The position numbers were made by a program, and so were the translations under genes. The notes under the pieces were generated by a model. The model saw only the letters and a program-made list of their open reading frames with translations. It did no database searches and was not told where the DNA came from. From a virus (Duplodnaviria > Heunggongvirae > Uroviricota > Caudoviricetes), in the IMG/VR virus record IMGVR_UViG_2778261201_000003, positions 1 to 11,715 of that record: a stretch of DNA of 11,715 bases; one strand, written 5' to 3'. Shown here piece after piece: positions 1 through 11,715 of the stretch. Positions within the stretch are counted from its first letter, which is position 1. Each line of letters starts with the position of its first letter.

Positions 1-714
1 ATGTGGGTCAATAAGTATATTGACGATTGCACTGATGAGGATTTAAACGATCGTGACTTTATTGCATCAGTTGTTGACCGGGCTATTTTTCATTTCGCGA
101 TTAATAGTATATGTAATCCTGGGGATAATAAAGATGCGACTCCCATTGAACGATGTACTTTTGATGTAGAAACTAAGAATGGCCTTCCCTCCACGGTTCA
201 GCTATTTTATGAGGAATCTAAGGATAATGAACCTTTAGCGAATATACATTTTCAAGCAATAGGTTCTGGTTTTTTAACGTTTGTTAATGCCTGCCAGGAA
301 CATGATGACAACAGCTTAAAATTATTTGCTTCGCTGTTAATTTCACTTTCATATTCTAGTGCCTACACAGATTTAGCCGGAGCAGAAAAAGTGAATATTA
401 ATGAATATAATGAGAACTATCTGACAGCTCAGTTTGAAGAATTATCTCAACGTGATATGAAGAAGTACCTGGGAGAGATGAAGCATCTGGCGGACCGGGG
501 GGGGATGAAATTTGATGACTATCTGGATAAAATGTCACTTCTGGTGAATGAAGGAAAGCTCGAACCTGATATTTTAAGCAAAATGCGAGATGCTGCACCG
601 AAATTAATTGACTTTGCTAAGTCGTTTGACCCAAACTCAAAGGAAAAGATTAAAATACTTACAGATACTTCTAATTTAATTTATGATTTATTCGGGGTTA
701 AATCGGCGAAATAA
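1..714 (+). CDS. yjbM: Low-GC hypothetical protein, YjbM-like (DUF2713-type); may start upstream of the window
   Basis: 237-aa ORF ending TAA at 712-714, followed by a hairpin plus T-run at 754-783. The symbol is inferred from size (~235 aa) and position upstream of dusA in E. coli, not from recognised sequence motifs. Confidence 0.5.
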   Translation: MWVNKYIDDCTDEDLNDRDFIASVVDRAIFHFAINSICNPGDNKDATPIERCTFDVETKNGLPSTVQLFYEESKDNEPLANIHFQAIGSGFLTFVNACQEHDDNSLKLFASLLISLSYSSAYTDLAGAEKVNINEYNENYLTAQFEELSQRDMKKYLGEMKHLADRGGMKFDDYLDKMSLLVNEGKLEPDILSKMRDAAPKLIDFAKSFDPNSKEKIKILTDTSNLIYDLFGVKSAK

Positions 715-753
715 TATGTGAAGTTCTTCGATGGTATGGAAGGCATTACATAA

Positions 754-783
754 AAGAACCTAATACTTATTGGGTTCTTTTTT
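754..783 (+). terminator. Rho-independent terminator after the yjbM-like gene
   Basis: Stem AAGAACC (754-760) pairs with GGTTCTT (773-779); followed by TTTT (780-783). Confidence 0.5.
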
Positions 784-1064
784 CTTCTATCAGTGCCATT
801 AGCAGGAAGAGATATCACCGGAGTTTAATGTGTGATTTTTTATTTATCGTCGAACCTGGATTGTTTATCATTGTCCTTAACAAGGCTAACGGCTAATAAG
901 ATTATTTCCATCACTTCGTGAGAGCTTCATGCCTTGATTTGATCTCAATTTTCTTTTGCAATGAGACAGGCGCTTCCTGTTGTTATGGTATAGTACCCCG
1001 CTATTGAGCCTCCTGAACAGTGATGCTGAATAACATAACCCAATGATATATCGATAAAATAATC

Positions 1065-1187
1065 TCTACATTTGAAAATGCACGGTAATTCTGAAATGCA
1101 AAAAATCAACCAAACCAGCGCAATGCCTGAAAAAACTGACGTTCACTGGAGTGGTCGGTTTAGCGTTGCACCAATGCTCGATAGGAT
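1065..1187 (+). repeat. attL-side copy of the dusA 5' region (native chromosomal version)
   Basis: About 81% identical over ~110 bp to 10302-10411 (21 mismatches by hand alignment); identical blocks include ATGCCTGAAAAAACTG and ATGCTCGA; similarity stops after ~1187. Confidence 0.65.
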
Positions 1188-1200
1188 GTACCGTTTTTGA
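1078..1200 (+). pseudogene. dusA: Displaced 5' fragment of native dusA (40 codons then TGA)
   Basis: Translates to MHGNSEMQKINQTSAMPEKTDVHWSGRFSVAPMLD then diverges (RMYRF*); parallels the N-terminus of the intact dusA at 10302. Confidence 0.6.
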
Positions 1201-1325
1201 AAAACAAGTAGTTATACACTTTGTGGGAGCCTATTGGGAACCCGGTGTTTTCATTTCAAGGTGTAATCCATGCCGGGCATCAGAATGAGATATAATGAGA
1301 TTTTTAGTGTTCCGCTTGAGAGTCT

Positions 1326-1862
1326 ATGATGCTTACCCTAGACGAGATAGGTCAATCTGTACGTAACAATATCCAGTTGATTATTGATCATGTCGGCTTA
1401 CCTCTTGCTGTTGGTCCGCTCAGTGATGATGATTACAAGATTCTGTGTGGTGGCTATGGTGAGCTTGAATGGGACTATGCGTTAAGCACCTATGGCAACT
1501 CCAGAGAAAAGTATGAGTTCTGCATAAAACTTGTTCAGCAAGGTCGGGTTCAGGGAATACCATCAGGAGCAGCAATTTGTGTTTATGGGGTTGAAGAAAA
1601 CATCTTTCGTATCCATATGATCGAAAGGTTTTCTAGAGAAGATGAATCTCACCCATTGAAAGGGCGCATGGTTTTACTCACTCTTATGAGTGCTTTTATA
1701 TTTTGTAAAGCTGTTGAATGTAAAGTTGTCCACATTGTAGAGCCAGTACCAGAACTGGTGCAGTATTACGAGTCTTTTGGTTTCCGCATGGAACAGTGCG
1801 GTTATGTGATGTCTGCAGTCATTGATGAGCTGCAGGATATCTTTCTTAAATTTGCTCAGTAG
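1326..1862 (+). CDS. Hypothetical cargo protein, possibly a GNAT-fold acetyltransferase
   Basis: 178-aa ORF; C-terminal segment KVVHIVEPVPELVQYYESFGF resembles the GNAT beta-strand/helix/YxxxGF pattern; no canonical Q/RxxGxG/A motif seen, so function is tentative. Confidence 0.5.
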   Translation: MMLTLDEIGQSVRNNIQLIIDHVGLPLAVGPLSDDDYKILCGGYGELEWDYALSTYGNSREKYEFCIKLVQQGRVQGIPSGAAICVYGVEENIFRIHMIERFSREDESHPLKGRMVLLTLMSAFIFCKAVECKVVHIVEPVPELVQYYESFGFRMEQCGYVMSAVIDELQDIFLKFAQ

Positions 1863-2058
1863 GTATAGACGAGAAGGGTCTACAAATTGTAGGATACCCG
1901 TCCAGATTACCTTAAAGGTACATCTATGGCAGTCGTTTTGTGCTTAAACTACTAAGAAACGATGTCACCAATCGACATGATCGATTGGCATAAGTTAGCG
2001 AAACAAGCTAGCTTTAAAGAGAGGGTTAGAGGCGCCTTTACTGTCTCGGGAGTTTTCT

Positions 2059-2232
2059 ATGAAAGATCAAAAAGCAACCAAGCCACAGGTTAAGTTCGAC
2101 ACAATGAAAGCATTCGCAGGTATGGGTGCTGCTGTTGAAGTTCTGATGAAGGCTGCTCCTAATGCGTTCACTCACGCTACTGTCTCTGGTAAAGAGCAGC
2201 AGGGTAAGCTTCGTCGTCGCAAAGCAGCATGA
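2059..2232 (+). CDS. Small basic hypothetical protein (57 aa)
   Basis: ATG at 2059 preceded by GGGAG (2048-2052); ends TGA 2230-2232; followed by a strong intrinsic terminator; not in the ORF track because it is under 60 aa. Confidence 0.5.
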   Translation: MKDQKATKPQVKFDTMKAFAGMGAAVEVLMKAAPNAFTHATVSGKEQQGKLRRRKAA

Positions 2233-2252
2233 TCATAGCTGGTGCTTTTTGA

Positions 2253-2278
2253 AAACCCGCCTTTAGGCGGGTTTTTTC
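2253..2278. terminator. Bidirectional Rho-independent terminator
   Basis: AAACCCGCC (2253-2261), loop TTTA, GGCGGGTTT (2266-2274), then T-run; A-run upstream gives a U-tract on the minus strand too. Ends the plus small ORF and the minus-strand operon. Confidence 0.75.
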
Positions 2279-2279
2279 T

Positions 2280-2561
2280 TTAGTGATGTTCTTTGCCCTT
2301 CTGTTTGCTTGTTCTGACCTGTTCCCACTCGATACGTCCTTCTTCTCGTCTTTTGTCTATGTATTCCGCAAGATCCTGAATATTGATGCAACGTTTTGCT
2401 TTTTGTGATGTGCCGATGCGATATGTTGGAACGGGCAACTTACAAGCGTTTGCTTTTGCTTCTGCCGTGGCTGGACTCATGCCAAAGTACTTTTGGCTAA
2501 CTGCTGAGAGTTCAATGTTAGGGGTATTGAATTCAGCCATCAGTAAAAACAAGGTGTTCAT
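2280..2561 (-). CDS. PrtN/AlpA-like small DNA-binding protein (possible regulator or excision factor)
   Basis: Start chosen at ATG 2561 (MNTLFLLMAEF...) with GGAG 7 nt upstream; the MNTLFLL N-terminus resembles PrtN-family proteins as I recall them. Confidence 0.55.
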   Translation of the reverse strand: MNTLFLLMAEFNTPNIELSAVSQKYFGMSPATAEAKANACKLPVPTYRIGTSQKAKRCINIQDLAEYIDKRREEGRIEWEQVRTSKQKGKEHH

Positions 2562-2597
2562 AATTTTCTCCATCAAAACCGGCTGCACCCGGGAAAA

Positions 2598-3170
2598 TCA
2601 TAATTCTGTGCTGGTGGCAGGAATTAATTTCTGCCAGATAGCGGAAACATATTTTGCCTGATGACGAGCATCAGCCAGGGCGTTGTGCCGTTCGCCATCG
2701 AAAGGCATGTCCATTTTTGGGTCGAATCCGATGGAACGCCCAAGCGTAACGATCGTGCGCGCATCGTGATCATTCCAGTACGCCCATGGGCAGATTTGTC
2801 CTGCTCGCTCATAAGCTCCGCGTAAAATTACGTTGTCGAAGTTGGCTCCGTTACCCCAGACTTTTAAATATTTCGTATTGTCTGCGTGCCGATTAATGAA
2901 ATGGCTCAGTTCAGAGAGTGCATCGCTGATCGACAAAGTATCATCAATACAGATTGCAGCTCGTGCTTCAGGGCTTTGTTTCAACCACCACAGGATGGTG
3001 TCGCCGTCAGGTGTGGCCCCTTGCTCCATAGCACTGTCCAAGCTGACAGCCGTATAGAATTCTTGTCCGATGTCTCCGGTTTCTGGGGTGAAGAACACTG
3101 CGCCAATAGAAACGATCGGCGCATCCTTATTTTTCCCCATCGTCTCAAGGTCGATCATTAAGTTGTTCAT
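2598..3170 (-). CDS. DEDDh-type 3'-5' exonuclease (DnaQ-like fold)
   Basis: Motifs MIDLETMG (Exo I), WGNGANFD (Exo II) and HNALADA (Exo III); start ATG at 3170 overlaps the upstream stop (ATGA) with GGAGG upstream. Confidence 0.8.
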   Translation of the reverse strand: MNNLMIDLETMGKNKDAPIVSIGAVFFTPETGDIGQEFYTAVSLDSAMEQGATPDGDTILWWLKQSPEARAAICIDDTLSISDALSELSHFINRHADNTKYLKVWGNGANFDNVILRGAYERAGQICPWAYWNDHDARTIVTLGRSIGFDPKMDMPFDGERHNALADARHQAKYVSAIWQKLIPATSTEL

Positions 3171-3451
3171 CACTTTACCTCCTGCGGCGGTTCTTGTATT
3201 GGCATCGGCTGAGCTATATATAGCGGCTGAACATACCAGCCCTTTGATAACCAACTGTCAGCAACGTTTTTACTTCTGGTTATTGCCGGAATACCTAAGC
3301 CATTGTCTGAATGCAGCCATGCCACCGGATCCTCTTCCAGCGATGCCAGAGCAATTTCATAAGCACGGCGCTCAACATTGTCTCGCACGTCCATGCTGCT
3401 GATTCGTTCTTTGATTTCTTTAATCAGTTCTTTATCGGTAAATGTGGTCAT
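3170..3451 (-). CDS. Hypothetical phage protein (93 aa)
   Basis: ORF translationally coupled on both sides (TAATG overlap at 3451, ATGA at 3170); GGAG upstream. Confidence 0.6.
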   Translation of the reverse strand: MTTFTDKELIKEIKERISSMDVRDNVERRAYEIALASLEEDPVAWLHSDNGLGIPAITRSKNVADSWLSKGWYVQPLYIAQPMPIQEPPQEVK

Positions 3452-3813
3452 TATGCTCCAGCCTCCGGTGCTTTTGGCATTACAGCCCAGTGAGTGATAT
3501 TGACGTTTTCAAGGTCCCCGACCTGAAATGTCCACTGCCATTCTCCGGTTTCTTTTTGCCCCCATGTATACCAGAGAGAACGCCAGCCAATCAGCCAGCC
3601 TTCTCCATTAGCATCAAATAACAGAATACTTTCGTTCGCTGGCGGCAGTTCAGCTGACACTGGTATTACTTTGTTTTCCAGTGCTGCACATTTAGCTTCA
3701 AGCGCATCAAATTTACGCACCAGGTACTCAGCATTTGTTTCGTTCACTTTCAGATCTCGCGGTACACATTTCCCGCGAAGAAACCCTTCCATTTCGAAAA
3801 CATTCATGCGCAT
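3451..3813 (-). CDS. DUF551-like phage protein
   Basis: 120-aa ORF with Trp-rich C-terminal region (DANGEGWLIGW...W...W) typical of DUF551 proteins in lambdoid early regions; overlaps the upstream gene end by 10 nt. Confidence 0.6.
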   Translation of the reverse strand: MRMNVFEMEGFLRGKCVPRDLKVNETNAEYLVRKFDALEAKCAALENKVIPVSAELPPANESILLFDANGEGWLIGWRSLWYTWGQKETGEWQWTFQVGDLENVNITHWAVMPKAPEAGA

Positions 3814-4340
3814 TTGCGTAACTCCGATAACTCGTTAAAACGTTCCATAAACATCCCATAGGCATGGCCTGGCGACAGTGGAATAACTTTGAACATCTCT
3901 GTTGCCGGGATACCTTCCAGTACAGGCCAGAAAGAGCCATCATCAAGCCCGAGATCGCGGCGTTCGGTTGCCAGCATGATGAGATCGGCATATTTCACGG
4001 GCGTACTCATAACCGGGGGTAACCCGTATTTCTCACGGATTACGGCGTCTATTTTTTCTTCCATCCGTTTATAGTCAGGAAGAAGGCGTTTCAGTGGTGC
4101 GGGAATGTCCTGGCAATACGCTTCTGTTGCATCATGCATTAACGCTTCAAAAGCAAATTCGTGCGGTACCAGCTGGCTGCAAAGCACCGCATGTTGGGCG
4201 ACGCTGTAGAAGTGTGAAAGATGTCCTGCAAAGCGACAGATATTTGAAAGGGAAACCGCGATATCGTTAATAACGATGTCATCTTTATTTATCCTGTCAT
4301 AATAAAAATGCTTCCCGGAAAAAGTTTTAATAAATGACAT
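3804..4340 (-). CDS. HD-domain phosphohydrolase, YfdR-like (5'-deoxynucleotidase family)
   Basis: Start at ATG 4340 (MSFIKTFSGK...) with GGAG 8 nt upstream, giving 178 aa; H...HD metal-binding pattern (AGHLSH, MHDATEAY); resembles E. coli CPS-53 YfdR as recalled. Confidence 0.75.
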   Translation of the reverse strand: MSFIKTFSGKHFYYDRINKDDIVINDIAVSLSNICRFAGHLSHFYSVAQHAVLCSQLVPHEFAFEALMHDATEAYCQDIPAPLKRLLPDYKRMEEKIDAVIREKYGLPPVMSTPVKYADLIMLATERRDLGLDDGSFWPVLEGIPATEMFKVIPLSPGHAYGMFMERFNELSELRKCA

Positions 4341-4429
4341 TTTGTTCTCCACGTATATGCGCTGCACCGCGCTGAATTTTGATTGCAGCAATCCAGCCCA
4401 TTTGACATGGGATGATTGCTGCAATTTTT

Positions 4430-5347
4430 TTAAGTTGTTGGATTTTGGCTTTTATCTTCTTTGTAAGAAAGAAGGTCACACATCAAATTAACTACCTTGC
4501 TGAATTGGAAAAGGTCAGTGCCAGTCTGATGACGCCACTGGAATGCTTTATCATCTTCATCATTAAATGTCTGAGATTGAGTATTGATGCGCGAAAAATG
4601 GAAATTTTCGGTAAGAATGAAGGTCACACCGCAACCGGATAACTCCATTTTATCAGCAGTGAAACTACTACTAAGGCTATCGGCCAGTTCGCTTTGAATT
4701 GACTCATGCTCAGCTGAGTAGCGAATAATTTCCTTTTGATCTGCGTAGCGTGATAGCTGAATATAATTCCCGACAGTGAATCCTTCAAATGCATTGGCTG
4801 CACCATTGATGTAGTTCTTCAGGCGTGTAGTCAGTCCATTCTTGATATCACTGATGTTGATTGTTTCTGTTTTCACTGAACCGACAACCTTAATCAGCAT
4901 TGCGCATACCATACCGGCTATTATTTTATTGGTTGTGTTGATTACCAATAATTTCTCATCAGTGCTGTACAATGCAAGAATCAGCGTAGACTTAACAAAT
5001 GCCTGTTTGCATAGATCTACTCGTACGTTATCAATAATGGCCAGTCGTTCGGCACGCTTTAATTTATTCCCGGACATATTTTCGATTGTTTGGATTCGAG
5101 AATTAGCTTCTTTCATGACGACATGTCGGGGAATTATTTTCTGATCATGACGGATTACCATTGCGTACCCACCAGATATCGGAGTTACCAGTTCACCAGT
5201 GACAGGATTCTCTACAAAAGAGGACCGTGAAAATTCTGTTTCCCCGATTTCAGAATAAGGGAGTTCGAGAAGATGCCCTTCAATAGCCTGTATACTAGGT
5301 AATGTTGCTCGGTACACAATTGCGTTACGAAATTTTGGTAATTTCAT
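4430..5347 (-). CDS. RdgC-like recombination-associated protein
   Basis: Start at ATG 5347 (MKLPKFRNAIVYR...) with GAGGAAAA RBS, 305 aa; N-terminal FRN..VYR and KIIPRHVV segments parallel E. coli RdgC. The open frame extending to 5497 is GC-rich non-coding read-through. Confidence 0.7.
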   Translation of the reverse strand: MKLPKFRNAIVYRATLPSIQAIEGHLLELPYSEIGETEFSRSSFVENPVTGELVTPISGGYAMVIRHDQKIIPRHVVMKEANSRIQTIENMSGNKLKRAERLAIIDNVRVDLCKQAFVKSTLILALYSTDEKLLVINTTNKIIAGMVCAMLIKVVGSVKTETINISDIKNGLTTRLKNYINGAANAFEGFTVGNYIQLSRYADQKEIIRYSAEHESIQSELADSLSSSFTADKMELSGCGVTFILTENFHFSRINTQSQTFNDEDDKAFQWRHQTGTDLFQFSKVVNLMCDLLSYKEDKSQNPTT

Positions 5348-5397
5348 TCTATTTTCCTCTGCACAAGATATTAGTTTCTCCACAAAACAGAGAAGAA

Positions 5398-5745
5398 CAC
5401 CTGCGGTGGCAGCCGCCCGGATGGATTGGGTTATGAGCCCGTCGTCCGGTGATGCTCTTCTCTGTTTTGTAAAAAGAGCGGTACCAGCCGGAAGCAAGTG
5501 TACAAACTGGTACCGCGAGGACTACACACAGCATAAAGTTGTGGTGCCGGGTGCCTCCCGGTGCCTGGCGAAGGTTGCACACCAGGCGGGTGGGTATCCA
5601 CAGAAGGTCGACTGTCAGCCTCAACCTTAACCCGCGTGCGCTGAGCCGCATTCACCACAACGCTAAGGATTCTCTCTGGTTGAAAATACTTAGCTGTTAT
5701 GTGCCTGTCTTTTCACCACTTCAGGCTCGGTGGTATCCTTTTAAG
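5398..5745. other. GC-rich, hairpin-dense non-coding element (candidate structured RNA or regulatory region)
   Basis: Four overlapping ORFs in different frames, all Arg/Pro/Gly-rich and not protein-like; perfect 10-bp inverted repeat GCGGTACCAG/CTGGTACCGC (5478-5516); further stems CCGGG/CCCGG (about 5546-5560), GCCTGG/CCAGGC (about 5564-5588) and GTGG/CCAC (about 5592-5603). Confidence 0.3.
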
Positions 5746-5770
5746 TCCGTATACATAAAAGGAAAATCAA

Positions 5771-6016
5771 ATGACTTTTGATGAAAAAGAACTTGATAAT
5801 GCAATTAATAAAATCATCGTAACGTCGCTCTTTTCCTGTCTCAGCGACACTCAGCAGAAACAGTTCTACGAATCGGCTTTCAACATGATCGAGCGTTGTT
5901 GTTTCTGCGATGCCGACGAGCTACCTGAAAAAATCAGGAAACAGTTGGCTGATGCTCTTCGAGTGCGACTTTCTGACCAATTTTCTGAAATGTACTCTCC
6001 GAATTTGGACAAATAG
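5771..6016 (+). CDS. Hypothetical small protein, reverse-oriented moron-like gene
   Basis: 81-aa ORF with AAGGAAA RBS; upstream candidate promoter (TTCACC, 16-nt spacer, extended -10 TGgTATCCT at 5712-5739); 12-bp bulged hairpin at 6026-6051 after the stop. Confidence 0.4.
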   Translation: MTFDEKELDNAINKIIVTSLFSCLSDTQQKQFYESAFNMIERCCFCDADELPEKIRKQLADALRVRLSDQFSEMYSPNLDK

Positions 6017-6209
6017 AAAAAGGCCATTTCCATTCAGGGTCTGATGGAAATACTTCAGCCTGTTCCAAAGCACGGCGTAAAGAGAATACAACTCCAGCCA
6101 TAATCTGATGTTTCCCATTGGTCCAGCTATCGCCGCTCTGATCTACAGGAGCGGCTATGTCGTATGACCAAACGACTTCACCACTATTGTTTAAAATCTG
6201 GACTTTCAT
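5934..6209 (-). CDS. Hypothetical protein (91 aa)
   Basis: ATG 6209 with GGAGG 12 nt upstream, just after the zinc-ribbon gene stop; its 3' end overlaps the plus ORF 5771-6016 by 83 bp, so one of the two may be spurious or shorter. Confidence 0.4.
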   Translation of the reverse strand: MKVQILNNSGEVVWSYDIAAPVDQSGDSWTNGKHQIMAGVVFSLRRALEQAEVFPSDPEWKWPFSICPNSESTFQKIGQKVALEEHQPTVS

Positions 6210-6217
6210 TTTGTTCT

Positions 6218-6421
6218 TTAACCTCCAGATTTCCGCGCATCTAAAGGCGCATTCTCATTTGGTGTGAACTGAATAGTTGTGCTGATATTGATTAATGCCC
6301 CGACACACAAGACTACGCACTCAGAGCAGATAGCAACTTCATCTTTTCCGCCTTTGGCGATGATTTTTTTTGCCTGCAGCTCGTTTGCGCCACAAAACGA
6401 GCATGTGAAATAACGGTTCAT
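6218..6421 (-). CDS. ClpX-type zinc-ribbon small protein
   Basis: YFTCSFCG...AICSECVVLC gives a CxxC...CxxC pattern closely resembling the ClpX N-terminal zinc-binding domain; start chosen at ATG 6421 (alternative ATG 6439 has no RBS). Confidence 0.6.
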   Translation of the reverse strand: MNRYFTCSFCGANELQAKKIIAKGGKDEVAICSECVVLCVGALINISTTIQFTPNENAPLDARKSGG

Positions 6422-6519
6422 TTGCGCTCTCTTACACATAGTATTTAACGAATCATCCGGTCATTCATACGCCACCGGCGGCTACTTCGTGGGCGTCCTG
6501 CCTGTTCGTTGTTTCGCTT

Positions 6520-6555
6520 GGGTACATTATGTATCTCAAAGGTACATTGTCAAGT
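6520..6555 (-). promoter_or_regulatory. pL-like early-left promoter with candidate repressor operators
   Basis: Minus strand -35 TTGACA (6553-6548), 16-17 nt spacer, -10 CATAAT/ATAATG (about 6531-6525); GGTACATTATGTATC (6521-6535) overlaps -10 and GGTACATTGTCAAGT (6541-6555) overlaps -35. Confidence 0.5.
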
Positions 6556-6580
6556 ATAAAAAAACCTGCCGAAGCAGGTT
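6556..6580 (-). terminator. Rho-independent terminator downstream of the cI-like gene
   Basis: On the minus strand: AACCUGC, UUCG tetraloop, GCAGGUU, then a run of 7 U. Confidence 0.65.
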
Positions 6581-6592
6581 CATAAACATTGA

Positions 6593-7267
6593 TTAGGCTT
6601 TGATTTTGTATCTTCTTGGTTTTCCTGAGAAAATCACTGTACCAATTATAGAGCAATTACCGTTGATCTTAATGTAAGGCTCAGGCCAGTTTGGGTTTAA
6701 CGCTTTGAGATAACGCTGTGTCCCATCTTCTATCAACCTTTTGAAGGTGGTTTCACCTGTATCGTGCATCAATGCAATAACGTCGTCACCGTGGCAGGCA
6801 GGGACTTCAGGATCTACAAAAATCATGTCTCCCGGGCGGTACTCATCAATCATTGAATCACCAATCACCCGCAAGATATAAGTCATTTCGCCACAGGGTA
6901 CAGGGCAGGGATAAGTTTCTGCTGTGCTCAAATCAACCTCAGAATAGCCAACTTCTTTCCATGCTCCGGCCTGTACCCATGATATGACAGGGACTAACGT
7001 TATTTGTTTGTTAGTGATTGAAACATCAGGTTTTTTTGTGATGTTCGTGGTCTGGTGTTCTTGATCAAGCCATCCGACAGGCAGGTCGAAACATTTTTCG
7101 ATGTGCCGTGCCATGCTGTCACCGATATTTTTAGTAGCACCATCTCCCATAAACCTGCTGGTCTGGGTTGGCTCGCGATCAATCATGGTGGCAAAGGAAG
7201 AATTCCCGCCAACACCATCTCTCAGTTTTCTGGCGTTAGACCGCCGGATGTCATGGACTGTTTTCAT
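6593..7267 (-). CDS. CI-like repressor with N-terminal HTH and C-terminal S24 (LexA-like) autopeptidase domain
   Basis: 224-aa ORF; candidate Ala-Gly cleavage site (VQAGAW); Ser in VIGDSM and Lys in TFKRL form the Ser/Lys dyad; divergent from the Cro-like gene. Confidence 0.85.
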   Translation of the reverse strand: MKTVHDIRRSNARKLRDGVGGNSSFATMIDREPTQTSRFMGDGATKNIGDSMARHIEKCFDLPVGWLDQEHQTTNITKKPDVSITNKQITLVPVISWVQAGAWKEVGYSEVDLSTAETYPCPVPCGEMTYILRVIGDSMIDEYRPGDMIFVDPEVPACHGDDVIALMHDTGETTFKRLIEDGTQRYLKALNPNWPEPYIKINGNCSIIGTVIFSGKPRRYKIKA

Positions 7268-7357
7268 AAAGAAATTAAAACCTTTGTACCGATAAGGTAC
7301 AAGTATCTTGAAGGTTCATGCTAATCATGTAATATGTATATCGGAGGTACATATTGT
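7268..7357. promoter_or_regulatory. Divergent cI/cro switch region with palindromic operator-like sites
   Basis: Perfect palindrome TTGTACC-gataa-GGTACAA (7284-7302); GGTACATATTGTATG (7346-7360) nearly identical to the pL-region site; candidate pR (TTGAAG 7308-7313, TAATAT 7330-7335); candidate leaderless pRM-like promoter on the minus strand (-35 TTGTAC, -10 TTTAAT ending 7 nt before the cI ATG). Confidence 0.45.
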
Positions 7358-7558
7358 ATGAAAGCGTATTGGGACTCTTTAACCAAAGAACAGCAGGGCG
7401 AGTTGGCCGGAAAAGTTGGCTCAACACCAGGCTACTTACGGCTGGTTTTCAATGGTTATAAAAAAGCCAGTTTTGTGCTGGCTAAAAAACTTGAGCAATG
7501 CACGTCAGGTGCAATTACGAAATCTGACTTAAGACCGGATATCTATCCGAAAGATTAA
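7358..7558 (+). CDS. Cro-like small HTH regulator (YdaS-like)
   Basis: 66-aa ORF from ATG 7358 with GGAGG at 7343-7347; the upstream ATG at 7334 lacks an RBS; motif GAITKSDLRPDIYP resembles Cro/YdaS-type proteins; divergent from the repressor. Confidence 0.7.
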   Translation: MKAYWDSLTKEQQGELAGKVGSTPGYLRLVFNGYKKASFVLAKKLEQCTSGAITKSDLRPDIYPKD

Positions 7559-7589
7559 CAGAACACCTTCAATTTTTAACCACAGAACG

Positions 7590-8102
7590 ATGAGGCTAAC
7601 CGTGGGTAAGCATCACTGGAAAGTAGAAAAACAGCCTGAGTGGTACGTGAAAGCTGTCAGAAAAACTATCGCGGCGTTGCCGGGGGGTTACGCTGAAGCT
7701 GCTGAGTGGCTGGATGTAACAGAGAACGCTTTATTCAACCGCCTTCGTGCAGATGGCGATCAGATTTTCCCGCTGGGATGGGCAATGATTTTACAGCGCG
7801 CGGCTGGCACTCACTACATTGCGGATGCTGTCGCACAGTCTGCTGGTGGGGTGTTTGTATCGCTTCCTGAAATTGAGGAAGTAGAGAACGCCGATATAAA
7901 CCAGCGCCTGCTGGAAGTCATCGAACAGATCGGGAGTTACTCAAAGCAGATTCGTTCGGCAATCGAAGATGGGGTATCTGATTTTCCCCTGTCCCCACAT
8001 CCCGTTTCGCTGCTTCTCCCAAACCAACCTTTCAAATATTTTTCTGAATCAGGTGATATTTCGCCTCTTCTCCTGTTTTTACAACAGGAGAAGCACTCAT
8101 GA
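7590..8102 (+). CDS. CII-like phage regulatory protein (putative, 186 CII/CP76-like)
   Basis: 170-aa ORF directly after the cro-like gene; size and position match CII of 186-type phages; real start may be GTG 7602 (GAGG RBS); stop overlaps the invertase start (ATGA). Confidence 0.5.
   Translation: MRLTVGKHHWKVEKQPEWYVKAVRKTIAALPGGYAEAAEWLDVTENALFNRLRADGDQIFPLGWAMILQRAAGTHYIADAVAQSAGGVFVSLPEIEEVENADINQRLLEVIEQIGSYSKQIRSAIEDGVSDFPLSPHPVSLLLPNQPFKYFSESGDISPLLLFLQQEKHS
8067..8093. promoter_or_regulatory. 27-bp perfect palindrome covering the invertase RBS
   Basis: CTTCTCCTGTT-tttac-AACAGGAGAAG (11-bp arms); the right arm contains the invertase Shine-Dalgarno AGGAG. Confidence 0.4.
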
Positions 8103-8662
8103 TTTACGGGTATGTTCGTGTATCAACAAATCATCAGGATACAGAGTTGCAACGTCTTGCACTTGAGTCAGCTGGCTGTGAGCGAATTTATGAAGAATAT
8201 GCCAGTGGCAGAACAGCTAATCGCCCTGTGTTAAAGGAATTAATTTCGGTGATGAAAAGTGGAGATGAGTTGATTGTCTGGAAGCTAGATCGGATAGGGA
8301 GAAATGTGCTACATGCGCTATTGATGTTTCAAAATCTGCACGAAAAAGGCGTTAATTTTCGGAGTATTACAGATGGTGTAGACCTGAAAACAGCAAGTGG
8401 TCGCTATAATTTCCGTAATATTCTTTCTGCTGCGCAGTATGAATCTGATTTGAATAGCGAGCGAACTTTAGCTGGTTTGGCTATTGCCAGATCCAAAGGC
8501 CGGATTGGTGGGCGTAGACCGAAGTTTAGCGACGAGCAGTGGCAACAGATGGGAGCGCTCATAGCGGCAGGGAAATCACGGCGTTATGTTGCACGTATCT
8601 ATAACGTTGGGCTATCAACCCTATATAAACGATTTCCTGTTACTGGCATTCAAACGAAATAA
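8099..8662 (+). CDS. Serine recombinase, Hin/Gin/Pin-family DNA invertase
   Basis: 187 aa; N-terminal MIYGYVRVSTNHQD with catalytic Ser; resolvase fold motifs (LDRIGR); C-terminal HTH (GKSRRYVARIYNVGLSTLYKR). Confidence 0.85.
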   Translation: MIYGYVRVSTNHQDTELQRLALESAGCERIYEEYASGRTANRPVLKELISVMKSGDELIVWKLDRIGRNVLHALLMFQNLHEKGVNFRSITDGVDLKTASGRYNFRNILSAAQYESDLNSERTLAGLAIARSKGRIGGRRPKFSDEQWQQMGALIAAGKSRRYVARIYNVGLSTLYKRFPVTGIQTK

Positions 8663-8702
8663 TTTAAAAGCAATTTAAAGAGTTATTTGTCTAATGTTGG
8701 AA

Positions 8703-8738
8703 GCCGCAGCCACGTCGTATGCAAGAACGTGCTGCGGC
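8703..8738. other. GC-rich hairpin in the convergent intergenic region (possible bidirectional terminator or binding site)
   Basis: GCCGCAGC(C)ACG pairs with CGTGCTGCGGC across a 13-nt loop; no clear U-tract on either strand. Confidence 0.35.
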
Positions 8739-8805
8739 TGGCTGGCGAACTTTCGATAGTGCGAGTATTGAATGATTTCCAGCCGTTACCGATTTTACGT
8801 GTTAA

Positions 8806-9054
8806 TTAGTGAACAAACCACTCGTCAGCAGATTCCCAGGTATCTTTCAGAGTCTCCTGAACAAAAGTTTTTGCAGAATCCTTATCTGCGGTGCGTGTAA
8901 CAGAAAGGCCATCGTTGCTGGTGGCTTTTACGATCACCTCTACATCGTCATAACGTTTACTGATGCGTCGGGTTAATTCTTCCTTTAACGCATCCACAGC
9001 ACCGGTTGGCATTTTAGTCATTTTTTCTTTGGCTATGCAGATTTCAATACGCAT
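8806..9054 (-). CDS. DinI-family DNA-damage-inducible protein
   Basis: 82 aa, [11 protein letters not shown]...[11 protein letters not shown] parallels E. coli DinI (MRIEVTIAK...ETWESADDWFV); two LexA boxes immediately upstream. Confidence 0.85.
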
Positions 9055-9067
9055 AAAAGTCCCTCTA

Positions 9068-9115
9068 TACTGTGTTTGTATACAGTATTATTTTTAACTG
9101 TATGGATAAACAGTG
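9068..9115 (-). promoter_or_regulatory. Two tandem LexA (SOS) boxes over the DinI-like promoter
   Basis: TACTGTGTTTGTATACAGTA (9068-9087) and AACTGTATGGATAAACAGTG (9096-9115), both CTGT-N8-ACAG; minus-strand -35 TTGACA (9119-9114) and a -10 TAAAAA-like hexamer overlap them. Confidence 0.75.
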
Positions 9116-10213
9116 TCAAGAGGTCTTATTTCTGCTCCTTTGGAGCTCTTCAAAACGATTATGTAAAGATTTCGGATACAGTTCGGTATATACCTGCCAT
9201 AGCACGTTTAATGAACGATGCCCTGTGACCTGGGCGACTTCCTCAATACTAAAACCAGCCTCAAATAAGCGACTTGCCCCTTCTCTACGCAAATCATGGT
9301 ATCGCAGATCCTTAATACCTAATTTGCTTCTTACCCTCTGAAATCCCGCAGTAACAGAAGTGCTGTTATATGGAAAAATGAATTCCGATTTTTTGGGCTG
9401 TCGTTGGACGATATCCCAGGCTTCCCCAAGCAAGGCTACTTTCATGTGGTTGCCTTCCTTTTTGCGTGGATCTTTCCTGTCTCTTACGAGTATAGATTTT
9501 TGTTCCTGGTCGAGATCTTCCCATCGTAACCGGCATACTTCTCCGATCCGCATACAGGACCACACAGAAAATTTGAGGATATCAACGAACGGAATTTTTG
9601 AGCATTTATGAGTAGATCGTTGTTGAAGGCCTTCAATGAGCATGTCCAGTTCATCAGATGCTGGTCTACGATTACGACGGTTTGATTTACCAATCAAACC
9701 AAGTTTAAGTAGATATGGGCGAGCGCTTTTCGCCGGGTTTGATGTGTAATTAATTCCGTATACAGGTTTGGCCGCATCCAGAACACTGCCAAGATAACTA
9801 ACATCGTGGCTGACTGTTGCTGGACCTGCACCAGCGTTGTTTCTTAGCCTGCAATGTTCAATTACGTCATTTTCTGTCAGTTCAGATAGTTTGATCGCGG
9901 AGATGTCACTATCCATAAGCAGTTCCAGCACATATCTTTTAGTACGGCCTGCTTTACCTCCGGCATTTGGGTCATTTAAATATTTGTGTAGTAAGTCACG
10001 GACTGTAAGTCCGTCAACTGCATTTGATGATGGAATGCCATATAGATCTAATTCCATCACTTTCTGTGTTCCCCATGTTTTGGCATGAGCATGTTTAGGG
10101 AATGTTTTGCTTTCCCTGTAAGTGATAACACCTTTTTCTTTGATAATCACATTACAGCGATAGCGTGGTGTGCCATCGGATTTTAGTCGTTTCTCTATGT
10201 TATAGTACGCCAT
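9116..10213 (-). CDS. int: Tyrosine recombinase, dusA-associated integrase
   Basis: 365 aa; C-terminal catalytic region with R...HDLR...GH...Y pattern (RYHDLRREGA, VTGHRSLNVLWQVYTELY); divergent from and adjacent to the dusA 5' end. Confidence 0.9.
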   Translation of the reverse strand: MAYYNIEKRLKSDGTPRYRCNVIIKEKGVITYRESKTFPKHAHAKTWGTQKVMELDLYGIPSSNAVDGLTVRDLLHKYLNDPNAGGKAGRTKRYVLELLMDSDISAIKLSELTENDVIEHCRLRNNAGAGPATVSHDVSYLGSVLDAAKPVYGINYTSNPAKSARPYLLKLGLIGKSNRRNRRPASDELDMLIEGLQQRSTHKCSKIPFVDILKFSVWSCMRIGEVCRLRWEDLDQEQKSILVRDRKDPRKKEGNHMKVALLGEAWDIVQRQPKKSEFIFPYNSTSVTAGFQRVRSKLGIKDLRYHDLRREGASRLFEAGFSIEEVAQVTGHRSLNVLWQVYTELYPKSLHNRFEELQRSRNKTS

Positions 10214-10232
10214 TACACGACCTCGTTATTTC

Positions 10233-10268
10233 GGGTTCCCATAAAACGTGGGAACCTGTGCGGGAACC
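10233..10268. promoter_or_regulatory. GGGAACC repeat cluster between int and dusA (candidate arm-type or promoter sites)
   Basis: GGGTTCCC (10233-10240), GGGAACC (10249-10255), GGGAACC (10262-10268); a further GGGAACC at 1236-1242 just inside attL. Confidence 0.35.
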
Positions 10269-10288
10269 TAACGCGAGAAAAATAGCCT

Positions 10289-10411
10289 GAAATGTTCAAA
10301 AATGCACGATAATCATGAAACACAAAAAATTAATCAAACCAGCGTGATGCCTGAAAAAACTGGTGTTTACTGGAATTCTCGGTTTAGCATTGCTCCTATG
10401 CTCGACTGGAC
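10289..10411 (+). repeat. attR-side copy of the dusA 5' region (island-supplied 5' end fused to native dusA)
   Basis: About 81% identical to 1065-1187; downstream of ~10406 the sequence continues as intact dusA. Confidence 0.65.
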
Positions 10412-11339
10412 GGACAGACATTGCCGCTATTTCTTGCGTCTGCTTTCCCGCAATACGTTGCTGTATACCGAAATGGTGACCACAGGGGCGATTATTCACG
10501 GTAAAGGTGATTACCTGGCGTACAGTGAAGAAGAACATCCGGTAGCGTTGCAACTCGGCGGTAGCGATCCGGCGGCGCTGGCACAGTGTGCGAAGCTGGC
10601 AGAAGCGCGTGGATATGATGAGATCAACCTGAATGTCGGCTGCCCGTCTGACCGGGTGCAGAACGGCATGTTTGGTGCGTGTCTGATGGGTAATGCGCAG
10701 CTGGTTGCCGACTGTGTGAAAGCGATGCGCGATGTGGTGTCGATTCCAGTGACGGTGAAAACGCGTATTGGCATCGATGACCAGGACAGCTATGAATTTC
10801 TCTGCGATTTCATCAACACTGTTTCCGGCAAAGGCGAGTGTGAGATGTTTATCATCCACGCACGTAAAGCCTGGCTTTCGGGGTTAAGCCCGAAAGAAAA
10901 CCGTGAAATCCCGCCGCTCGATTATCCGCGTGTGTATCAACTGAAGCGTGACTTTCCGCATCTGACAATGTCGATTAACGGTGGTATCAAGTCGCTGGAA
11001 GAGGCCAAAGCACACCTGCAACATATGGATGGCGTGATGGTCGGGCGCGAGGCGTATCAGAATCCGGGTATTCTGGCGGCGGTAGACCGGGAGATCTTTG
11101 GTTCCTCGGATACCGATGCCGATCCGGTGGCGGTAGTGCGCGCCATGTATCCGTACATTGAGCGTGAACTCAGCCAGGGGACGTATCTCGGCCATATTAC
11201 CCGGCATATGCTGGGTTTGTTCCAGGGTATTCCTGGCGCGCGGCAGTGGCGGCGTTATTTAAGTGAAAATGCCCATAAAGCGGGTGCTGACATTAACGTG
11301 CTGGAACACGCGCTCAAACTGGTGGCGGATAAGCGTTAA
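10302..11339 (+). CDS. dusA: tRNA-dihydrouridine synthase A
   Basis: 345-aa ORF recognised as E. coli DusA throughout; the first ~35 codons ([32 protein letters not shown]) differ from the displaced copy at 1078 and are island-derived. Confidence 0.95.
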
Positions 11340-11368
11340 CTTTTCACCAAAAAGTAGTCAAATTCACC

Positions 11369-11398
11369 ACGCCCTGCGCACCGTCGCGGGGCGTTTTG
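11369..11398 (+). terminator. Candidate intrinsic terminator after dusA
   Basis: ACGCCCTGCG, loop CACCGT, CGCGGGGCGT (one mismatch), followed by TTTT. Confidence 0.5.
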
Positions 11399-11419
11399 CT
11401 GTTAAATCAATAGATTATT

Positions 11420-11440
11420 TTTGGCATGATTCTTGTAATG
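11420..11440 (+). promoter_or_regulatory. Candidate sigma-54 promoter for pspG
   Basis: TGGCAT-N5-TTGTA (11422-11437) approximates the -24/-12 consensus TGGCAC-N5-TTGCA; pspG is known to be PspF/sigma-54 dependent. Confidence 0.4.
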
Positions 11441-11472
11441 CCAGCAAGAGATTTCATATTTGGGAGAGCATC

Positions 11473-11715
11473 ATGCTGGAACTACTTTTTGTGATTGGCT
11501 TTTTTGTCATGCTGATGGTCACCGGCGTTTCGTTGCTGGGCATTATCGCCGCGCTGGTTGTGGCGACGGCCATTATGTTCCTCGGCGGTATGCTGGCATT
11601 GATGATTAAGTTGCTGCCGTGGTTACTACTGGCGATTGCGGTGGTGTGGGTTATTAAGGCGATTAAAGCACCAAAAATGCCGAAATATCAGCGTTATGAC
11701 CGCTGGCGTTACTAA
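11473..11715 (+). CDS. pspG: Phage shock protein G
   Basis: 80-aa hydrophobic protein MLELLFVIGFFVML...KYQRYDRWRY; GGGAGAG RBS at 11462-11468. The 150-aa ORF from 11263 is an unsupported upstream extension overlapping dusA. Confidence 0.9.
   Translation: MLELLFVIGFFVMLMVTGVSLLGIIAALVVATAIMFLGGMLALMIKLLPWLLLAIAVVWVIKAIKAPKMPKYQRYDRWRY

Follow-up and report, generated by a model that had tools for sequence, protein, structure and literature searches.

A partly deleted mEp460-like lambdoid prophage in Escherichia coli dusA that supplies a substitute start for the gene it interrupts

Insertion into the tRNA-modification gene dusA by an element that brings a substitute start for the gene is real and already well described, having been published in 2015, 2019 and 2021. 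In the DAI islands and prophages (Farrugia et al. 2015, NAR, PMC4482086), the int gene adjoins the 5' end of dusA, the repeats are direct and imperfect, and the gene receives a new in-frame 5' end that includes the beta-1 strand. These elements carry a prtN homologue, about half of them are prophages or prophage remnants, and Table S1 of that study has eight entries for dusA islands of E. coli, among them remnants of 10.86 kb in O157:H7 (PMC4482086). A PrtN/RdfN-type factor is frequent but not universal at the far end of the element (60 of the 94 DAI islands). The integrase of phage mEp460, annotated in its record as INT_Rci-like, was counted among the DAI hits, and INT_Rci-like is the sister family of the DAIs (PMC4482086). 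The Stx2 phage Phi1720a-02 integrates at a point 100 bp inside C. rodentium dusA, at attB GCTCCCATGCTCGACTGGA, and its attP is regenerated in vivo (Balasubramanian et al. 2019, PMC6328086). The same target and logic are shared by IMEVchUSA3 and other dusA-specific SGI1-like elements, and the role of the PrtN homologues of dusA elements as recombination directionality factors (RDFs) has been shown experimentally (Durand et al. 2021, PMC8409611). Likewise, SXT in prfC carries a substitute gene end, and the target ORF survives (PMC8409611).

The stretch of DNA that we analysed, hereafter the window, is 11,715 nucleotides long, and the element it contains is like the DAI islands and prophages in all essentials. 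The locus is organised as follows.

1..714, plus strand: yjbM (DUF2713), left chromosomal flank (Pfam PF10897, E=3.4e-145)
1075..1191, plus strand: left repeat copy, attL region (upstream of the core 100/100 versus K-12)
1078..1200, plus strand: dusA' remnant, a 40-codon dead-end ORF (native 5' end as far as 1181, then 19 nt of phage-derived tail)
1174..1181, plus strand: attL core ATGCTCGA, 8 bp, crossover/overlap region (K-12 and att-site alignments)
1182..10405, no strand: inserted element, 9,224 bp, mEp460-like lambdoid prophage deletion remnant (absent from K-12; five mEp460 homology blocks)
10299..10415, plus strand: right repeat copy, attR region (dusA 5' mimic of the island through 10397, then native dusA starting with the core)
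10302..11339, plus strand: chimeric intact dusA, 345 aa (codons 1-32 from the prophage, remainder native)
10398..10405, plus strand: attR core ATGCTCGA (K-12 and att-site alignments)

The gene order yjbM-dusA-pspG is common to K-12 and the window locus. In a repeat search, the longest repeat of the window was a direct one of 117 nt (1075-1191 versus 10299-10415, spacing 9224) with 95 identical positions (81%), far longer than the second-longest (34 nt at 71%); a binomial estimate over all position pairs puts the chance of such identity at ~1e-28. The original prediction had described two dusA start copies of about 81% identity, and the repeat bears this out. Its reading of the left copy as a dead-end fragment of 40 codons also holds (ATG at 1078, stop at 1198-1200, translation MHGNSEMQKINQTSAMPEKTDVHWSGRFSVAPMLDRMYRF), as does that of the right copy as being in frame with an intact dusA, whose ORF matches Pfam Dus (E=7.8e-105) and NCBIfam DusA (581 bits). 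The first 32 codons of this dusA are phage-type, with nine amino-acid differences from K-12. The dusA' mini-ORF is found also in free mEp460, and annotations of other E. coli treat the corresponding stretch as a pseudogene, a partial tRNA-dihydrouridine synthase. The insertion lies inside the conserved 5' coding region of dusA with semiconserved direct repeats (attL/attR) on both sides, and the GC content of the element (~0.41-0.49) is below that of dusA (~0.52-0.54).

Two recombination genes stand near the opposite ends of the element.

9116..10213, minus strand: dusA-specific tyrosine integrase, DAI family (Pfam PF00589, E=1.1e-20, residues 189-346)
2280..2588, minus strand: PrtN-domain protein, RdfN-type excisionase (RDF) (Pfam PF11112, E=4e-23; phrog_1300 'excisionase', E=8e-40)

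The integrase is 98.6-100% identical to those in 10 Escherichia phage records, namely, 100% to that of phage Lys8385Vzw, 99.7% to that of Phi1720a-02 and 98.6% over 365 aa to that of mEp460. Motif inspection points to R222, H306/R309, H332 and Y342 as candidate catalytic residues, forming an R-H-R-H tetrad with a nucleophilic tyrosine. An integrase that targets the dusA 5' end and brings a substitute for it had been proposed, and this is supported both by membership of the dusA-targeting family and by the substitute carried in the free phage. The PrtN-domain protein agrees with gp25 of mEp460 at 99 of 102 residues and occupies the corresponding position. More generally, attP, the dusA' mini-ORF, DinI, gp23, gp24 and the PrtN-like gene of mEp460 and Phi1720a-02 all match the window element. 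However, these phages are complete (44-47 kb), whereas ~35 kb is missing from the window element, which also differs from mEp460 in its immunity region (~5517-7573) and in having an invertase. Relative to the listed DAI elements, it is another deletion derivative, 9,224 bp long, with cI/cro kept and an orphan invertase. As in the window, int and the PrtN-domain RDF of the SGI1-like dusA elements face each other across attP; in contrast, those elements are plasmid-mobilizable and AcaCD-controlled, with an RdfN of 76 aa, while the window element is phage-derived, has a cI/S24 repressor and encodes an RDF of 102 aa. Prophage e14 in icd also carries a substitute gene end, in its case the 3' end, and the target ORF survives. 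The integrase families and targets of both e14 and SXT differ from those of the window element.

The remaining features of the element are these.

1326..1862, plus strand: 178-aa protein, function unassigned, mEp460 gp23 homologue, phrog_4350 (177/177 aa to gp23)
2059..2232, plus strand: 57-aa protein, function unassigned, phrog_2741 (mEp460 gp24 position)
2598..3254, minus strand: 3'-5' exonuclease, Rv2179c-like DEDDh (Pfam PF16473, E=1.6e-74)
3451..3813, minus strand: DUF551-like early protein (Pfam PF04448, weak, E=0.0012)
3804..4424, minus strand: YfdR-like 5'-deoxynucleotidase (Pfam PF12917, E=5.6e-5; yfdR annotation in related loci)
4430..5497, minus strand: RdgC-family protein (Pfam PF04381, E=2.4e-30, residues 56-320; rdgC annotation in L009)
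5469..5691, minus strand: STnc100-family sRNA match (Rfam RF02076, 49.1 bits versus a gathering score of 47)
6593..7267, minus strand: CI-type repressor with S24 (LexA-like) autocleavage domain (Pfam PF00717, E=1.5e-26)
7334..7558, plus strand: Cro/YdaS-like HTH protein (Pfam PF15943, E=2e-5, below the curated cut-off)
7590..8102, plus strand: CII-like activator gene, truncated (Pfam PF06892 and phrog_101 over residues 5-129 only)
8014..8039, plus strand: lone 26-bp site resembling Din-family invertase crossover sites (single match at <=3 mismatches)
8099..8662, plus strand: Pin/Hin-type serine DNA invertase, orphan (Pfam PF00239, E=2e-36, and PF02796; 81.5% DNA identity to phi80 pinL)
8806..9054, minus strand: DinI-like protein (Pfam PF06183, E=1e-19; 82/82 aa to mEp460 gp21)

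The 178-aa protein had no Pfam, PADLOC or PDB match, and the RdgC-family ORF probably starts internally, near 5347. As judged by blastn, only segments 22889-26617, 28524-29443, 30820-30965 and 32521-32922 of mEp460 are represented. In the immunity module, the cI-like and cro-like genes are intact, and the cII-like gene breaks off after about residue 129; its homology stops at 7975/7976, which the blastn breakpoints mark as a deletion junction. The element is therefore what deletion has left of an mEp460-like lambdoid prophage, not a complete prophage, a point that had escaped the original prediction. That it is instead a whole prophage capable of induction, or a small mobile island or satellite in its own right, we consider improbable. 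Int, rdfN, the cI gene with S24, cro, both att sites and all the heptamers described below are indeed intact, which makes SOS-induced excision plausible, but the element measures 9.2 kb only, and domain and phrog searches found no replication, Q, lysis, terminase, head or tail genes among its ORFs, nor was a satellite-typical primase/rep or packaging-hijack gene found there. Moreover, the cII-like gene is cut off at the deletion junction, and the invertase is left with a single site, which we take to resemble hix/gix/pix sites and for which no partner copy was detected at <=3 mismatches. No complete E. coli genome contains exactly this remnant (best coverage 66%, none >=80%).

To locate the crossover, we used the yjbM-dusA locus of E. 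coli K-12 as the island-free reference and compared 100 nt on each side of the core. Over the upstream 100 nt, K-12 shares all 100 positions with the left copy and 81 with the right copy; downstream, it agrees with the right side at 100 of 100 and with the left side at 31. K-12 thus corresponds to the left copy before the core and to the right copy after it. Accordingly, the native 5' end, now displaced, is to be found in the left copy (attL), and the right copy (attR) is the substitute that the island brought. This is the outcome on which the original prediction depended: in the alignment it had proposed, the island-free 5' end resembles the left copy rather than the right. When the ends of the island are joined, the reconstructed attP is found as a contiguous stretch in virion-derived mEp460 (24386-24813, 95.1% over 428 nt); the mEp460 attP agrees with attR upstream of the core at 93 of 100 positions and with attL downstream at 92 of 100. 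The four-way alignment of attP, attB, attL and attR shows the textbook pattern, in which ATGCTCGA is the sole segment identical in all four with informative differences on both flanks. It lies at dusA codons 33-35, encoding Met33-Leu34-Asp35. By eye, the E. coli attB GCACCAATGCTCGACTGGA matches the published C. rodentium attB at 17 of 19 positions. Therefore, the precise prophage boundaries are 1182-10405 and the crossover is ATGCTCGA. The original prediction had correctly named this shared octamer as the first of two candidates near which the crossover probably lay, and had placed it 1 nt off, at 1175-1182/10399-10406 instead of 1174-1181/10398-10405.

An attR variant in O157 has three host-type bases directly upstream of the core, so that the host/phage boundary is shifted; it shows that secondary conversion can blur this boundary in other strains.

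A second shared block, the 16-mer ATGCCTGAAAAAACTG, had also been put forward as the crossover. It does exist (1123-1138/10347-10362) and is the longest perfect shared block of the repeat, but all nine informative differences between it and the core are host-type in attL and phage-type (non-host) in attR, the three closest to the core agree with the mEp460 attP, and the published attB and core of the 99.7%-identical integrase of Phi1720a-02 include ATGCTCGA (PMC6328086). Strand exchange at the 16-mer is thus very improbable, and for this window the nine differences refute it. We hold it equally improbable that a local duplication or RecA-mediated homeologous recombination, rather than site-specific integration, gave rise to the repeat. 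An identity of 81% over ~100 bp could in principle support rare events of this kind, and the shifted boundary in O157 might be read in the same way; yet the switch point coincides with an 8-bp block at the published core, an intact family-specific integrase is encoded at a distance of 184 nt, free phages carry attP as one unbroken stretch, and the same attL junction recurs in 663 of the 5,426 complete E. coli genomes (~12%). The reversed polarity, with the right copy native and the left fragment island-borne, has only the symmetry of the repeat in its favour and is of negligible probability, being refuted by the K-12 comparison above and by the free-phage attP of mEp460, where the right-copy sequence adjoins int.

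Besides the core, site-specific integration by this integrase may involve short repeats on either side of it.

1225..1242, plus strand: P' arm, direct heptamers GGGAGCC (1225-1231) and GGGAACC (1236-1242), at +51 and +62 from the core
10234..10268, no single strand: P arm, three GGGAACC (10234-10240 inverted; 10250-10256 and 10262-10268 direct), at -164, -148 and -136 from the core

GGGAACC occurs only four times in the whole 44.5-kb mEp460 genome, every time in attP. In Yersinia phage YeP1, whose integrase is 68.6% identical, GGGGTGC is found at -163, -148, -136, +50 and +61, and a Vibrio tectivirus-like element (integrase ~55% identical) has CGTACT-type repeats at about -145, -134, +53 and +64. 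Hence, the arm motifs are repeated on both sides of the core with their positions kept, while their sequence varies with the integrase lineage, suggesting that the five heptamers are probably arm-type integrase binding sites. Residues 1-188 of the integrase matched no Pfam or NCBIfam domain, including any Pfam arm-binding domain.

Taken together, we are highly confident that an mEp460-like phage entered dusA by site-specific recombination, restored the start of the gene and then decayed. In this process, the DAI-family tyrosine integrase of a temperate mEp460-like lambdoid phage inserted the phage near the start of E. coli dusA, its attP bearing a ~100-bp imitation of the dusA start (81% DNA identity to the host) that ends in ATGCTCGA. 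Strand exchange inside the 8-mer left at attL (1174-1181) the displaced native 5' end as a 40-codon dead end, and placed at attR (10398-10405) the phage imitation in frame with the rest of dusA, so that the gene stays intact. Five heptamers, of which three precede the core and two follow it, are probably bound by the integrase as arm sites, and excision would require the PrtN/RdfN-type factor, whose gene (2280-2588) lies at the other end of the prophage. Once integrated, the prophage lost ~35 kb (replication, Q, lysis, head and tail) through one or more deletions, with a junction at 7975/7976, and a 9.2-kb cryptic remnant is what is left. Our comparisons establish the repeat, its polarity, where the crossover lies, the match of attP and integrase to free phages and the loss of genes; integration and excision by the 99.7%-identical integrase and the RDF role of the PrtN homologues are known from published work. 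The function of the arm sites and any remaining ability of the remnant to excise are what we infer from this arrangement.

A broader reading joins three propositions, and we put it forward tentatively, leaning slightly against its holding in full. Firstly, DAI integrases would be heterobivalent, with five attP arm sites fixed at about -164 (inverted), -148, -136, +51 and +62 and a heptamer that co-evolves with the integrase. Secondly, the element may supply a dusA promoter, the extended -10 TGnTATAGT (10198-10206), in the first codons of int, which runs from 10213 to 9116 on the minus strand, divergent from the dusA start at 10302; the host counterpart is TGGTATAGT (986-994), about as far from the ATG. 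No promoter was picked up by a strict sigma-70 consensus scan of the 88 bp between int and dusA. Thirdly, the remnant, with int, rdfN, the S24 repressor and complete att sites, may be excised upon SOS induction. We found none of the three stated in the searchable literature. If the reading is true, excision of the remnant would toggle both the N-terminus and the promoter of dusA.

The insertion explains why a 'partial dusA' pseudogene is called beside an intact dusA in ~12% of complete E. coli genomes. It is a textbook example of a phage repairing the gene that its insertion disrupts, and it raises no new question. The sole incremental point beyond published work is the five heptamers at set distances from the core: position-conserved and lineage-specific, they are a small, testable addition to the anatomy of DAI att sites, and they could aid the design of dusA-targeted integration vectors.

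A repeat search of the window recovered a 117-nt direct repeat (1075-1191 and 10299-10415; 95/117 identical; spacing 9,224 nt), for which a binomial estimate over all position pairs gives a chance expectation of ~1e-28; the second-best repeat in the window is 34 nt long with 71% identity. The left copy opens a 40-codon dead-end ORF (ATG at 1078, stop at 1198-1200). The right copy begins an intact DusA ORF of 345 aa (10302-11339) that matches Pfam Dus (E=7.8e-105) and NCBIfam DusA (581 bits), confirming the original prediction of two dusA starts about 81% identical to each other, one a dead-end fragment and the other leading into intact dusA. With yjbM to the left and dusA-pspG to the right, the flanks keep the K-12 gene order. 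As no tRNA was found in a scan of the window, the element is not a tRNA-targeting island. The 8-mer ATGCTCGA is indeed common to both copies, but it lies at 1174-1181 and 10398-10405, one base away from the positions first assigned to it.

We aligned both junctions with the island-free yjbM-dusA locus of E. coli K-12 MG1655, a comparison proposed in the original prediction, and counted identities. On the 5' side of ATGCTCGA, K-12 matches the left copy at 100/100 positions and the right copy at 81/100, while on the 3' side it matches the right side at 100/100 and the left side at 31/100. This pattern marks the left copy (attL) as the native 5' end, displaced by the insertion, and the right copy (attR) as foreign sequence joined to native dusA. 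Between the 16-mer ATGCCTGAAAAAACTG, the other block common to both copies, and ATGCTCGA the copies differ at nine positions, all nine of which are host-type in attL; therefore, the site of exchange was the 8-mer, not the 16-mer. The crossover initially favored, ATGCTCGA, is thus supported both by these differences and by the switch in K-12 identities there, whereas the alternative at ATGCCTGAAAAAACTG is excluded. The inserted element spans 1182-10405 (equivalently 1174-10397), or 9,224 bp. At the E. coli O157:H7 TR01 locus (L005; 12915-13060 compared with 10295-10440 of the window), attR has GCGTTGCACCA, all host-type, as its bases at the three informative positions nearest the core on the 5' side, which extends the perfect attL/attR identity in that remnant to 26 bp. 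Since attL is also host-type there, the change is non-reciprocal; its source is either a variant attP or gene conversion from one dusA 5' copy to the other.

A 428-nt virtual attP, assembled from the right end of the island, the core and the left end of the island, is contiguous in the virion-derived 44.5-kb genome of mEp460 (24386-24813, 95.1% identity). A four-way alignment of attP, attB, attL and attR shows the classical pattern, with attP matching attR at 93/100 positions upstream of the core and attL at 92/100 downstream, and the 40-codon dusA' mini-ORF is present in free mEp460. The genes of the element considered individually are as follows.

Selected genes of the element
1326-1862, plus strand: 178-aa ORF directly inside attL, transcribed away from the junction
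2280-2588: PrtN-domain ORF (rdfN)
8099-8662: orphan Pin/Hin-type invertase
9116-10213, minus strand: Int, tyrosine recombinase (PF00589), 88 bp from dusA and divergent from it

Int shares 100% identity with its counterpart in phage Lys8385Vzw, 99.7% with that of Stx2 phage 1720a-02 and 98.6% with that of mEp460. Farrugia et al. (2015; PMC4482086) described the family of dusA-associated integrases (DAI), homologues of which occur in about 320 phage records. They reported these integrases beside the 5' end of dusA in over 200 bacteria, whose islands and prophages swap that end, beta-1 strand of the TIM barrel included, for their own copy; they demonstrated excision circles by PCR, listed mEp460 Int as a family member, found a prtN homologue in 60 of 94 DAI islands, and included eight E. 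coli dusA islands in their Table S1, among them 'phage remnants' of 10.86 kb from O157:H7. Balasubramanian et al. (2019; PMC6328086) demonstrated that Phi1720a-02 enters C. rodentium dusA 100 bp in, at attB GCTCCCATGCTCGACTGGA, supplying an in-frame Phi-dusA', and that attP is regenerated in vivo, and Durand et al. (2021; PMC8409611) proved the PrtN-domain protein RdfN to be the directionality factor of dusA-specific integrases. The PrtN-domain ORF of the window matches PF11112 and phrog_1300 'excisionase', and is identical to mEp460 gp25 at 99/102 residues. The view of the original prediction, that a dusA-targeting integrase brought a substitute 5' end, is supported by the K-12 polarity, the mEp460 attP and the DAI-family Int. 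The system is exactly that of Farrugia et al. (PMC4482086), and the feature is a clear, ordinary and already known member of it.

The L009 locus (E. coli GPEC620-622) carries at 2587-7016 an invertase, dinI, int, a partial dusA' and a PrtN-like gene in unbroken attP order inside a larger prophage region, an arrangement suggestive of a tandem lysogen or of integration at another locus. There, a YafO toxin gene separates attP from the PrtN-like gene and takes the position of the window's 57-aa ORF.

By blastn, homology to mEp460 survives in only five blocks of the window.

Blocks of mEp460 homology
1182-3206: gp23, gp24, rdfN and exonuclease
3463-4381: DUF551-like and yfdR-like genes
5371-5516: third block
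7574-7975: 5' part of a cII-like gene
8701-10405: dinI, int and attP arm

Further genes encode an RdgC-like protein, a ClpX-zinc-finger protein, a cI-type S24 repressor, a cro/YdaS-like protein and the Pin-type invertase, and no replication, Q, lysis, terminase, head or tail genes were found in the element. The cII-like homology ends at 7975/7976, followed by a short fragment of a tail-collar pseudogene and by the invertase region, both of which also occur in phi80 and mEp237. Because virion, replication and lysis genes are missing and the cII-like homology is broken, the element is a cryptic deletion remnant. Since the junction abuts the invertase region, we considered an invertase-mediated deletion but rejected it: the break precedes the putative crossover site by 38 bp and falls inside the tail-collar fragment common to phi80 and mEp237. 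Within 7976-8662, only a single 26-bp site (8014-8039) resembles a crossover site and there is no invertible segment; a palindrome, CTTCTCCTGTTTTTACAACAGGAGAAG, lies directly 5' of the invertase start, where phi80 has IR3 repeats. In the interval separating the RdgC-like gene from the immunity region, an Rfam match to the STnc100 sRNA (5469-5691, minus strand; 49.1 bits vs a gathering score of 47) adjoins a 25-nt inverted repeat (5382-5406 and 5446-5470).

The 178-aa ORF is identical to mEp460 gp23 at 177/177 residues and belongs to phrog_4350 (unknown function). It had no match in Pfam, NCBIfam, PADLOC or PDB sequences, and its single-sequence AlphaFold model (mean pLDDT 51) is too poor for use; it may be a lysogenic-conversion cargo gene. 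A strict scan found no sigma-70 promoter in the int-dusA spacer. By eye, an extended -10-like TGnTATAGT, TGTTATAGT, was seen at 10198-10206, overlapping int codons 3-5; host TGGTATAGT (986-994) is similar to it, the distance to the ATG is similar (84 nt native, 96 nt phage-supplied), and Yersinia phage YeP1 retains TGCTATAGT at the matching place (L008, about 1508-1516, reverse complement). Hypothetically, TGTTATAGT may be a dusA promoter supplied by the element.

Using a 200-nt probe centered on the junction, with at least 80% of it matched, we found the window-type attL junction in 663 of 5,426 complete E. coli genomes. Different remnants occupy the same site in strain 81 and O157:H7; no complete E. 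coli genome covers at least 80% of the window, the exact remnant version being absent, and none of the genome contigs scanned has an exact 40-nt match across the 7975/7976 junction. About 1,050 of the 5,426 genomes either lack a megablast match to the probe for the native dusA 5' end or match only part of the attB probe, beginning ~14 nt upstream of the core and running onward (e.g. H88 and H89). Accordingly, E. coli may commonly harbor additional variants of the dusA 5' end or other elements that target dusA.

The window contains four copies of the heptamer GGGAACC (~0.9 expected), each beside an att core, and the whole mEp460 genome has it only at the four attP positions.

Copies of GGGAACC in the window
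10234-10240: inverted, int-dusA' spacer
10250-10256: int-dusA' spacer
10262-10268: int-dusA' spacer
1236-1242: right of attL, preceded by a one-mismatch copy at 1225-1231

Candidate arm-type sites in related elements (Int identity; motif; positions from the core)
Window and mEp460 (98.6-100%): GGGAACC; -164 (inverted), -148, -136, +51, +62
Yersinia phage YeP1 (68.6% to window): GGGGTGC; -163 (inverted), -148, -136, +50, +61
Vibrio Vinavirales element (~55% to window): CGTACT-type; about -145, -134, +53, +64

Arm-type integrase sites would be expected to combine conserved positions with a sequence specific to each lineage, as these heptamers do, which makes them candidates for such sites. No Pfam domain covers the Int N-terminus, and no paper describing five-heptamer DAI sites was found in the searchable literature. 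Because the heptamer positions are conserved and their sequence is lineage-specific, we infer, short of proof, that DAI integrases are heterobivalent, as lambda Int is.

Follow-up and report, generated by a model that had tools for sequence, protein, structure and literature searches.

Borders and gene content of the dusA island

The analysed stretch of 11,715 nucleotides, called the window below, carries a 9,224-bp E. coli element lying between a displaced 5′ remnant of dusA (1075-1191) and a rebuilt dusA gene that begins at 10299 (Table 1). The flanks, yjbM (DUF2713) on one side and dusA-pspG on the other, are 100% identical to those of several E. coli strains. At each border the dusA 5′ end is imperfectly repeated, in direct orientation, over 117 nt; the two copies are 81% identical and spaced 9,224 bp apart, and in the alignment of the attL copy with the attR side, similarity stops after ...ATGCTCGA at 1181. 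A partial dusA is annotated at the place equivalent to attL in H10407 and in strain 81. On the other side dusA is kept whole by the element-borne 5′ end and encodes a 345-aa DusA with a full-length Dus domain (Pfam). The integrase gene lies directly upstream of this 5′ end, in divergent orientation. The island is thus organised as a dusA element, by its repeats as well as by its integrase.

Table 1. Features of the window (positions 5′ to 3′; a point marks features without strand).
Feature	Position	Strand	Evidence or remark
attL: displaced native dusA 5′ end, promoter-proximal remnant, ORF 1072-1200, adjoins yjbM	1075-1191	+	direct repeat with 10299-10415
att-proximal moron, phrog_4350	1326-1862	+	matches mEp460 gp23 at 178/178 positions, stop codon counted
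small ORF, phrog_2741, rightward of moron	2059-2232		PHROG match
strong terminator, after moron and small ORF	2251-2276		terminator prediction
excisionase, PrtN family, last early-left operon gene	2280-2588	-	PF11112, 4e-23; phrog_1300 excisionase
early-left operon upstream of excisionase	2598-6439	-	Pfam and PHROG matches
3′-5′ exonuclease	2598-3170	-	Pfam/PHROG
operon protein without family	3170-3451	-	Pfam/PHROG search
DUF551 protein	3451-3813	-	Pfam/PHROG
YfdR HD phosphatase	3804-4340	-	Pfam/PHROG
RdgC	4430-5347	-	Pfam/PHROG
STnc100-type sRNA	5469-5691		within leftward operon; Rfam RF02076, 49.1 bits (gathering score 47)
operon protein without family	5934-6209	-	Pfam/PHROG search
ClpX-zinc-finger protein	6218-6439	-	Pfam/PHROG
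putative pL-like promoter	6526-6553	-	motif TTGACA-16-CATAAT
putative operator-like motif, overlapping pL-like promoter	6532-6547	.	repeat family
terminator, pL-like promoter downstream of it	6562-6581	.	prediction
cI repressor, S24 autopeptidase type, e14 immunity	6593-7267	-	PF00717, 1.5e-26
putative cI-cro divergent control region	7268-7357	.	palindrome TTGTACC-GATAA-GGTACAA at 7284-7302; operator-like motif at 7304-7319
cro, YdaS/YmfT type HTH	7358-7558 (alternative start 7334)	+	65/66 identical to e14 YmfT
truncated ymfL (CII-like), codons 1-129	7590-7976	+	truncated profile matches
deletion junction, 4-bp microhomology GGTA	7973-7976	.	window compared with the two parental sequences
37-bp fragment of invertible tail-fibre segment, start of alternative fibre C-terminal exon	7977-8013	-	contiguous with invertase region in H10407, CT02, APEC37, others
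single hix/gix-type crossover site, TTCTCCCAAACC-AA-CCTTTCAAATAT	8014-8039	+	comparison with full-length relatives
Pin/Gin/Hin-family serine invertase, resolvase and HTH_7	8099-8662	+	PF00239, PF02796
DinI-like gene	8806-9054	-	PF06183; identical to H10407 copy
dusA-specific tyrosine integrase, divergent from dusA	9116-10213	-	PF00589
attR: phage-supplied replacement dusA 5′ end, in frame with host gene	10299-10415	+	direct repeat, alignment
dusA, intact	10302-11339	+	Dus domain (Pfam)

Besides one moron, the open reading frames of the island comprise cI/cro, a CII-like gene, an early-left operon whose last gene is the excisionase, and genes for DinI, a serine invertase and an integrase. In Pfam, PHROGs, NCBIfam and PADLOC, none of them matched a family of replication, lysis, terminase, capsid or tail proteins. 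These profile searches bear out the preliminary description, which had found regulatory and recombination genes only, without structural, lysis or replication genes, apart from the 37-bp remnant of a tail-fibre gene at 7977-8013. Capsid-remodelling and small-terminase functions, for which it had suggested screening the hypothetical proteins, gave no profile match either. The sole PADLOC result for the unknown ORFs was one weak DEDDh match of the exonuclease, and the moron had no match in Pfam, NCBIfam, PADLOC or the PDB.

The leftward operon extends from 6439 down to 2280, with two genes of no assigned function listed between the ClpX-zinc-finger protein and RdgC and one between DUF551 and the exonuclease. 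Its excisionase is identical to that of mEp460 at 100 of 103 aligned positions (stop codon included), and over 3201-6211 the sequence shares 98.9% identity with the GPEC620-622 prophage. Upstream of the operon, cI and cro form a divergent immunity module of the lambdoid kind, whose repressor is an S24 autopeptidase. The repressor (223 of 224 residues identical to e14 YmfK) contains an Ala-Gly pair (VQAGAW) as well as the GDSM and FKRL motifs, while the matches of cro to PF15943 and HTH_3 both fell under the Pfam cut-off. The operator-like motif occurs in the pL-like promoter, between cI and cro, and once more at 1908-1923, the three copies making up one repeat family with a putative operator function. 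On the right, two LexA-box-like sites matching CTGT-N8-ACAG (9070-9085 and 9098-9113) precede dinI. The integrase, found in 729 of 5,426 E. coli genomes, agrees with its H10407 copy at 365 of 366 aligned positions and the invertase at 187 of 188 (stop codons included). The latter is 56% identical to PinE of e14 and carries the C-terminal HTH_7 domain of the Gin/Pin/Hin recombinases. All retained genes are intact and 97-100% identical to counterparts in working or complete phages.

The ymfL junction and the full-length relatives

The gene called CII in the preliminary description does belong to the CII/YmfL family (7590-8102, + strand), but it is truncated and chimeric, matching only positions 11-131 of 203 in PHROG 101 and 2-112 of 143 in the NCBIfam YmfL profile. 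Its homology to mEp460, GPEC620-622 and e14 stops at 7975/7976, and homology of the right arm to H10407 begins at 7973. Codon 129 of ymfL is therefore joined through the tetranucleotide GGTA to the 37-bp tail-fibre fragment, so that both interrupted genes are incomplete. From there the chimeric frame runs on into foreign sequence as far as a stop codon that overlaps the ATG of the invertase gene.

The same two arms are found in the same order in full-length relatives, where ymfL and the invertase are separated by ~28.5 kb that encode replication and lysis functions, Q, terminase, head, tail and tail fibres. Among these relatives are phages mEp460 and SKA5, the dusA prophage of ETEC H10407 (~39.6 kb) and, in strain CX04, an excised circle of 37.7 kb; full-length dusA prophages are also present in the GPEC strains (GPEC620-622) and, according to spot checks of genomes bearing the integrase, in RM9088 and O157:H7, and SKA5, cdtI and SfV were among the phages matching the island. 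Compared with the H10407 prophage, SKA5, mEp460, SfV and cdtI, the island has arms 95-99% identical, the same att site and the same order, but lacks the ~28.5 kb that they carry. The early-left and immunity regions are mosaic, with RdgC in the island versus YfdQ/YfdP in the full-length relatives, and a different cI allele. The HNH-terminase region, cos-bearing in the relatives, falls within the missing part. Collinearity with complete phages, loss of the essential modules and truncated genes at the breakpoint are all hallmarks of a defective lambdoid prophage. We conclude from these comparisons that the island is very probably a "grounded" lambdoid prophage, produced from a phage of ~38 kb by one internal deletion of ~28.5 kb. 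The size of the deletion, taken against the 37,667-bp CX04 circle, is an estimate from relatives, because the exact parent is absent from the collections searched and no single match covers more than 72% of the island. Island plus deletion amount to ~37.7 kb, which matches SKA5 (37,572 bp) and SfV (37,074 bp).

The junction was found in none of the 5,426 complete E. coli genomes, and none of them contained at least 80% of the island. The chimeric YmfL protein had no exact match in the protein (gene) index, nor did the exact junction sequence in genome or metagenome contig collections. A junction present in no other record searched could come from contig mis-joining, by which a full-length prophage would have been collapsed during assembly. 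The parental sequences share just 4 bp at the joint, therefore offering an assembler no repeat to collapse across, and the finished genome of strain 81 contains a similarly short island; we regard an artefact as highly improbable.

Strain 81 harbours a second, independent short element at dusA, with different breakpoints. It is devoid of cI and cro and its hix site is deleted entirely, its right breakpoint lying between the hix site and the invertase gene, whereas in the window this breakpoint lies 37 bp to the left of hix. Like the island, it retains int, xis and both att sites. Other candidates for short islands were set aside: in GPEC1352 and GPEC620-622 the arms are close together, but these are tandem full-length prophages, and another candidate is the excised 37.7-kb circle. 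Both independent short derivatives end at most ~120 bp upstream of the invertase gene, a coincidence that chance alone explains only moderately well.

Origin and likely behaviour of the element

The preliminary description had hesitated between a decayed prophage and a satellite of an unfamiliar kind. Such a helper-dependent element would keep its induction and excision functions and leave replication and packaging to the helper. The small size of the island, its intact int, xis and cI, its two att sites and possible excision upon SOS induction are all compatible with this, as is the existence of a second short dusA element in strain 81. It nevertheless has no replication initiator, primase, terminase, capsid-redirecting gene or cos region, all its genes are common to complete phages at 97-100% identity, and its boundary cuts two genes at a 4-bp microhomology. 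Neither is there a conserved architecture, since the strain 81 island has other breakpoints and no cI or cro; a shared size and gene order among dusA islands, which had been proposed as a check, was found nowhere in the 5,426 genomes, and the arrangement is also unique among all contig collections searched. A satellite is thus very hard to credit: with full-length dusA prophages in related strains (H10407, RM9088, O157:H7, the GPEC strains and the CX04 circle), a situation that the preliminary description had itself listed as refuting evidence, the island is evidently an internal-deletion derivative. The unique junction and the different, independent derivative of strain 81 indicate sporadic decay rather than a conserved satellite family. 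Of the two earlier options the prophage remnant is the one that holds, although "decayed" overstates the age of the event: with all retained genes intact and 97-100% identical to those of working phages, the event was a single recent deletion.

The serine invertase, previously counted among the recombination genes, is indeed present. In the full-length relatives the same hix site has an inverted partner ~1.9 kb away, and the segment between the two is inverted in H10407 relative to GPEC620-622. The second, inverted site is absent from the window, where hix occurs in one copy only. With one of the two sites left, the invertase is therefore orphaned, without an invertible segment; it is the recombinase with which the parent phage switched its tail-fibre host range, and no recombination function of the island. 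In such remnants an invertase or a CII-like gene can be a leftover rather than a working part.

The right breakpoint is close to the invertase in both independent derivatives, as would be expected if this enzyme had itself made the deletion, by site-specific recombination between hix and a pseudo-site in ymfL. Yet the junction of the window is not at the central dinucleotide of hix, 37 bp of segment DNA remaining to the left of the site, the ymfL side (GATGGGGTA|GTGGAG) bears no resemblance to hix, and in strain 81 the hix site is wholly deleted. The position of the junction largely refutes this route, which we reject as very unlikely.

The preferred reading, a single microhomology-mediated deletion, leads to the following course. 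A phage of the SfV/SKA5/e14 type, ~38 kb long, whose head is HK97-like and whose contractile tail is Mu-like, used its dusA-specific integrase to enter this gene at the 5′ end and brought its own replacement for that end. One illegitimate recombination at GGTA then removed the ~28.5 kb from ymfL codon 129 to just inside the invertible tail-fibre segment. With this segment went cos, one of the two inversion sites and every gene for replication, antitermination, lysis, packaging, head and tail. The remnant would consist of int, both att sites, the orphan invertase, dinI with its LexA boxes, the pL operon with xis as its last gene, and an immunity module (cI/cro) of e14 specificity. Such a remnant is expected to repress superinfecting phages of e14 immunity. 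Upon SOS induction, autocleavage of cI would let pL and pR fire and a 9.2-kb circle be excised, which would either reintegrate or be lost, because it could not replicate, lyse the cell or be packaged. Both immunity and SOS-induced excision probably survive, given the near identity of cI to YmfK and the intactness of the retained genes. The island is a clean case of a prophage grounded by one microhomology-mediated deletion that probably spared its immunity and excision.

It is conceivable, albeit improbable, that short derivatives of dusA prophages arise repeatedly and are favoured beyond mere toleration. If so, their recurrence could reflect a break-prone hot spot created at the hix site by the serine invertase, or else selection for grounded remnants that retain SOS-triggered excision. 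Since the element supplies the dusA 5′ end, such excision would swap this end and the upstream, presumably promoter, region between phage-borne and native versions.

Comparison with known elements

The E. coli satellites (P4-like, PICI and cfPICI) resemble the island in being small, with an integrase, a repressor and a fixed integration site. Unlike them, it lacks a primase or replicase, genes for packaging or capsid size, a cos site and the architecture of a conserved family: searches of its ORFs in Pfam, PHROGs and NCBIfam gave no replication module (primase/helicase, or Rep with an origin), and Pfam and PHROGs no packaging-hijack function, be it a small terminase, a protein that sets capsid size or redirects capsids, a capsid gene or a helper cos/pac site. 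The island should be annotated as a defective lambdoid prophage of e14 immunity integrated at dusA rather than as a candidate satellite, a distinction that matters little past annotation.

Among elements with a dusA integrase, about half are prophages and the rest islands and phage remnants; remnants at dusA were already recorded there, grouped with genomic islands (46 of 94 elements; Farrugia et al. 2015, PMC4482086). The island shares with these elements the divergent integrase beside dusA, the imperfect dusA 5′ repeats and a prtN-family gene. Nothing essential differs, and it is a further remnant, whose junction is absent from the collections searched.

Of the known elements, e14, a defective lambdoid prophage inserted in icd of E. 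coli K-12, comes closest to the island. Brody et al. are said to have reported in 1985 that e14 excises on SOS induction. The two are of the same phage type, with the module order cI-cro-ymfL ... tail fibres-invertase and a Pin-family invertase; identity amounts to 223/224 for cI, 65/66 for cro and 87% over what is left of YmfL. Like the island, e14 integrates within a protein-coding gene and provides a replacement gene end (PMC6379469). Its integrase, excisionase and att site are unrelated, the icd 3′ end being used instead of the dusA 5′ end. According to the K-12 annotation, e14 has undergone several deletions and keeps fragments of terminase, portal and baseplate genes, the complete invertible fibre segment, lit and mcrA, whereas the island has one clean deletion and has kept a long early-left operon.

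Gene content and borders of the island

E. coli chromosomal DNA flanks the island: yjbM (DUF2713) precedes it and dusA-pspG follows, and several strains are 100% identical to the left flank. The insertion measures 9,224 bp, and at each border stands one copy of an imperfect direct repeat (117 nt) that corresponds to the dusA 5′ end. Its left copy is an ordinary dusA 5′ end beside yjbM, where relatives have an annotated partial dusA, while the right copy is diverged and fused in frame with the remaining dusA, giving a full-length 345-aa Dus protein. The same border architecture is known for elements carrying dusA-associated integrases (PMC4482086). When 10302-10415 is compared with 1078-1191, the phage-borne 5′ end changes several amino acids among the N-terminal ~35 of DusA (native, MHGNSEMQKINQTSAMPEKTDVHWSGRFSV...); the int-dusA intergenic DNA takes the place of the native dusA upstream region, presumably the promoter.

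Features of the island and its borders
Feature	Position	Strand or direction	Remark
dusA 5′-end direct repeat	1075-1191 and 10299-10415		copies 81% identical to each other
Moron	1326-1862	rightward
Leftward operon	6439 to 2280	leftward	last gene, PrtN-family excisionase
S24-type cI	6593-7267	(-)
cro	7358-7558	(+)
CII/YmfL-type gene	7590-8102	(+)
Serine invertase	8099-8662	(+)
DinI	8806-9054	(-)
Integrase	9116-10213	(-)

Gene content was checked with Pfam, PHROGs, NCBIfam and PADLOC scans. These confirmed the integrase, invertase, CI-type repressor, Cro, CII and early-left operon listed in the preliminary description. Its statement that replication, packaging, virion and lysis genes are missing was borne out by the same scans, as no ORF of the island resembled such proteins.

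The moron next to the att site encodes a 178-aa protein (phrog_4350) identical to mEp460 gp23, for which Pfam, NCBIfam, PADLOC and the PDB gave no match. The moron's slot is a variable cargo hot spot, since relatives carry Panacea-domain, CoiA or YafO-toxin genes there. Just downstream of it, an operator-like motif (1908-1923) is related to those of pL and pR. In the gap upstream of rdgC, a match to the STnc100 sRNA family of Rfam (5469-5691, minus strand, 49.1 bits for a gathering score of 47) overlaps a 25-nt inverted repeat (5382-5406/5446-5470), and between 5370 and 5630 conservation is 98-99% in mEp460, H10407 and strain 81.

Full-length relatives and the deletion junction

In mEp460, attP is located between int and the moron/xis arm, which means that a full dusA prophage runs from the moron arm at attL to int at attR. 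Its order is therefore attL, moron, xis, early-left operon, cI, cro, ymfL, replication, Q, lysis, terminase, head, tail, tail fibres, invertase, dinI, int, attR. Exactly this order is found in ETEC H10407 at the same chromosomal site, over about 39.6 kb. RM9088 and O157:H7 share this right end, next to which their tail-fibre genes lie, and the DNA used as integrase query (int and the 87 bp upstream of it) is 100% identical in RM9088; GPEC620-622 and GPEC1352 have full-length copies in tandem, and in CX04 an excised dusA prophage is represented by a circular record of 37,667 bp. The integrase itself was found in 729 of 5,426 complete E. coli genomes. The window thus holds both arms of a full-length dusA prophage, the middle being wholly absent.

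The CX04 circle (L007, NZ_CP081716.1) is labelled 'plasmid unnamed3', has a dusA fragment beside int at its attP junction, and has numerous annotated frameshifts, which have the appearance of long-read errors; the CX04 chromosome too carries the prophage arm (search match H158). The prophage of O157:H7 strain 7409 with the same integrase at dusA has three genes of DUF1076, the NleG effector-like family, between tail fibres and dinI (L009, 1033-3030).

Homology to ymfL of mEp460, GPEC620-622 and e14 stops at 7975/7976, and homology to the H10407 region upstream of the invertase extends from 7973 to the window end (98.4%). The parental sequences read ...GATGGGGTA/GTGGAG on the ymfL side and ...ATCCGGTA/TCTGAT on the tail-fibre side (slash, joint), and the window ...GATGGGGTATCTGAT, with a microhomology of 4 bp. 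As the parents share only these 4 bp, a joint created during assembly is unlikely. YmfL is truncated after residue 129 and aligns to positions 11-131 of 203 of PHROG 101 and 2-112 of 143 of NCBIfam YmfL. Measured against the CX04 circle, about 28.5 kb are missing; island plus deletion amount to about 37.7 kb, in agreement with SKA5 (37,572 bp) and SfV (37,074 bp).

Of the invertible tail-fibre segment, 37 bp are left (7977-8013), followed at 8014-8039 by the 26-bp site TTCTCCCAAACC-AA-CCTTTCAAATAT, which resembles the consensus of hix and gix sites. In full-length relatives this site is paired with an inverted partner about 1.9 kb away, and GPEC620-622 and H10407 have the intervening DNA in opposite orientations, hence a Gin/Pin/Hin-type host-range switch in these relatives. 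The window carries a single site, so its invertase is orphaned. That the invertase itself made the deletion is unlikely, since 37 bp separate the junction from the hix site and the ymfL side bears no resemblance to such a site. Beyond the junction, the chimeric ymfL ORF reads across the tail-fibre remnant and the hix site (7977-8102), and its stop shares bases with the invertase start codon (ATGA, 8099-8102), so that transcription of the orphan invertase may now start at pR, with translational coupling.

Retained genes and their probable functions

The genes that remain are intact and differ little from their counterparts in working phages: int (365/366 identical positions vs H10407), xis (100/103 vs mEp460), the moron (178/178 vs mEp460 gp23) and RdgC (306/306 vs GPEC620-622), stop codons included in these counts. 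CI is identical to e14 YmfK at 223 of 224 positions and Cro to YmfT at 65 of 66. An Ala-Gly and the Ser (GDSM) and Lys (FKRL) motifs, as an autopeptidase repressor should have, are present in CI. The region between cI and cro contains a palindrome and related operator-like motifs, and such motifs also cover a near-consensus leftward promoter (6553-6526). Two CTGT-N8-ACAG LexA-box-like sites (9070-9113), between int and dinI and upstream of the latter, suggest direct SOS control of the prophage DinI. Most likely, the island would confer immunity to phages of e14 specificity and, upon SOS derepression, would excise as a 9.2-kb circle, which should be incapable of replicating, lysing the cell or being packaged. 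e14 is reported to behave in this way (Brody et al. 1985, cited in PMC6379469).

Sporadic remnants, satellites and e14

Among the 5,426 complete genomes, not one contained the island at 80% coverage or more, or spanned its junction; the chimeric YmfL was not found in an exact-sequence gene index, nor the junction 32-mer in genome and metagenome contig collections. A ranked search gave one other short dusA element, of about 8.6 kb, in strain 81 (L005, NZ_CP088131.1, 19896-28510). Its ends are those of the island (moron-xis on the left, invertase-dinI-int on the right). Its breakpoints differ (equivalent to 5630 and 8091 of the window), cI, cro, ymfL and the hix site are all missing from it, and the mosaic of its early-left region is not the same, so that it represents an independent deletion. 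The right breakpoints are about 115 bp apart, both deletions terminating no more than about 120 bp before the start of the invertase gene. The left breakpoint of strain 81 falls inside the STnc100 match region.

Sporadic, non-identical remnants are what decay is expected to leave; a satellite family would have conserved size, order and boundaries. The preliminary description had proposed comparing related dusA islands for conserved size and gene order: no such conservation was found in the 5,426 genomes, and strain 81 differs. Of its two options, the decayed prophage is upheld by the full-length dusA relatives and the truncated genes at the junction, and the unfamiliar satellite falls for lack of replication, packaging and conserved architecture. 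We conclude that the island is an ordinary defective prophage of recent origin, belonging to a well-known kind. Phage remnants at dusA are already listed in a 2015 survey of dusA integrases (PMC4482086). Phage satellites have their own replication module, packaging or capsid functions or cos, and a conserved architecture, whereas the island has none of these; membership fails on all three tested defining features. e14, like the island, derives from the same phage type and shares its module order and immunity, but is multiply deleted and has a different integrase and att site.

Follow-up and report, generated by a model that had tools for sequence, protein, structure and literature searches.

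Type II toxin–antitoxin systems of the GNAT–RHH family, such as TacAT, AtaRT, KacAT and ItaRT, place the antitoxin gene upstream of the gene for the GNAT toxin, either adjacent to it or overlapping it. AcrVA5, an anti-CRISPR acetyltransferase with a GNAT fold, is a small protein encoded by phages or mobile genetic elements that modifies a host protein, and its gene has a small associated gene downstream. Morons, on the other side, are autonomous promoter–gene–terminator insertions in phage genomes, for example those of lambdoid phages, with stx at the Q–S site as a familiar case. The locus described here, which combines a GNAT-fold protein with a downstream microprotein, lies within an 11,715-nt stretch of Caudoviricetes DNA (IMG/VR record IMGVR_UViG_2778261201_000003, positions 1 to 11,715; hereafter the window).

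As originally predicted, two plus-strand ORFs, A (1326/1329–1862) and B (2059–2232), lie between attL and the leftward operon in the ORF list of the window; both are conserved, and they belong to phrog_4350 and phrog_2741, each labelled 'unknown'. On the left, the locus is bounded by attL, a displaced 5' fragment of dusA (1072–1200, plus strand) that was delineated from the ORF list and from the alignment of 1061–1215 with 10286–10440; the match to the intact dusA 5' end (10302–10430) ends near 1187, and the equivalent of the fragment is labelled in RefSeq as a partial tRNA-dihydrouridine synthase. The right boundary is an Xis/PrtN-like excisionase gene (2280–2588, minus strand; Pfam PF11112, E 4e-23; phrog_1300 'excisionase'), the last of the leftward operon. 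Between these limits the order is a −10-like box, A, a structured spacer of ~190 nt, B and an intrinsic terminator. Searches of the literature by accession, phage name and keyword found no description of either gene.

Gene A (1329–1862, plus strand), characterized by family alignment, AF2 modelling and fold searches, encodes an acidic protein of 177 residues (pI 4.8); an in-frame ATG at 1326 would extend it to 178 residues, and its homologues as well as the RefSeq protein begin at the codon equivalent to 1329. The suspected GNAT fold was borne out by the AF2 model (pLDDT 93.6), which contains the β1-α1-α2-β2-β3-β4-α3-β5-α4-β6 core and retrieves GNAT structures from the PDB with a Foldseek probability of 1.0 (E ~1e-6); a fold search of BFVD yielded nothing beyond generic viral GNAT proteins. 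Sequence models fail to detect this GNAT-fold family: A matches no Pfam family at E ≤ 0.1 and no NCBIfam model at E ≤ 1, distant members of the family are likewise devoid of a Pfam match, and for both A and B the PADLOC search was empty and PDB sequence searches were non-significant.

Across a wider family of 35 sequences, extending to ~20% identity, W49, Y148 and F153 of A are nearly invariant, and E100, the acidic residue of β4 and a candidate general base, is common among the relatives. Together with this acidic residue, A carries motif B on α4, with its Tyr and G-F; an hhalign comparison of the A family with RimI places Y148-E-S-F-G-F on Y-E-S-L-G-F, a weak match (E 0.017) in which only motif B aligns and the motif A region is left unaligned. 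At the β4–α3 junction, where the pyrophosphate loop of motif A would read Q/R-x-x-G-x-G/A, A has S-H-P-L-K-G-R-M, a region with one Gly only, in which close relatives never vary at H109, P110, L111 or G113; the loop as a whole (residues 102–114) is longer than usual. Because motif A is divergent, cofactor binding is not assured; CoA could possibly be held through backbone contacts. The conservation of Y148 and E100 fits the pattern of an active acyl-CoA-dependent N-acyltransferase, an activity that is putative here.

Gene B (2059–2232, plus strand) specifies the 57-residue basic protein expected at this position, with a pI of 10.5 and nine Lys and three Arg against four Asp/Glu. Substitutions among its relatives, distributed as 354/406/1451 over codon positions 1/2/3, establish that B is coding, and a Shine-Dalgarno sequence, GGGAG (2048–2052, plus strand), lies 6 nt before its ATG and is present as GGAG or GAGG in all aligned Enterobacteriaceae-type relatives. 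The protein has a conserved core, FDT..AFAGMGAAVEVLMKAAP..F, and a tail motif, QGK, and finds no match in Pfam, NCBIfam or PADLOC. Modelled alone by AF2, it forms short helices within residues 15–40, with both tails disordered and no β-strand, with a pLDDT of 60.8, which is insufficient for a fold search. The charge opposition of the two proteins extends over 34 A–B pairs, in which the pI is 4.3–4.9 for A and 9.6–10.8 for B; of the two, B is better conserved, with 88–96% identity versus 66–74% for A.

The spacer between the genes (1863–2058, plus strand) is structured and, on the basis of RNA folding, covariation and a covariance model, is taken to be an mRNA leader for B. Its plus strand folds with an energy of −59.6 kcal/mol (z −3.6, versus −2.3 for the minus strand) into plus-strand hairpins P1 (1866–1870/1878–1882), P2 (1908–1913/1915–1920), P3 (1968–1975/1981–1988), P4 (1992–1999/2007–2014) and P5 (2029–2033/2043–2047). 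Over 32 distinct spacers, 86.7% of the cells pair, versus 26–43% when the partners are slid, and covariation amounts to 0.240 versus at most 0.079, with 0 of 500 shuffles reaching the observed value, with the proviso that this covariation support is partly biased because the structure was taken from the window sequence itself. A covariance model of the spacer (R1) matches A–B spacers only, once per locus and on the plus strand, and the Rfam 15 covariance models have no match within 1863–2058 at E ≤ 1. Within the spacer, conservation is lowest between P2 and P3.

P3 corresponds to what the original prediction described as a perfect 21-bp palindrome and, like a second palindrome of 13 bp, took for a regulator binding site. 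The inverted repeat at 1968–1988 is real, but only its 8-bp arms, CCAATCGA/TCGATTGG, are palindromic; the 5-nt centre is not, so that the 21 bp as a whole do not form a perfect palindrome. Repeats with arms of at least 8 bp and loops of at most 10 nt occur in five registers, belonging to this repeat and to the terminator, against 0.22 expected, a number reached by 0 of 500 shuffles. An operator for a dimeric DNA-binding regulator of a B promoter would be in keeping with such an above-chance 8-bp repeat and with the largely conserved sequence of 1968–1988 (DNA symmetry 84%), but the variation within P3, which consists mostly of G·U changes (24 wobble cells) plus compensatory ones, favours pairing of the plus-strand RNA over symmetry of the DNA: RNA pairing reaches 94.9% on the plus strand and 86.3% on the minus strand, against a DNA symmetry of 84.4%. 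P3 moreover adjoins other covarying hairpins (P2 and P4), the spacer alignment contains no conserved promoter hexamers in its vicinity, and the cassette has no regulator gene. The 13-bp palindrome, CTACAAaTTGTAG, exists as a strandless feature at 1880–1892, one base from its predicted position and overlapping the 3' arm of P1, but it is at chance level (three repeats with 6-bp arms and a short loop observed versus 1.16 expected, p = 0.14), and its conservation in the alignment of relatives is limited to the right half, TGTAGGAT. Since P3 pairs better as plus-strand RNA than as symmetric DNA, the regulator-site explanation is not supported and we attach little probability to it; the 1968–1988 repeat is maintained as a plus-strand RNA hairpin, one of three to five in the spacer, and is probably not a protein operator. 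Rather than serving as DNA operators, the hairpins may act within the mRNA, where they would determine the level of the B cistron relative to that of A, or make its expression more stable.

A third palindrome, TACCTTaAAGGTA, is present at 1908–1920 and had been overlooked. Other candidate elements of the spacer were discarded. An ORF at 1962–2093 (43 aa), or a conserved nine-codon mini-ORF over P3, lacks its ATG in ~8 of 32 relatives, has an unconserved stop and is not preceded by a Shine-Dalgarno sequence. A long-range helix between UAGAC, in the region of the A stop codon, and GUCUC, just 5' of the B Shine-Dalgarno, was proposed by RNAalifold and considered as a device for translational coupling; it is invariant in 30 of the 32 sequences and displays no covariation, and its duplex energies are no better than those of shuffled controls (median z 0.16). 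Finally, sRNA-17 of mEp460-like prophages (PMC7719688) maps not to the A–B spacer but to window position 5478 onward, which corresponds to an Rfam STnc100 match at 5469–5691.

The cassette is framed by transcription signals of its own. Alignment of 18 loci upstream of A places a −10-like TATAAT box at 1291–1296 (plus strand), ~33 nt before the A start, and a TA(C/T)AAT box recurs 30–40 nt upstream of A in most relatives, regardless of the upstream sequence. No good −35 element is evident in front of A and a consensus promoter scan made no call at 1291–1296, so the box is best regarded as a putative promoter. Downstream of B, an intrinsic terminator (2251–2276, plus strand) consists of an 11-bp perfect GC-rich stem (2252–2275) followed by a T-run and lies directly against the end of the leftward xis operon as well; of 13 contexts inspected, 12 have a hairpin with a T-run behind B. 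The strong bidirectional terminator that had been proposed here is thus confirmed on the plus strand, but its activity in the other direction is only partly supported, with just four T after the stem and no call by the scan on the minus strand. Sub-threshold Rfam matches of terminator type were also seen at 2181–2284.

From E. coli to Shewanella, B lies 93–197 bp downstream of A in 104 of the 104 A-bearing loci collected. Among 5426 complete E. coli genomes, A is found in 358 and B in 562; ~204 have B without A. A without B was never encountered. The hosts of the temperate phages that carry the cassette belong to Enterobacterales, comprising ~6.6% of complete E. coli genomes, Salmonella, Enterobacter, Citrobacter, Edwardsiella, Hafnia, Photorhabdus and Xenorhabdus, and also include Shewanella, where the A–B pair is 39% identical. 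In mEp460 the pair is located between attP and xis; elsewhere it is inserted between the Q and holin genes (Citrobacter, Edwardsiella, Enterobacter and Hafnia), within a tail gene cluster (Photorhabdus) or at a prophage edge (Pseudescherichia). A and B therefore are not two separate pieces of cargo, as first supposed, but one obligate cassette, and its att-proximal location holds for the window but not for the Q–holin site, the tail cluster or the other prophage edge. Carrying its own terminator and −10-like box, and thereby fitting the definition of a moron, this two-gene unit is an autonomous, horizontally mobile phage cassette that occupies at least four genome positions. In Hafnia, a defence candidate (a RelA_SpoT protein matching PADLOC PDC-S33) is encoded immediately 5' of the pair.

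Where the slot lacks A, as in sister dusA prophages and in phages SKA5 and Lys8385Vzw, it contains instead a Panacea-domain antitoxin (PanA) and an orphan protein of 128/139 residues, for which comparison with A found no relationship. This swap between related prophages agrees with the prediction that the region holds accessory cargo. At the PanA loci, homology to the window begins just 10–13 nt before the B ATG; the genes of the PanA pair overlap by 4 nt, lie 40 nt from B and are not followed by a structured spacer. The presence of a PanA–PanT-type module in the same attL–B position argues that the slot carries cargo of toxin–antitoxin or defence type, and the persistence of intact B behind this unrelated pair, in ~204 genomes and two functional phages, suggests that B has a function that does not require A.

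Such replacement, as well as the long spacer between A and B, would be understandable if the two genes were unrelated hitch-hikers, with B a generic small phage gene and the position upstream of it a cargo hot-spot that can also accommodate the wholly different PanA module. However, all 104 A loci keep B, in at least four unrelated contexts and down to 39% identity of A, and the spacer, terminator and −10 box travel with the two genes. Chance linkage across such divergence and so many transpositions is very unlikely, and we consider independent carriage of A and B correspondingly improbable.

We instead put about an even chance on A and B being an enzyme and its obligate partner that follow a toxin–antitoxin-like logic, as suggested by the fact that A never occurs without B whereas B persists as an orphan. 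B would bind A at its acidic acceptor face to neutralise or regulate it, and the cassette would be expressed from the prophage as accessory cargo, whose most probable role may be phage defence or host manipulation. A pairing of toxin and antitoxin is plausible. Among the points against it, B outconserves A, the opposite of most antitoxins, B is kept intact behind the PanA pair, the motif A loop of the enzyme is divergent, and an arrangement in which the putative toxin gene precedes its partner by a gap of 93–197 bp is unlike known GNAT toxin–antitoxin operons. Alternatively, A could acylate B, for instance on the N-terminus or on a lysine residue like K50 in the QGK tail, or B could bring A to a host substrate that is basic or bound to nucleic acid. 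The effector would then be modified B or the complex of A and B, with no toxin in the pair. The strong acidity of A, the strong basicity and disordered lysine-rich tails of B and the very high conservation of the latter, short tail motif included, are compatible with this arrangement, but we judge it unlikely given that ~204 E. coli genomes and the phages SKA5 and Lys8385Vzw have an intact B but no A, and that K50 is replaced by Arg in the Shewanella homologue.

Returning to the obligate pair, a more elaborate and clearly more tentative proposal is that acidic orphan GNAT enzyme, structured RNA and basic microprotein make up a three-part system, possibly a new GNAT-based toxin–antitoxin or anti-phage/anti-defence module, in which B would act as neutraliser or acylation substrate and the RNA leader would set the ratio of the two. 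Pathogenic E. coli frequently carry the cassette (strains of O157, O145 and O111 are among the matches), and its 57-residue gene is very common in Salmonella; A and B are annotated just as 'hypothetical'. If they constitute a toxin–antitoxin-like, defence or host-modifying pair, they would represent a new GNAT architecture, with the enzyme gene first, a structured RNA spacer and a non-RHH microprotein, and a moron often found in prophages would gain a function; otherwise, A–B is one more phage accessory cassette.

In relation to GNAT–RHH systems, the partner gene of the A–B cassette is not upstream but downstream, beyond a structured spacer of 93–197 nt; B is basic and better conserved than the enzyme, and A is acidic and escapes acetyltransferase HMMs. 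Neither an N-terminal RHH (DUF1778) in B, sought with Pfam, NCBIfam, PADLOC and AF2, nor an upstream antitoxin gene at any of the 104 loci was found, and the cassette is not a canonical GNAT–RHH system. It is accordingly highly doubtful that A is a tRNA-acetylating toxin of the TacT/AtaT/KacT/ItaT type and B its type II antitoxin: the strict dependence of A on B and the occupation of phage accessory hot-spots would be expected of such a pair, but not a B gene that neither precedes nor overlaps A, the absence of predicted β-strands from its product, the lack of a Pfam acetyltransferase match for A, the empty PADLOC search or the pI of A (4.3–4.9). This acidity argues against tRNA binding; to our knowledge, the known tRNA-binding toxins are basic.

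A shares just 9–14% identity with the N-alpha/peptide acetyltransferases NatD/Naa40, Naa20, Ard1, RimI and RimJ, from which it differs by its divergent CoA-loop motif, an extra N-terminal helix (residues 5–23) and the long β4–α3 loop, as well as by being phage-borne with a dedicated partner gene. By description alone, a small phage GNAT-fold protein followed by a small gene resembles AcrVA5; unlike the Aca kind of regulator, however, B has no HTH domain, and no CRISPR link was seen at A–B. As with morons, the cassette is present or absent between otherwise collinear phages, in varied contexts, with its own terminator and −10-like box, and sits at classic sites, either close to att or in the interval from Q to the lysis genes; it departs from them in comprising two genes with a conserved structured intercistronic RNA, and in that its promoter is putative. 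The PanA–PanT toxin–antitoxin system of the Panacea-domain type (PMC8832971), although without sequence relationship to A, occupies exactly the same attL–B slot in sister dusA prophages, SKA5 and Lys8385Vzw.

The window consists of E. coli chromosome with a ~9 kb prophage remnant inserted in dusA, flanked by attL, which is marked by a displaced dusA 5' fragment (1072–1200), and by a minus-strand tyrosine integrase gene (9116–10213) adjoining the restored dusA (10302–11339). Between attL and the minus-strand Xis/PrtN-like gene that ends the leftward operon (2280–2588) lies the region studied here (1201–2280), in which both originally predicted plus-strand ORFs are present: gene A (1329–1862, 177 aa) and gene B (2059–2232, 57 aa), separated by a spacer (1863–2058). 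These 1080 bp recur with 99.9% identity in many E. coli chromosomes, such as O145:H28 RM12581, and with 98% identity between int/attP and xis of the functional lambdoid phage mEp460, where the two genes are gp23 and gp24, each annotated "hypothetical"; the searchable literature yielded no description of either gene. The remnant (2280–10213) carries no structural or lysis genes; its order is Xis/PrtN-like, Rv2179c-like 3'-5' exonuclease, DUF551, HD hydrolase, RdgC-like (4430–5497), ClpX-zinc-finger-like 73-aa protein (6218–6439), S24 repressor, Cro/YdaS-like, a cII-like ORF (7590–8102) overlapping by 4 nt the start of a serine resolvase/invertase gene (8099–8662), DinI and integrase. A match to the STnc100 sRNA (5469–5691, minus strand; 49.1 bits vs a Rfam gathering threshold of 47, E 3e-8) overlaps the 5' end of the RdgC-like gene, and the first bases of sRNA-17, a 193-nt ArcA-regulated sRNA of E. 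coli K1 RS218 for which no Rfam homologue was reported (PMC7719688), match 5478–5498 exactly; sRNA-17 would seem to belong to the STnc100 family.

Protein A, assigned to phrog_4350 ("unknown function" in PHROGs), had no match in Pfam, NCBIfam, PADLOC or PDB sequence searches. A word-indexed search recovered 51 homologues, nearly all from Enterobacterales. The family is small, given that exhaustive profile searching across 1.84 billion representatives yielded no more than 94 at E ≤ 1e-3; its distant members likewise lack a Pfam match. The suspected GNAT fold is borne out by an AlphaFold2 model built from 31 sequences (pLDDT 93.6, pTM 0.90), which displays the complete GNAT strand/helix order plus an additional N-terminal helix and has 290 Foldseek matches in the PDB at E ≤ 1e-3, the matches listed being GNAT enzymes. 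W49, Y148 and F153 are nearly invariant in an alignment reaching down to ~20% identity, and E100-x-F and H-P-L-x-G-R/K-M are frequent in the wider family alignment. When the family was compared with RimI by hhalign, Y148-E-S-F-G-F fell on motif B and nothing else aligned; the CoA loop does not carry the canonical Q/R-x-x-G-x-G/A motif in that form. A thus adopts a GNAT fold in which the cofactor loop has diverged, and its Tyr and Glu make a plausible candidate catalytic pair. The protein is strongly acidic (pI 4.3–4.9 across 34 orthologues).

Protein B, assigned to phrog_2741 (again "unknown function"), is basic (pI 9.6–10.8) and has homologues of 54–58 aa in E. coli, Salmonella, Enterobacter, Atlantibacter, Franconibacter, Cronobacter and Hafnia, with others found by inspection in Photorhabdus, Xenorhabdus and Shewanella. 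Of its substitutions, 354, 406 and 1451 are at codon positions 1, 2 and 3, and B is therefore protein-coding and under purifying selection. It combines a highly conserved core, FDT..AFAGMGAAVEVLMKAAP..F, with a QGK tail motif; modeled alone, it is predicted with low confidence (pLDDT 60.8), with helices at 15–40 only and disordered ends. B is also conserved above A, at 88–96% identity where A shows 66–74%.

The succession of A and B is obligate, B lying 93–197 bp downstream in 104 of 104 A-bearing loci drawn from genomes, IMG/VR and assemblies; a Shewanella A of 39% identity is still followed by a recognizable B. The pair is also mobile, with at least four unrelated genome positions. In E. coli and Salmonella, mEp460-type dusA phages carry it between attP and xis; in Citrobacter, Edwardsiella, Enterobacter and Hafnia it falls between the Q antiterminator and holin/lysis genes; Photorhabdus has it within a myovirus tail-gene cluster, and Pseudescherichia at a prophage edge beside an EamA gene. 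The terminator 3' of B, predicted to be strong and bidirectional, is strong on the plus strand (11-bp stem at 2252–2275 plus T-run), but on the minus strand just four T follow the stem. Its retention in essentially all contexts assigns it to the cassette; that it also serves the xis operon running towards it is incidental. In most contexts a TA(C/T)AAT box precedes A by 30–40 nt, frequently directly after the terminator of the upstream gene. With this box, a conserved terminator and several genome positions, the cassette has the anatomy of a moron.

Outside E. coli contexts, a conserved cAcATcTTTTACAAC box precedes the conserved TACAAT by ~32 nt (for example in collected loci L093, ~2900–3000, and L023, ~4900–5000), too distant to act as a −35 for sigma-70; a regulator might bind there, or the box might belong to a second promoter, and in the window attL-side sequence takes its place. 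At the Citrobacter/Enterobacter Q-holin loci (L021–L023, L112–L115), B is always followed after ~120 nt by a gene, missing from the window, for a 63-aa winged-helix protein (weak DprA_WH match; phrog_331, unknown function), and next in line is one for an N6/N4 DNA methyltransferase.

Of 5426 complete E. coli genomes, 358 carry A and 562 carry B, and the complete A–B stretch is found in 360 of 361 A-bearing records; A was never seen without B, while B persists without A, an asymmetry that would follow if A by itself were detrimental or of no use. In the ~204 E. coli genomes with B only, as in the functional phages SKA5 and Lys8385Vzw, two other genes fill the slot of A. At such loci (L006–L008, L120, L121; dusA attL slot), homology to the window begins only 10–13 nt ahead of the B ATG. 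The first gene encodes a 190-aa SocA/Panacea-domain protein (PF13274, E 2e-18) and the second, overlapping it, a 128–139-aa orphan (phrog_19071; no Pfam or PDB match), with B 40 nt further on; the two are likely an uncharacterized PanA-toxin pair. The module alternates with a Panacea pair among related islands, besides occurring elsewhere, and, since Panacea domains are validated antitoxins for many different toxins (PMC8832971), the slot holds toxin-antitoxin (TA)-type cargo. In L008 a CoiA-like gene lies between B and xis. In Hafnia prophages (L116–L119, ~2050–3109), a 319–352-aa RelA_SpoT-domain protein matching PADLOC defence candidate PDC-S33 (E 1e-112) is encoded directly upstream of A and B, between the Q antiterminator and holin genes.

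The spacer palindromes had been taken for regulator binding sites. Repeats with arms of at least 8 nt occur in five registers, terminator counted, vs 0.22 expected (0/500 shuffles reach 5); the supposedly perfect 21-bp palindrome at 1968–1988 is thus above chance, with 8-bp arms (1968–1975/1981–1988, hairpin P3) around a 5-nt center that is not palindromic. The 13-bp palindrome exists at 1880–1892 rather than 1879–1891; it is lineage-specific and no more frequent than chance would give (for arms of six bp and a short loop, 3 observed vs 1.16 expected, p=0.14). In the lowest-energy fold predicted for the window, its bases pair locally as an alternative stem. A third, TACCTTaAAGGTA at 1908–1920 (P2), had been overlooked. 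Across 32 distinct aligned Enterobacteriaceae-type spacers, P3 is kept, with C-G replaced by U-G, U-A or A-U; P2 covaries (TTACC/GGTAA to TGACG/CGTCA in Edwardsiella), as do P4 (1992–2014; both sides altered in 7–9 sequences per pair) and P5 (2029–2047), directly 5' of the Shine-Dalgarno sequence. With all five hairpins in the model, 86.7% of cells pair vs 26–43% with partners slid, and covariation is 0.240 vs ≤0.079 (0/500 shuffles equal), with the caveat that the model was derived from the window itself. Plus-strand pairing consistently exceeds Watson-Crick DNA symmetry and minus-strand pairing, as in P3 (94.9% vs 84.4% and 86.3%) and P4 (87.5% vs 74.6% and 77.3%). On the plus strand the window spacer has a folding energy of −59.6 kcal/mol (z −3.6, 0/200 shuffles as good) vs z −2.3 on the minus strand; the majority of other spacers, distant ones included, also fold better than shuffles. 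A P3–P5 covariance model matches A–B spacers of that subclade only, on the plus strand and once per locus, and no Rfam family matches the spacer. On the strength of this pairing and covariation, fold and model specificity, we read the operator-like P3 as a stem within a structured RNA lying between the two cistrons, candidate roles of this RNA being stabilization or processing of the B cistron or tuning of its translation. A long-range coupling helix was not supported.

We infer that A would be an active acyltransferase whose acidic acceptor face could be bound by the basic, disordered B, giving a pair with TA-like dependence that would serve as a defence-type or host-modifying accessory module; as a package, these steps strike us as an even bet. 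The main uncertainties are the direction of the A–B relation, in which B might be inhibitor, substrate or adaptor, and the fact that B is unusually conserved and persists behind the unrelated PanA pair.

Compared with the canonical GNAT-RHH TA family, the cassette differs in gene order, spacing and the partner's domain, and probably in enzyme charge; it is not a member of that family, although its mode of action may resemble theirs. The known kinds under which it is best placed are GNAT enzymes, two-gene morons and TA-like pairs.

Follow-up and report, generated by a model that had tools for sequence, protein, structure and literature searches.

The GC-rich block of this prophage most probably holds a pair of neighbouring structured RNAs in the minus-strand orientation of the early-left (pL) transcription unit. 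The first, element 1 (about 5694-5470), belongs to the STnc100 RNA family as a divergent copy. Element 2, which follows it, appears from its sequence and predicted fold to be an unclassified tRNA-like RNA, outside Rfam, that copies the anticodon arm of the initiator tRNA. All positions are those of the window, i.e. the whole stretch of 11,715 nucleotides that was analysed (Table 1).

The block had been singled out earlier, in a sequence-only reading, as a structured non-coding RNA that is GC-rich against its surroundings and that nothing annotated explains. The GC content was found to be 0.59 at 5401-5600 and 0.55 at 5501-5700, compared with 0.39-0.43 (about 0.40) in both flanks. The repeats described there were recovered: the perfect 10-bp inverted repeat with a GGTACC core at 5478-5516 has arms (5478-5487 and 5507-5516) that are 100% complementary, with GGTACC within each arm, and the near-tandem ccgGGTGCCT repeats, placed at 5546-5568, are CCGGGTGCCT at 5547-5556 and CCCGGTGCCT at 5557-5566. 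The further stems are also present, together with a 25-nt inverted repeat (5382-5406 and 5446-5470) that had gone unlisted; the 3' third of the block (5374-5470) had figured merely among these "further stems". When compared with dinucleotide shuffles, the minus-strand RNA 5700-5465 folds with z = -3.9 and the minus-strand RNA 5475-5348 with z = -7.0. The block is conserved at 96-99% in SfV-like phages and gave matches in 2786 of 5426 complete E. coli genomes.

The interpretation as a structured non-coding RNA of the early-left operon holds, since no reading frame is conserved, the helices covary and the strand is that of the operon. The claim that nothing annotated explains the block stands for 5374-5470, which is absent from the libraries searched, and falls for the other two thirds (5469-5691), which match RF02076 above its gathering threshold. 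The block largely belongs to a known family, although the guess of a structured RNA was right, and its functional limits (about 5374-5694) reach slightly beyond the 5398-5745 originally given.

Table 1 Features of the RNA block and its surroundings in the window
Feature	Position	Strand	Basis or detail
pL promoter, TTGACA-16-CATAAT	6526..6553	-	Promoter scan, 11/12 matches; two 17-mer operators overlap
Conserved block upstream of element 1, hairpin ACCACC...GUGGU	5697..5739	-	Cross-locus identity
5' hairpin before the core	5662..5694	-	Inverted repeat, MFE fold; outer 5' part of the STnc100 model; Rfam alignment begins at 5691
Pseudoknotted STnc100-type core	5538..5661	-	RF02076 match, RNAalifold, pair counts
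P1, closing helix	5661-5653 with 5546-5538	-	GUUGUGGUG/CACCACAAC
P1a, bulged hairpin	5649-5634	-	Part of the core
P2	5633-5629 with 5591-5588	-	Part of the core
H4 hairpin	5587-5563	-	Part of the core
H5 hairpin, CCGGG-AGGCA-CCCGG	5561-5547	-	Part of the core
Pseudoknot, AAGGUUG (5628-5622) with CAACCUU (5577-5571) in the H4 loop	5571..5628	-	Alignment-free test
U/G-rich linker UUUAUGCUGUGUGUAGUCCUC, core to predicted terminator	5517..5537	-	MFE fold
GGTACC hairpin (5516-5478), then UCUUUUUAC	5470..5516	-	Inverted repeat, fold, Rfam terminator-stem alignment
Element 2, tRNA-like three-way junction	5374..5470	-	Fold z, covariation, G·U bias
Element 2 long stem, 20 bp	5470-5451 with 5401-5382	-	Fold
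Element 2 arm 1 helix	5449-5443 with 5423-5417	-	Fold
Element 2 arm 2	5416-5403	-	Fold
Initiator-tRNA-like anticodon stem-loop, CGGG-CUCAUAA-CCC	5428..5441	-	metZ identity
RdgC-family gene, first downstream of element 2	4430..5347	-	Pfam PF04381, E = 1.4e-30; PGAP of the near-identical E. coli locus L002

Element 1 as a member of the STnc100 family

A search of the block with the Rfam covariance models, a check that had been proposed earlier, gave STnc100 (RF02076) at gathering level on the minus strand only, at 5691-5469 (49.1 bits against a gathering score of 47, E = 2.8e-8). The match covers the model in full (1-206 of 206), with a small margin and hence a marginal score. Both core blocks, UGGUGAAU and CACCGGGAGGCACCCGGCACCA, align to the STnc100 consensus and recur in 113 distinct domains from Enterobacterales. 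P1, H4, H5 and the terminator align as pairs to the model; in P1a, four positions are flagged as non-standard pairs in the Rfam alignment, and an equivalent bulged hairpin forms in the subfamily. Sister domains in ST64B, sal3, phiES15, SJ46, P1 and one further locus (L094) were not called at Rfam gathering.

The fold of the core is supported by covariation. RNAalifold on 20 subfamily sequences returned exactly the helices P1, P1a, P2, H4 and H5, in which 87.5% of the cells are paired, as against 31-48% with the partner slid, and pairs have changed on both sides in P1 (three), P2 (three) and H4 (four). In alignment-free tests on the 113 distinct domains, the outer pairs of P1 were U-A in 76, C-G in 27 and U·G in 7, and H4 took the form of 85 distinct stems averaging 7.1 bp, compared with 3.75 in the control. 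The invariance of H5 in the collected set is partly forced by the search pattern used.

A pseudoknot between the strand adjacent to P2 and the loop of H4 is supported by the comparison of these domains, and no earlier description of it was found. In the MAFFT alignment 46.7% of it is paired, with the strands out of register between clades; hence alignment-free tests were used instead. When the 3' strand had to lie in the H4 loop, 50% of the 113 domains showed 6 bp or more of continuous Watson-Crick pairing, compared with 5.8% of cross-sequence controls, and 78 distinct strand pairs were seen; in phiES15 the pair is compensated to AAGGCUG/CAGCCUU. The core combines near-invariant junction and loop sequences with variable peripheral hairpins.

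Three possible links to known elements were considered and rejected. STnc100 is not the DLP12 sRNA IpeX, as the nmpC-essD region of K-12 is without the core motif; svsR of the lambdoid NC-SV prophage, which is C0293-like, lies elsewhere, at the 3' end of cI; and CPS-53 of K-12, a possible connection to K-12 annotation, carries neither element.

Operon context, predicted termination and proposed mode of action of element 1

The block lies about 830 nt into the pL transcript. The early-left placement agrees with the gene order in SfV and in L002, an E. coli locus 99.8% identical to the window, and the operator repeats at 6510-6546 have three matching copies in the cI-cro gap (7285-7351). The rdgC gene has the Shine-Dalgarno sequence GAGGAAAA about 10 nt upstream of its ATG at 5347. 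Mosaic boundaries were observed: similarity to SfV-type phages begins at 5370/5371, and phages without the core have the sub-module 5371-5516 at 99% identity. The segment immediately upstream of element 1 (5697-5739) is 86-93% identical in two unrelated loci (L018 and L090), occurs also in phiES15 and L060, and may be a 5' extension, a processing site or an unrecognised promoter. No sigma-70-like promoter for element 1 was predicted on the minus strand upstream of 5694, this segment included, so the RNA may be unmade in a lysogen with pL repressed.

In the MFE fold, 16 of the 21 nucleotides of the linker are unpaired and the other five form a weak 5-bp helix with the U-tract. The linker is partly conserved in ST64B and phiES15 and is a candidate Hfq or seed region. 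The GGTACC hairpin that follows has 10 perfect and two wobble pairs and a loop of about 15 nt, and runs into UCUUUUU. It has the G+C-rich stem and immediate U run of an intrinsic terminator, with an atypically large loop, and a simple terminator scan did not list it because the loop exceeds 8 nt. The hairpin looks like the intrinsic terminator of element 1 and is predicted to be the first strong one of the pL transcript; it also precedes element 2 in phages without the STnc100 core. A reading of CGCUCUUUUUAC at the terminator as boxA was rejected, since the motif is unconserved among variants (CGUCCUUUUU, CGCCCUUUUU).

After induction, RNA polymerase starting from pL would transcribe two small genes and then element 1, and polymerases that are not terminator-resistant would halt at the GGTACC hairpin, in the role of tL1 of lambda. 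The transcript of element 1 would end as a stable, highly folded RNA with a terminator and U-tail, released by processing or made from an unrecognised promoter of its own, and could act in trans as an Hfq-associated regulatory RNA, by analogy with EcOnc27/sRNA103 and PasD. Element 2 would be produced on read-through only, as a processing or stability module heading the delayed-early mRNA (rdgC here, yfdP-like genes elsewhere), in which RNase P may recognise the tRNA-like fold and RNase III the 20-bp stem.

It is possible, if on balance rather doubtful, that element 1 is mainly a cis-acting module of operon RNA that binds a protein, RNA polymerase, the ribosome or a small ligand, for example for put/EAR-like antitermination, as a riboswitch-like leader or as an mRNA processing or stability element. 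The compact, pseudoknotted core with its constant junction and variable periphery would suit such a role. The core always has the orientation of the surrounding operon and in many relatives has an RBS and ATG within 20-130 nt downstream, in place of a terminator; it stands in the leader of the P1 ban operon just before tciA and in front of KdgM-family porin genes in about 12 species, and tandem arrays occur with a spacing of 220-270 nt. In the window, it is immediately upstream of the strong predicted terminator, and PGAP annotated no N-type antiterminator in the phage. Against this, relatives accumulate as discrete, Hfq-bound RNAs of about 160-210 nt (PMC5331693, PMC12711010). The genes downstream (KdgM-type porins, holins, tciA, yfdP-like genes) are mutually unrelated and hence show no common regulated function; a single downstream gene family, as for a riboswitch-like role, was sought and rejected. 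In addition, in 75 of 107 IMG/VR loci the core is missing and the terminator and element 2 are retained, which indicates that read-through is independent of the core, and no known riboswitch or ribozyme family in Rfam matches.

Two observations bear on the proposed trans-acting sRNA itself. Hfq sRNAs that act by seed pairing do not typically have a pseudoknotted core of several helices, and the position of the core next to an RBS and ATG, before unrelated genes, would suit a cis-acting element at least as well as a free sRNA.

Element 2 and the initiator tRNA

Element 2 folds with z = -7.0 and -7.3. Across 36 distinct sequences 93.6% of the cells are paired (95.7% in the long stem), as against 40-54% when slid, and eight pairs have changed on both sides. 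The lengths found were 97, 98, 99, 100, 116, 118, 121 and 122 nt. The early-left regions of Stx2a and Stx2c phages have copies of element 2 with 98-99% identity. The mismatched cells of the long stem comprise 58 G·U and 6 A·C, as would be expected of a minus-strand RNA.

The anticodon stem-loop is identical in 16 of 17 nucleotides to positions 26-42 of the E. coli metZ tRNA-fMet, as the arm copies the CUCAUAA loop and three G-C pairs. It is the best-conserved part of element 2 across phages of Escherichia, Salmonella, Klebsiella and Pantoea and was kept in BLAST-found relatives from the last three; in the IMG/VR set, its conservation is forced by the search pattern. Variants do occur: the loop is CUCAUUA in ST64B, and the stem of a shorter form, class B, has a G·U pair. 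Apart from the anticodon stem-loop with its 7-nt loop, the cloverleaf is not reproduced. No family in Rfam, the tRNA model included, matches element 2, and ARAGORN found no tRNA in the window or in relatives of classes A and B even at relaxed thresholds; its relaxed and mitochondrial modes gave spurious complement-strand calls only when applied to element 2. A text search of the literature for the sequence gave no match.

Two forms of the family may be distinguished, a long-stem form at the heads of early-left operons and a 70-nt form, ending in NCCA, in tRNA clusters of lambdoid late operons. The latter (class B, in Klebsiella-type phages) has a 6-bp terminal stem and the end CAGGCC-R-CCA; the window form has the 20-bp stem followed by GGAGAAAC. 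This near-perfect duplex, with its length of about two helical turns (20 bp or more), is a predicted RNase III substrate.

That element 2 works by mimicking the anticodon arm of the initiator tRNA, as a decoy for tRNA-fMet-cutting nucleases such as the enterobacterial VapC/MvpT or as a ligand of the 30S P site, IF3, MetRS or RNase P, is an unlikely proposition. It draws on the near-identity to tRNA-fMet, on the conservation of the motif in four phage host genera, and on the tRNA arrays and NCCA end of class B. Shigella and Salmonella, which are hosts of these phages, carry VapC toxins that cleave initiator tRNA (PMC5175351), and phage tRNAs have been proposed to counter tRNA-targeting defences (PMC10264068). 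On the other side, the likeness is limited to the loop and three base pairs, with ARAGORN and the Rfam tRNA model rejecting the element; both the ST64B loop and the class B stem depart from the tRNA, and the search pattern accounts for the constancy of the motif in IMG/VR. Similarly tentative is the wider proposal that 5374-5470 represents a family of phage tRNA-like RNAs not described so far, which would act by such mimicry (on the VapC/MvpT nucleases of Shigella and Salmonella, or on the 30S P site, MetRS or RNase P). A separate part of this tentative reading is that the STnc100 core, a pseudoknotted five-helix structure with a near-invariant junction, may have a specific protein or ligand partner and not act by simple seed pairing.

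A role of the inverted repeats as DNA (an operator, a recombination or mosaic junction site, or a cruciform), which the sequence-only reading had offered as a protein-binding or recombination site, is very unlikely. The 25-nt arms at 5382-5470 and the 10-bp GGTACC arms are long, and the mosaic boundary at 5370/5371 and the 99% sharing of 5371-5516 with core-less phages would suit a junction. Such a site is disfavoured by the strand-specific G·U bias of the long stem, by the compensating changes of both stem arms across lineages and by the Rfam covariance model, which matches one strand only; the real operators are 17-mers of different sequence, at pL and in the cI-cro gap.

Still less credible is a degraded or frameshifted protein-coding gene. 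In L002, the 99.8% identical locus, PGAP annotated about 5372-5658 as a pseudogene ("frameshifted, incomplete hypothetical protein"), the plus-strand ORF 5406-5630 matches phrog_3651 (1e-49), and in the E. coli/Salmonella clade one of the minus-strand frames has no stop codon. The ORFs that overlap the block encode 74-100 amino acids, two per strand, besides an extension of the RdgC frame at its 5' end, with TTG as start codon, so that it had fairly been called open in four frames. Nevertheless, the test for a conserved coding frame, by which the sequence-only reading was to be refuted, came out negative: no Pfam match was found, distant homologues of the nucleotide domain carry stops in all six frames, and a 1-nt indel inside the conserved domain separates the window from ST64B, with translations that do not align. 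The length differences among copies of element 2 are not confined to multiples of three, and substitutions come as compensatory pairs. PHROG families exist even for two mutually overlapping ORFs on opposite strands, 5771-6016 (plus) and 5934-6209 (minus), which indicates that PHROG membership here reflects annotation habit. As no reading frame is conserved among the homologues, the PGAP pseudogene and the PHROG matches are taken to be annotation artefacts.

The retron-like msr/msd also suggested in that reading can practically be dismissed: the end-to-end long stem of element 2 only superficially resembles a1/a2 repeats, PGAP annotates no reverse transcriptase in the 12.4-kb neighbourhood, none is annotated in the many phages that have the element next to tRNAs or terminators, and no Rfam retron ncRNA family matches.

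Significance and comparison with known systems

STnc100, known from gammaproteobacterial prophages, is among the most frequently annotated bacterial "sRNA" families. The present results extend it to early-left operons and phage P1, with most of the subfamily of the window escaping the Rfam threshold, and the covarying pseudoknot, which is common to the family, gives concrete structure mutants. The annotation is corrected from a PGAP pseudogene and PHROG "proteins" to RNA. From the extent of the whole-block BLAST matches, element 2 may occur in up to half of the complete E. coli genomes; if the functional mimicry were true, temperate phages would have a connection with translation initiation in the host or with toxins that target tRNA.

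Phage early transcripts offer known parallels in the tL1 terminator of lambda and in RNase III-sensitive hairpins (N leader, sib, T7 early sites), and the C4 RNA precursor of phages P1 and P7 is processed by RNase P. The window resembles tL1 and the RNase III hairpins in having a hairpin and U-tract a short way into the pL transcript, ahead of recombination and integration genes, and then, directly before the following cistron, an almost perfect RNA duplex of 20 bp or more. It has no sequence similarity to them or to C4 RNA, and the PGAP annotation of the locus lists no N/nut-type antitermination system.

Element 1 agrees with STnc100 in the core blocks, the P1, H4 and H5 helices, the 3' terminator, the prophage location and the operon orientation. 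It differs in P1a, which is GCGGC.../...GC-A-CGC and one nucleotide shorter than the CCCCC.../...GGNGGGG of STnc100, and in an 18-nt insertion in the terminator loop. The Stx2-phage copy of STnc100 sits just downstream of stx2B (PMC12370729, PMC12711010) and overlaps the Hfq-bound EcOnc27/sRNA103 (PMC12711010), and the commonest neighbours of the family are Fels-1 prophage genes (bioRxiv 10.64898/2026.05.13.724894). In contrast, the window copy lies between a phrog_3195 gene and rdgC, in an early-left operon with rdgC or yfdP-like genes; genomic context forms no part of the Rfam definition. In EDL933, 11 STnc100 copies were found to be transcribed, one of them confirmed by northern blot (PMC5331693). 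PasD, obtained from Hfq RIL-seq, was reported to be related to STnc100; PasD1 and PasD2 of enteropathogenic E. coli are prophage-encoded and Hfq-associated and reportedly have ancestry and consensus structure in common with it, and they differ in lying near Q antiterminator and lpxR genes and in seed regions reportedly unlike those of STnc100 (bioRxiv 10.64898/2026.05.13.724894).

Compared with the initiator tRNAs (metZ/W/V and metY), element 2 is without a D arm and without a T arm or T-loop, and the window form has its 20-bp terminal stem in place of a 7-bp acceptor stem with discriminator base and CCA. A precedent for an RNA that mimics tRNA is the thrS operator. The features that element 2 has in common with tRNA-fMet are the anticodon loop and three G-C pairs, to which class B adds the R-CCA end and a place in tRNA arrays.

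Setting of the block in the early-left operon

The window is a dusA-integrated prophage, and in a 99.8% identical E. coli locus the annotated order is integrase, dusA fragment, several genes, yfdR, rdgC, a pseudogene labelled 'frameshifted hypothetical protein', a hypothetical gene, an XRE/S24 repressor, a cro-like gene and ymfL. The arrangement of the 17-mer operators gives a lambda-like oL/oR layout. The sequence-only reading had placed a GC-rich, hairpin-dense block within the early-left operon, and both parts of this description were borne out. The GC content is 0.59 at 5401-5600 and 0.55 at 5501-5700, compared with 0.39-0.43 in the flanks, the inverted and near-tandem repeats were recovered, and the block lies on the minus strand, about 830 nt along the transcript from the promoter pL. 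It is preceded by a ClpX-type zinc-finger protein of 73 aa and the phrog_3195 protein and followed by an RdgC-family gene; the first of these could have a bearing on early regulation or antitermination.

The main interpretation of the block as structured RNA was also supported. Two covarying RNA folds were shown on the operon strand downstream of pL, the first (element 1, ~5694-5470) in the STnc100 family and the second (element 2, 5470-5374) separated from it by a terminator-like hairpin and a U-tract. Against dinucleotide shuffles, the folding z-score of the minus-strand RNA was -3.9 for 5700-5465 and -7.0 for 5475-5348.

Coordinates of the features discussed in the text
Feature	Position	Strand	Details
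Early-left promoter pL, TTGACA-16-CATAAT, near-consensus	6553-6526	minus	11/12 matches
17-mer operator (TGTAYNNNNNAGGTACA), five copies	6510-6553 and 7285-7351		two overlap pL, three in cI-cro gap
Terminator of repressor gene	6581-6562		pL lies just after
First gene of pL transcript, 73-aa protein, ClpX-type C4 zinc finger	6218-6439	minus	PF06689, E = 1.4e-10
ORF matching phrog_3195	5934-6209	minus	E < 1e-54; annotated in SfV (orf33) and by PGAP
ORF matching phrog_3311	5771-6016	plus	E < 1e-54
PGAP frameshifted pseudogene	5372-5658		over RNA block
Pseudoknot, AAGGUUG with CAACCUU	5628-5622 with 5577-5571	minus	strand just 3' of P2 with H4 loop
Near-tandem repeat, CCGGGTGCCT / CCCGGTGCCT	5547-5566		repeat finder
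Mosaic boundary, sharp	5516/5517		sub-module 5371-5516 common at 99% to phages without core
Perfect 10-bp inverted repeat	5478-5487 / 5507-5516		GGTACC in both arms; repeat finder
25-nt inverted repeat	5382-5406 / 5446-5470		repeat finder; not singled out previously
Mosaic boundary, sharp	5370/5371		SfV-type similarity from 5371; rdgC there in place of yfdP-like orf32

Element 1 and the STnc100 family

The Rfam search that had been suggested was run on the whole window and returned a single match at the gathering threshold, RF02076 (STnc100), on the minus strand at 5691-5469, with 49.1 bits (gathering score 47), E = 2.8e-8 and the entire model covered. In the Rfam alignment, the GGTACC hairpin and UCUUUUU form the model's terminator stem, the loop of which carries an 18-nt insertion. 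The GGTGCC near-repeats correspond, as complementary sequence, to hairpin H5 (CCGGG-AGGCA-CCCGG) and to the 3' strand of P1, the closing helix. Element 1 is a divergent-subfamily member of the described STnc100 family. Since 5469-5691 matches RF02076, most of the block that had been put forward as undescribed belongs to a described family, and that label stands for 5374-5470 only. Homologous domains in ST64B, sal3, phiES15, SJ46, P1 and locus L094 were not called by Rfam at the gathering threshold; the window's subfamily is a borderline case for the model.

STnc100 is among the most often annotated bacterial sRNAs, with function unassigned (PMC9029176). In E. coli O157:H7 EDL933, 11 copies were found to be transcribed, one being confirmed by northern blot (PMC5331693), and an overlap with the Hfq-bound EcOnc27/sRNA103 is described for the copy downstream of stx2B (PMC12711010). 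The PasD sRNAs, which associate with Hfq, are related to the family according to a 2026 preprint (bioRxiv 10.64898/2026.05.13.724894).

An exact-word scan with a 19-nt core, covering one genome per species, gave 120 loci, mostly from Enterobacterales, and these together with phage loci yielded 113 distinct domains of 95-147 nt. The GCGGC-type first hairpin of the window was present in 20 of the 113, a subfamily including the window, SfV, mEp460_4F5, ST64B, 118970_sal3, phiES15 and the P1-like SJ46. For this subfamily, RNAalifold predicts P1, a bulged hairpin P1a, P2, H4 and H5; 87.5% of cells were paired, versus 31-48% with the partner slid by 1-3 columns, and pairs changed on both sides numbered three in P1, three in P2 and four in H4. 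Covariation among relatives supports the core. Alignment-free counts were made over all 113 domains, in which the invariance of H5 and of part of P1 is partly forced by the search word. The first P1 pair outside GGUG/CACC was U-A in 76, C-G in 27 and U·G in 7, and H4 occurred as 85 different stems with a mean of 7.1 bp (3.75 bp in cross-sequence controls). The pseudoknot strands differ elsewhere yet still match (AAGGCUG/CAGCCUU, UGGUUAU/AUAACCA, GGCAAA/UUUGCC, CAGUUAA/UUAACUG); Watson-Crick runs of 6 bp or more occurred in 50% of domains versus 5.8% of controls, and 78 distinct strand pairs were counted. In the MAFFT alignment, the pseudoknot is out of register between clades and 46.7% paired.

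Similar cores were seen in several other settings. Phage P1 (AF234172, ~70060-70200) has a complete STnc100-type core just upstream of tciA, with one base different in the H5 loop. In P1 and P1-like phage-plasmids such as SJ46, a complete core is situated between upl and tciA, within the leader of the ban operon; it lies near the tRNA genes and the dicF-like region and carries no annotation in the detailed P1 record. A canonical core precedes a KdgM-family porin gene (PF06178, E = 4.8e-72) by 80-225 nt in about 12 species including Kosakonia, Klebsiella and Enterobacter (loci L022, L028, L034, L037, L039, L047, L052, L061, L078, L088, L106 and L120), often with no T-run in the interval, and this may be a chromosomal, leader-like context. 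Tandem cores, in two or three copies 220-350 nt apart, occur in Superficieibacter, Enterobacter and others (L045, L063, L044, L040, L116, L091). In 118970_sal3 and three further loci (L094, L100, L102), element 1 has, instead of its 5' hairpin, a longer insert with an enclosing 9-bp helix and two T-arm-like hairpins (CUGG-UUCGAUU-CCAG and GUCCG-UUCAAUU-CGGAC), in which ARAGORN called no tRNA. Further Rfam RNAs, C4 antisense RNA and isrK, lie close to the relative in ST64B (L124, 409-597).

Element 2, a tRNA-like fold

Directly after the U-tract, element 2 is predicted to form a three-way junction on a 20-bp stem. Rfam gave no match to it even at E = 10, and ARAGORN called no tRNA in it. BLAST showed the piece 5371-5516, comprising the GGTACC hairpin and element 2, at 98-99% identity in mEp460 and in Stx2a and Stx2c phages, all without the STnc100 core, and at ~84% identity in ST64B, sal3 and one Klebsiella phage; mEp460 keeps only the final bases of P1 (CACCACAAC). 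In IMG/VR, 107 long-stem loci were found, with the core ~119 nt upstream in 32 and absent in 75, and hence the two elements are independent modules that often travel together.

Covariation, assessed after removal of the variable arm 2 from 36 distinct sequences, supports this fold as well: 93.6% of cells were paired versus 40-54% when slid, and eight pairs were changed on both sides, e.g. 12:75 (G-C 25, C-G 11) and 7:80 (C-G 18, A-U 12). A 70-72-nt version (class B) is found in the late region of Klebsiella-type lambdoid phages, directly after tRNA-Asn, tRNA-Arg and a GAUAAU spacer, with a 6-bp terminal stem and a CAGGCC-R-CCA end; ARAGORN and the Rfam tRNA model rejected it as a tRNA. The arm 1 helix covaries across the forms: the window has CCGGACG/CAUCCGG, class B CCUGAUG/CAUCAGG and Pantoea phage PA-1 ACGGAUG/CAUCCGU. 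In that phage (~1470-1600) the order is reversed, a terminator and element 2 being followed at once by a GUUGUGGUGAAU start resembling P1 of the core, the remainder of which is not recognisable. In one Klebsiella-type phage from IMG/VR (L146, 597-675), isrJ lies beside the tRNA-Asn/tRNA-Arg/element 2 cluster.

The apical part of arm 1, CG-A-CGGGCUCAUAACCC, is identical in 16 of 17 nt to positions 26-42 of the E. coli initiator tRNA metZ, the stretch comprising the anticodon loop and three G-C pairs. Because the IMG/VR search word contained this anticodon-like motif, the evidence for its conservation comes from the relatives recovered by BLAST. Mimicry of the initiator tRNA, suggested by this match, seems quite improbable; element 2 may point to a new tRNA-like family.

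Proposed working and competing readings

It is proposed that pL transcripts stopping at the GGTACC hairpin would end in a folded STnc100-type RNA, which may be freed by processing or made from an unrecognised promoter. Element 2 would be produced on read-through only; at the head of the delayed-early message, this tRNA-like, double-stranded module would serve in processing or stability. A simple sRNA model has several points against it: element 1 has no predicted promoter upstream, its Rfam score is marginal (49.1 vs 47), many of its relatives are without a terminator and directly upstream of diverse genes, and a pseudoknotted core is not typical of sRNAs that work by seed pairing. A cis-acting role of element 1, on balance rather unlikely, is therefore kept as a serious rival.

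A protein-coding gene over the block was rejected. Two ORFs of 74-100 aa are present on each strand, and the candidates were the PGAP pseudogene and a plus-strand ORF (5406-5630) matching phrog_3651, a 162-aa 'family' matching the ORF antisense to the RNA. Pfam gave no match in the block ORFs, every one of the six frames contains stop codons in more distant representatives of this nucleotide domain, a 1-nt indel separates the window from ST64B within the conserved domain, where the open frames give unrelated peptides, and the length of element 2 varies by non-multiples of three. The conserved coding frame that the sequence-only reading had named as a refutation was not found. The phrog_3311 and phrog_3195 ORFs overlap on opposite strands, the minus-strand one alone being annotated in SfV and by PGAP, and it is likely that at most one is real; since both have PHROG families, a PHROG match in the block reflects past annotation. 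The pseudogene and phrog_3651 appear to be artefacts of annotation that arose from GC-rich RNA genes with few stop codons.

A DNA-level site, also raised earlier, is disfavoured by the mismatch types in the long stem of element 2 (58 G·U versus 6 A·C), an excess that points to a minus-strand RNA rather than a DNA site, and by the true operators being different 17-mers elsewhere. A retron-like msr/msd was dismissed, the PGAP annotation of the 12.4-kb region being without a reverse transcriptase.

In the favoured reading, an STnc100-type RNA within the pL operon, the GGTACC hairpin would play the part of lambda tL1 as the first strong terminator on the pL transcript, and the RNA would act in trans with Hfq, like its relatives.

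Follow-up and report, generated by a model that had tools for sequence, protein, structure and literature searches.

An 81-amino-acid open reading frame that runs against the leftward operon of a lambdoid prophage is, by its substitution pattern, a genuine protein-coding gene under purifying selection, and it forms a single two-gene module with a convergent, overlapping gene on the opposite strand. The window analysed here, the whole 11,715-nucleotide stretch, is the immunity region of an SfV/e14-type lambdoid prophage. Because the plus-strand gene (5771-6016, ATG start; PHROG 3311, RefSeq WP_000141753.1) is real, sits at the docking point used by sieB in other phages and is always accompanied there by its overlapping minus-strand partner (5934-6209, 91 amino acids here; PHROG 3195, WP_001514782.1, orf33 of SfV), it is probably a member of a lysogen-expressed accessory module. 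Our fuller proposal, that the pair is a convergent accessory module of the sieB slot, of exclusion type, expressed in the lysogen and silenced from pL upon induction, has in our judgement an even chance of being right. If it is, an uncharacterised prophage accessory module is carried by ~7% of complete E. coli genomes, and also by prophages of Salmonella, Klebsiella and Yersinia.

To judge coding status, codon-position patterns and dN/dS were examined in each of the six frames. The minus ORF leaves two thirds of the plus ORF (5771-5933) uncovered, and in this part the variable columns distribute by codon position as 20/17/46 of 54, a third-position excess with a dN/dS of 0.12-0.29, whereas the minus frame gives a dN/dS above 1. 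The plus ORF is open in 8 of 8 lineages from Escherichia, Salmonella, Klebsiella and Yersinia at 50-65% identity, with a pN/pS of ~0.30 across them, and is intact (75-81 amino acids) in all diverged loci. By the same measures purifying selection acts on the minus ORF, which is a real gene and not an artefact, with variable columns of 29/19/48 of 64 and a pN/pS of 0.34 (~0.31 across the 8 lineages). The conserved portion of its protein spans approximately residues 1-66, and the C-terminal tail, which is encoded antisense to the plus gene, varies in length (proteins of 91, 93 or 122 amino acids), the extension having a dN/dS above 1. Within the shared region, variation at 5933-5998 tracks the plus frame (11/6/14 of 22, with a minus-frame pN/pS of 1.1), and from ~5999 rightward the pattern is that of the minus frame.

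These patterns bear directly on the view that the minus ORF is the sole gene, the plus ORF being an accidental antisense frame and its promoter a chance match. Open antisense frames are frequent for real genes, SfV and some PGAP records annotate the minus ORF alone, and the promoter is not called by a consensus scan (see below). Nonetheless, we regard this view as extremely improbable: constraint on the plus frame extends well outside the minus ORF, the frame is open in every lineage, substitutions in the overlap follow it, and remote homologues are solitary and possess a terminator of their own. The six-frame analysis refuted the plus ORF as an antisense artefact. The initial annotation had set a real minus-strand gene against an unconserved plus ORF as the finding that would count against its gene call; this opposition does not arise, since the plus ORF is coding and the rival minus ORF is real as well.

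The surrounding genes confirm that the 81-amino-acid ORF is antisense to a leftward operon, with cI (6593-7267), a pL-like promoter, a zinc-finger gene and the minus ORF all on the minus strand. The pL-like early-left promoter (TTGACA-16-CATAAT, 6526-6553, minus strand; 11/12 consensus match) lies directly downstream of the cI terminator (6581-6562, minus strand) and, as judged from its sequence and position, would direct expression of the minus gene upon induction. Its first downstream gene encodes a ClpX C4-type zinc finger (6218-6439, minus strand; PF06689, E = 1.4e-10). It also accompanies other cargos and is missing from several loci that bear the pair, and on this distribution it is not part of the plus/minus module. 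On the other side, the structured GC-rich block that had been noted beside the plus ORF is the sRNA STnc100 (5469-5691, minus strand; Rfam RF02076, 49.1 bits versus a gathering score of 47), whose 5′ end is separated by 12 nt from the left side of the core element described below. RpoD and RpoN ChIP-exo data for STnc100 promoter regions in Salmonella LT2 are presented in one figure panel (PMC10794520, Fig. 6D).

The module occurs in 404 of 5426 complete E. coli genomes (~7%), and 2811 of the same 5426 match some part of 5400-6500. Most phage matches, among the matches listed, end at ~5733, and a second mosaic breakpoint at ~6211 completes the flanks of the plus gene region. The variable presence of the cassette, which the initial annotation proposed to check, is thus borne out, and it is the plus/minus module that is inserted between genes adjacent in relatives.

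At the left breakpoint lies a 32-nt core junction element, GCCTGTCTTTTCACCACTTCAGGCTCGGTGGT (5703-5734), that precedes reverse-oriented cargo genes across lambdoid phages. It is found in more than 119 IMG/VR contigs, with flanks that fall, among the matches listed, into 27 left-flank and 44 right-flank sequence clusters. In lambda (NC_001416, ~34399-34430) and P22 the core precedes sieB, and in the K-12 e14 element (4426-4463 of locus L013) it precedes the reverse-oriented ymfI; Rac has no recognisable core within 9 mismatches. Altogether, 29 cargo families, SieB and 28 unrelated others, start ~36-40 nt after the core, and the plus gene has an offset of 36 between the core and its ATG at 5771. 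By position, reverse-oriented in the pL operon and to the right of the core, the plus gene therefore has the properties that define a sieB-slot cassette. The cargos are very diverse small proteins of unknown function; the largest family is SieB (PF14163, 3.2e-25), which was also the only one named in Pfam and PADLOC scans of 10 of the 29 families. The sieB gene of lambda and P22 is a classical lysogen-expressed exclusion gene, and in lambda sieB and N converge at the core element. A docking site common to lambda and P22 sieB and the 29 cargo families constitutes a sequence-defined place to mine exclusion and defence genes.

The core contains two interleaved dyads (GCCTG 5703-5707 with CAGGC 5722-5726, and ACCAC 5715-5719 with GTGGT 5730-5734), and its last bases form the TGn and first T of an extended -10. 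Compensatory changes occur in locus L009 (both dyads) and in the Yersinia locus L138 (first dyad); as evidence for an RNA pseudoknot, the changes are confined to these two lineages, and a pair is broken in 3-4 single sequences. On inspection, misfits of spacing and sequence led us to reject the core as a LexA box, a lambda-type nut/boxB site or an intrinsic terminator on either strand, and an Rfam search of the core returned nothing even at E up to 5.

The initial annotation credited the plus gene with its own sigma-70 promoter bearing an extended -10. The sequence is present (TGgTATCCT, 5731-5739, plus strand; predicted transcription start ~5745-5747) and is preceded by a weak -35-like hexamer, read from the sequence, with a 16-bp spacer (TTCACC, 5712-5717, plus strand). 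A consensus promoter scan of the window did not list it, with a score of 8/12 versus the required 9/12, and because this score is sub-threshold the single-sequence evidence is no better than chance. In contrast, among 50 distinct flanks with unrelated downstream genes, 49 keep TGnTAnnnT, such that the gene's own promoter is well supported comparatively. Across flanks the -10 hexamers are TATCCT, TATTCT, TATGCT, TATACT and TATCTT; the invariant bases are those critical to sigma-70 (TG, T-12, A-11 and T-7), the fourth base varies freely, and spacing from hexamer to start codon is a tight 30-35 nt. The good ribosome binding site noted earlier is upheld as a Shine-Dalgarno sequence, AAGGAAA (5759-5765, plus strand), located 5 nt before the ATG and invariant in five diverged lineages.

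A covarying hairpin (5736-5763) links these signals. Its arms, TCCTTTTA (5736-5743) and TAAAAGGA (5756-5763), enclose a 12-nt loop, the 5′ arm overlapping the -10 and the 3′ arm the Shine-Dalgarno sequence. Across cargos, approximately 30 distinct arm pairs recur at this position or close to it, the shortest possibly by chance. Watson-Crick pairs in the best stem number 5.66 on average versus 3.65 in shuffles, and in 40 of 40 flanks the fourth base of the -10 forms a Watson-Crick pair with its hairpin partner, with all four bases used. The annotated P_sieB of P22 has the same geometry of -10 and hairpin. Since the hairpin could not form in an mRNA starting at ~5746, part of the upstream conservation would serve some other function.

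Such observations invite the reading that the upstream element is not a promoter at all, but a junction for recombination or part of the leftward RNA, with the plus gene expressed by read-through from elsewhere. The core is conserved far beyond the needs of a -35 and spacer, its dyads carry compensatory changes, covariation in the -10 hairpin resembles that of an RNA stem, and the annotated promoter of sieB-type cassettes lies ~30 nt further right. However, no plausible rightward promoter or conservation was found to the left of the core, where the 27 flanks are unrelated, and neither the free fourth base between invariant sigma-70-critical positions nor the tight spacing to the start codon suits a non-promoter element. 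We therefore judge this reading improbable and favour a built-in promoter.

The initial annotation also placed a terminator-like hairpin directly after the plus stop. A hairpin does exist at 6022-6051, but a role as terminator of the plus transcript was rejected. On the plus strand it folds at -13.1 kcal/mol with z = -0.49, a value equalled in 57 of 200 shuffles, and no U tract follows it; no equivalent was found in five diverged homologous loci, which marks it as lineage-specific. On the minus strand z is -1.83, and the T-run there encodes a conserved W-P-F of the minus ORF. No terminator for the plus transcript was identified.

The plus protein is predicted by AlphaFold2 (pLDDT 74.7) to be a soluble three-helix bundle, with helices at residues 5-21, 26-47 and 53-75. 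The earlier statement that it belongs to no recognised family holds for Pfam, NCBIfam and PADLOC, although PHROG 3311, of unknown function, does match. Nothing significant was returned from Pfam, NCBIfam, PADLOC or a PDB sequence search, a Foldseek comparison of the model with PDB and BFVD gave no match below E = 1, and a profile search across 1.84 billion representatives yielded no significant family assignment. In PADLOC-DB 2.0 the best hit was non-significant (SspC, E = 0.035 over 24 residues), and the minus protein had none. Membership in the SieB family (PF14163) was rejected on the missing Pfam match and the soluble three-helix model. As a test of a superfamily link, alignment by hhalign with further small helical cargos having an L(T/S)xEQ motif in common gave a probability of 11%. 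A CCxC motif is doubtful as a metal-binding site, since remote homologues are without it.

A search of genome contigs with the protein profile gave no confirmed match, and a protein scan of viral contigs recovered near-identical E. coli copies only. Remote homologues of the plus gene are found reverse-oriented in the Q-lysis accessory region, which is another classical moron site. One of them (P0064, locus L136) is without a minus partner and has a strong terminator of its own, and for another (P0066, locus L137) the partner is reduced to a remnant; as these remoter homologues occur without an intact partner, the minus gene is not obligatory.

Within the sieB slot, the association is strict. 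Plus and minus genes occur together in 27 of 27 instances, and the pair is also present in Yersinia and Klebsiella. At a further locus (L220) it has moved to an unrelated phage region, beside lysis genes and a Fic/Phd pair. This co-occurrence and the recurrence in another phage region identify one two-gene module, and the single autonomous gene of the initial annotation gives way to a convergent pair. The ORFs overlap at their 3′ ends by 83 nt (5934-6016), and by 74-176 nt in relatives. An excludon is defined by convergent overlapping transcripts; here the 83-nt overlap is that of the ORFs, as read from the genes alone.

Candidate identities for the minus gene and for the pair were rejected in turn. 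An N-type antiterminator was considered owing to the position after pL, but the N-terminus, MKVQILNNSGEVVW, is without an Arg-rich motif, a homologue is found in a late-region context, and true N and gp24 form separate clusters. A type II toxin-antitoxin pair is at odds with the convergent rather than co-directional arrangement and with the lack of TA domains in Pfam and NCBIfam. AlphaFold2 gave a poor model of the minus protein (pLDDT 44). By eye, the translations showed no evident homology of the pair to Rac YdaF/YdaG or e14 YmfI/YmfJ.

The strict co-inheritance and the 74-176 nt convergent overlap could mean that the plus gene is mainly regulatory, its transcript or protein curbing leaky pL expression of a harmful minus gene in the manner of kil control or a TA-like pair. 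Joint relocation of the pair to another genomic context points the same way, as do the proximity of the minus gene to kil-type genes in the early-left operon of related loci and the excludon architecture documented for analogous K-12 pairs (PMC12288877). Against this, remoter plus homologues persist without the partner, and there is no sign of toxicity in the minus protein. A role for the RNA by itself would be insufficient, because the plus protein is itself under purifying selection. Overall, we think a mainly regulatory plus gene unlikely.

A comparably small share of our confidence goes to the plus protein being some other lysogen accessory factor, acting in host physiology, anti-defence or maintenance of lysogeny, with the minus gene a mere neighbour that recombines in the same block. 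The protein resembles no exclusion or defence family, the slot holds diverse small unknown proteins, and 3′ overlap with the upstream pL gene is frequent among other cargos as well. Block recombination of the pL operon does not, however, explain an intact pair in an unrelated context, and the plus gene never swaps partners, unlike other cargos of the slot, which share theirs promiscuously.

Under the proposed exclusion-type module, sigma-70 RNA polymerase in the lysogen would initiate at ~5746 from a repressor-independent promoter, and the resulting short-leader mRNA would be translated into the 81-residue three-helix protein. This protein would serve as an accessory factor of the prophage, the likeliest type being superinfection-exclusion or abortive, as with the cargo best known from the slot. 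Upon induction, leftward transcription from pL would traverse the zinc-finger and minus genes and continue antisense over the plus gene and its leader, where collision and antisense pairing, as in an excludon, would turn the plus gene off. The minus protein expressed from pL may also be the cognate antidote that confers self-immunity on the phage. An exclusion or self-immunity role for the module is something we infer, and the antidote role is pure inference. Several findings count against the proposal: the sub-threshold promoter score, the lack of a plus-strand terminator, the dissimilarity of the protein to SieB and to PADLOC families, the empty fold search, the remoter homologues with no intact partner, and a conserved hairpin that an mRNA from ~5746 could not form. 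The module offers a testable model of how a cargo gene could be switched off in the phage's own lytic growth.

This self-immunity logic is modelled on SieB/Esc/sas of P22 and Tai/Ati of phi80. SieB is a membrane protein, and according to Ranade and Poteete in 1993 it is reportedly expressed by the prophage, the phage being provided with self-immunity while it grows lytically. Like sieB in P22 and lambda, the plus gene lies to the right of the core, reversed in the pL operon and convergent with the first pL gene or genes, and -10, hairpin and Shine-Dalgarno follow in the same order. In contrast, SieB is ~190 amino acids long and belongs to PF14163, whereas the 81-residue plus protein is predicted to be soluble and helical, with no relation in sequence or fold. 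The Esc antidote is an in-frame internal product of sieB, whereas the candidate partner here is a separate convergent gene; the gene convergent with sieB (N or gp24) differs from case to case and has no overlap with it. The SieB system includes an antisense RNA, sas, that has been summarised (PMC12197685).

In phi80, the defence gene of TaiEcA/AtiEcA, a noncontiguous operon, is oriented opposite to the lytic operon that contains it and encodes its antidote, and the proposal is that transcription of the lytic operon shuts down the defence gene (PMC11364771). The module similarly has a reverse-oriented prophage gene within a lytic operon that also holds a candidate counter-gene; however, the phi80 operon is late and Q-dependent rather than driven from pL, the proteins are unrelated, and the defence and antidote roles of the module are putative. 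In K-12, ymfI-ymfJ and sieB-ydaF have been listed as convergent excludons by RNA-seq (PMC12288877). The e14 pair has the same core upstream and a 63-nt overlap between ymfI and the pL gene ymfJ, but YmfI and YmfJ bear no evident resemblance to the window proteins when read by eye; the Rac sieB-ydaF pair differs in having no recognisable core within 9 mismatches. Reverse-oriented, independently transcribed accessory loci have been described in prophages (PMC7067206).

A more ambitious extension is that the core and covarying hairpin constitute a universal lambdoid cargo dock and that the pair is a new exclusion-and-antidote system. Any inserted gene would be prophage-expressed through the built-in extended -10, and a stem-loop in the pL transcript, its loop being the complement of the cargo mRNA 5′ end, would silence it automatically at induction, as sas or RNA-OUT might. 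IS10 RNA-IN/RNA-OUT is an antisense pairing system, and the likeness is one of geometry only: the cargo mRNA is predicted to begin opposite the loop of a conserved stem-loop on the other strand, and pairing between its 5′ end and that loop would occlude the nearby Shine-Dalgarno sequence. The analogy is structural, with no dedicated antisense promoter identified and the antisense RNA here being pL read-through. We consider this extension tentative and distinctly less probable than the exclusion-type module itself.

Whether the locus should be called moron-like, as initially suggested, depends on the feature considered. A moron as Juhala et al. are said to have defined it in 2000 from HK97 and HK022 is an extra gene between genes adjacent in relatives, variably present, with a sigma-70-type promoter and a factor-independent terminator of its own, and expressed from the repressed prophage; the module resembles this in its insertion and variable presence, and for the promoter the comparative and single-sequence record is the mixed one given above. 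The real gene, its variable presence, the conserved -10 and the sieB slot thus all speak for the description. The terminator and single-gene autonomy do not, as the module differs from the HK97 and HK022 morons in having no factor-independent terminator of its own, in comprising two genes and in adjoining a conserved docking element rather than an arbitrary boundary.

Annotation pipelines mishandle the pair systematically. In the records inspected, PGAP called just one of the two ORFs, sometimes plus and sometimes minus; gene callers extended the minus ORF to 122 amino acids and dropped the plus gene.

The window corresponds to the immunity and early-left region of an E. coli lambdoid prophage of the SfV/e14 type. 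When complete E. coli genomes and phages were searched by BLAST, near-identical copies were recovered whose neighbours are intE/xisE, yfdP/yfdQ, a repressor of XRE/LexA type and cro-like genes; phage SfV and two SfV-like coliphages also matched. On the minus strand are the repressor gene (6593-7267), its terminator (6581-6562), a strong pL-like promoter (TTGACA-16-CATAAT, 6553-6526), a ClpX C4-type zinc-finger gene (PF06689, 6218-6439) first after pL and, next, the ORF at 5934-6209 (orf33 of SfV, here the minus ORF). The block initially described as structured and GC-rich is STnc100 (RF02076, 5469-5691, minus strand), a prophage sRNA recently tied to PasD (bioRxiv 10.64898/2026.05.13.724894). 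A PGAP 'frameshifted hypothetical protein' over STnc100 in comparison locus L001 (~window 5348-5658) is probably spurious. The window shows no evident N-like antiterminator; SieB-type loci carry N or gp24 at the position of the zinc-finger gene.

The 81-aa ORF at 5771-6016 (plus strand, here the plus ORF) runs against this operon, and none of the RefSeq records inspected calls both ORFs. SfV and one PGAP record annotate the minus ORF alone; a phage annotated by RAST and a second PGAP record have the plus ORF alone, as WP_000141753.1. Each belongs to a PHROG family, neither with an annotated function. Protein searches returned diverged minus-ORF homologues at 57-71% identity, and every contig carrying one has an intact 75-81-aa plus-ORF homologue antisense to it, missed by most gene callers because the minus ORF runs to 122 aa in several lineages.

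Codon-position and selection analysis used a nucleotide alignment of five lineages. In the non-overlapping plus ORF (54 codons), variable columns fell 20/17/46 across codon positions with dN/dS of 0.12-0.29; read in the minus frame, the same bases gave a pattern not consistent with coding and dN/dS > 1. The non-overlapping minus ORF (64 codons) yielded 29/19/48 in its own frame and a pN/pS of 0.34. Within the overlap (5933-5998, 22 codons) variation tracks the plus frame (11/6/14), the minus frame giving 10/13/5 of 21 (5934-5996) and a pN/pS of 1.1, and the pattern changes to the minus frame from ~5999. Across eight lineages, including Yersinia, Klebsiella and one remote locus, pN/pS was 0.30 for the plus and 0.31 for the minus gene. 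Given these codon-position patterns and pN/pS values in both frames, both ORFs are genes; the 81-aa gene of the initial annotation is real, and the opposing possibility, a genuine minus ORF facing a non-conserved plus ORF, is contradicted by constraint in both frames. For the most part, the minus protein's C-terminal tail (91, 93 or 122 aa) arises as a side effect of translating plus-gene antisense. The minus ORF annotated in L006, L009 and L010 (proteins P0041-P0043) is 122 aa long: it reads through plus-gene antisense, with dN/dS > 1 in the extension, on account of which gene callers dropped the plus gene.

A hairpin following the plus stop (6022-6051) had been read as terminator-like. It is present, but its plus-strand folding is no better than that of shuffles (z = -0.49), its T-run belongs to the minus strand and there specifies the W-P-F of the minus ORF, and the matching regions in five diverged loci fold differently, so the terminator reading was abandoned. 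For orf33, the SfV authors marked a 'putative rho-independent terminator' at U82619 25034-25066 (window 5751-5783, minus strand), with stem TCAAA/TTTGA then TTTTCCTTTT, which overlaps the plus-gene start codon and RBS on the opposite strand; it had no counterpart by eye in the Salmonella locus L004, the only lineage compared.

The plus gene is preceded by 38 nt that hardly vary between loci sharing only 60-70% identity in their coding regions. The 32-nt core of this stretch (window 5703-5734) recurs in very many lambdoid phages, always immediately left of a reverse-oriented cargo gene, among them lambda (NC_001416, ~34399-34430), P22 (AF527608; L135 1518-1550) and K-12 e14 (L013 4426-4463). 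It lies upstream of ymfI in e14 and between orf28/ral and sieB in lambda, where sieB is convergent with N; in the P22 record the annotated P_sieB is ~30 nt to its right. sieB is a classical exclusion gene, reverse-oriented and expressed in the lysogen. Since the same core heads sieB in lambda and P22, the plus gene sits in the 'sieB slot', directly right of the core. K-12 ymfI-ymfJ and sieB-ydaF both appear as convergent excludons in an RNA-seq listing (PMC12288877).

A pattern scan placed the core in more than 119 IMG/VR contigs among the matches listed, and 128 instances of it are flanked by at least 27 left-flank and at least 44 right-flank sequence clusters in at least 57 combinations. In 128 of 136 instances the core is followed within 250 nt by the start of a same-strand ORF of 35 aa or more, usually 36-40 nt after it. 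These cargo ORFs form 29 unrelated families, the largest being SieB (PF14163, E = 3.2e-25) and the second largest the plus protein of the window. The module is patchily distributed: 404 of 5426 complete E. coli genomes carry the module, versus 2811 in which some part of 5400-6500 is matched, and most phage matches among those listed end at ~5733. The core itself contains two interleaved dyads of pseudoknot-like topology, with compensatory changes in L009 (both dyads) and in the Yersinia locus L138 (first dyad); a dyad pair is broken in a few single sequences. An RNA pseudoknot, a protein site and a recombination junction are candidate roles. Two tandem cores, each heading its own reverse-oriented cassette, occur in L011 (5470-5507 and 6344-6381) and likewise in L012, one cassette with a plus-gene homologue and the other with a 160-aa hydrophobic, apparently membrane, protein and a 29-aa ORF; cassettes can thus be stacked in the slot.

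The last bases of the core provide TGn and the initial T of the -10. Both TGgTATCCT (5731-5739) and the Shine-Dalgarno AAGGAAA (5759-5765) are present. A consensus scan did not call the plus-gene promoter (8/12 matches against a threshold of 9), which from the window sequence alone is thus no better than chance. Among 50 distinct non-SieB-type right flanks, however, TGnTAnnnT is kept in 49, with hexamers TATCCT, TATTCT, TATGCT, TATACT and TATCTT and the start codon mostly 30-35 nt past the hexamer. Although the upstream element might instead have a non-promoter role, the invariant positions (TG, T-12, A-11, T-7) are those read by sigma-70, which supports a predicted extended -10.

The most interesting by-product was the conserved dock together with its covarying hairpin, which lies at the equivalent position in about 50 distinct flanks. 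The 5' arm of this unexpected hairpin begins at the third hexamer base, and the 3' arm touches or runs into the Shine-Dalgarno (5736-5743 and 5756-5763 in the window). About 30 different arm pairs occupy the same or nearly the same position across flanks, the shortest (3-4 bp) possibly by chance; best stems average 5.66 Watson-Crick pairs versus 3.65 in shuffles, and the variable fourth hexamer base forms a Watson-Crick pair with the opposing base in 40 of 40 cases, in which all four bases occur. P22 P_sieB has the same geometry, its -10 TAAACT overlapping the arm ACTCT. Because a transcript starting ~7 nt after the -10 begins in the loop, the hairpin cannot form in cargo mRNA. We hypothesize that it would form in the leftward (pL) RNA, where the loop could pair with the 5' end of cargo mRNA, or else act in some other transcript. 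IS10 RNA-OUT/RNA-IN is a parallel for such pairing, and its antisense geometry may resemble that of the dock hairpin. So may that of P22 sas RNA, which controls sieB translation (PMC12197685).

By tblastn across all loci collected, each sieB-slot locus has both genes, whereas the zinc-finger gene is found with other neighbours. In a systematic tally, plus-gene cargo had the minus gene as convergent partner in 27 of 27 cases, with overlaps of 74-176 nt, while the partners of other cargos were promiscuous. The convergent neighbours of SieB (N or gp24) are variable and do not overlap sieB. Overlaps of 4-170 nt at the 3' ends of a reverse cargo ORF and the pL-operon ORF before it are common among many unrelated cargos, so convergent overlap appears typical of the slot in general. 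P0062, a remote plus homologue (50% identity), is located in quite another setting, next to a Fic/Phd pair and ahead of holin and lysozyme genes, and there too it converges on and overlaps a gene for a clear minus-protein homologue. The still more remote P0064 and P0066, one with its own strong terminator, are reverse-oriented in the Q-lysis accessory region and lack the minus partner. Since the pair recurs elsewhere and these two are without it, the plus gene is a mobile accessory gene that, in its closer relatives, moves together with the minus gene. The initial idea of a single cassette gives way, on the 27/27 co-occurrence, to a two-gene convergent module, although its central claim, a real reverse gene of moron type that looks autonomous, stands. 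The module comprises two coding, co-inherited genes in convergent overlap, resident in the sieB slot with a conserved extended -10 and Shine-Dalgarno and patchily distributed, and is a functionally uncharacterised member of the reverse-oriented prophage accessory genes at that position.

As initially noted, the plus protein belongs to no recognised family beyond its PHROG: Pfam, NCBIfam, PADLOC and sequence searches of the PDB gave no match. Its family numbers 21 representative clusters at E <= 0.001 among 1.84 billion proteins, several being fragments or frameshifted copies, from Escherichia, Salmonella, Klebsiella and Yersinia. AlphaFold2 (10-sequence alignment) modelled a three-helix bundle (pLDDT 74.7) with no Foldseek hit under E = 1 in PDB or BFVD; the CCxC motif is absent from remote members. 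The minus protein modelled poorly (pLDDT 44), and ten other cargo families had no PADLOC hit. Many 60-100-aa cargos (L037, L123, L116, L039, L129, L133 and others) resemble small helical proteins sharing a 'hydrophobic helix - L(T/S/P)xEQ - helix' pattern, to which the plus protein is similar too; at an hhalign probability of only 11%, a common origin is unproven.

In the mechanism proposed, the repressor-independent promoter of the plus gene would drive its transcription in the lysogen to give a small cytoplasmic accessory protein, whose most plausible role is in exclusion or abortive infection. Upon induction, pL transcription through the minus gene would run antisense across the plus gene and its leader, switching it off, and the pL-expressed minus protein may be a cognate antidote. 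SieB/Esc/sas follows the same off-switch and antidote logic as that proposed here. So does Tai/Ati of phi80, an opposite-oriented defence gene within the very lytic operon from which its antidote is made (PMC11364771). In Salmonella prophages, genes that lie antisense to lytic operons and are transcribed independently are recognised as accessory loci (PMC7067206). Alternatively, the two genes, invariably paired in the slot, could form a regulatory or toxin-control pair, or the plus gene could serve some other accessory function to which its linkage with the minus gene is incidental. The Salmonella relative L004 carries, between its repressor and pL module, a 384-aa HSDR_N-domain gene (3552-4706) at a rexAB/bstA-type position, another candidate prophage defence gene.

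Follow-up and report, generated by a model that had tools for sequence, protein, structure and literature searches.

The window, i.e. the whole 11,715-nt stretch of phage DNA analysed here, raises the question of why a phage would carry a separate gene that resembles the zinc-binding domain (ZBD) at the N-terminus of ClpX, and what the product would do when it is encoded at the position where phage lambda has N. The gene and its putative ribosome binding site are as follows.

6218..6421, minus strand: coding sequence of a free-standing ClpX-type ZBD protein, 67 aa (Pfam, PDB, structural model and homologs)
6427..6433, minus strand: Shine-Dalgarno-like AAGAGAG, 5 nt upstream of the ATG at 6421 (sequence reading)

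The open reading frame starts with an ATG at position 6421 and ends with a TAA stop codon at 6218–6220, and its predicted product of 67 amino acids is MNRYFTCSFCGANELQAKKIIAKGGKDEVAICSECVVLCVGALINISTTIQFTPNENAPLDARKSGG. The domain encompasses residues ~4–51, and residues 52–67 form a predicted disordered tail. The mechanical ORF list gives a longer reading frame from an ATG at 6439. This start is rejected as it has no Shine-Dalgarno sequence, the homologs begin with MN.Y and the RefSeq start is at 6421. The identical 204-nt coding sequence is found in RefSeq as WP_001083098.1, a "ClpX C4-type zinc finger protein" (E. coli UPEC 26-1). Since the ribosome binding site, the homolog starts and the RefSeq coding sequence all agree, the coordinates 6218–6421 given in the initial annotation are exact. 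Free-standing zinc-finger proteins of the ClpX type are already known as a class of annotation, and this protein itself has a name in RefSeq; a full-text literature search on phage or prophage ClpX zinc-finger or ZBD proteins found no functional study.

The resemblance to the ClpX domain had been proposed from the sequence motif, and a failed profile search or a loss of the zinc ligands among homologs had been named as the observations that would speak against it. The sequence matches the Pfam PF06689 (zf-C4_ClpX) profile at positions 2–34 of 39 with an E-value of 1.4e-10 and 41.3 bits, which is above the gathering cutoff of 27, and the four zinc-ligand cysteines are invariant in all intact homologs. 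A phmmer search of all PDB sequences gives ClpX N-domains as the sole matches (2ds5, E-value = 2.5e-4). When the profile is made from the phage clade alone, ClpX is again the only PDB match (2.1e-5), and the entries that follow, at E > 0.2, are eL43 zinc ribbons. The NCBIfam ClpX equivalog models are matched over their N-terminal ~45 positions only, with 25.7 and 23.2 bits vs cutoffs of 359 and 371. The AAA+ ATPase module, including the pore loops and the IGF loop, is absent from the 67 aa protein, which is a docking domain alone and not a ClpX. Judged by these sequence comparisons, the protein is a free-standing homolog of the ClpX N-terminal ZBD, with a similarity that is far beyond chance.

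An AlphaFold2 monomer model displays a predicted treble-clef fold followed by a C-terminal helix, as in 1OVX and 2DS5. The pLDDT is 75–87 in the core and falls below 50 in the tail past residue 51. The best PDB matches of the model in a Foldseek search are the ClpX ZBD crystal structures 2ds5, 2ds6 and 2ds8, with a target-normalised TM-score of 0.79–0.83, an rmsd of 1.4–1.7 Å, a probability of 0.99–1.00 and an amino acid identity of 36–39%. The two proteins thus share the predicted fold and helix and also the pattern CSFCG...K-I-IA...IC-EC-V-LC, with the same four Cys ligands, the hydrophobic core and the residue equivalent to F16 of ClpX.

An exhaustive HMMER search of 1.84 billion representative proteins gives 154 proteins at E ≤ 0.001, of which only about 15 are close relatives (E < 1e-10). 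The remaining matches are mostly proteins with 2–22 tandem ZBD repeats, together with some longer multidomain proteins that contain ZBD copies. The phage clade displays the signature MNxYYTCSFCG..E..AKKI(I/V)AKGG(K/R)DExAICSECVVxCV..LIN. The zinc ligands C7, C10, C32 and C35 (CxxC-(~21)-CxxC) and a fifth cysteine, C39, are invariant in all intact homologs; the sole exception is a frameshift-like copy, P0008. The clade differs from ClpX in that there is no AAA+ module or linker, and in a clade-specific three-residue insertion in the beta-hairpin, where ClpX AGPS-V becomes AKGGKDE-A. There are also consistent surface substitutions relative to E. coli ClpX (Y13T, Y34A, D41V, N44V and D45G), and the gene is phage-encoded and placed under a phage repressor. 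The F16 equivalent (F9) is invariant across the clade, whereas the position equivalent to I46 (position 42) is substituted and can be A, T, V, I, K or L. In the alignment, the hydrophobic residues of the core are invariant across the clade, and the helix and hairpin positions through which the ClpX ZBD dimerises are kept. The C-terminal tails are non-homologous between lineages and total lengths range from 57 to 121 aa.

The prophage in the window is only ~9 kb, some copies of the gene carry frameshift-like changes (P0008, P0004) and a few copies are unannotated in RefSeq, all of which could indicate a non-functional remnant or a chance open reading frame in a decaying prophage. However, between divergent lineages (E. 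coli vs Salmonella) the domain core shows a pN of 0.14–0.22 and a pS of 0.7–0.88, i.e. saturated synonymous sites, and the dN/dS values that can be computed are 0.07–0.36. The ZBD gene is under strong purifying selection. The zinc ligands are invariant, and both sequenced phages and prophages that look complete carry the gene. The remnant reading is given a very small probability, and for the gene family it is already refuted.

The prophage is a remnant of the SfV/e14 type that is inserted in dusA. It is collinear with an apparently complete prophage of E. coli UPEC 26-1 at the same locus, and the collinearity ends at position 7976 inside a ymfL/cII-like gene. The ends of the prophage and the features of the early-left region are as follows.

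1072–1200: displaced dusA 5′ fragment
9116–10213: integrase of the prophage remnant
10302–11339: intact dusA
6593..7267, minus strand: CI-type repressor, YmfK-like, 224 aa, with a LexA-like S24 autopeptidase domain (Peptidase_S24 E-value = 1.5e-26; RefSeq ymfK)
6562..6581, minus strand: intrinsic terminator closing the cI transcript, 8-bp stem and T run (SfV annotates a terminator at the same site)
6526..6553, minus strand: early-left (pL-like) promoter TTGACA, 16-nt spacer, CATAAT (11/12 consensus, operator-overlapped)
6510..6547, minus strand: two operator-like repeats TGTAYC-N6-GGTACA, OL (repeat families D1 and D3)
6447..6510, minus strand: conserved structured leader RNA, ~64 nt (covariation over 100 copies)
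5934..6209, minus strand: second cistron, 91 aa, homolog of SfV orf33 and of E. coli K-12 e14 YmfJ (phrog_3195, E-value = 8e-64)

The terminator at 6562..6581 sets cI apart from the pL unit, and the OL repeats match three copies in the cI/cro intergenic region at 7283–7352. A leader of about 100 nt lies between the promoter and the ZBD gene, and the second cistron begins 8 nt past the ZBD stop codon. Because the ZBD gene follows a promoter that is close to consensus, covered by operators and located downstream of the cI terminator, its description as the first gene of the early-left operon, also made in the initial annotation, is well supported on sequence grounds. Domain identity and immediate-early placement, taken jointly, are close to certain.

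The placement is not peculiar to the window. In 14 out of 14 contexts examined the clade member is the first open reading frame past the repressor gene, terminator, promoter and leader. These contexts are the window, the prophages of E. coli UPEC 26-1, T309.Ta3 and Nissle 1917, three Salmonella prophage loci (L004, L006 and L010), a Logan contig, phage 118970_sal3 and five IMG/VR contigs. The repressor genes in these contexts are of at least four kinds, as judged by length and annotation, i.e. the 224-aa YmfK type of the window, a 208-aa LexA-family protein, a 239-aa HTH regulator, and HTH_3 plus S24 proteins of 231 aa (Salmonella) and 218 aa (Logan contig). Across the contexts, a search for a gene that always accompanies the ZBD gene gave none, as the genes on both sides vary; this fits a host target. 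The invariable placement as first early-left cistron is a new and suggestive observation, and it suggests interference with protein degradation by the host ClpXP.

The gene itself is optional. The SfV sequence is ~97% identical to the window on both flanks and has no ZBD gene, the difference being an indel of ~200 bp around window positions 6230–6435. E. coli K-12 e14 also has no ZBD gene. The ZBD gene is therefore accessory and, as SfV is without it, dispensable for the SfV/e14-like phage type. A near-identical gene is found in 98 of 5426 complete E. coli genomes. A further 33 genomes show partial matches only, which are mostly to a diverged form with ~75% nucleotide identity, including that of Nissle 1917. 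Among the matches listed from IMG/VR, the ZBD gene occupies the slot behind the leader in 5 of 115 loci. Predicted first open reading frames are present behind 114 of 127 leader copies (IMG/VR plus annotated loci) and fall into at least 38 clusters, although some of these predicted frames are probably spurious; in related phages, at least 37 different clusters of small frames occupy the slot. As the first open reading frame is hypervariable and the ZBD gene is found in only these few loci, the gene behaves as interchangeable cargo at the slot of earliest expression, unlike the core regulator N. A PADLOC search gives no matches for the ZBD protein or its neighbours, and assignment to a defence or anti-defence family is rejected on this basis.

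The reading preferred here is that the protein acts as a free-ZBD decoy which would divert adaptors or substrates from ClpXP; by analogy with the isolated ClpX domain, a rough probability of 35–40% is given to it. As the first cistron behind a repressor-controlled pL and a leader, the gene would be silent in the lysogen and its product would be made in the first minutes of infection or induction. The predicted zinc-bound treble-clef may act as a free ZBD dimer or as a mixed dimer with the ClpX N-domain, and such a dimer would bind the hydrophobic peptide motifs by which ClpX docks its adaptors and its N-domain-dependent substrates. Candidate ligands are SspB, RssB with sigma-S, initiators of the lambda O type and trigger factor. 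MuA-type proteins and UmuD/D′ are further ZBD-dependent ClpX substrates. Binding would divert these ligands from ClpXP and may change the set of proteins that is degraded early in lytic growth.

The proposal is plausible because a free ZBD inhibits adaptor-dependent degradation by ClpXP in vitro: the purified ClpX ZBD supplied in trans inhibits RssB-dependent degradation of sigma-S (PMC7226468). On the ZBD, a single hydrophobic region to which F16 and I46 belong serves SspB, RssB, lambda O and trigger factor alike, and mutation of these two residues abolishes the enhancement by trigger factor of lambda O degradation by ClpXP (PMC7804408, from which the whole residue-level map of ZBD ligands is taken). 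A check of this hydrophobic pocket in the phage clade gives a mixed result, i.e. the F16 equivalent is invariant, the I46 equivalent varies and the hairpin insertion is present. A more definite form of the proposal is a natural "domain decoy", where a diverged ClpX docking domain, as the first early product, would reprogram ClpXP, either because it titrates adaptors (SspB and RssB are examples) or because it pairs with ClpX N-domains in mixed dimers. This form is held tentatively, as an idea that may well prove wrong.

Several of the same observations also point away from ClpX. The identity of only 36–39%, the clade-specific hairpin insertion and the altered surface residues could give the phage protein a different ligand specificity, and the I46 equivalent is not conserved. 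The fold may thus have been kept and the target changed, such that a ZBD-like dimer is reused against a host or phage protein unrelated to ClpX, candidates being a sigma factor or RNA polymerase, a cell-division protein and a defence protein. A precedent is CsfB (Gin) of Bacillus subtilis, a ClpX-ZBD-like dimer that inhibits sigma factors and hence shows that such a dimer can serve unrelated targets (PMC5890618). The ZBD appears to be a versatile module, since many non-ClpX proteins of the family carry 2–22 tandem repeats of it, and the slot behind the leader is usually filled by diverse small genes of unknown function. However, unlike CsfB, the phage protein is a clear sequence homolog of the ClpX ZBD and has kept F16 and the hydrophobic core. 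No constant neighbouring gene points to an alternative target, and PADLOC gives no match to a defence system. A change of target is accordingly seen as a serious but rather unlikely alternative to the decoy.

The variable tails allow another reading in which ClpX is hijacked rather than deprived of ligands. The protein would form a mixed dimer with the ClpX N-domain, or dock on ClpX, and its tail would bring new substrates in the manner of an adaptor. A constant ZBD joined to non-homologous C-terminal extensions (57–121 aa in total) is what this would look like, the positions of the hydrophobic core and helix through which the ClpX ZBD dimerises are kept (dimer description in PMC5890618), and several of the longer homologs share a tail motif, hydrophobic-x-hydrophobic-x-F-x-x-A/S-P. 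The tail cannot be essential, however, because the window protein and a 57-aa phage version have short tails; the tail of the window protein is also of low model confidence, and some of the tail differences resemble by-products of frameshift or recombination (P0004 vs P0001, P0012 vs P0013). The chance that the protein works in this way is small.

With respect to known systems, the isolated ClpX ZBD was reportedly used as a competitor in vitro by Wojtyra in 2003 and by Thibault in 2006. The competitor of PMC7226468 is similar to the phage protein in being a free ZBD without the motor, but it is the host's own domain and was present in micromolar excess in vitro, whereas the phage protein is a diverged natural paralogue. 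CsfB is similarly a small free-standing zinc treble-clef dimer that resembles the ClpX ZBD and acts by protein binding. It differs in having ~20% identity to the ClpX ZBD, in that its homology is doubted, and in acting on sigma-G and sigma-E, whereas the homology of the phage protein to the ClpX ZBD is unambiguous and its source is phages of Gram-negative bacteria.

Phage inhibitors of host proteases include lambda CIII, which acts on FtsH and whose gene is also in the pL operon, and T4 PinA and T7 gp4.5, which act on Lon; the Ira anti-adaptors act on RssB. These are small early proteins that alter host proteolysis, and the logic of the proposed decoy would resemble theirs, in particular that of CIII on FtsH. 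None of them copies the docking domain of the protease concerned, however, and membership of the phage protein in this class is putative. In enterobacteria, no phage protein that inhibits substrate docking by ClpX is known to us.

ClpXP controls sigma-S, tmRNA-tagged proteins and phage replication proteins, and also SOS proteins and several antitoxins. If the decoy proposal is true, the block or redirection of the ClpX docking domain by a phage early in lytic growth would be a new viral rewiring of host proteolysis. To our knowledge it would be without precedent both as a phage-encoded modulator of ClpX substrate selection and as a protease inhibitor that mimics the docking module of the protease itself. 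The decoy would moreover come from a cargo slot that is hypervariable and lies behind a leader RNA not described before, and it would provide a genetically encoded tool that separates N-domain-dependent from N-domain-independent degradation by ClpXP. If the target is another protein, the locus would show a protease docking module recycled as a general binding scaffold. The decoy proposal can be tested cheaply and directly with existing assays.

The leader RNA is in our judgement at least as interesting as the ZBD finding itself. It was noticed while promoter-to-ATG regions were being aligned, where ~62 nt are nearly invariant and the promoters, operators and ribosome binding site regions differ. 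The element consists of an outer helix P1, a GGC/GCC hairpin, an invariant linker CACGAAGUA and a variable 5-bp helix S2; a possible 3-bp stem S1 could form an H-type pseudoknot with S2. In a nearly gap-free alignment of 100 distinct copies, 95.1% of the cells in the proposed helices are paired, compared with 30–41% in slid controls. Both sides change in 11 of 17 pairs, and the covariation score is 0.495 vs ≤0.125 in the slid controls. P1 occurs as GCGAA/UUCGC, CCACC/GGUGG, GUCAUC/GAUGAC and GGAAC/GUUCC, and S2 has at least eight sequence versions. The pseudoknot is tentative, because S1 has a single covarying pair and is missing from the e14 copy. Folding of the single leader sequence gives z = 0.0, thus the structure is visible only by comparison across loci. 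A search of Rfam 15 with the leader, at the gathering threshold and at E ≤ 10, gives no family, and a full-text literature search on the leader sequence gave no papers.

The element is widespread among temperate phages. BLAST finds it in 53 phage records, and a pattern scan of IMG/VR gives more than 119 leader loci. The hosts include Escherichia, Salmonella, Shigella, Pantoea, Pectobacterium (phage ZF40), Yersinia, Klebsiella, Citrobacter and Aeromonas, and the phages include mEp237, mEp460 and T5-like Providencia phages. In ZF40 and pAEv1818 the leader is flanked by the repressor gene and the first leftward gene, and in mEp237 it is upstream of kil. In the virulent T5-like phage PSTCR5 it is intergenic and upstream of a block of co-oriented open reading frames. 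A boxA of lambda consensus (CGCTCTTTA) is found ~13 nt downstream of the leader in a T5-like phage.

A sigma-70 match of at least 9/12 is present within 70 nt upstream of P1 in 80% of the 100 distinct regions, compared with 6% of controls. In the promoter-positive regions the −10 hexamer ends 9–35 nt upstream of P1. Since this distance is mostly 12–24 nt, the element would start within ~20 nt of the 5′ end of the transcript.

The initial annotation had placed the gene in the slot of lambda N, which holds for the position only, i.e. the first gene downstream of pL. An N-like regulator would here be a zinc ribbon that, bound to the leader RNA or to RNA polymerase, governs how early-left transcription elongates or terminates. 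Location of the ZBD gene directly past a structured RNA that is conserved and lies at the 5′ end of the pL transcript favors this, as does a weak sub-threshold similarity to the Elf1 zinc ribbon (Pfam E-value = 0.069, 13.7 bits vs a cutoff of 29.8). That match is far below threshold, however, and the name Elf1-like transcription factor, used by one source, is rejected on the same score. The 67 aa protein has one Arg in its first 20 residues and no arginine-rich motif, and the Foldseek search with the model gave the ClpX ZBD and no RNA-binding protein with significance. The leader displays no boxB-type hairpin and has a different conserved structure. It is present without the ZBD gene in 110 of the 115 IMG/VR loci among the matches listed, and also in SfV, e14, ZF40, mEp237 and the T5-like phages. 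As the leader mostly occurs without the gene, the RNA does not need the ZBD protein. The N-like reading is already disfavoured and is given only a very slight probability; an N-like job would more plausibly be done by the leader RNA than by the ZBD protein.

Phage HK022, which has no N, provides the nearest comparison. Identity of the leader with the HK022 put RNA is rejected, as the sequence and architecture differ when putL and putR are read directly. HK022 put consists of two long stems, whereas the leader combines a closing outer helix with a hairpin and a possible pseudoknot, and has no copy after pR. The covariance model R1 has no match in the HK022 early region, and in the phages with the leader it finds exactly one copy per early region; a second, putR-like copy was sought with the model and none was found. 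The two RNAs are nevertheless similar in being structured, ~65–70 nt in length, and in starting within ~20 nt of the pL start. Because of its placement, the lack of a constant protein partner and the boxA in the T5-like phage, our best guess, offered as a hypothesis only, is that the leader is a put-like cis-acting modifier of RNA polymerase. It may be a new cis-acting element for early transcription in many temperate enterobacterial phages.

The early-left transcript carries a structured RNA at its 5′ end, between the pL promoter and the first cistron, the gene encoding the 67 aa protein with a ClpX-type zinc-binding domain (ZBD).

6447–6510, (−) strand: structured leader RNA of about 64 nt, with covariation

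The element was located in the window and at loci L001, L007, L012–L015, L016–L134 and L135. More than 100 distinct copies are conserved across temperate phages whose hosts span many enterobacterial genera as well as Aeromonas, and the element is also present in T5-like Providencia phages. Each phage has a single copy. Covariation is strong, i.e. 95% of the cells are paired compared with 30–41% in controls, and both sides change in 11 of the 17 pairs. A search of Rfam 15 with the leader RNA found no matching family. The put sequence of phage HK022 was considered as a possible identity, and the leader element is distinct from it. The RNA may act in cis, as an antitermination element or a leader element.

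PSTCR5 (L015), a virulent T5-like Providencia phage, carries the element, and about 13 nt after it, at approximately positions 1585–1593, is the sequence CGCTCTTTA, which is an exact lambda-type boxA consensus. On the sequence level, presence of this boxA hints at a link between the leader element and Nus-dependent antitermination.

3′ of the leader, the first open reading frame is hypervariable: among the 127 element copies (the loci compared include the IMG/VR loci L016–L134), these small reading frames form at least 38 clusters. The site directly downstream of the leader thus resembles a hotspot for cargo genes or for recombination. Of these clusters, the largest has 29 loci, with a protein that starts MCFAVSQLNS.... 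This open reading frame may be spurious and cover another conserved non-coding stretch (..UUAACGCGCA..).

Several of the longer proteins in the phage ZBD clade (P0009, P0010, P0013 and P0022) share the C-terminal motif hydrophobic-x-hydrophobic-x-F-x-x-(A/S)-P, with instances IDITFEHSP, IDISFPDAP, LSVKFDYAP and ITVKFGDAP. The motif, which is absent from the window ZBD protein, could be a docking peptide. Many other proteins, P0016, P0018, P0024 and P0030 among them, consist of 2–4 tandem ClpX-type ZBD repeats, and one protein of 2505 aa displays 22 matched stretches.

Further features of the early-left region are the following.

5469–5691, (−) strand: match to the STnc100 sRNA family (RF02076), 49.1 bits by Rfam against a gathering score of 47
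5771–6016, (+) strand: open reading frame of the ymfI/ymfJ pair, phrog_3311 (3e-55)
5934–6209, (−) strand: open reading frame of the ymfI/ymfJ pair, phrog_3195 (8e-64)

The STnc100 match is inside the early-left operon, flanked by the ymfJ-like gene and rdgC. The two putative genes of the pair are convergent with an 83-nt overlap, and each has its own strong PHROG match. Annotation of the pair varies: only the + strand open reading frame is annotated in E. coli UPEC 26-1 and T309.Ta3 (RefSeq), only the − strand one (orf33) in phage SfV, and both, as ymfI and ymfJ, in the e14 element of E. coli K-12.

The prophage in the window is only a remnant of about 9 kb, located in dusA.

1072–1200: displaced dusA 5′ fragment
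8099–8662: Pin-like serine invertase gene
within 9116–11339: integrase, adjoining intact dusA (at 10302)

The apparently complete prophage of UPEC 26-1 is collinear with the window up to position 7976, which is within a cII/ymfL-like open reading frame. Past this point the reading frame continues into the invertase gene (region 7590–8662). The end of collinearity, together with this run into the invertase gene, points to a large deletion or rearrangement inside the window prophage.

Follow-up and report, generated by a model that had tools for sequence, protein, structure and literature searches.

The closest described counterparts of the locus studied here are the immunity regions of e14 from E. 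coli K-12, which is inserted at icd, and of the Shigella flexneri phage SfV. The repressor of e14, YmfK (CohE), is listed as SOS-sensitive, and the corresponding Cro-type protein is YmfT (CroE). An abstract by Mehta from 2004 reportedly identified binding sites. In lambda, the type system for such switches, an operator is centred near -42 of the maintenance promoter. SfV is a functional temperate phage, and its GenBank record (U82619) annotates cI, cro, a terminator after cI, and a 'putative operator region'; the record of phage Ayreon also annotates a terminator after cI, together with pL as a promoter. Nothing relevant came from text searches on cohE/croE, the GGTACA motif, or the sequence of the leader, and the searchable literature yielded neither binding nor footprint nor reporter data on these sites.

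The DNA compared with these systems, referred to below as the window, is a stretch of 11,715 nucleotides (positions 1 to 11,715 of the virus record IMGVR_UViG_2778261201_000003), and the features under discussion are collected in Table 1. Between 6440 and 7380, a span that includes all five operators, pL, pRM, pR, and the terminator, the window was found to be 97% identical in DNA to e14, and between 6447 and 7900 it was 97.9% identical to SfV. When the three were aligned, the half-sites and promoter hexamers at OR and OL were the same except for two bases, in the left half of OR1, and the remaining differences were in the operator centres. The repressor differs from YmfK of K-12 e14 at a single residue (223/224 identities) and Cro from YmfT likewise (65/66); proteins this close imply an immunity specificity shared with e14 and SfV. 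Moreover, the 'putative operator region' of the SfV record corresponds to positions 7284-7352 of the window, a span whose two ends coincide exactly with the outer ends of OR3 and OR1. The prophage itself is heavily deleted, with its immunity region joined to a recombinase, a dinI-like gene, and int, and with the late genes gone. Taken as a whole, the region is most probably the lambda-like repressor/Cro lysis/lysogeny switch, with five 19-bp sites and of the e14/SfV immunity type, of a degraded E. coli prophage at dusA. The original prediction had put the switch forward as a testable model; as e14 and SfV have this same region, with its operator part annotated earlier, the switch is already known, ordinary, and largely described.

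Table 1. Positions of genes, promoters, operators, and RNA elements of the immunity region in the window
Feature	Position	Strand	Description
62-nt pL leader element	6447-6508	-	Covarying 5-bp hairpin; directly after OL2; not an operator
OL2	6509-6527		ATGTACC-CAAGC-GAAACAA (minus strand); weaker operator, 3 mismatches to the 19-bp consensus
pL promoter	6526-6553	-	-35 TTGACA (6553-6548), 16-nt spacer, -10 CATAAT (6531-6526)
OL1	6529-6547		ATGTATC-TCAAA-GGTACAT; best operator copy, 1 mismatch to consensus
Intrinsic terminator after cI	6562-6581	-	8-bp stem followed by a T-run
cI repressor gene	6593-7267	-	224 aa, YmfK/CohE type; HTH N-terminal domain, S24 autopeptidase C-terminal domain
pRM-like promoter	7274-7302	-	-35 TTGTAC (7302-7297), 17-nt spacer, -10 TTTAAT (7279-7274)
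OR3	7284-7302		TTGTACC-GATAA-GGTACAA, perfect palindrome; 2 mismatches to consensus
OR2	7301-7319		AAGTATC-TTGAA-GGTTCAT; 3 mismatches to consensus
pR candidate	7308-7335	+	-35 TTGAAG (7308-7313), 16-nt spacer, -10 TAATAT (7330-7335); read from the sequence
OR1	7334-7352		ATGTATA-TCGGA-GGTACAT; 2 mismatches to consensus
cro	7358-7558	+	66 aa, YmfT/CroE type; ATG 7358-7360; SD GGAGG 7343-7347
CII-like activator gene (CP76 family)	7590-8102	+	Pfam PF06892, E = 1.1e-9; PHROG 101 CII-like, E = 1.5e-46

That this is an immunity region was borne out by its gene content, as cI, which encodes an S24 peptidase, and cro diverge from an intergenic stretch of 90 bp, the arrangement of a lambda-type switch, and a CII-like gene follows. 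The C-terminal domain of cI matched Pfam S24 (E = 1.5e-26), and alignment with lambda CI retained the VQAG, G(D/N)SM, and TFK(R/K)LI motifs (here QAG, GDSM, and TFKRL), such that A100-G101, S138, and K176 align with VQAG, GNSM, and TFKKL of lambda. The N-terminal domain matched none of the Pfam HTH models, and a profile search related it to the DNA-binding domain of SPC32H Rep (PDB 5d50, E = 9e-9). Cro was assigned to the transcriptional repressors of PHROG 35 (E = 3e-15), with weak Pfam matches to YdaS and HTH_3. No sequence similarity was detectable between Cro and the N-terminal domain of cI, and recognition of the same operators by the two proteins is thus assumed.

The intergenic region between cI and cro was examined for the position of the operators relative to the promoters and for the conservation of both among 19 relatives (cI identity 73-100%). 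OR3 covers the -35 element and most of the spacer of pRM, with its centre at about -26; OR2 covers the -35 element of the pR candidate and is centred at -43 from the cI start; and OR1 spans from the end of the pR -10 element to about +11, with the SD of cro inside it. The centres of OR2 and OR1 are 33 bp apart and those of OR3 and OR2 17 bp apart. In the relatives, the 69 bp from OR1 to OR3 were free of insertions and deletions, the half-site columns were 90-100% conserved against about 30-60% for the 5-bp centres, and three 19-bp sites were present in 16 of the 19. The half-sites of OR3 were invariant around a variable centre, while in OR2 the conserved bases were ATGAACC, CAAG, and AC-TT, with the 2-bp overlap with OR3 fixed. 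The equivalent of OR1 reads ATGTACC-TCCTG-TGTACAT on the cI strand. For pR, the TTG and the final G of the -35 element were conserved, as was the -10 element; this candidate, which matches the consensus at 8 of 12 positions, lies under the threshold of the simple promoter scan, which missed it, and its start is predicted near 7342.

A perfect palindrome over the -35 element of a pRM-like promoter, whose -10 element would end about 7 nt before the cI ATG and give a leaderless mRNA, had been proposed for this region. The palindrome was confirmed to cover TTGTAC, and the -10 element was found to end 6 nt before the cI ATG (7267-7265, minus strand), which places +1 at the A at 7267. Among the relatives a TnTAAT-like -10 element is separated from the cI ATG by 6 nt in 18 of 19 and by 7 nt in the other; the 6 nt themselves differ between sequences, the spacer is variable, and an SD is absent. 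For the K-12 orthologue the leaderless start had already been shown by published dRNA-seq, where the TSS of ymfK is given at the A of the ATG with a leader length of 0 (Romero et al. 2014, PMC4681348, Fig. 2E and excerpt of Table S3). With the same -35 element, -10 element, and spacing as K-12 ymfK, the cI mRNA of the window would likewise be leaderless, and the proximity of the -10 element, the absence of an SD, and the K-12 TSS together fit the lambda-type pattern of a maintenance transcript that begins at or next to the start codon. The same excerpt of the K-12 TSS table (PMC4681348) holds no entry for pL and no forward-strand entry at ymfT, consistent with a repressed state.

On the leftward side, OL1 fills the spacer between the -35 and -10 elements of pL, and OL2, centred at about +2, lies over the predicted start of pL. 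The two sites are separated by a 1-bp gap and their centres by 20 bp, which sets them on the same helix face. The pL-like promoter of the original prediction proved strong by consensus (11 of 12 positions) and is overlapped by the repressor-type sites proposed for it; its elements were invariant across all 20 aligned sequences of the OL comparison. In OL1, the half-sites were invariant apart from a single G/A position in one half and the GTGTACC of the relative L013, while the 5-bp centre took 15 different sequences among the 20. In OL2, ATGTACC, the promoter-proximal half, was shared by 19 of 20 sequences, with ATGTACT in its place in L018, and conservation of the distal half was only partial. 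Thus, five related 19-bp palindromes overlap pR, pRM, and pL, as is expected of a lambda-type switch.

The unit of these repeats required reinterpretation. The four strings listed in the original prediction were located as reported, namely GGTACATTATGTATC (6521-6535), GGTACATTGTCAAGT (6541-6555), GGTACATATTGTATG (7346-7360), and TTGTACCGATAAGGTACAA (7284-7302), and their repetition is not random: GGTACA occurs 12 times in the window compared with 3.4 expected, a count reached in 0 of 200 shuffles, and 8 of the 12 fall within 6521-7351. The 15-bp unit did not exceed chance, as the pattern GGTACAT-N-ATGTACC with up to three mismatches was matched twice versus 0.55 expected and was equalled in 55 of 500 shuffles. 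By comparison, ATGTACC-N5-GGTACAT, 19 bp in length and scanned at the same tolerance, gave six matches versus 0.47 expected (0 of 500 shuffles), five of which fall in the OL and OR control regions; half-site spacings of N3 and N7 were not enriched. The sixth match (1905-1923, 3 mismatches) has no obvious promoter context and is within chance, at 0.47 expected per window. The sequence is better read as carrying a 19-bp palindrome, ATGTACC-N5-GGTACAT, with conserved half-sites and a variable spacer, in five copies. The comparison across homologues that had been suggested points the same way, in that the units conserved across the 19 relatives are 19-bp sites with variable 5-bp centres. More distant cI relatives from Comamonas (L021) and Variovorax (L023), with 26-34% N-terminal identity, carry 15-bp repeats of the TTAGCC-N3-GGCTAA type and were too remote to inform the parse.

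It is nonetheless worth weighing whether the operator could be a 15-bp near-palindrome, GGTACAT-W-ATGTAYC, located at pL and the cro start, with TTGTACC-N5-GGTACAA as a different element, perhaps of another protein. Such an arrangement would account for GGTACATTATGTATC as a near-perfect 15-bp palindrome, for the retention of G(G/A)TACATAATGTACC at pL in essentially all relatives, and for the second copy at the cro start (3 mismatches); counting against the 19-bp reading, the 15-bp one is conserved equally well at OL alone, and one half is weak in both OR2 and OL2. However, the -10 hexamer CATAAT and two flanking half-sites explain the conservation at pL, and the 15-bp motif there is the OL2/OL1 junction, which also holds the -10 hexamer. 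The copy at the cro start was seen only in the three closest E. coli sequences, its second half is not conserved, and it is missing elsewhere because GGTACAT does not keep a constant distance to the cro ATG: in 13 relatives this distance is shifted by several nt, and in L017-L019 the sole 15-bp match sits elsewhere than the cro start. A 15-bp unit would also orphan the invariant ATGTACC half-site beside the pL -35 element and would explain neither the two arms of 7284-7302 nor ATGAACC in OR2. We consider it very unlikely, and the palindrome previously viewed as a separate element is OR3, the sole perfectly symmetric copy of the 19-bp operator. Promoter hexamers may explain part of the half-site conservation; the pRM -35 element lies inside OR3, the pL -10 element spans the OL1/OL2 junction, and the pR -35 element is inside OR2.

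With five 19-bp sites as the operators, a mechanism can be outlined by analogy to lambda. The YmfK/CohE-type repressor would bind the five operators as dimers, possibly with cooperativity, and its occupancy of OL1/OL2 and OR1/OR2 would turn off pL and pR. Bound at OR2, at -43 from the cI start, it may stimulate pRM, while an excess of repressor, or Cro, on OR3 would turn pRM off. Transcription from pRM would begin at the A of the cI ATG and yield the leaderless mRNA, and RecA-stimulated self-cleavage at Ala100-Gly101 by the Ser138/Lys176 dyad would induce the switch. The same sites could be used in a manner unlike lambda if the repressor were a tetramer whose DNA-binding domains pair across dimers, with OL1 and OL2 occupied as one unit and OR2 and OR3 as another, in place of independent dimers that cooperate in pairs. 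Such pairing is reported for SPC32H Rep, the sole structural homologue of the N-terminal domain, which according to the abstract of a PNAS 2016 paper binds DNA as a tetramer arranged in an unusual way. The homology of the cI N-terminal domain to that of this protein and the invariant spacing of the closely paired operators (1-bp gap at OL, 2-bp overlap of OR2 and OR3) would agree with this arrangement, yet the match to 5d50 is significant only over residues 2-77 and the C-terminal domain is of the lambda-CI/LexA S24 type, unlike that of SPC32H Rep; we judge it improbable. Least credible is that the conserved hexamers are no more than promoter elements and drift-resistant sequence in a dead remnant whose functional operators and switch are gone. 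The extensive deletion of the prophage, including its late genes, and the coincidence of several conserved blocks with -35 and -10 hexamers could be taken in this sense, but cI and cro are intact and near-identical to the versions of K-12 and of the functional phage SfV. Furthermore, half-sites outside of the promoter hexamers (GGTACAT of OR1 and ATGTACC of OL2) are invariant across genera while neighbouring spacer bases vary, and in the excerpted K-12 data the cI homologue of e14 is transcribed with pL and pR starts unrecorded.

A conserved element was also identified in the pL leader. It was kept in 13 of 21 relatives, scored 92.8 bits in the window by a covariance model, and is common to well over 100 temperate phages and some T5-like phages of many repressor specificities, always positioned about 18-36 nt downstream of the -10 element of a strong promoter laden with operators. 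The flanks of the element hardly change across genera, and its central 5-bp hairpin varies by compensatory substitutions, with four of the five pairs changed on both sides among 49 distinct sequences. The hairpin was revealed only by comparative analysis; the minimum-free-energy fold of the leader alone was not better than shuffles (z = -0.74), and Rfam gave no match in 6200-7600, the element included. Homology to put of HK022 was considered and rejected, as neither primary sequence nor the covariance model gave a match in the HK022 early region (L029, L030). Copies after both early promoters, as for put/nut sites, were not seen either, since the covariance model finds one copy per locus, on the pL side only. 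We tentatively suggest that the element could act in cis as a leader RNA, not described before, of the early leftward transcripts, possibly as a signal that modifies RNA polymerase in the way of nut or put, or as some other early-leader control.

The immunity specificity of the remnant is of the e14/SfV type, and little is at stake in the switch itself; this type predicts (i) immunity to superinfection by homoimmune phage and (ii) derepression, linked to SOS, of those early genes that remain. What is usefully corrected is the operator grammar, a 7-N5-7 site of 19 bp in five copies with fixed phasing, which can serve in annotating a widespread immunity type and in designing binding experiments. 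The pL leader element could be of greater importance than the switch, as it may mark a common control signal of early transcripts in lambdoid phages without a reported N protein.

When compared with the known systems, the window differs from e14 by few substitutions, mostly in the operator centres, with the left half of OR1 reading ATGTATA instead of the ATGTACA of e14; its prophage is inserted at dusA, unlike e14, and the flanking genes are unlike those of e14, with a recombinase gene after the CII-like gene. SfV runs rightward into replication genes where the window has a deletion, and leftward the homology to SfV stops about 60 bp past OL2. SPC32H Rep, reportedly inactivated by an antirepressor and not by self-cleavage (PNAS 2016), shares a homologous N-terminal domain with cI, and its C-terminal part has no significant match. 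In contrast to lambda, the DNA and the N-terminal domain are without sequence similarity, the operators measure 19 bp (7-N5-7) against 17 bp, the centres are spaced 33 and 17 bp apart instead of 24 and 23 bp, OL has only two recognisable sites, the CII-like protein is of the CP76 family, and a different conserved pL leader is present with no N homologue noticed. Like lambda, the locus has divergent cI and cro genes about 90 bp apart with three related palindromic sites between them, a repressor that joins an HTH to a self-cleaving S24 domain in which the aligned Ala-Gly site, Ser, and Lys are retained, a predicted leaderless cI mRNA from the maintenance promoter, and an operator near -42/-43 of that promoter (-43 in the window).

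The control regions of 19 loci carrying cI relatives (73-100% identity, from at least a dozen genera of Enterobacterales) were aligned by position. The cI-cro interval displayed zero indels across the 69 bp that OR1, OR2 and OR3 together span and, when read on the cI strand, was composed of three units: (i) ATGTACC-N5-(T/G)(G/A)TACAT (OR1), followed by a 14-bp gap; (ii) ATGAACC-N5-G(G/A)TAC-TT (OR2); and (iii) TTGTACC-N5-GGTACA(A/C/G) (OR3), which overlaps the second unit by 2 bp. Across the relatives, conservation of these OR units was 90-100% in the half-site columns and about 30-60% in the 5-bp centres. Located 3′ of cI in every relative were TTGACA, ATGTACC-N5-G(G/A)TACAT, A and ATGTACC-N5-G.AAC.. 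in direct succession, with 15 different sequences among 20 at the centre of the first pL site (OL1). Because the half-sites are conserved, the centres variable and the geometry fixed in the relatives, this comparison indicates that the repeat unit is a 19-bp palindrome, ATGTACC-N5-GGTACAT. Scanning the whole window with this pattern at up to 3 mismatches recovered 6 matches versus 0.47 expected, a count reached in 0 of 500 shuffles, and five of the six correspond to the predicted operators OL1 and OL2 at pL and OR1 to OR3 between cI and cro. No enrichment was detected in the window for N3 or N7 spacings of the same half-sites. The sixth sequence (GATTACCTTAAAGGTACAT, 1905-1923, 3 mismatches) lies towards the left end of the prophage, distant from the immunity region, with no clear promoter context, and is within chance expectation.

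The original prediction had described a 15-bp operator motif; the observation itself was real, with all four quoted strings found at their coordinates, but the repeat unit had been mis-parsed. The 15-bp unit had 2 matches in the window versus 0.55 expected, equalled by 55 of 500 shuffles. Its copy at pL, GGTACATTATGTATC (6521-6535), joins the right half of OL2 to the left half of OL1 across a single base and also includes the pL -10, which explains why it is so well conserved there. The presumed half-site at 6541-6555 combines the remaining half of OL1 with the complement of the pL -35. In the copy assigned to the cro start, GGTACAT belongs to OR1 as its right half, and the ATTGTATG that follows is limited to the closest E. 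coli sequences; 13 relatives lack a 15-bp site at this place and have GGTACAT at a distance from the cro ATG that is several bases different, and in three further relatives (loci L017-L019) a 15-bp match lies at another position. The palindrome that had been considered separate is OR3, a copy of the 19-bp operator.

Features of the immunity region and predicted control elements (window positions; operator mismatches are to the 19-bp consensus)
Feature	Position	Strand	Description
OL2	6509-6527		3 mismatches
OL1	6529-6547		1 mismatch
OR3	7284-7302		2 mismatches; perfectly symmetric, sole such copy
OR2	7301-7319		3 mismatches
OR1	7334-7352		2 mismatches
62-nt element	6447-6508	-	directly downstream of OL2
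pL	6553-6526	-	TTGACA-16-CATAAT, near-consensus (11/12); beyond terminator
Intrinsic terminator	6581-6562	-	3′ of cI
cI	6593-7267	-	224-aa ORF; C-terminal Peptidase_S24 domain, E = 1.5e-26
pRM	7302-7274	-	TTGTAC (7302-7297), 17-nt spacer, TTTAAT (7279-7274), 6 nt, ATG
pR candidate	7308-7335	+	TTGAAG (7308-7313), 16-nt spacer, TAATAT (7330-7335); 8/12 match
cro	7358-7558	+	66-aa ORF; GGAGG upstream at 7343-7347
CII-like gene, CP76 family	7590-8102	+	after cro

The pRM -10 is positioned such that the A of the cI ATG is the canonical +1. A TnTAAT-like hexamer was found exactly 6 nt from the cI ATG in 18 of the 19 relatives (7 nt in one), the intervening 6 nt were variable, and no Shine-Dalgarno sequence was detected before cI in the aligned control regions. 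The K-12 e14 prophage shares the -35, -10 and spacing of pRM with the window. In the experimental data of Romero et al. 2014 (PMC4681348), five mRNAs of E. coli K-12 are given as leaderless, one of them that of ymfK, the cI orthologue (Fig. 2E), and the ymfK transcription start has a leader length of 0 (Table S3). The original prediction was correct in reading this as an immunity region whose cI is leaderless, but that was already established for e14 and SfV. The examined excerpt of the TSS table contains no start from the intE region up to that of ymfK, and on the forward strand none at ymfT, as expected of repressed pL and pR. Reverse-strand starts from the K-12 dRNA-seq are included in this part of the data at the ymfL end and in ymfM (U00096.2 1203043-1203046 and 1203132) and could represent promoters belonging to the e14-type switch, either for establishment or antisense; the ymfL/ymfM region of e14 has no counterpart kept in the window. 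The assignment of pR is less certain: this candidate is an 8/12 match that was missed by the promoter scan. The TTG and final G of its -35, as well as its -10, are conserved in relatives.

The C-terminal domain of the repressor could be aligned to that of lambda CI, with the cleavage-site motif, serine and lysine of the latter also present: VQAG (A100-G101), GDSM (S138) and TFKRL (K176). The N-terminal domain matched no Pfam HTH model, and its profile matched the DNA-binding domain of Salmonella phage SPC32H Rep (E = 9e-9). In the proposed mechanism, repressor dimers would bind OL1 and OL2, centred at about -19 and +2 of pL, as well as OR2 and OR1, centred at about -32 and +2 of pR, and this occupancy would block both lytic promoters. 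The distances of 20 bp between OL1 and OL2 and 33 bp between OR1 and OR2 would bring the two sites of each pair to approximately the same face of the helix; OR3 and OR2 are spaced by 17 bp, and OR3 would therefore be out of phase with OR2. Lambda CI activates PRM from essentially position -43, where the centre of OR2 would be located relative to the cI start. The placement of OR3 over the pRM -35 and spacer would fit negative autoregulation or shut-off by Cro, and SOS-induced self-cleavage of the repressor would flip the switch. YmfK is an SOS-sensitive repressor according to its K-12 listing, and the e14 genes are described as an oxidative-stress and DNA-damage responsive module. No binding data for this repressor/Cro mechanism were found in the searchable literature.

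In 13 of 21 relatives, the 62-nt element was better conserved than the genes around it; it ended abruptly at mosaic junctions and had almost invariant flanks. It was detected in phages of quite different immunity types, among them T5-like Providencia phages, an Aeromonas phage, ST64B, SfII, ZF40 and mEp237, and also in at least 119 viral contigs. A covariance model recovered 82 copies, in which a central 5-bp hairpin was 97% paired across 49 distinct sequences, with four of the five pairs changing on both sides and one pair present as all four Watson-Crick types; comparative analysis provided no support for two other predicted helices. In 82 of 84 distinct contexts with a good promoter match, the -10 hexamer is followed 18-36 nt later by the start of the element core, and these promoters carry many different operator repeats. 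The element looks like a modular early-leader RNA signal and is a candidate for this role. No Rfam family matched it, its sequence was in no phage-related paper within the searchable text, and no second copy was found right of cro in SfV, whose group reportedly lacks N. Homology to HK022 put was considered and rejected, as the HK022 early region has no counterpart. Mosaic recombination junctions fall inside or directly beside the adjoining OL2 (loci L006, L009, L011 and L013), several relatives have lost the distal half of OL2 at the junction, and homology to the Stx2c and cdtI phages begins at about 6510; OL2 acts as a module boundary. The immunity region, operators and pL leader were also found in an alphaproteobacterial assembly (L019, NZ_SZPQ01000090.1, 4.2 kb, labelled Martelella alba), and this enterobacterial-type region may be contamination or a mis-binned contig.

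The window is a heavily deleted prophage at dusA, which retains the immunity region and a few early-left genes; joined directly to these are a recombinase gene, a dinI-like gene, int and dusA. At 8099-10213, the resolvase/invertase-type recombinase gene (8099-8662), whose first 4 bp overlap the CII-like gene, is followed by the dinI-like gene and the integrase adjoining dusA; replication, lysis and structural genes are missing from the remnant. The first ORF of the pL transcript (6218-6439, minus strand) encodes 73 aa with a ClpX-type C4 zinc finger (PF06689, E = 1.4e-10) and belongs to PHROG 5259, and the second (5934-6209) to PHROG 3195, both of unknown function. An Rfam STnc100 sRNA match (5469-5691, minus strand; 49.1 versus a gathering score of 47 bits, E = 2.8e-8) lies within or beside the early-left genes.

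When compared with known systems, the immunity region of the cryptic K-12 prophage e14 was 97% identical over 6440-7380, with 223 of 224 residues shared between cI and YmfK and 65 of 66 between Cro and YmfT. Mehta, Casjens and Krishnaswamy reportedly identified the e14 repressor, Cro and binding sites in 2004 via comparison with SfV. Shigella phage SfV was 97.9% identical over 6447-7900, and SfIV, the cdtI phage, the Stx2c phage group, phage Ayreon and others 95-98%. The Ayreon record marks the pL promoter and terminator. In the SfV GenBank record, the terminator, cI and cro are annotated together with a "putative operator region" that maps to 7284-7352, its two ends coinciding with the outer ends of OR3 and OR1. 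The region is an ordinary, already known system, the e14/SfV immunity region.

Follow-up and report, generated by a model that had tools for sequence, protein, structure and literature searches.

Din-family DNA invertases are small serine recombinases with a Ser9/10 nucleophile, conserved Arg, Asp and Glu residues and a C-terminal helix-turn-helix (HTH) domain, and the members Gin, Cin, Pin and Hin cross-complement each other. Gin of phage Mu and Cin of phage P1 act on 26-bp sites (gix and cix) with a 2-bp core and switch the C terminus of the tail fibre. In Mu and D108, the invertase gene lies just outside one crossover site, whereas cixL of P1 is located at the 3' end of cin. Prophage e14 of Escherichia coli K-12, which encodes PinE, retains both pix sites (TTCTCCCAAACC-AA-GGTTTTCGAGAG and TTCTCCCAAACC-AA-CGTTTATGAAAA) together with a 1.8-kb segment. 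The invertase gene pinL of phi80 (Lula; NC_021190) is an orphan: upstream of it, only an 'internal fragment, phage tail collar domain protein (pseudogene)' is annotated, with dinI and int nearby. The GenBank record of phi80 labels a palindrome before pinL as 'IR3' (23919-23945).

Here, we analyzed a related locus in a stretch of viral DNA of 11,715 nucleotides (referred to as the window). The window is a decayed prophage remnant of ~9.2 kb in dusA that combines lambdoid early genes with a tail module of the e14/Mu type and a tail-fibre inversion switch of the Pin type. Among known loci, phi80 pinL comes closest: its leader is identical and contains TTCTCCCAAACC-AA-CCTTTCAAATAT as the site, the small hairpin and, as IR3, the 11-5-11 palindrome. 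Among functional systems, e14 pinE is the nearest; the locus resembles it in its tail-module context (baseplate J, ymfQ, stfP/tfaP, tfaE/stfE, and pin), in its early genes (ymfK/ymfT/ymfL) and in the position of the crossover, which falls within the NLGLGE motif of the tail fibre. In contrast to the window, e14 integrates at icd and not at dusA, and its invertase has a Gin-like leader (TGGCATCATTCCTG...CAGGGGGA) without the 11-bp palindrome. The locus in the window is the remnant of a Din-family (Pin/PinL-type) tail-fibre inversion switch and not a working switch; it is ordinary and largely already known, with nothing outside known biology. Our explanation is that a deletion removed the invertible segment, that one crossover site was left behind, and that the palindrome before the invertase gene is a translational hairpin. 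As a whole, we assign it a probability of roughly 0.65.

The invertase gene (positions 8099 to 8662, plus strand) is intact and encodes a Pin/PinL-type protein of 187 amino acids. The Hin/Gin/Pin-type assignment of the first-pass annotation was corroborated by Pfam, which recognized an N-terminal resolvase catalytic domain (Resolvase, 2e-36) and a C-terminal HTH (HTH_7, 7e-12), and by a structure search, in which the closest solved structure was Gin (3uj3, 8.5e-57). Residues that are invariant among Cin, Gin and PinL are all kept (R7, S9, D64, R65, R68, E121, R122 and G137-G138-R139). The protein is 100% identical to the invertases of the complete prophage contigs L002 to L004 and 80% identical to phi80 PinL, and, in an alignment that comprised PinL, Cin, Gin and relatives, it is farther from the Gin-like group (50 to 55% identity to Cin, Gin and relatives; 50 to 53% to Mu Gin and P1 Cin themselves). 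Within the gene, positions 8117 to 8188 (plus strand) correspond by homology only (~71% identity) to the recombinational enhancer that the P1 record annotates at cin coding positions 19 to 90. Mu/D108, e14 and P1 carry G-N13-C Fis-type matches at coding positions 22 and 71, which the window and phi80 lack; in this respect, the window gene differs from those of Mu and P1, whose enhancer Fis-site matches are not evident in it.

Next to the invertase gene, we identified a 26-bp site consisting of two 12-bp halves and a 2-bp core, as is typical of the Din family. This pixR-like 12-2-12 site, formed by the two half-sites given above for phi80, occupies positions 8014 to 8039 on the plus strand (core AA at 8026-8027) and stands 28 bp upstream of the palindrome. 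It had been missed in the first-pass annotation, which regarded the palindrome as the only strong site candidate. In the comparison with the e14 pin locus that was suggested there, the inner half and core of the window site, TTCTCCCAAACC-AA, are identical to those of both e14 pix sites, of which e14 keeps two and the window one. In the intact prophage of strain APEC37, the best inverted repeat in and near the tail-fibre region consists of AAACCTTGGTTTGGGAGAAG, located inside the tail-fibre gene, and CTTCTCCCAAACCAACCTTT, located 67 to 86 bp upstream of the invertase ATG (20 nt, 90%, 1.9 kb apart). The latter sequence is the counterpart of positions 8013 to 8032 of the window.

Furthermore, we compared ~80 related viral loci. 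To the right of the AA core, these are collinear with the invertase type, and to the left of it the sequence varies freely (TTCTCCCAAACC, TTCGCCTAAACC, CTGTTCGAAACG, and others). Among the 29 loci with the leader type of the window, column conservation collapses directly left of the core. This break of homology maps the crossover point to the AA core, and it is very likely that 8014-8039 is the crossover site. A strict test for an inverted partner was positive in 44 of 78 related loci, with the partner 1.2 to 3.2 kb upstream, and negative in 34 of the 78 within the ~4 kb that were fetched. In the window, the crossover site occurs only once (0.00 occurrences expected by chance), and no second copy of it, or of either palindrome arm, was found with mismatches allowed. 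Two inverted sites flanking a segment are thus not present in the window, and with one site left there is nothing for the enzyme to invert in cis. The earlier statement that the window holds neither a partner nor an invertible segment is therefore correct. The puzzle that it seemed to pose disappears upon comparison with intact relatives, which keep the partner and a segment of ~1.8 to 1.9 kb; in the window, both were removed by a deletion of 29.6 kb.

This deletion became apparent from the intact prophage of E. coli strain 4114, relative to which 29,614 bp are missing from the window. The 4114 prophage is inserted at dusA and is complete (~38 kb), with head, tail, baseplate, ymfQ and tail-fibre modules; next come two tail-fibre-assembly genes in opposing orientations and then the same invertase gene as in the window. 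In a blastn comparison with this prophage (L082), positions 5371 to 7976 and 7972 to 11715 of the window matched at 99.1 to 99.6% identity to regions that lie 29.6 kb apart. The blastn gap and the APEC37 alignment, in which homology on the right side begins at GGTATCTG, place the junction at a 4-bp GGTA microhomology (7973-7976). The ymfL gene is collinear with that of strain 4114 as far as position 7976, so that the deletion extends from the middle of this CII-like gene to a point in the invertible tail-fibre segment ~50 bp short of its right end. A remnant of the segment is still present at 7977-8025 (minus strand) and constitutes the start of an alternative tail-fibre C-terminal module. The minus-strand translation of 7977-8031, GLGEAAKRDVGTGENQIP, matches the start of the 'gp53-like domain' open reading frame (ORF) of intact prophages (KVGLGEAAKRGVGTGENQIPD...). 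Alternative tail-fibre C termini are thus represented by an 18-codon stub in the window and by full modules in 4114 and APEC37.

Positions 7500 to 9100 were searched by megablast against 5,426 complete E. coli genomes. Homology on the right-hand side starts at 7973, and in the matching genomes tail-fibre DNA stands immediately upstream of the invertase gene. None of these genomes spans the whole query, and the junction is absent from them; an exact scan for the junction in species representative genomes also gave no match. The left part of the window (5600-7972) elsewhere adjoins ymfK/ymfT/ymfL in other genomes. The exact 166-amino-acid fusion protein created by the deletion (GTG start at 7602) was found in two assemblies only, GCA_002468195.1 (contig NMNV01000010.1) and SRR3726206 (Logan assembly), and no record was found of the exact fusion protein with an ATG start. 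Since a complete prophage aligns with both flanks at 99% identity, interrupted by a clean gap of 29.6 kb, and the fusion exists in only two assemblies, the orphan state of the invertase gene is a recent loss and not a design. That the segment was lost by illegitimate deletion at the GGTA microhomology is, in our view, practically certain. Unlike in phi80, where the remnant is a stable part of a viable lambdoid phage, the deletion in the window inactivated the prophage as well and joined ymfL to the invertase leader.

The remaining gene neighbourhood is that of a dusA-integrating prophage. A tyrosine integrase specific for dusA (9116-10213, minus strand; Pfam Phage_integrase) forms the right prophage end and adjoins dusA (10302-11339; Pfam Dus), an arrangement that is identical in APEC37 and strain 4114. 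At the left prophage end, the 5' end of dusA is duplicated at 1075-1191 (plus strand; att region), forming a 117-nt direct repeat with 10299-10415 (81% identical). In the intact 4114 prophage, the counterpart of this copy is a partial pseudogene for tRNA-dihydrouridine synthase, located at the far end. Between the ends, neighbouring genes encode a CI-like repressor with an S24 peptidase domain (6593-7267, minus strand) and a YdaS/Cro-like protein (7334-7558), followed by the ymfL/CII-like early gene (7590-8102, plus strand), which is native to ~7976 and continues into foreign sequence fused to it by the deletion. In line with this, the Pfam domain Phage_CP76 (1e-9) covers only residues 21 to 129 of the ymfL product. 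Downstream of the invertase gene, dinI (8806-9054, minus strand) is in convergent orientation to it.

Between the crossover site and the invertase gene lies the palindrome CTTCTCCTGTT-TTTAC-AACAGGAGAAG (8067-8093, plus strand). As reported in the first-pass annotation, it is a perfect 11-5-11 palindrome that covers the ribosome-binding site (RBS). Its left arm (8067-8077) is complementary to the Shine-Dalgarno (SD) region, the loop comprises 8078-8082, and the right arm (8083-8093) contains AGGAG at 8086-8090, 8 nt before the invertase ATG at 8099. It is the sole hairpin in the window with arms of at least 11 bp, and first-order Markov shuffles lead to an expectation of 0.013 such hairpins per window. 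The 11-bp stem has a calculated energy of -14.9 kcal/mol. A smaller hairpin of the type GGYGA-N4-TCGCY with 5 to 6 bp was present directly upstream in the minimum free energy fold (8051-8066, plus strand; -6.8 kcal/mol alone). The 91-nt leader as a whole yielded z = -5.0 against dinucleotide shuffles. When ranked among 61 annotated genes of an intact prophage, the invertase start is third in SD pairing probability (0.90, with a median of 0.53) and second in ensemble free energy.

The palindrome was present in every leader of this type that was recovered, comprising 17 distinct sequences among the ~80 loci, both intact and orphan. Two versions exist, CTTCTCCTGTT-TTTAC-AACAGGAGAAG and TTTCTCCTGTT-TTCAY-AACAGGAGAAA, which differ by a compensatory change of the outermost pair from C-G to U-A and by loop changes. 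Of the 11 arm pairs, 9 are invariant, and the single double change may represent one event. Variation is much greater in the leader stretch between crossover site and palindrome and in the spacer preceding the ATG than in the arms. The left arm neither codes for protein nor belongs to the invertible segment and is therefore under a constraint of its own. In the small hairpin, the stem is kept in the 17 distinct leaders while the loop is variable, and the C-G to U-G and G-C to G-U changes observed there maintain pairing only in plus-strand RNA. Further arm variants were sought in 80 viral loci, in 80 genome loci of diverse species and in a flank-anchored degenerate scan of viral contigs, and none was new. 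More distant invertases from Morganella and Kluyvera (68 to 72% identity) have unrelated leaders. Covariation therefore cannot separate a role in RNA from one in DNA. The minimal covariation speaks against a hairpin insofar as it is equally expected of a symmetric site in DNA. The outer 6 to 7 bp of the arms (CTTCTCC) equal the outer part of the pix half-site, which would be consistent with binding of invertase to the DNA as an alternative.

The collinearity described above shows that the palindrome belongs to the invertase leader and lies outside the crossover point. We infer that it probably forms an anti-SD/SD stem-loop that sequesters the RBS and throttles invertase translation, a proposal that we hold with moderate confidence. 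In the mRNA, the left arm (CUUCUCCUGUU) would pair with the right arm AACAGGAGAAG and bury the SD sequence, with the small hairpin stacking just upstream of this stem. A stem of -14.9 kcal/mol is expected to reduce translation initiation strongly. Ribosome loading would then be rare and invertase levels very low, which would fit a switch that is meant to flip infrequently. The predicted fold and the invariant arms place the SD in a stable and conserved mRNA structure. Like other anti-SD leader hairpins, the structure pairs an upstream CUCCU-containing arm with AGGAG; in contrast to those, no ligand, temperature or sRNA trigger is evident here.

Occlusion of the SD or the AUG was also predicted in unrelated invertase leaders, namely those of the P2-like phage 500465-2 (arms CATCATCCCC...GGGGGATGATCATG, z = -4.3), P1 cin (arms GCTTGCTAT...ATAGTGAGC), S. 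flexneri and Yersinia YP3. It is not universal, as the leaders of D108 gin (with a GTG start), Morganella and Pantoea are without significant structure. Gin thus differs from the window invertase in its leader, its GTG start and the lack of a significant RBS hairpin. Of the three options that the first-pass annotation offered for the palindrome, i.e., a lone recombination site, a translational control hairpin or an autoregulatory binding site, the hairpin is best supported and the first is effectively excluded by collinearity. In a literature search that had the phi80 genome paper outside its reach, no described function of this leader or of IR3 was found.

The palindrome might instead be a DNA operator at which an invertase dimer, or another dimeric HTH protein, represses or roadblocks expression of the invertase gene, in a manner reminiscent of Tn3/gamma-delta resolvase, which autoregulates at res. 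Both arms start with CTTCTCC, the 7 nt with which the inner half-site of the crossover (CTTCTCCCAAACC) also opens, and then continue into a T-rich tract; their outer ends are 25 bp apart compared with 26 bp in a real site. Moreover, perfect symmetry and invariant arms would be expected of a protein-binding site no less than of an RNA stem. The spacing, however, is an odd 11-5-11 and not 12-2-12, and GGAGAA is simply a strong SD, so that the likeness can follow from SD complementarity. In addition, e14 pinE and phage 500465-2 share the half-site TTCTCCCAAACC, yet their occluding arms are unlike it, and the G-U wobbles of the adjacent small hairpin make sense only in plus-strand RNA. We consider an operator unlikely on these grounds.

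Somewhat less probable still is that the stem-loop acts on the RNA in another way, either as a stabilizer at the 5' end of the mRNA or as an insulator or pause site by which read-through from the tail-fibre late operon is kept low. The stability of the structure is very high, and a weak candidate promoter can be recognized by eye (TTCAAA at 8031-8036, an 18-nt spacer, and GATATT at 8055-8060; no tool call), from which transcription would start at ~8067, the first base of the stem. A scan for promoters and terminators around the leader returned one chance-level promoter match on the minus strand and no convincing sigma-70 promoter upstream of the left arm. The presence of both arms in the mRNA of intact prophages is therefore an assumption, a point against the hairpin. 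The palindrome was not called as a terminator in the scan, and no T-run follows the stem on either strand, which makes a terminator role unlikely. Furthermore, AGGAG is located inside the stem, and any such function would coexist with RBS occlusion and not replace it.

The deletion has also created a new relation between ymfL and the invertase gene. The fused ymfL' ORF (7590/7602-8102) crosses both the crossover site and the palindrome, and its TGA stop codon (8100-8102) overlaps the invertase ATG (ATGA). Ribosomes that translate ymfL' from the early operon would open the hairpin and could then begin anew at the invertase ATG. A conserved upstream ORF that couples into the invertase gene in intact phages was considered and rejected, as the frame is not conserved between leader variants; any coupling in the window would therefore be an accident of this particular deletion. 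By analogy with the cross-complementation among Gin, Cin, Pin and Hin, it is plausible that the invertase acts in trans on other prophages. Such action would be a possible consequence of the segment loss and not the origin of the orphan gene. A more elaborate model, which we regard as very unlikely, treats the palindrome as a dual element. The RNA would hide the SD, and the DNA, with its TTCTCC arms, a span of 25 bp and an odd centre, would serve as a pseudo-pix site that does not recombine but is bound by the invertase for autoregulation. At the same time, translational coupling to ymfL' would bring the otherwise silent invertase under an SOS-inducible early promoter and would allow tail-fibre segments of other prophages to be flipped in trans after DNA damage.

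Alternatively, the invertase gene may never have had a segment of its own and may be kept as a stand-alone gene for action in trans on other prophages. Orphans do occur elsewhere, as in phi80 with its tail-collar pseudogene fragment, the strict test gave no partner within the ~4 kb fetched in the 34 loci mentioned above, and most E. coli genomes contain several related loci. The window, however, still has a crossover site and an 18-codon beginning of a tail-fibre module, and its flanks are 99% identical to a complete prophage with a clean 29.6-kb gap, which renders this origin highly improbable. Least likely of all is recombination by the invertase at the palindrome itself, either as a lone site, which had been considered earlier, or as a secondary one. 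The element is palindromic, close to 26 bp in size and shares TTCTCC in its arms with the pix half-site. It lacks, however, the AAACC-NN-GGTTT centre and an even 2-bp core; a partner in inverted or direct orientation was not found in the window, and none was noted in intact prophages; and in the ~80 loci both of its flanks are collinear with the invertase while the breakpoint lies at the AA core (8026-8027).

For annotation, these results mean that an "invertase without segment" in E. coli prophages can be resolved via a residual 12-2-12 site and intact relatives, and that annotators should not label the palindrome in front of PinL-type genes as a site of recombination. A translational throttle, if confirmed, would account for the way in which inversion is kept rare in this invertase lineage, and it would provide a compact, strong RBS-occluding part for engineered recombinase switches.

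A search of Rfam assigned no family to the leader and gave sub-threshold matches only elsewhere in the window, including CssrB at 8681-8736 (22 bits compared with a threshold of 76 bits). A GC-rich stem-loop at 8703-8738, between the convergent invertase and dinI genes, appeared in the fold of 8655-8760 (GCCGCAGC...GCTGCGGC, z = -2.9). Judged from this predicted fold and its position, the stem-loop, which has no T-run, is a probable bidirectional terminator.

The related viral-contig invertase loci (L002-L081) were searched for an inverted partner site with a strict test, allowing at most 2 mismatches in 14 nt within the ~4 kb fetched upstream of the invertase gene. By this test, 34 of the 78 related loci, phi80 and several with leaders of the lambdoid type among them, showed no partner site. 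It may be common for Pin-type invertases to be orphans or to act at long range.

We also inspected the region of the invertase gene that is homologous to the annotated enhancer of P1 cin (positions 8117 to 8188). Fis-type G-N13-C matches were not found at these positions of the window invertase, nor in pinL of phi80, its close orphan relative, whereas Mu/D108, e14, and P1 carry such matches at coding positions 22 and 71. A diverged enhancer may serve the PinL-type enzymes.

Upstream, the deletion that joined ymfL to the end of the invertible segment gave rise to a ymfL'/CII fusion ORF (7590 to 8102, plus strand), which runs across the lone pix-like crossover site and the palindrome preceding the invertase. 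Its stop codon (8100 to 8102) overlaps the invertase ATG (8099 to 8101) in the sequence ATGA, and invertase translation could be coupled via this ORF to the SOS-inducible early operon. Since the frame is not kept in other leader types, the arrangement looks accidental.

Within the same leader, the motif CAGGTGA (8050 to 8056), which overlaps a small hairpin, nearly repeats the Shine-Dalgarno (SD) arm of the palindrome, CAGGAGA. It could pair at 6 of 7 positions with the anti-SD sequence TCTCCTG (8069 to 8075), and this pairing is a possible alternative "on" structure of the leader. Across other leader variants, paired by hand, it is kept only partly.

The invertase and dinI genes converge on a GC-rich stem-loop, GCCGCAGC...GCTGCGGC (8703 to 8738), which is probably a bidirectional terminator. 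It overlaps a sub-threshold Rfam match (8681 to 8736) to the Shigella sRNA CssrB, scoring 22 bits against a threshold of 76 bits (E = 0.04).

Both ends of the dusA-integrated prophage remnant are marked by a 117-nt direct repeat of 81% identity that copies the dusA 5' end (1075 to 1191 and 10299 to 10415). The remnant measures ~9.2 kb, compared to ~38 kb for an intact prophage. The early-left region (1243 to 5370), with genes for RdgC-like, Rv2179c-like exonuclease, DUF551, and PrtN-like proteins, has no nucleotide match in the intact relative in E. coli strain 4114 except at 2311 to 2592; outside this unmatched region, the two prophages are 99% identical. The window prophage is a mosaic. Two further repeats were observed on this side. 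An inverted repeat (5382 to 5406 and 5446 to 5470; 25-nt arms, 84% complementary, 39 nt apart) is located where the RdgC-like ORF (4430 to 5497, minus strand) begins and just upstream of it. Directly downstream of the PrtN-like gene (2280 to 2588, minus strand), the palindrome AAAACCCGCC-TTTA-GGCGGGTTTT (2252 to 2275), with arms of 9 to 10 bp, looks like an intrinsic terminator.

Follow-up and report, generated by a model that had tools for sequence, protein, structure and literature searches.

LexA-controlled dinI genes of prophages are already established in Salmonella, where the dinI homologues of the Gifsy prophages were described as being repressed by LexA and inducible by mitomycin (Lemire et al., 2011, PMC3121763), with 4.6- to 23-fold induction by nalidixic acid (Merida-Floriano et al., 2021, PMC8072944, Table 1). 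In the prophages Gifsy-1, -2 and -3, as at the locus described here, a prophage gene of the DinI family has its own promoter, with a LexA box that closely precedes a TAGAGGGA-type ribosome site; TAGAGGGA is common to the leader of our dinI-like gene and that of Gifsy-2 dinI, and the Gifsy-2 box (TACTGTGTTTATATACAGTG) reads almost as the reverse complement of one of our two boxes (box 2). Nevertheless, the Gifsy genes have a single box, overlapping the -10, whereas here two boxes occupy the promoter spacer and the start site. Gifsy dinI heads an operon that also contains an antirepressor gene and irsA, whereas the gene studied here stands alone; the Gifsy repressors are not cleaved, whereas the island studied here encodes one of the CI/S24 type; and Gifsy-2 dinI follows the replication genes and precedes NinG and a Q homologue, whereas our gene lies between a tail-fibre/invertase module and int. 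The Gifsy DinI and the 82-aa protein share only 43% identity. A search for an antirepressor gene 3' of the dinI-like gene found no minus-strand ORF of at least 20 aa from 8806 to the convergent invertase gene, which, together with the S24 self-cleavage motifs of the repressor, sets the locus apart from the Gifsy-type dinI-antirepressor operon.

Other systems share part of this organization. Chromosomal dinI of E. coli (b1061; structure 1GHH; RecA-DinI cryo-EM structure 7YWA, PMC9926225) encodes a protein of the same family and length and is repressed by LexA, but it has a single box (ACCTGTATAAATAACCAGTA) over the -10, another leader and a canonical U-tract terminator, and is not mobile. Coliphage 186 Tum is, as our gene very probably is, a LexA-controlled phage gene with a DinI-like domain (PMC3121763, discussion); its 146-aa product is an antirepressor, with the antirepressor function in the N-terminal half and the DinI-like domain in the C-terminal half, whereas here the DinI domain occurs alone. 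A small RNA, DinR, is processed from the 3' UTR of Klebsiella dinI mRNA (PMC10907235), which resembles our predicted transcript in being LexA-controlled and in having a conserved 3' end before the terminator; it differs in that the Klebsiella gene is a chromosomal dinI orthologue and that DinR relies on a Klebsiella-specific stretch pairing with ftsZ, a pairing for which we found no signal here. SOS promoters with several LexA boxes are known in Salmonella, with three boxes in recN and two in lexA (PMC8072944, Table 1). These resemble our promoter in having more than one box, but they belong to host repair genes and not to mobile cassettes. The recN promoter has one LexA box in the -35/-10 spacer and another across the transcription start.

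The following features were identified in the window, that is, the whole 11,715-nucleotide stretch analysed:

1075 to 1191, plus strand: left dusA 5'-end repeat (att region), with its partner at 10299-10415
6593 to 7267, minus strand: CI-type repressor with S24 self-cleavage domain (Pfam Peptidase_S24, E 1.5e-26)
8703 to 8738, minus strand: G+C-rich terminator-type hairpin at the end of the cassette (fold z-score -3.7), followed by CUUCCAAC, with no U-tract
8740 to 8784, minus strand: 3' UTR stem-loop 1, with the stem GGCUGG...CCAGCC and the near-invariant loop AAAUCAUUCAAUACUCGCACUAUCGAA
8806 to 9054, minus strand: intact DinI-family gene, 82 aa (Pfam PF06183, PHROG 189 and PDB matches)
9061 to 9066, minus strand: Shine-Dalgarno AGAGGG, read from the sequence, 6 nt before the ATG
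9068 to 9087, minus strand: LexA box 2, TACTGTATACAAACACAGTA, core 9070-9085, covering the predicted transcription start; predicted operator
9090 to 9095, minus strand: predicted -10 hexamer AAAAAT from the promoter scan (AATAAT in the diverged copy L187)
9096 to 9115, minus strand: LexA box 1, CACTGTTTATCCATACAGTT, core 9098-9113, forming the -35/-10 spacer; predicted operator
9114 to 9119, minus strand: -35 hexamer TTGACA from the promoter scan (10 of 12 matches for the promoter), mean identity 0.98 over 65 distinct cassettes
9116 to 10213, minus strand: tyrosine integrase of the dusA-targeting type (Pfam Phage_integrase), adjoining the dusA 5' end

Both boxes are exact matches to CTGT-N8-ACAG, as an earlier reading of the sequence alone had claimed, and both sit in the 61 bp that separate the integrase stop codon (9118-9116) from the ATG at 9054, box 2 ending 13 nt short of the ATG. 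The window holds three such exact matches against 0.21 expected, a number reached in none of 200 shuffles. Scoring against a LexA matrix, which that reading had proposed as a check, was performed on 20-mers with a heterology index (HI) of the Berg-von Hippel/Lewis type; the matrix derives from a published set of 18 LexA sites of E. coli K-12 (PMC3009722, Table 4) instead of the original Lewis 1994 table, so that absolute values differ from published HI. Box 2 scored 2.8 and box 1 scored 5.8, inside the range of the 18 training sites (0.3-9.3; 0.6-12.8 with leave-one-out), and the next best position in the window scored 15.4. An HI of 5.8 or lower was reached in none of 300 first-order Markov simulations of the window, the best simulated value being 6.06. 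Both boxes are thus of LexA-operator quality, scoring like real sites. The third exact match (3034-3049), located within the coding region of an exonuclease, has a G+C-rich spacer and an HI of 17.0 and was rejected as a non-site.

The two boxes coincide with a predicted promoter, TTGACA-N18-AAAAAT, in which the 18-nt spacer corresponds approximately to box 1, the expected start falls under box 2 and the -35 hexamer contains the integrase TGA stop codon. The promoter scan alone is not significant (two promoter-like sites were called over 800 bp, where 1.8 would be expected), and the weak points of the prediction are a -10 with only four of six matches and the 18-nt spacer. This promoter is also annotated for phage mEp460 in its GenBank entry, with an overlapping -10 (TAAAAA) and a 17-nt spacer; a literature search on mEp460 found no account of the dinI-like promoter. 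Scan and annotation thus agree with the placement of the boxes on the -35, the spacer and the start region that had been proposed. The same reading took the gene to be SOS-regulated, which the conservation described below and the experiments on the Gifsy dinI homologues (PMC3121763, PMC8072944) make very likely. In the undamaged cell, LexA dimers on box 1, between the -35 and the -10, and on box 2, at the start, would block binding and initiation by RNA polymerase; upon DNA damage, RecA filaments would promote LexA self-cleavage, both operators would be vacated and the dinI-like gene would be transcribed as a single-gene unit. LexA binding and SOS inducibility at this promoter are what we infer from box quality, position and homology. 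Since the integrase, directly upstream and in the same orientation, is transcribed toward the cassette, some expression could be LexA-independent read-through.

The gene was assigned to the DinI family by the sequence-only reading, and the profile searches bear this out: the product matches the Pfam DinI model over its full length (PF06183, positions 1-63 of 63, E 1.1e-19, 70.9 bits against a cut-off of 24.2), aligns at positions 71-149 of the 151-position profile of PHROG 189, 'RecA filament binding protein DinI' (E 5.7e-31), and matches the PDB entries 1GHH/7YWA (E 3.7e-13), the similarity to 1GHH being full-length, with 46% identity to E. coli DinI. In the latter, the residues that contact RecA form a hydrophobic pocket (L13, L21, W71, W77 and F78) and an acidic patch (E24, E69 and D76) (PMC9926225). 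In the 1GHH/7YWA alignment all eight are identical or conservatively replaced in the 82-aa protein (L13/M15, L21/L23, E24/E26, E69/D71, W71/W73, D76/E78, W77/W79 and F78/F80, DinI residue first), and M15, L23, E26, W73, W79 and F80 are invariant among 13 homologues. The product would therefore be expected, from these residues, to bind the groove of the RecA filament like E. coli DinI. Conservation of the coding sequence at the first, second and third codon positions is 0.95, 0.98 and 0.87, respectively, the third varying most, which argues for purifying selection across the family.

We noticed that promoter, dinI-like gene and 3' UTR together, from approximately 9119 to approximately 8700 on the minus strand, constitute a widespread mobile cassette and are not specific to this island, a point that the earlier reading had missed and that emerges from comparison of the copies. 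The promoter and both boxes are retained in 42 of 44 distinct sequences upstream of DinI-like genes, behind at least seven different and unrelated upstream junctions and with many downstream ones, which argues for mobility. Homology across contexts starts at the -35 and ends just past the terminator-type hairpin, and in phage BLAST matches it is confined to approximately 8698-9122 where the integrase is absent. Where the coding sequences have an identity of 0.69-0.73, that of the promoter and boxes is 0.68-0.92, whereas upstream of the -35 it is only 0.28-0.48. The boxes change mostly where LexA consensus is silent: conservation in box 2 is 0.996 at the CTGT/ACAG columns against 0.87 in the spacer, the N8 spacers of L249 and L187 are changed with CTG/CAG retained, and box 1, whose spacer sequence differs in diverged copies, is sometimes a CTGG variant. 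Depending on the copy, the boxes are 26 to 29 bp apart; such variable spacing favours independent binding of LexA over binding that is phased and cooperative. Among 5426 complete E. coli genomes, 1408 carry the cassette at full length, and the number of matching places per genome with cassette-related sequence has a median of 2 and a maximum of 9, partial copies counted. A query with a 13-sequence alignment added nothing to the near-identical loci found with one protein, the diverged homologues being queried separately, and a scan of the genome contigs gave only four loci. A homologous segment bounded by its own promoter and hairpin, between unrelated flanks, is the organization of a moron, an autonomous accessory cassette of phages, with the hairpin of this copy lacking the U-tract. 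We consider it highly probable that a self-contained, SOS-controlled prophage DinI cassette of this kind has its promoter-operator in this region.

The copy studied here was said to lie inside an island, and the int-dusA arrangement agrees with this. The integrase belongs to the family targeting dusA, known from dusA-integrated islands (Farrugia et al., 2015, PMC4482086), and lies beside the 5' end of dusA (at 10302), a segment of which is duplicated at the far end of the island, where there is a displaced ORF for the dusA N-terminus (1072-1200). The direct repeat comprises 117 nt, is 81% identical and has a spacing of 9224, delimiting an island of approximately 9.2 kb; the same int-dusA arrangement is present in ETEC H10407 and in strain wlxctx60. 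Genes for replication, lysis and virion structure are missing from the island, which shows a deletion junction near 7973, found in none of the 5426 complete genomes, and by this gene content and its bounding repeats it is a defective E. coli prophage, a remnant at the dusA 5' end. Its repressor had been credited with a LexA-type autocleavage domain; beside the Peptidase_S24 match, alignment to the C-terminal domain of lambda CI recovers VQAG for the Ala-Gly site, GDSM for the Ser motif and TFKRL for the Lys motif.

A further suggestion, that the DinI of the island tunes induction of the island itself or of co-resident prophages, is no more than plausible. DinI, UmuD and lambda CI share the same determinants in the RecA groove (PMC9926225), so that competition between DinI and lambda CI is reasonable. 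The most likely effect would be that the 82-aa protein stabilizes RecA filaments and competes with slowly cleaved clients such as UmuD and CI-type repressors, so that more damage would be needed for mutagenesis to begin and for CI-controlled prophages to be induced. Since the island is defective, its own induction would amount at most to derepression or excision. Non-polar dinI deletions in Gifsy-1 and Gifsy-3 left induction unchanged (PMC3121763), but these phages use antirepressors and not cleavable repressors, so the deletions are no direct test of tuning. If the predicted SOS control and RecA binding hold, the many E. coli strains with this cassette make at least one extra modulator of the RecA filament during the SOS response, which could shift the thresholds of SOS mutagenesis and of induction for CI-controlled prophages, among them Stx phages bearing the cassette. 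The conceptual gain is small, because the Gifsy genes are an established precedent; in practice, the analysis delimits the cassette clearly, describes its arrangement with two operators and supplies a conserved candidate RNA element.

That the palindromes are not LexA operators at all, having arisen by chance or serving as sites for the CI/Cro proteins of the island or for the adjacent invertase, could be argued from their being A+T-rich within an A+T-rich intergenic region. We consider this very improbable, since no simulation reached even the score of the weaker site, both boxes match the full 20-bp E. coli LexA matrix beyond the CTGT/ACAG core, consensus positions are retained while spacers vary among diverged copies, the cassette is also carried by phages whose immunity regions are unrelated and which have no invertase, and box 2 is almost the same as the Gifsy-2 dinI box, which experiments showed to be required. 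Somewhat unlikely, though to be taken far more seriously, is the explanation that the boxes are real LexA sites and the gene is neutral, inherited, SOS-inducible cargo without consequence for the defective island or its host. The gene losses of the island and its singular junction near 7973 are in keeping with this, as are the Gifsy dinI deletions without measurable effect on induction and the chromosomal dinI already present in E. coli; against it stand the intact ORF, the purifying selection seen at the codon positions, the retained RecA-contact residues and the several matching places (median 2, maximum 9, partial copies included) in genomes with cassette-related sequence.

The LexA-regulated DinI cassette that we favour could also carry a payload that is selected partly as RNA, the 3' UTR (8784-8703) acting as an SOS-induced regulatory RNA, released or in cis, with the protein only part of the function; we regard this as doubtful, and equally doubtful that the segment is an undescribed regulatory RNA module of lambdoid phages, placed under SOS control here via the LexA boxes. 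The 3' UTR of the cassette is better conserved than its coding sequence: stem-loop 1 with its loop is 0.87 identical in cassettes whose coding sequences are 0.69-0.73 and whose proximal 3' UTRs are 0.43-0.52 identical, and the loop (CAUUCAAUACUCGCACUAUCG) is almost invariant across 55 distinct copies. The terminator-type hairpin shows compensatory changes in eight stem pairs across copies and is followed by a U-tract in many of them, and DinR (PMC10907235) offers a precedent. However, the stem of stem-loop 1 hardly varies, which makes covariation uninformative there; an Rfam scan of 8500-9300 at a permissive threshold gave as its only match a 22-bit hit to CssrB on the opposite strand, far short of the gathering score of 76 bits; the duplex energy of the 3' UTR with the ftsZ leader (-70 to +30) was no better than that of shuffles (p = 0.40), and pairing with the leader of the gene itself was marginal (p = 0.05). 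The copy in the window also lacks the U-tail needed by Hfq-dependent small RNAs, and the conservation could reflect a terminator, an mRNA-stability module or frequent recombination in the segment. A literature search for the loop sequence gave no match, and the EHEC literature on dinI concerns the chromosomal gene or other small RNAs. A terminator scan of 8600-9400 found no canonical terminator, and since the hairpin has no U-tract in this copy, leaky termination is possible, as are transcripts antisense to the invertase gene. The 3' element also occurs without the dinI coding sequence, which would fit a function of its own: a copy is present in the b region of phage lambda (24160-24256), and a remnant lies between ykgJ and ecpE in K-12-type genomes and beside ykgJ in most E. 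coli.

The sequence-only reading had proposed two boxes of the form CTGT-N8-ACAG, to be scored against a LexA matrix, in front of a DinI-family gene. Exact matches were found at 9070–9085 (box 2) and 9098–9113 (box 1), the whole window holding three such motifs vs 0.21 expected:

10213–9116, minus strand: tyrosine integrase
9115–9096, minus strand: box 1, CACTGTTTATCCATACAGTT, HI 5.8
9087–9068, minus strand: box 2, TACTGTATACAAACACAGTA, HI 2.8
9054–8806, minus strand: DinI-family gene, 82 aa

With a heterology index (HI, lower values being closer to validated operators) derived from 18 LexA sites of E. coli K-12 (PMC3009722, Table 4), both boxes score inside the range of these training sites (HI 0.3–9.3), the next best position in the window having HI 15.4. 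When the window was simulated 300 times with a first-order Markov model, HI ≤5.8 was never reached. Boxes 1 and 2 are real and far above chance, and LexA control of the dinI-like gene is very likely. The third motif (3034–3049, within the exonuclease gene; HI 17.0, G+C-rich spacer) has almost certainly arisen by chance.

On the minus strand, the order is TTGACA (9119–9114) - CTGTTTATCCATACAGTT - AAAAAT (9095–9090) - AA - TACTGTATACAAACACAGTA - T - AGAGGG - ACTTTT - ATG. Box 1 forms the spacer of the predicted promoter, its 20-mer covering the final two −35 bases, and box 2 starts two bases past the predicted −10 and spans the expected start site; the overlap with −35, spacer and start region claimed earlier is thus recovered on a predicted promoter. 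The promoter scan (2 found vs 1.8 expected) is not significant alone; the mEp460 depositors annotated the same promoter element, and the −35 and −10 hexamers are kept across contexts. In a diverged copy AATAAT replaces AAAAAT, which favours the reading with an 18-nt spacer. The integrase stop TGA (9118–9116) lies inside the −35 hexamer (9114–9119). We also noticed that the cassette (promoter, boxes, gene and structured 3′ UTR) has its edge exactly at the int 3′ end, so that the junction itself makes up the final codons of int. No same-strand ORF of at least 20 aa was found downstream of the dinI-like gene; the transcription unit is monocistronic.

DinI-like loci were gathered from IMG/VR and genomes, and 44 distinct 120-nt upstream sequences were extracted (encoded proteins ~60–100% identical to that of the window). 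Both boxes are present at HI ≤10 in 42 of the 44, 26–29 bp apart centre to centre. At least seven unrelated sequence classes lie upstream of the −35, homology beginning at TTGACA; in cassettes with a coding identity to the window of only 0.69–0.73, identity is 0.68–0.92 over the promoter-operator block and 0.28–0.48 over the 25 nt upstream of the −35. In the two most informative lineages (loci L249 and L187), the N8 spacers differ and CTG and CAG are kept, which is the pattern expected of LexA sites. A few copies (L173, L178) have broken boxes, so box decay does happen and can be seen.

Where the integrase is absent, homology in the phage collection ends at ~8698 and ~9122. Of 5426 complete E. 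coli genomes, 1408 have the cassette at full length; in a genome with any match, matching places number 2 at the median and 9 at most (partial copies counted). The promoter-gene-hairpin cassette is mobile, a moron, and not island-specific. IMG/VR provirus records often start exactly at the dinI-like ATG (L011, L012, L026, L031; match 1–246) and others ~60 nt upstream of it (L008, L010, L016; match 61–307); automated provirus boundaries therefore often remove the promoter and LexA boxes.

The DinI identity of the product, also claimed from the sequence alone, is secure: its match to Pfam DinI spans the whole model (E 1.1e-19), and it also matches PHROG 189 ‘RecA filament binding protein DinI’ and two structures of E. 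coli DinI, 1GHH and 7YWA (E 3.7e-13). Identity is 46% with E. coli DinI and 43% with Gifsy-2 DinI. In DinI, L13, L21, W71, W77 and F78 form the pocket for RecA F203, and E24, E69 and D76 face RecA K232, R243 and K245 (Gao et al., PMC9926225). The aligned equivalents (M15, L23, W73, W79 and F80; E26, D71 and E78) are all identical or conservative, six of the eight being invariant among 13 homologues. Codon variation across the family is greatest at third positions, and the gene looks functional from its sequence.

The best-supported reading is the classical one, in which LexA on both operators would hold the promoter closed, RecA-stimulated LexA cleavage would then open it, and the resulting DinI-like product would bind RecA filaments. 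Experiments on Gifsy-1, -2 and -3 have already established that prophage dinI homologues can be under LexA control, a kind of which the cassette would be a further case. In Gifsy the protein builds up after mitomycin C, the damage response of the locus is lost when araC-PBAD replaces the LexA box and promoter segment (PMC3121763), and nalidixic acid raises expression of the genes 4.6- to 23-fold (PMC8072944). The action of the protein once made we infer; stoichiometric amounts of DinI stabilize filaments, and larger amounts inhibit the cleavage of UmuD (review PMC6590174). Two strong operators should give tight repression, and induction later than that of chromosomal dinI would be a guess; strictly phased cooperative LexA binding is argued against, because the box spacing varies (26–29 bp). 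As DinI and lambda CI use the same determinants of the RecA groove (PMC9926225), competition with slowly cleaved CI-type repressors is reasonable on structural grounds. The repressor of the island belongs to this type, its VQAG, GDSM and TFKRL aligning with lambda CI, in agreement with the LexA-type autocleavage domain noted earlier. That the cassette DinI might tune prophage induction is a plausible idea only; Gifsy dinI deletions had no induction effect, in a system that is antirepressor-driven (PMC3121763). In all, the dinI-like gene is an ordinary and well-behaved accessory gene of phage, very probably SOS-regulated, with a tidy two-operator layout.

Box 2 is nearly the Gifsy-2 dinI box, TACTGTGTTTATATACAGTG, in reverse complement, and both loci have the ribosome-site segment TAGAGGGA. 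However, Gifsy-2 and E. coli chromosomal dinI each have one LexA box, over the −10, whereas the cassette has one in the −35/−10 spacer and one over the predicted start site. Gifsy-2 dinI is followed by an antirepressor and irsA (PMC3121763), unlike the cassette with no ORF ≥20 aa downstream, and lies after replication genes, before NinG and a Q homologue; the cassette lies between tail-fibre/invertase genes and int, and chromosomal dinI at a fixed E. coli locus between pyrC and bssS. In the diverged L249 and L187 cassettes, box 1 is CACTGTATAAATAACCAG(TT/CC), a near-match to the single chromosomal box ACCTGTATAAATAACCAGTA (L269 1990–2030), and L249 also shares the following TATATTCAAC with the K-12 dinI promoter. 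Sequence hints at a common origin of the chromosomal promoter and the phage cassette.

The window is a piece of the E. coli chromosome in which a ~9.2 kb island sits within the dusA 5′ end:

10302–11339: dusA, in the right part of the window, with pspG
1075–1191 and 10299–10415: dusA 5′-segment repeat bounding the island (117 nt, 81% identical)
8099–8662, plus strand: Pin/Hin-type invertase
6593–7267, minus strand: CI-type repressor with Peptidase_S24 domain
between invertase and repressor, reading leftward from dusA: truncated CII-like ORF and Cro-like gene
leftward early region: includes RdgC-like protein and exonuclease

The same int-dinI module closes full-length prophage in ETEC H10407, strain wlxctx60 and phages SKA5 and mEp460. 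In the island, everything between the CII-like gene and the invertase is gone, including replication, lysis, head and tail genes; this makes it a defective member of the dusA-targeting prophage class of Farrugia et al. (PMC4482086), for which phage production is impossible. The junction, near 7973, lies within ORF 7590–8102, a CII-like ORF (PHROG 101, residues 5–129) fused to sequence normally preceding the invertase; of 5426 complete E. coli genomes, none shares it. Among the island's other products are an RdgC-family protein (4430–5497), from a further recognized class of RecA modulators, and a protein of 73 aa whose C4 zinc finger is of the ClpX type (6218–6439).

The ~100-nt 3′ UTR is unusually conserved, with a two-hairpin element (8703–8784, minus strand):

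8784–8740, minus strand: stem-loop, loop AAAUCAUUCAAUACUCGCACUAUCGAA near-invariant in 55 distinct copies
8738–8703, minus strand: G+C-rich hairpin, compensatory changes at eight pairs

In lineages with coding identity 0.69–0.73, the stem-loop (near-invariant loop CAUUCAAUACUCGCACUAUCG) is 0.87 identical, above the coding sequence, and the UTR just past the stop codon 0.43–0.52. Phage lambda carries the element with no dinI gene (24160–24256, b region; L272 1501–1597), between ea47 and the next leftward ORF. K-12-type genomes have it with a decayed dinI-like 3′ end between ykgJ and ecpE (L270 2501–2652), this remnant being present in most E. coli. A regulatory RNA is a lead rather than a finding: DinR, which in Klebsiella is released as an sRNA from the dinI mRNA 3′ end (PMC10907235), offers a precedent, but a terminator or mRNA-stability module accounts for the data equally well. 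Searches for ftsZ pairing gave no signal, and for the element no Rfam family or literature match was found; a weak CssrB (Shigella chromosomal sRNA B) match opposite the hairpin (8681–8736, plus strand; 22.4 bits, E 0.032; gathering score 76 bits) is probably noise. In many copies the hairpin is followed by a U-tract, which the window copy lacks on either strand. The dinI-like gene and the invertase are convergent, with ~40 nt (8663–8702) separating the hairpin from the stop codon of the invertase (8662); because of this short gap and the missing U-tract, SOS-induced transcripts could read antisense into the invertase gene.
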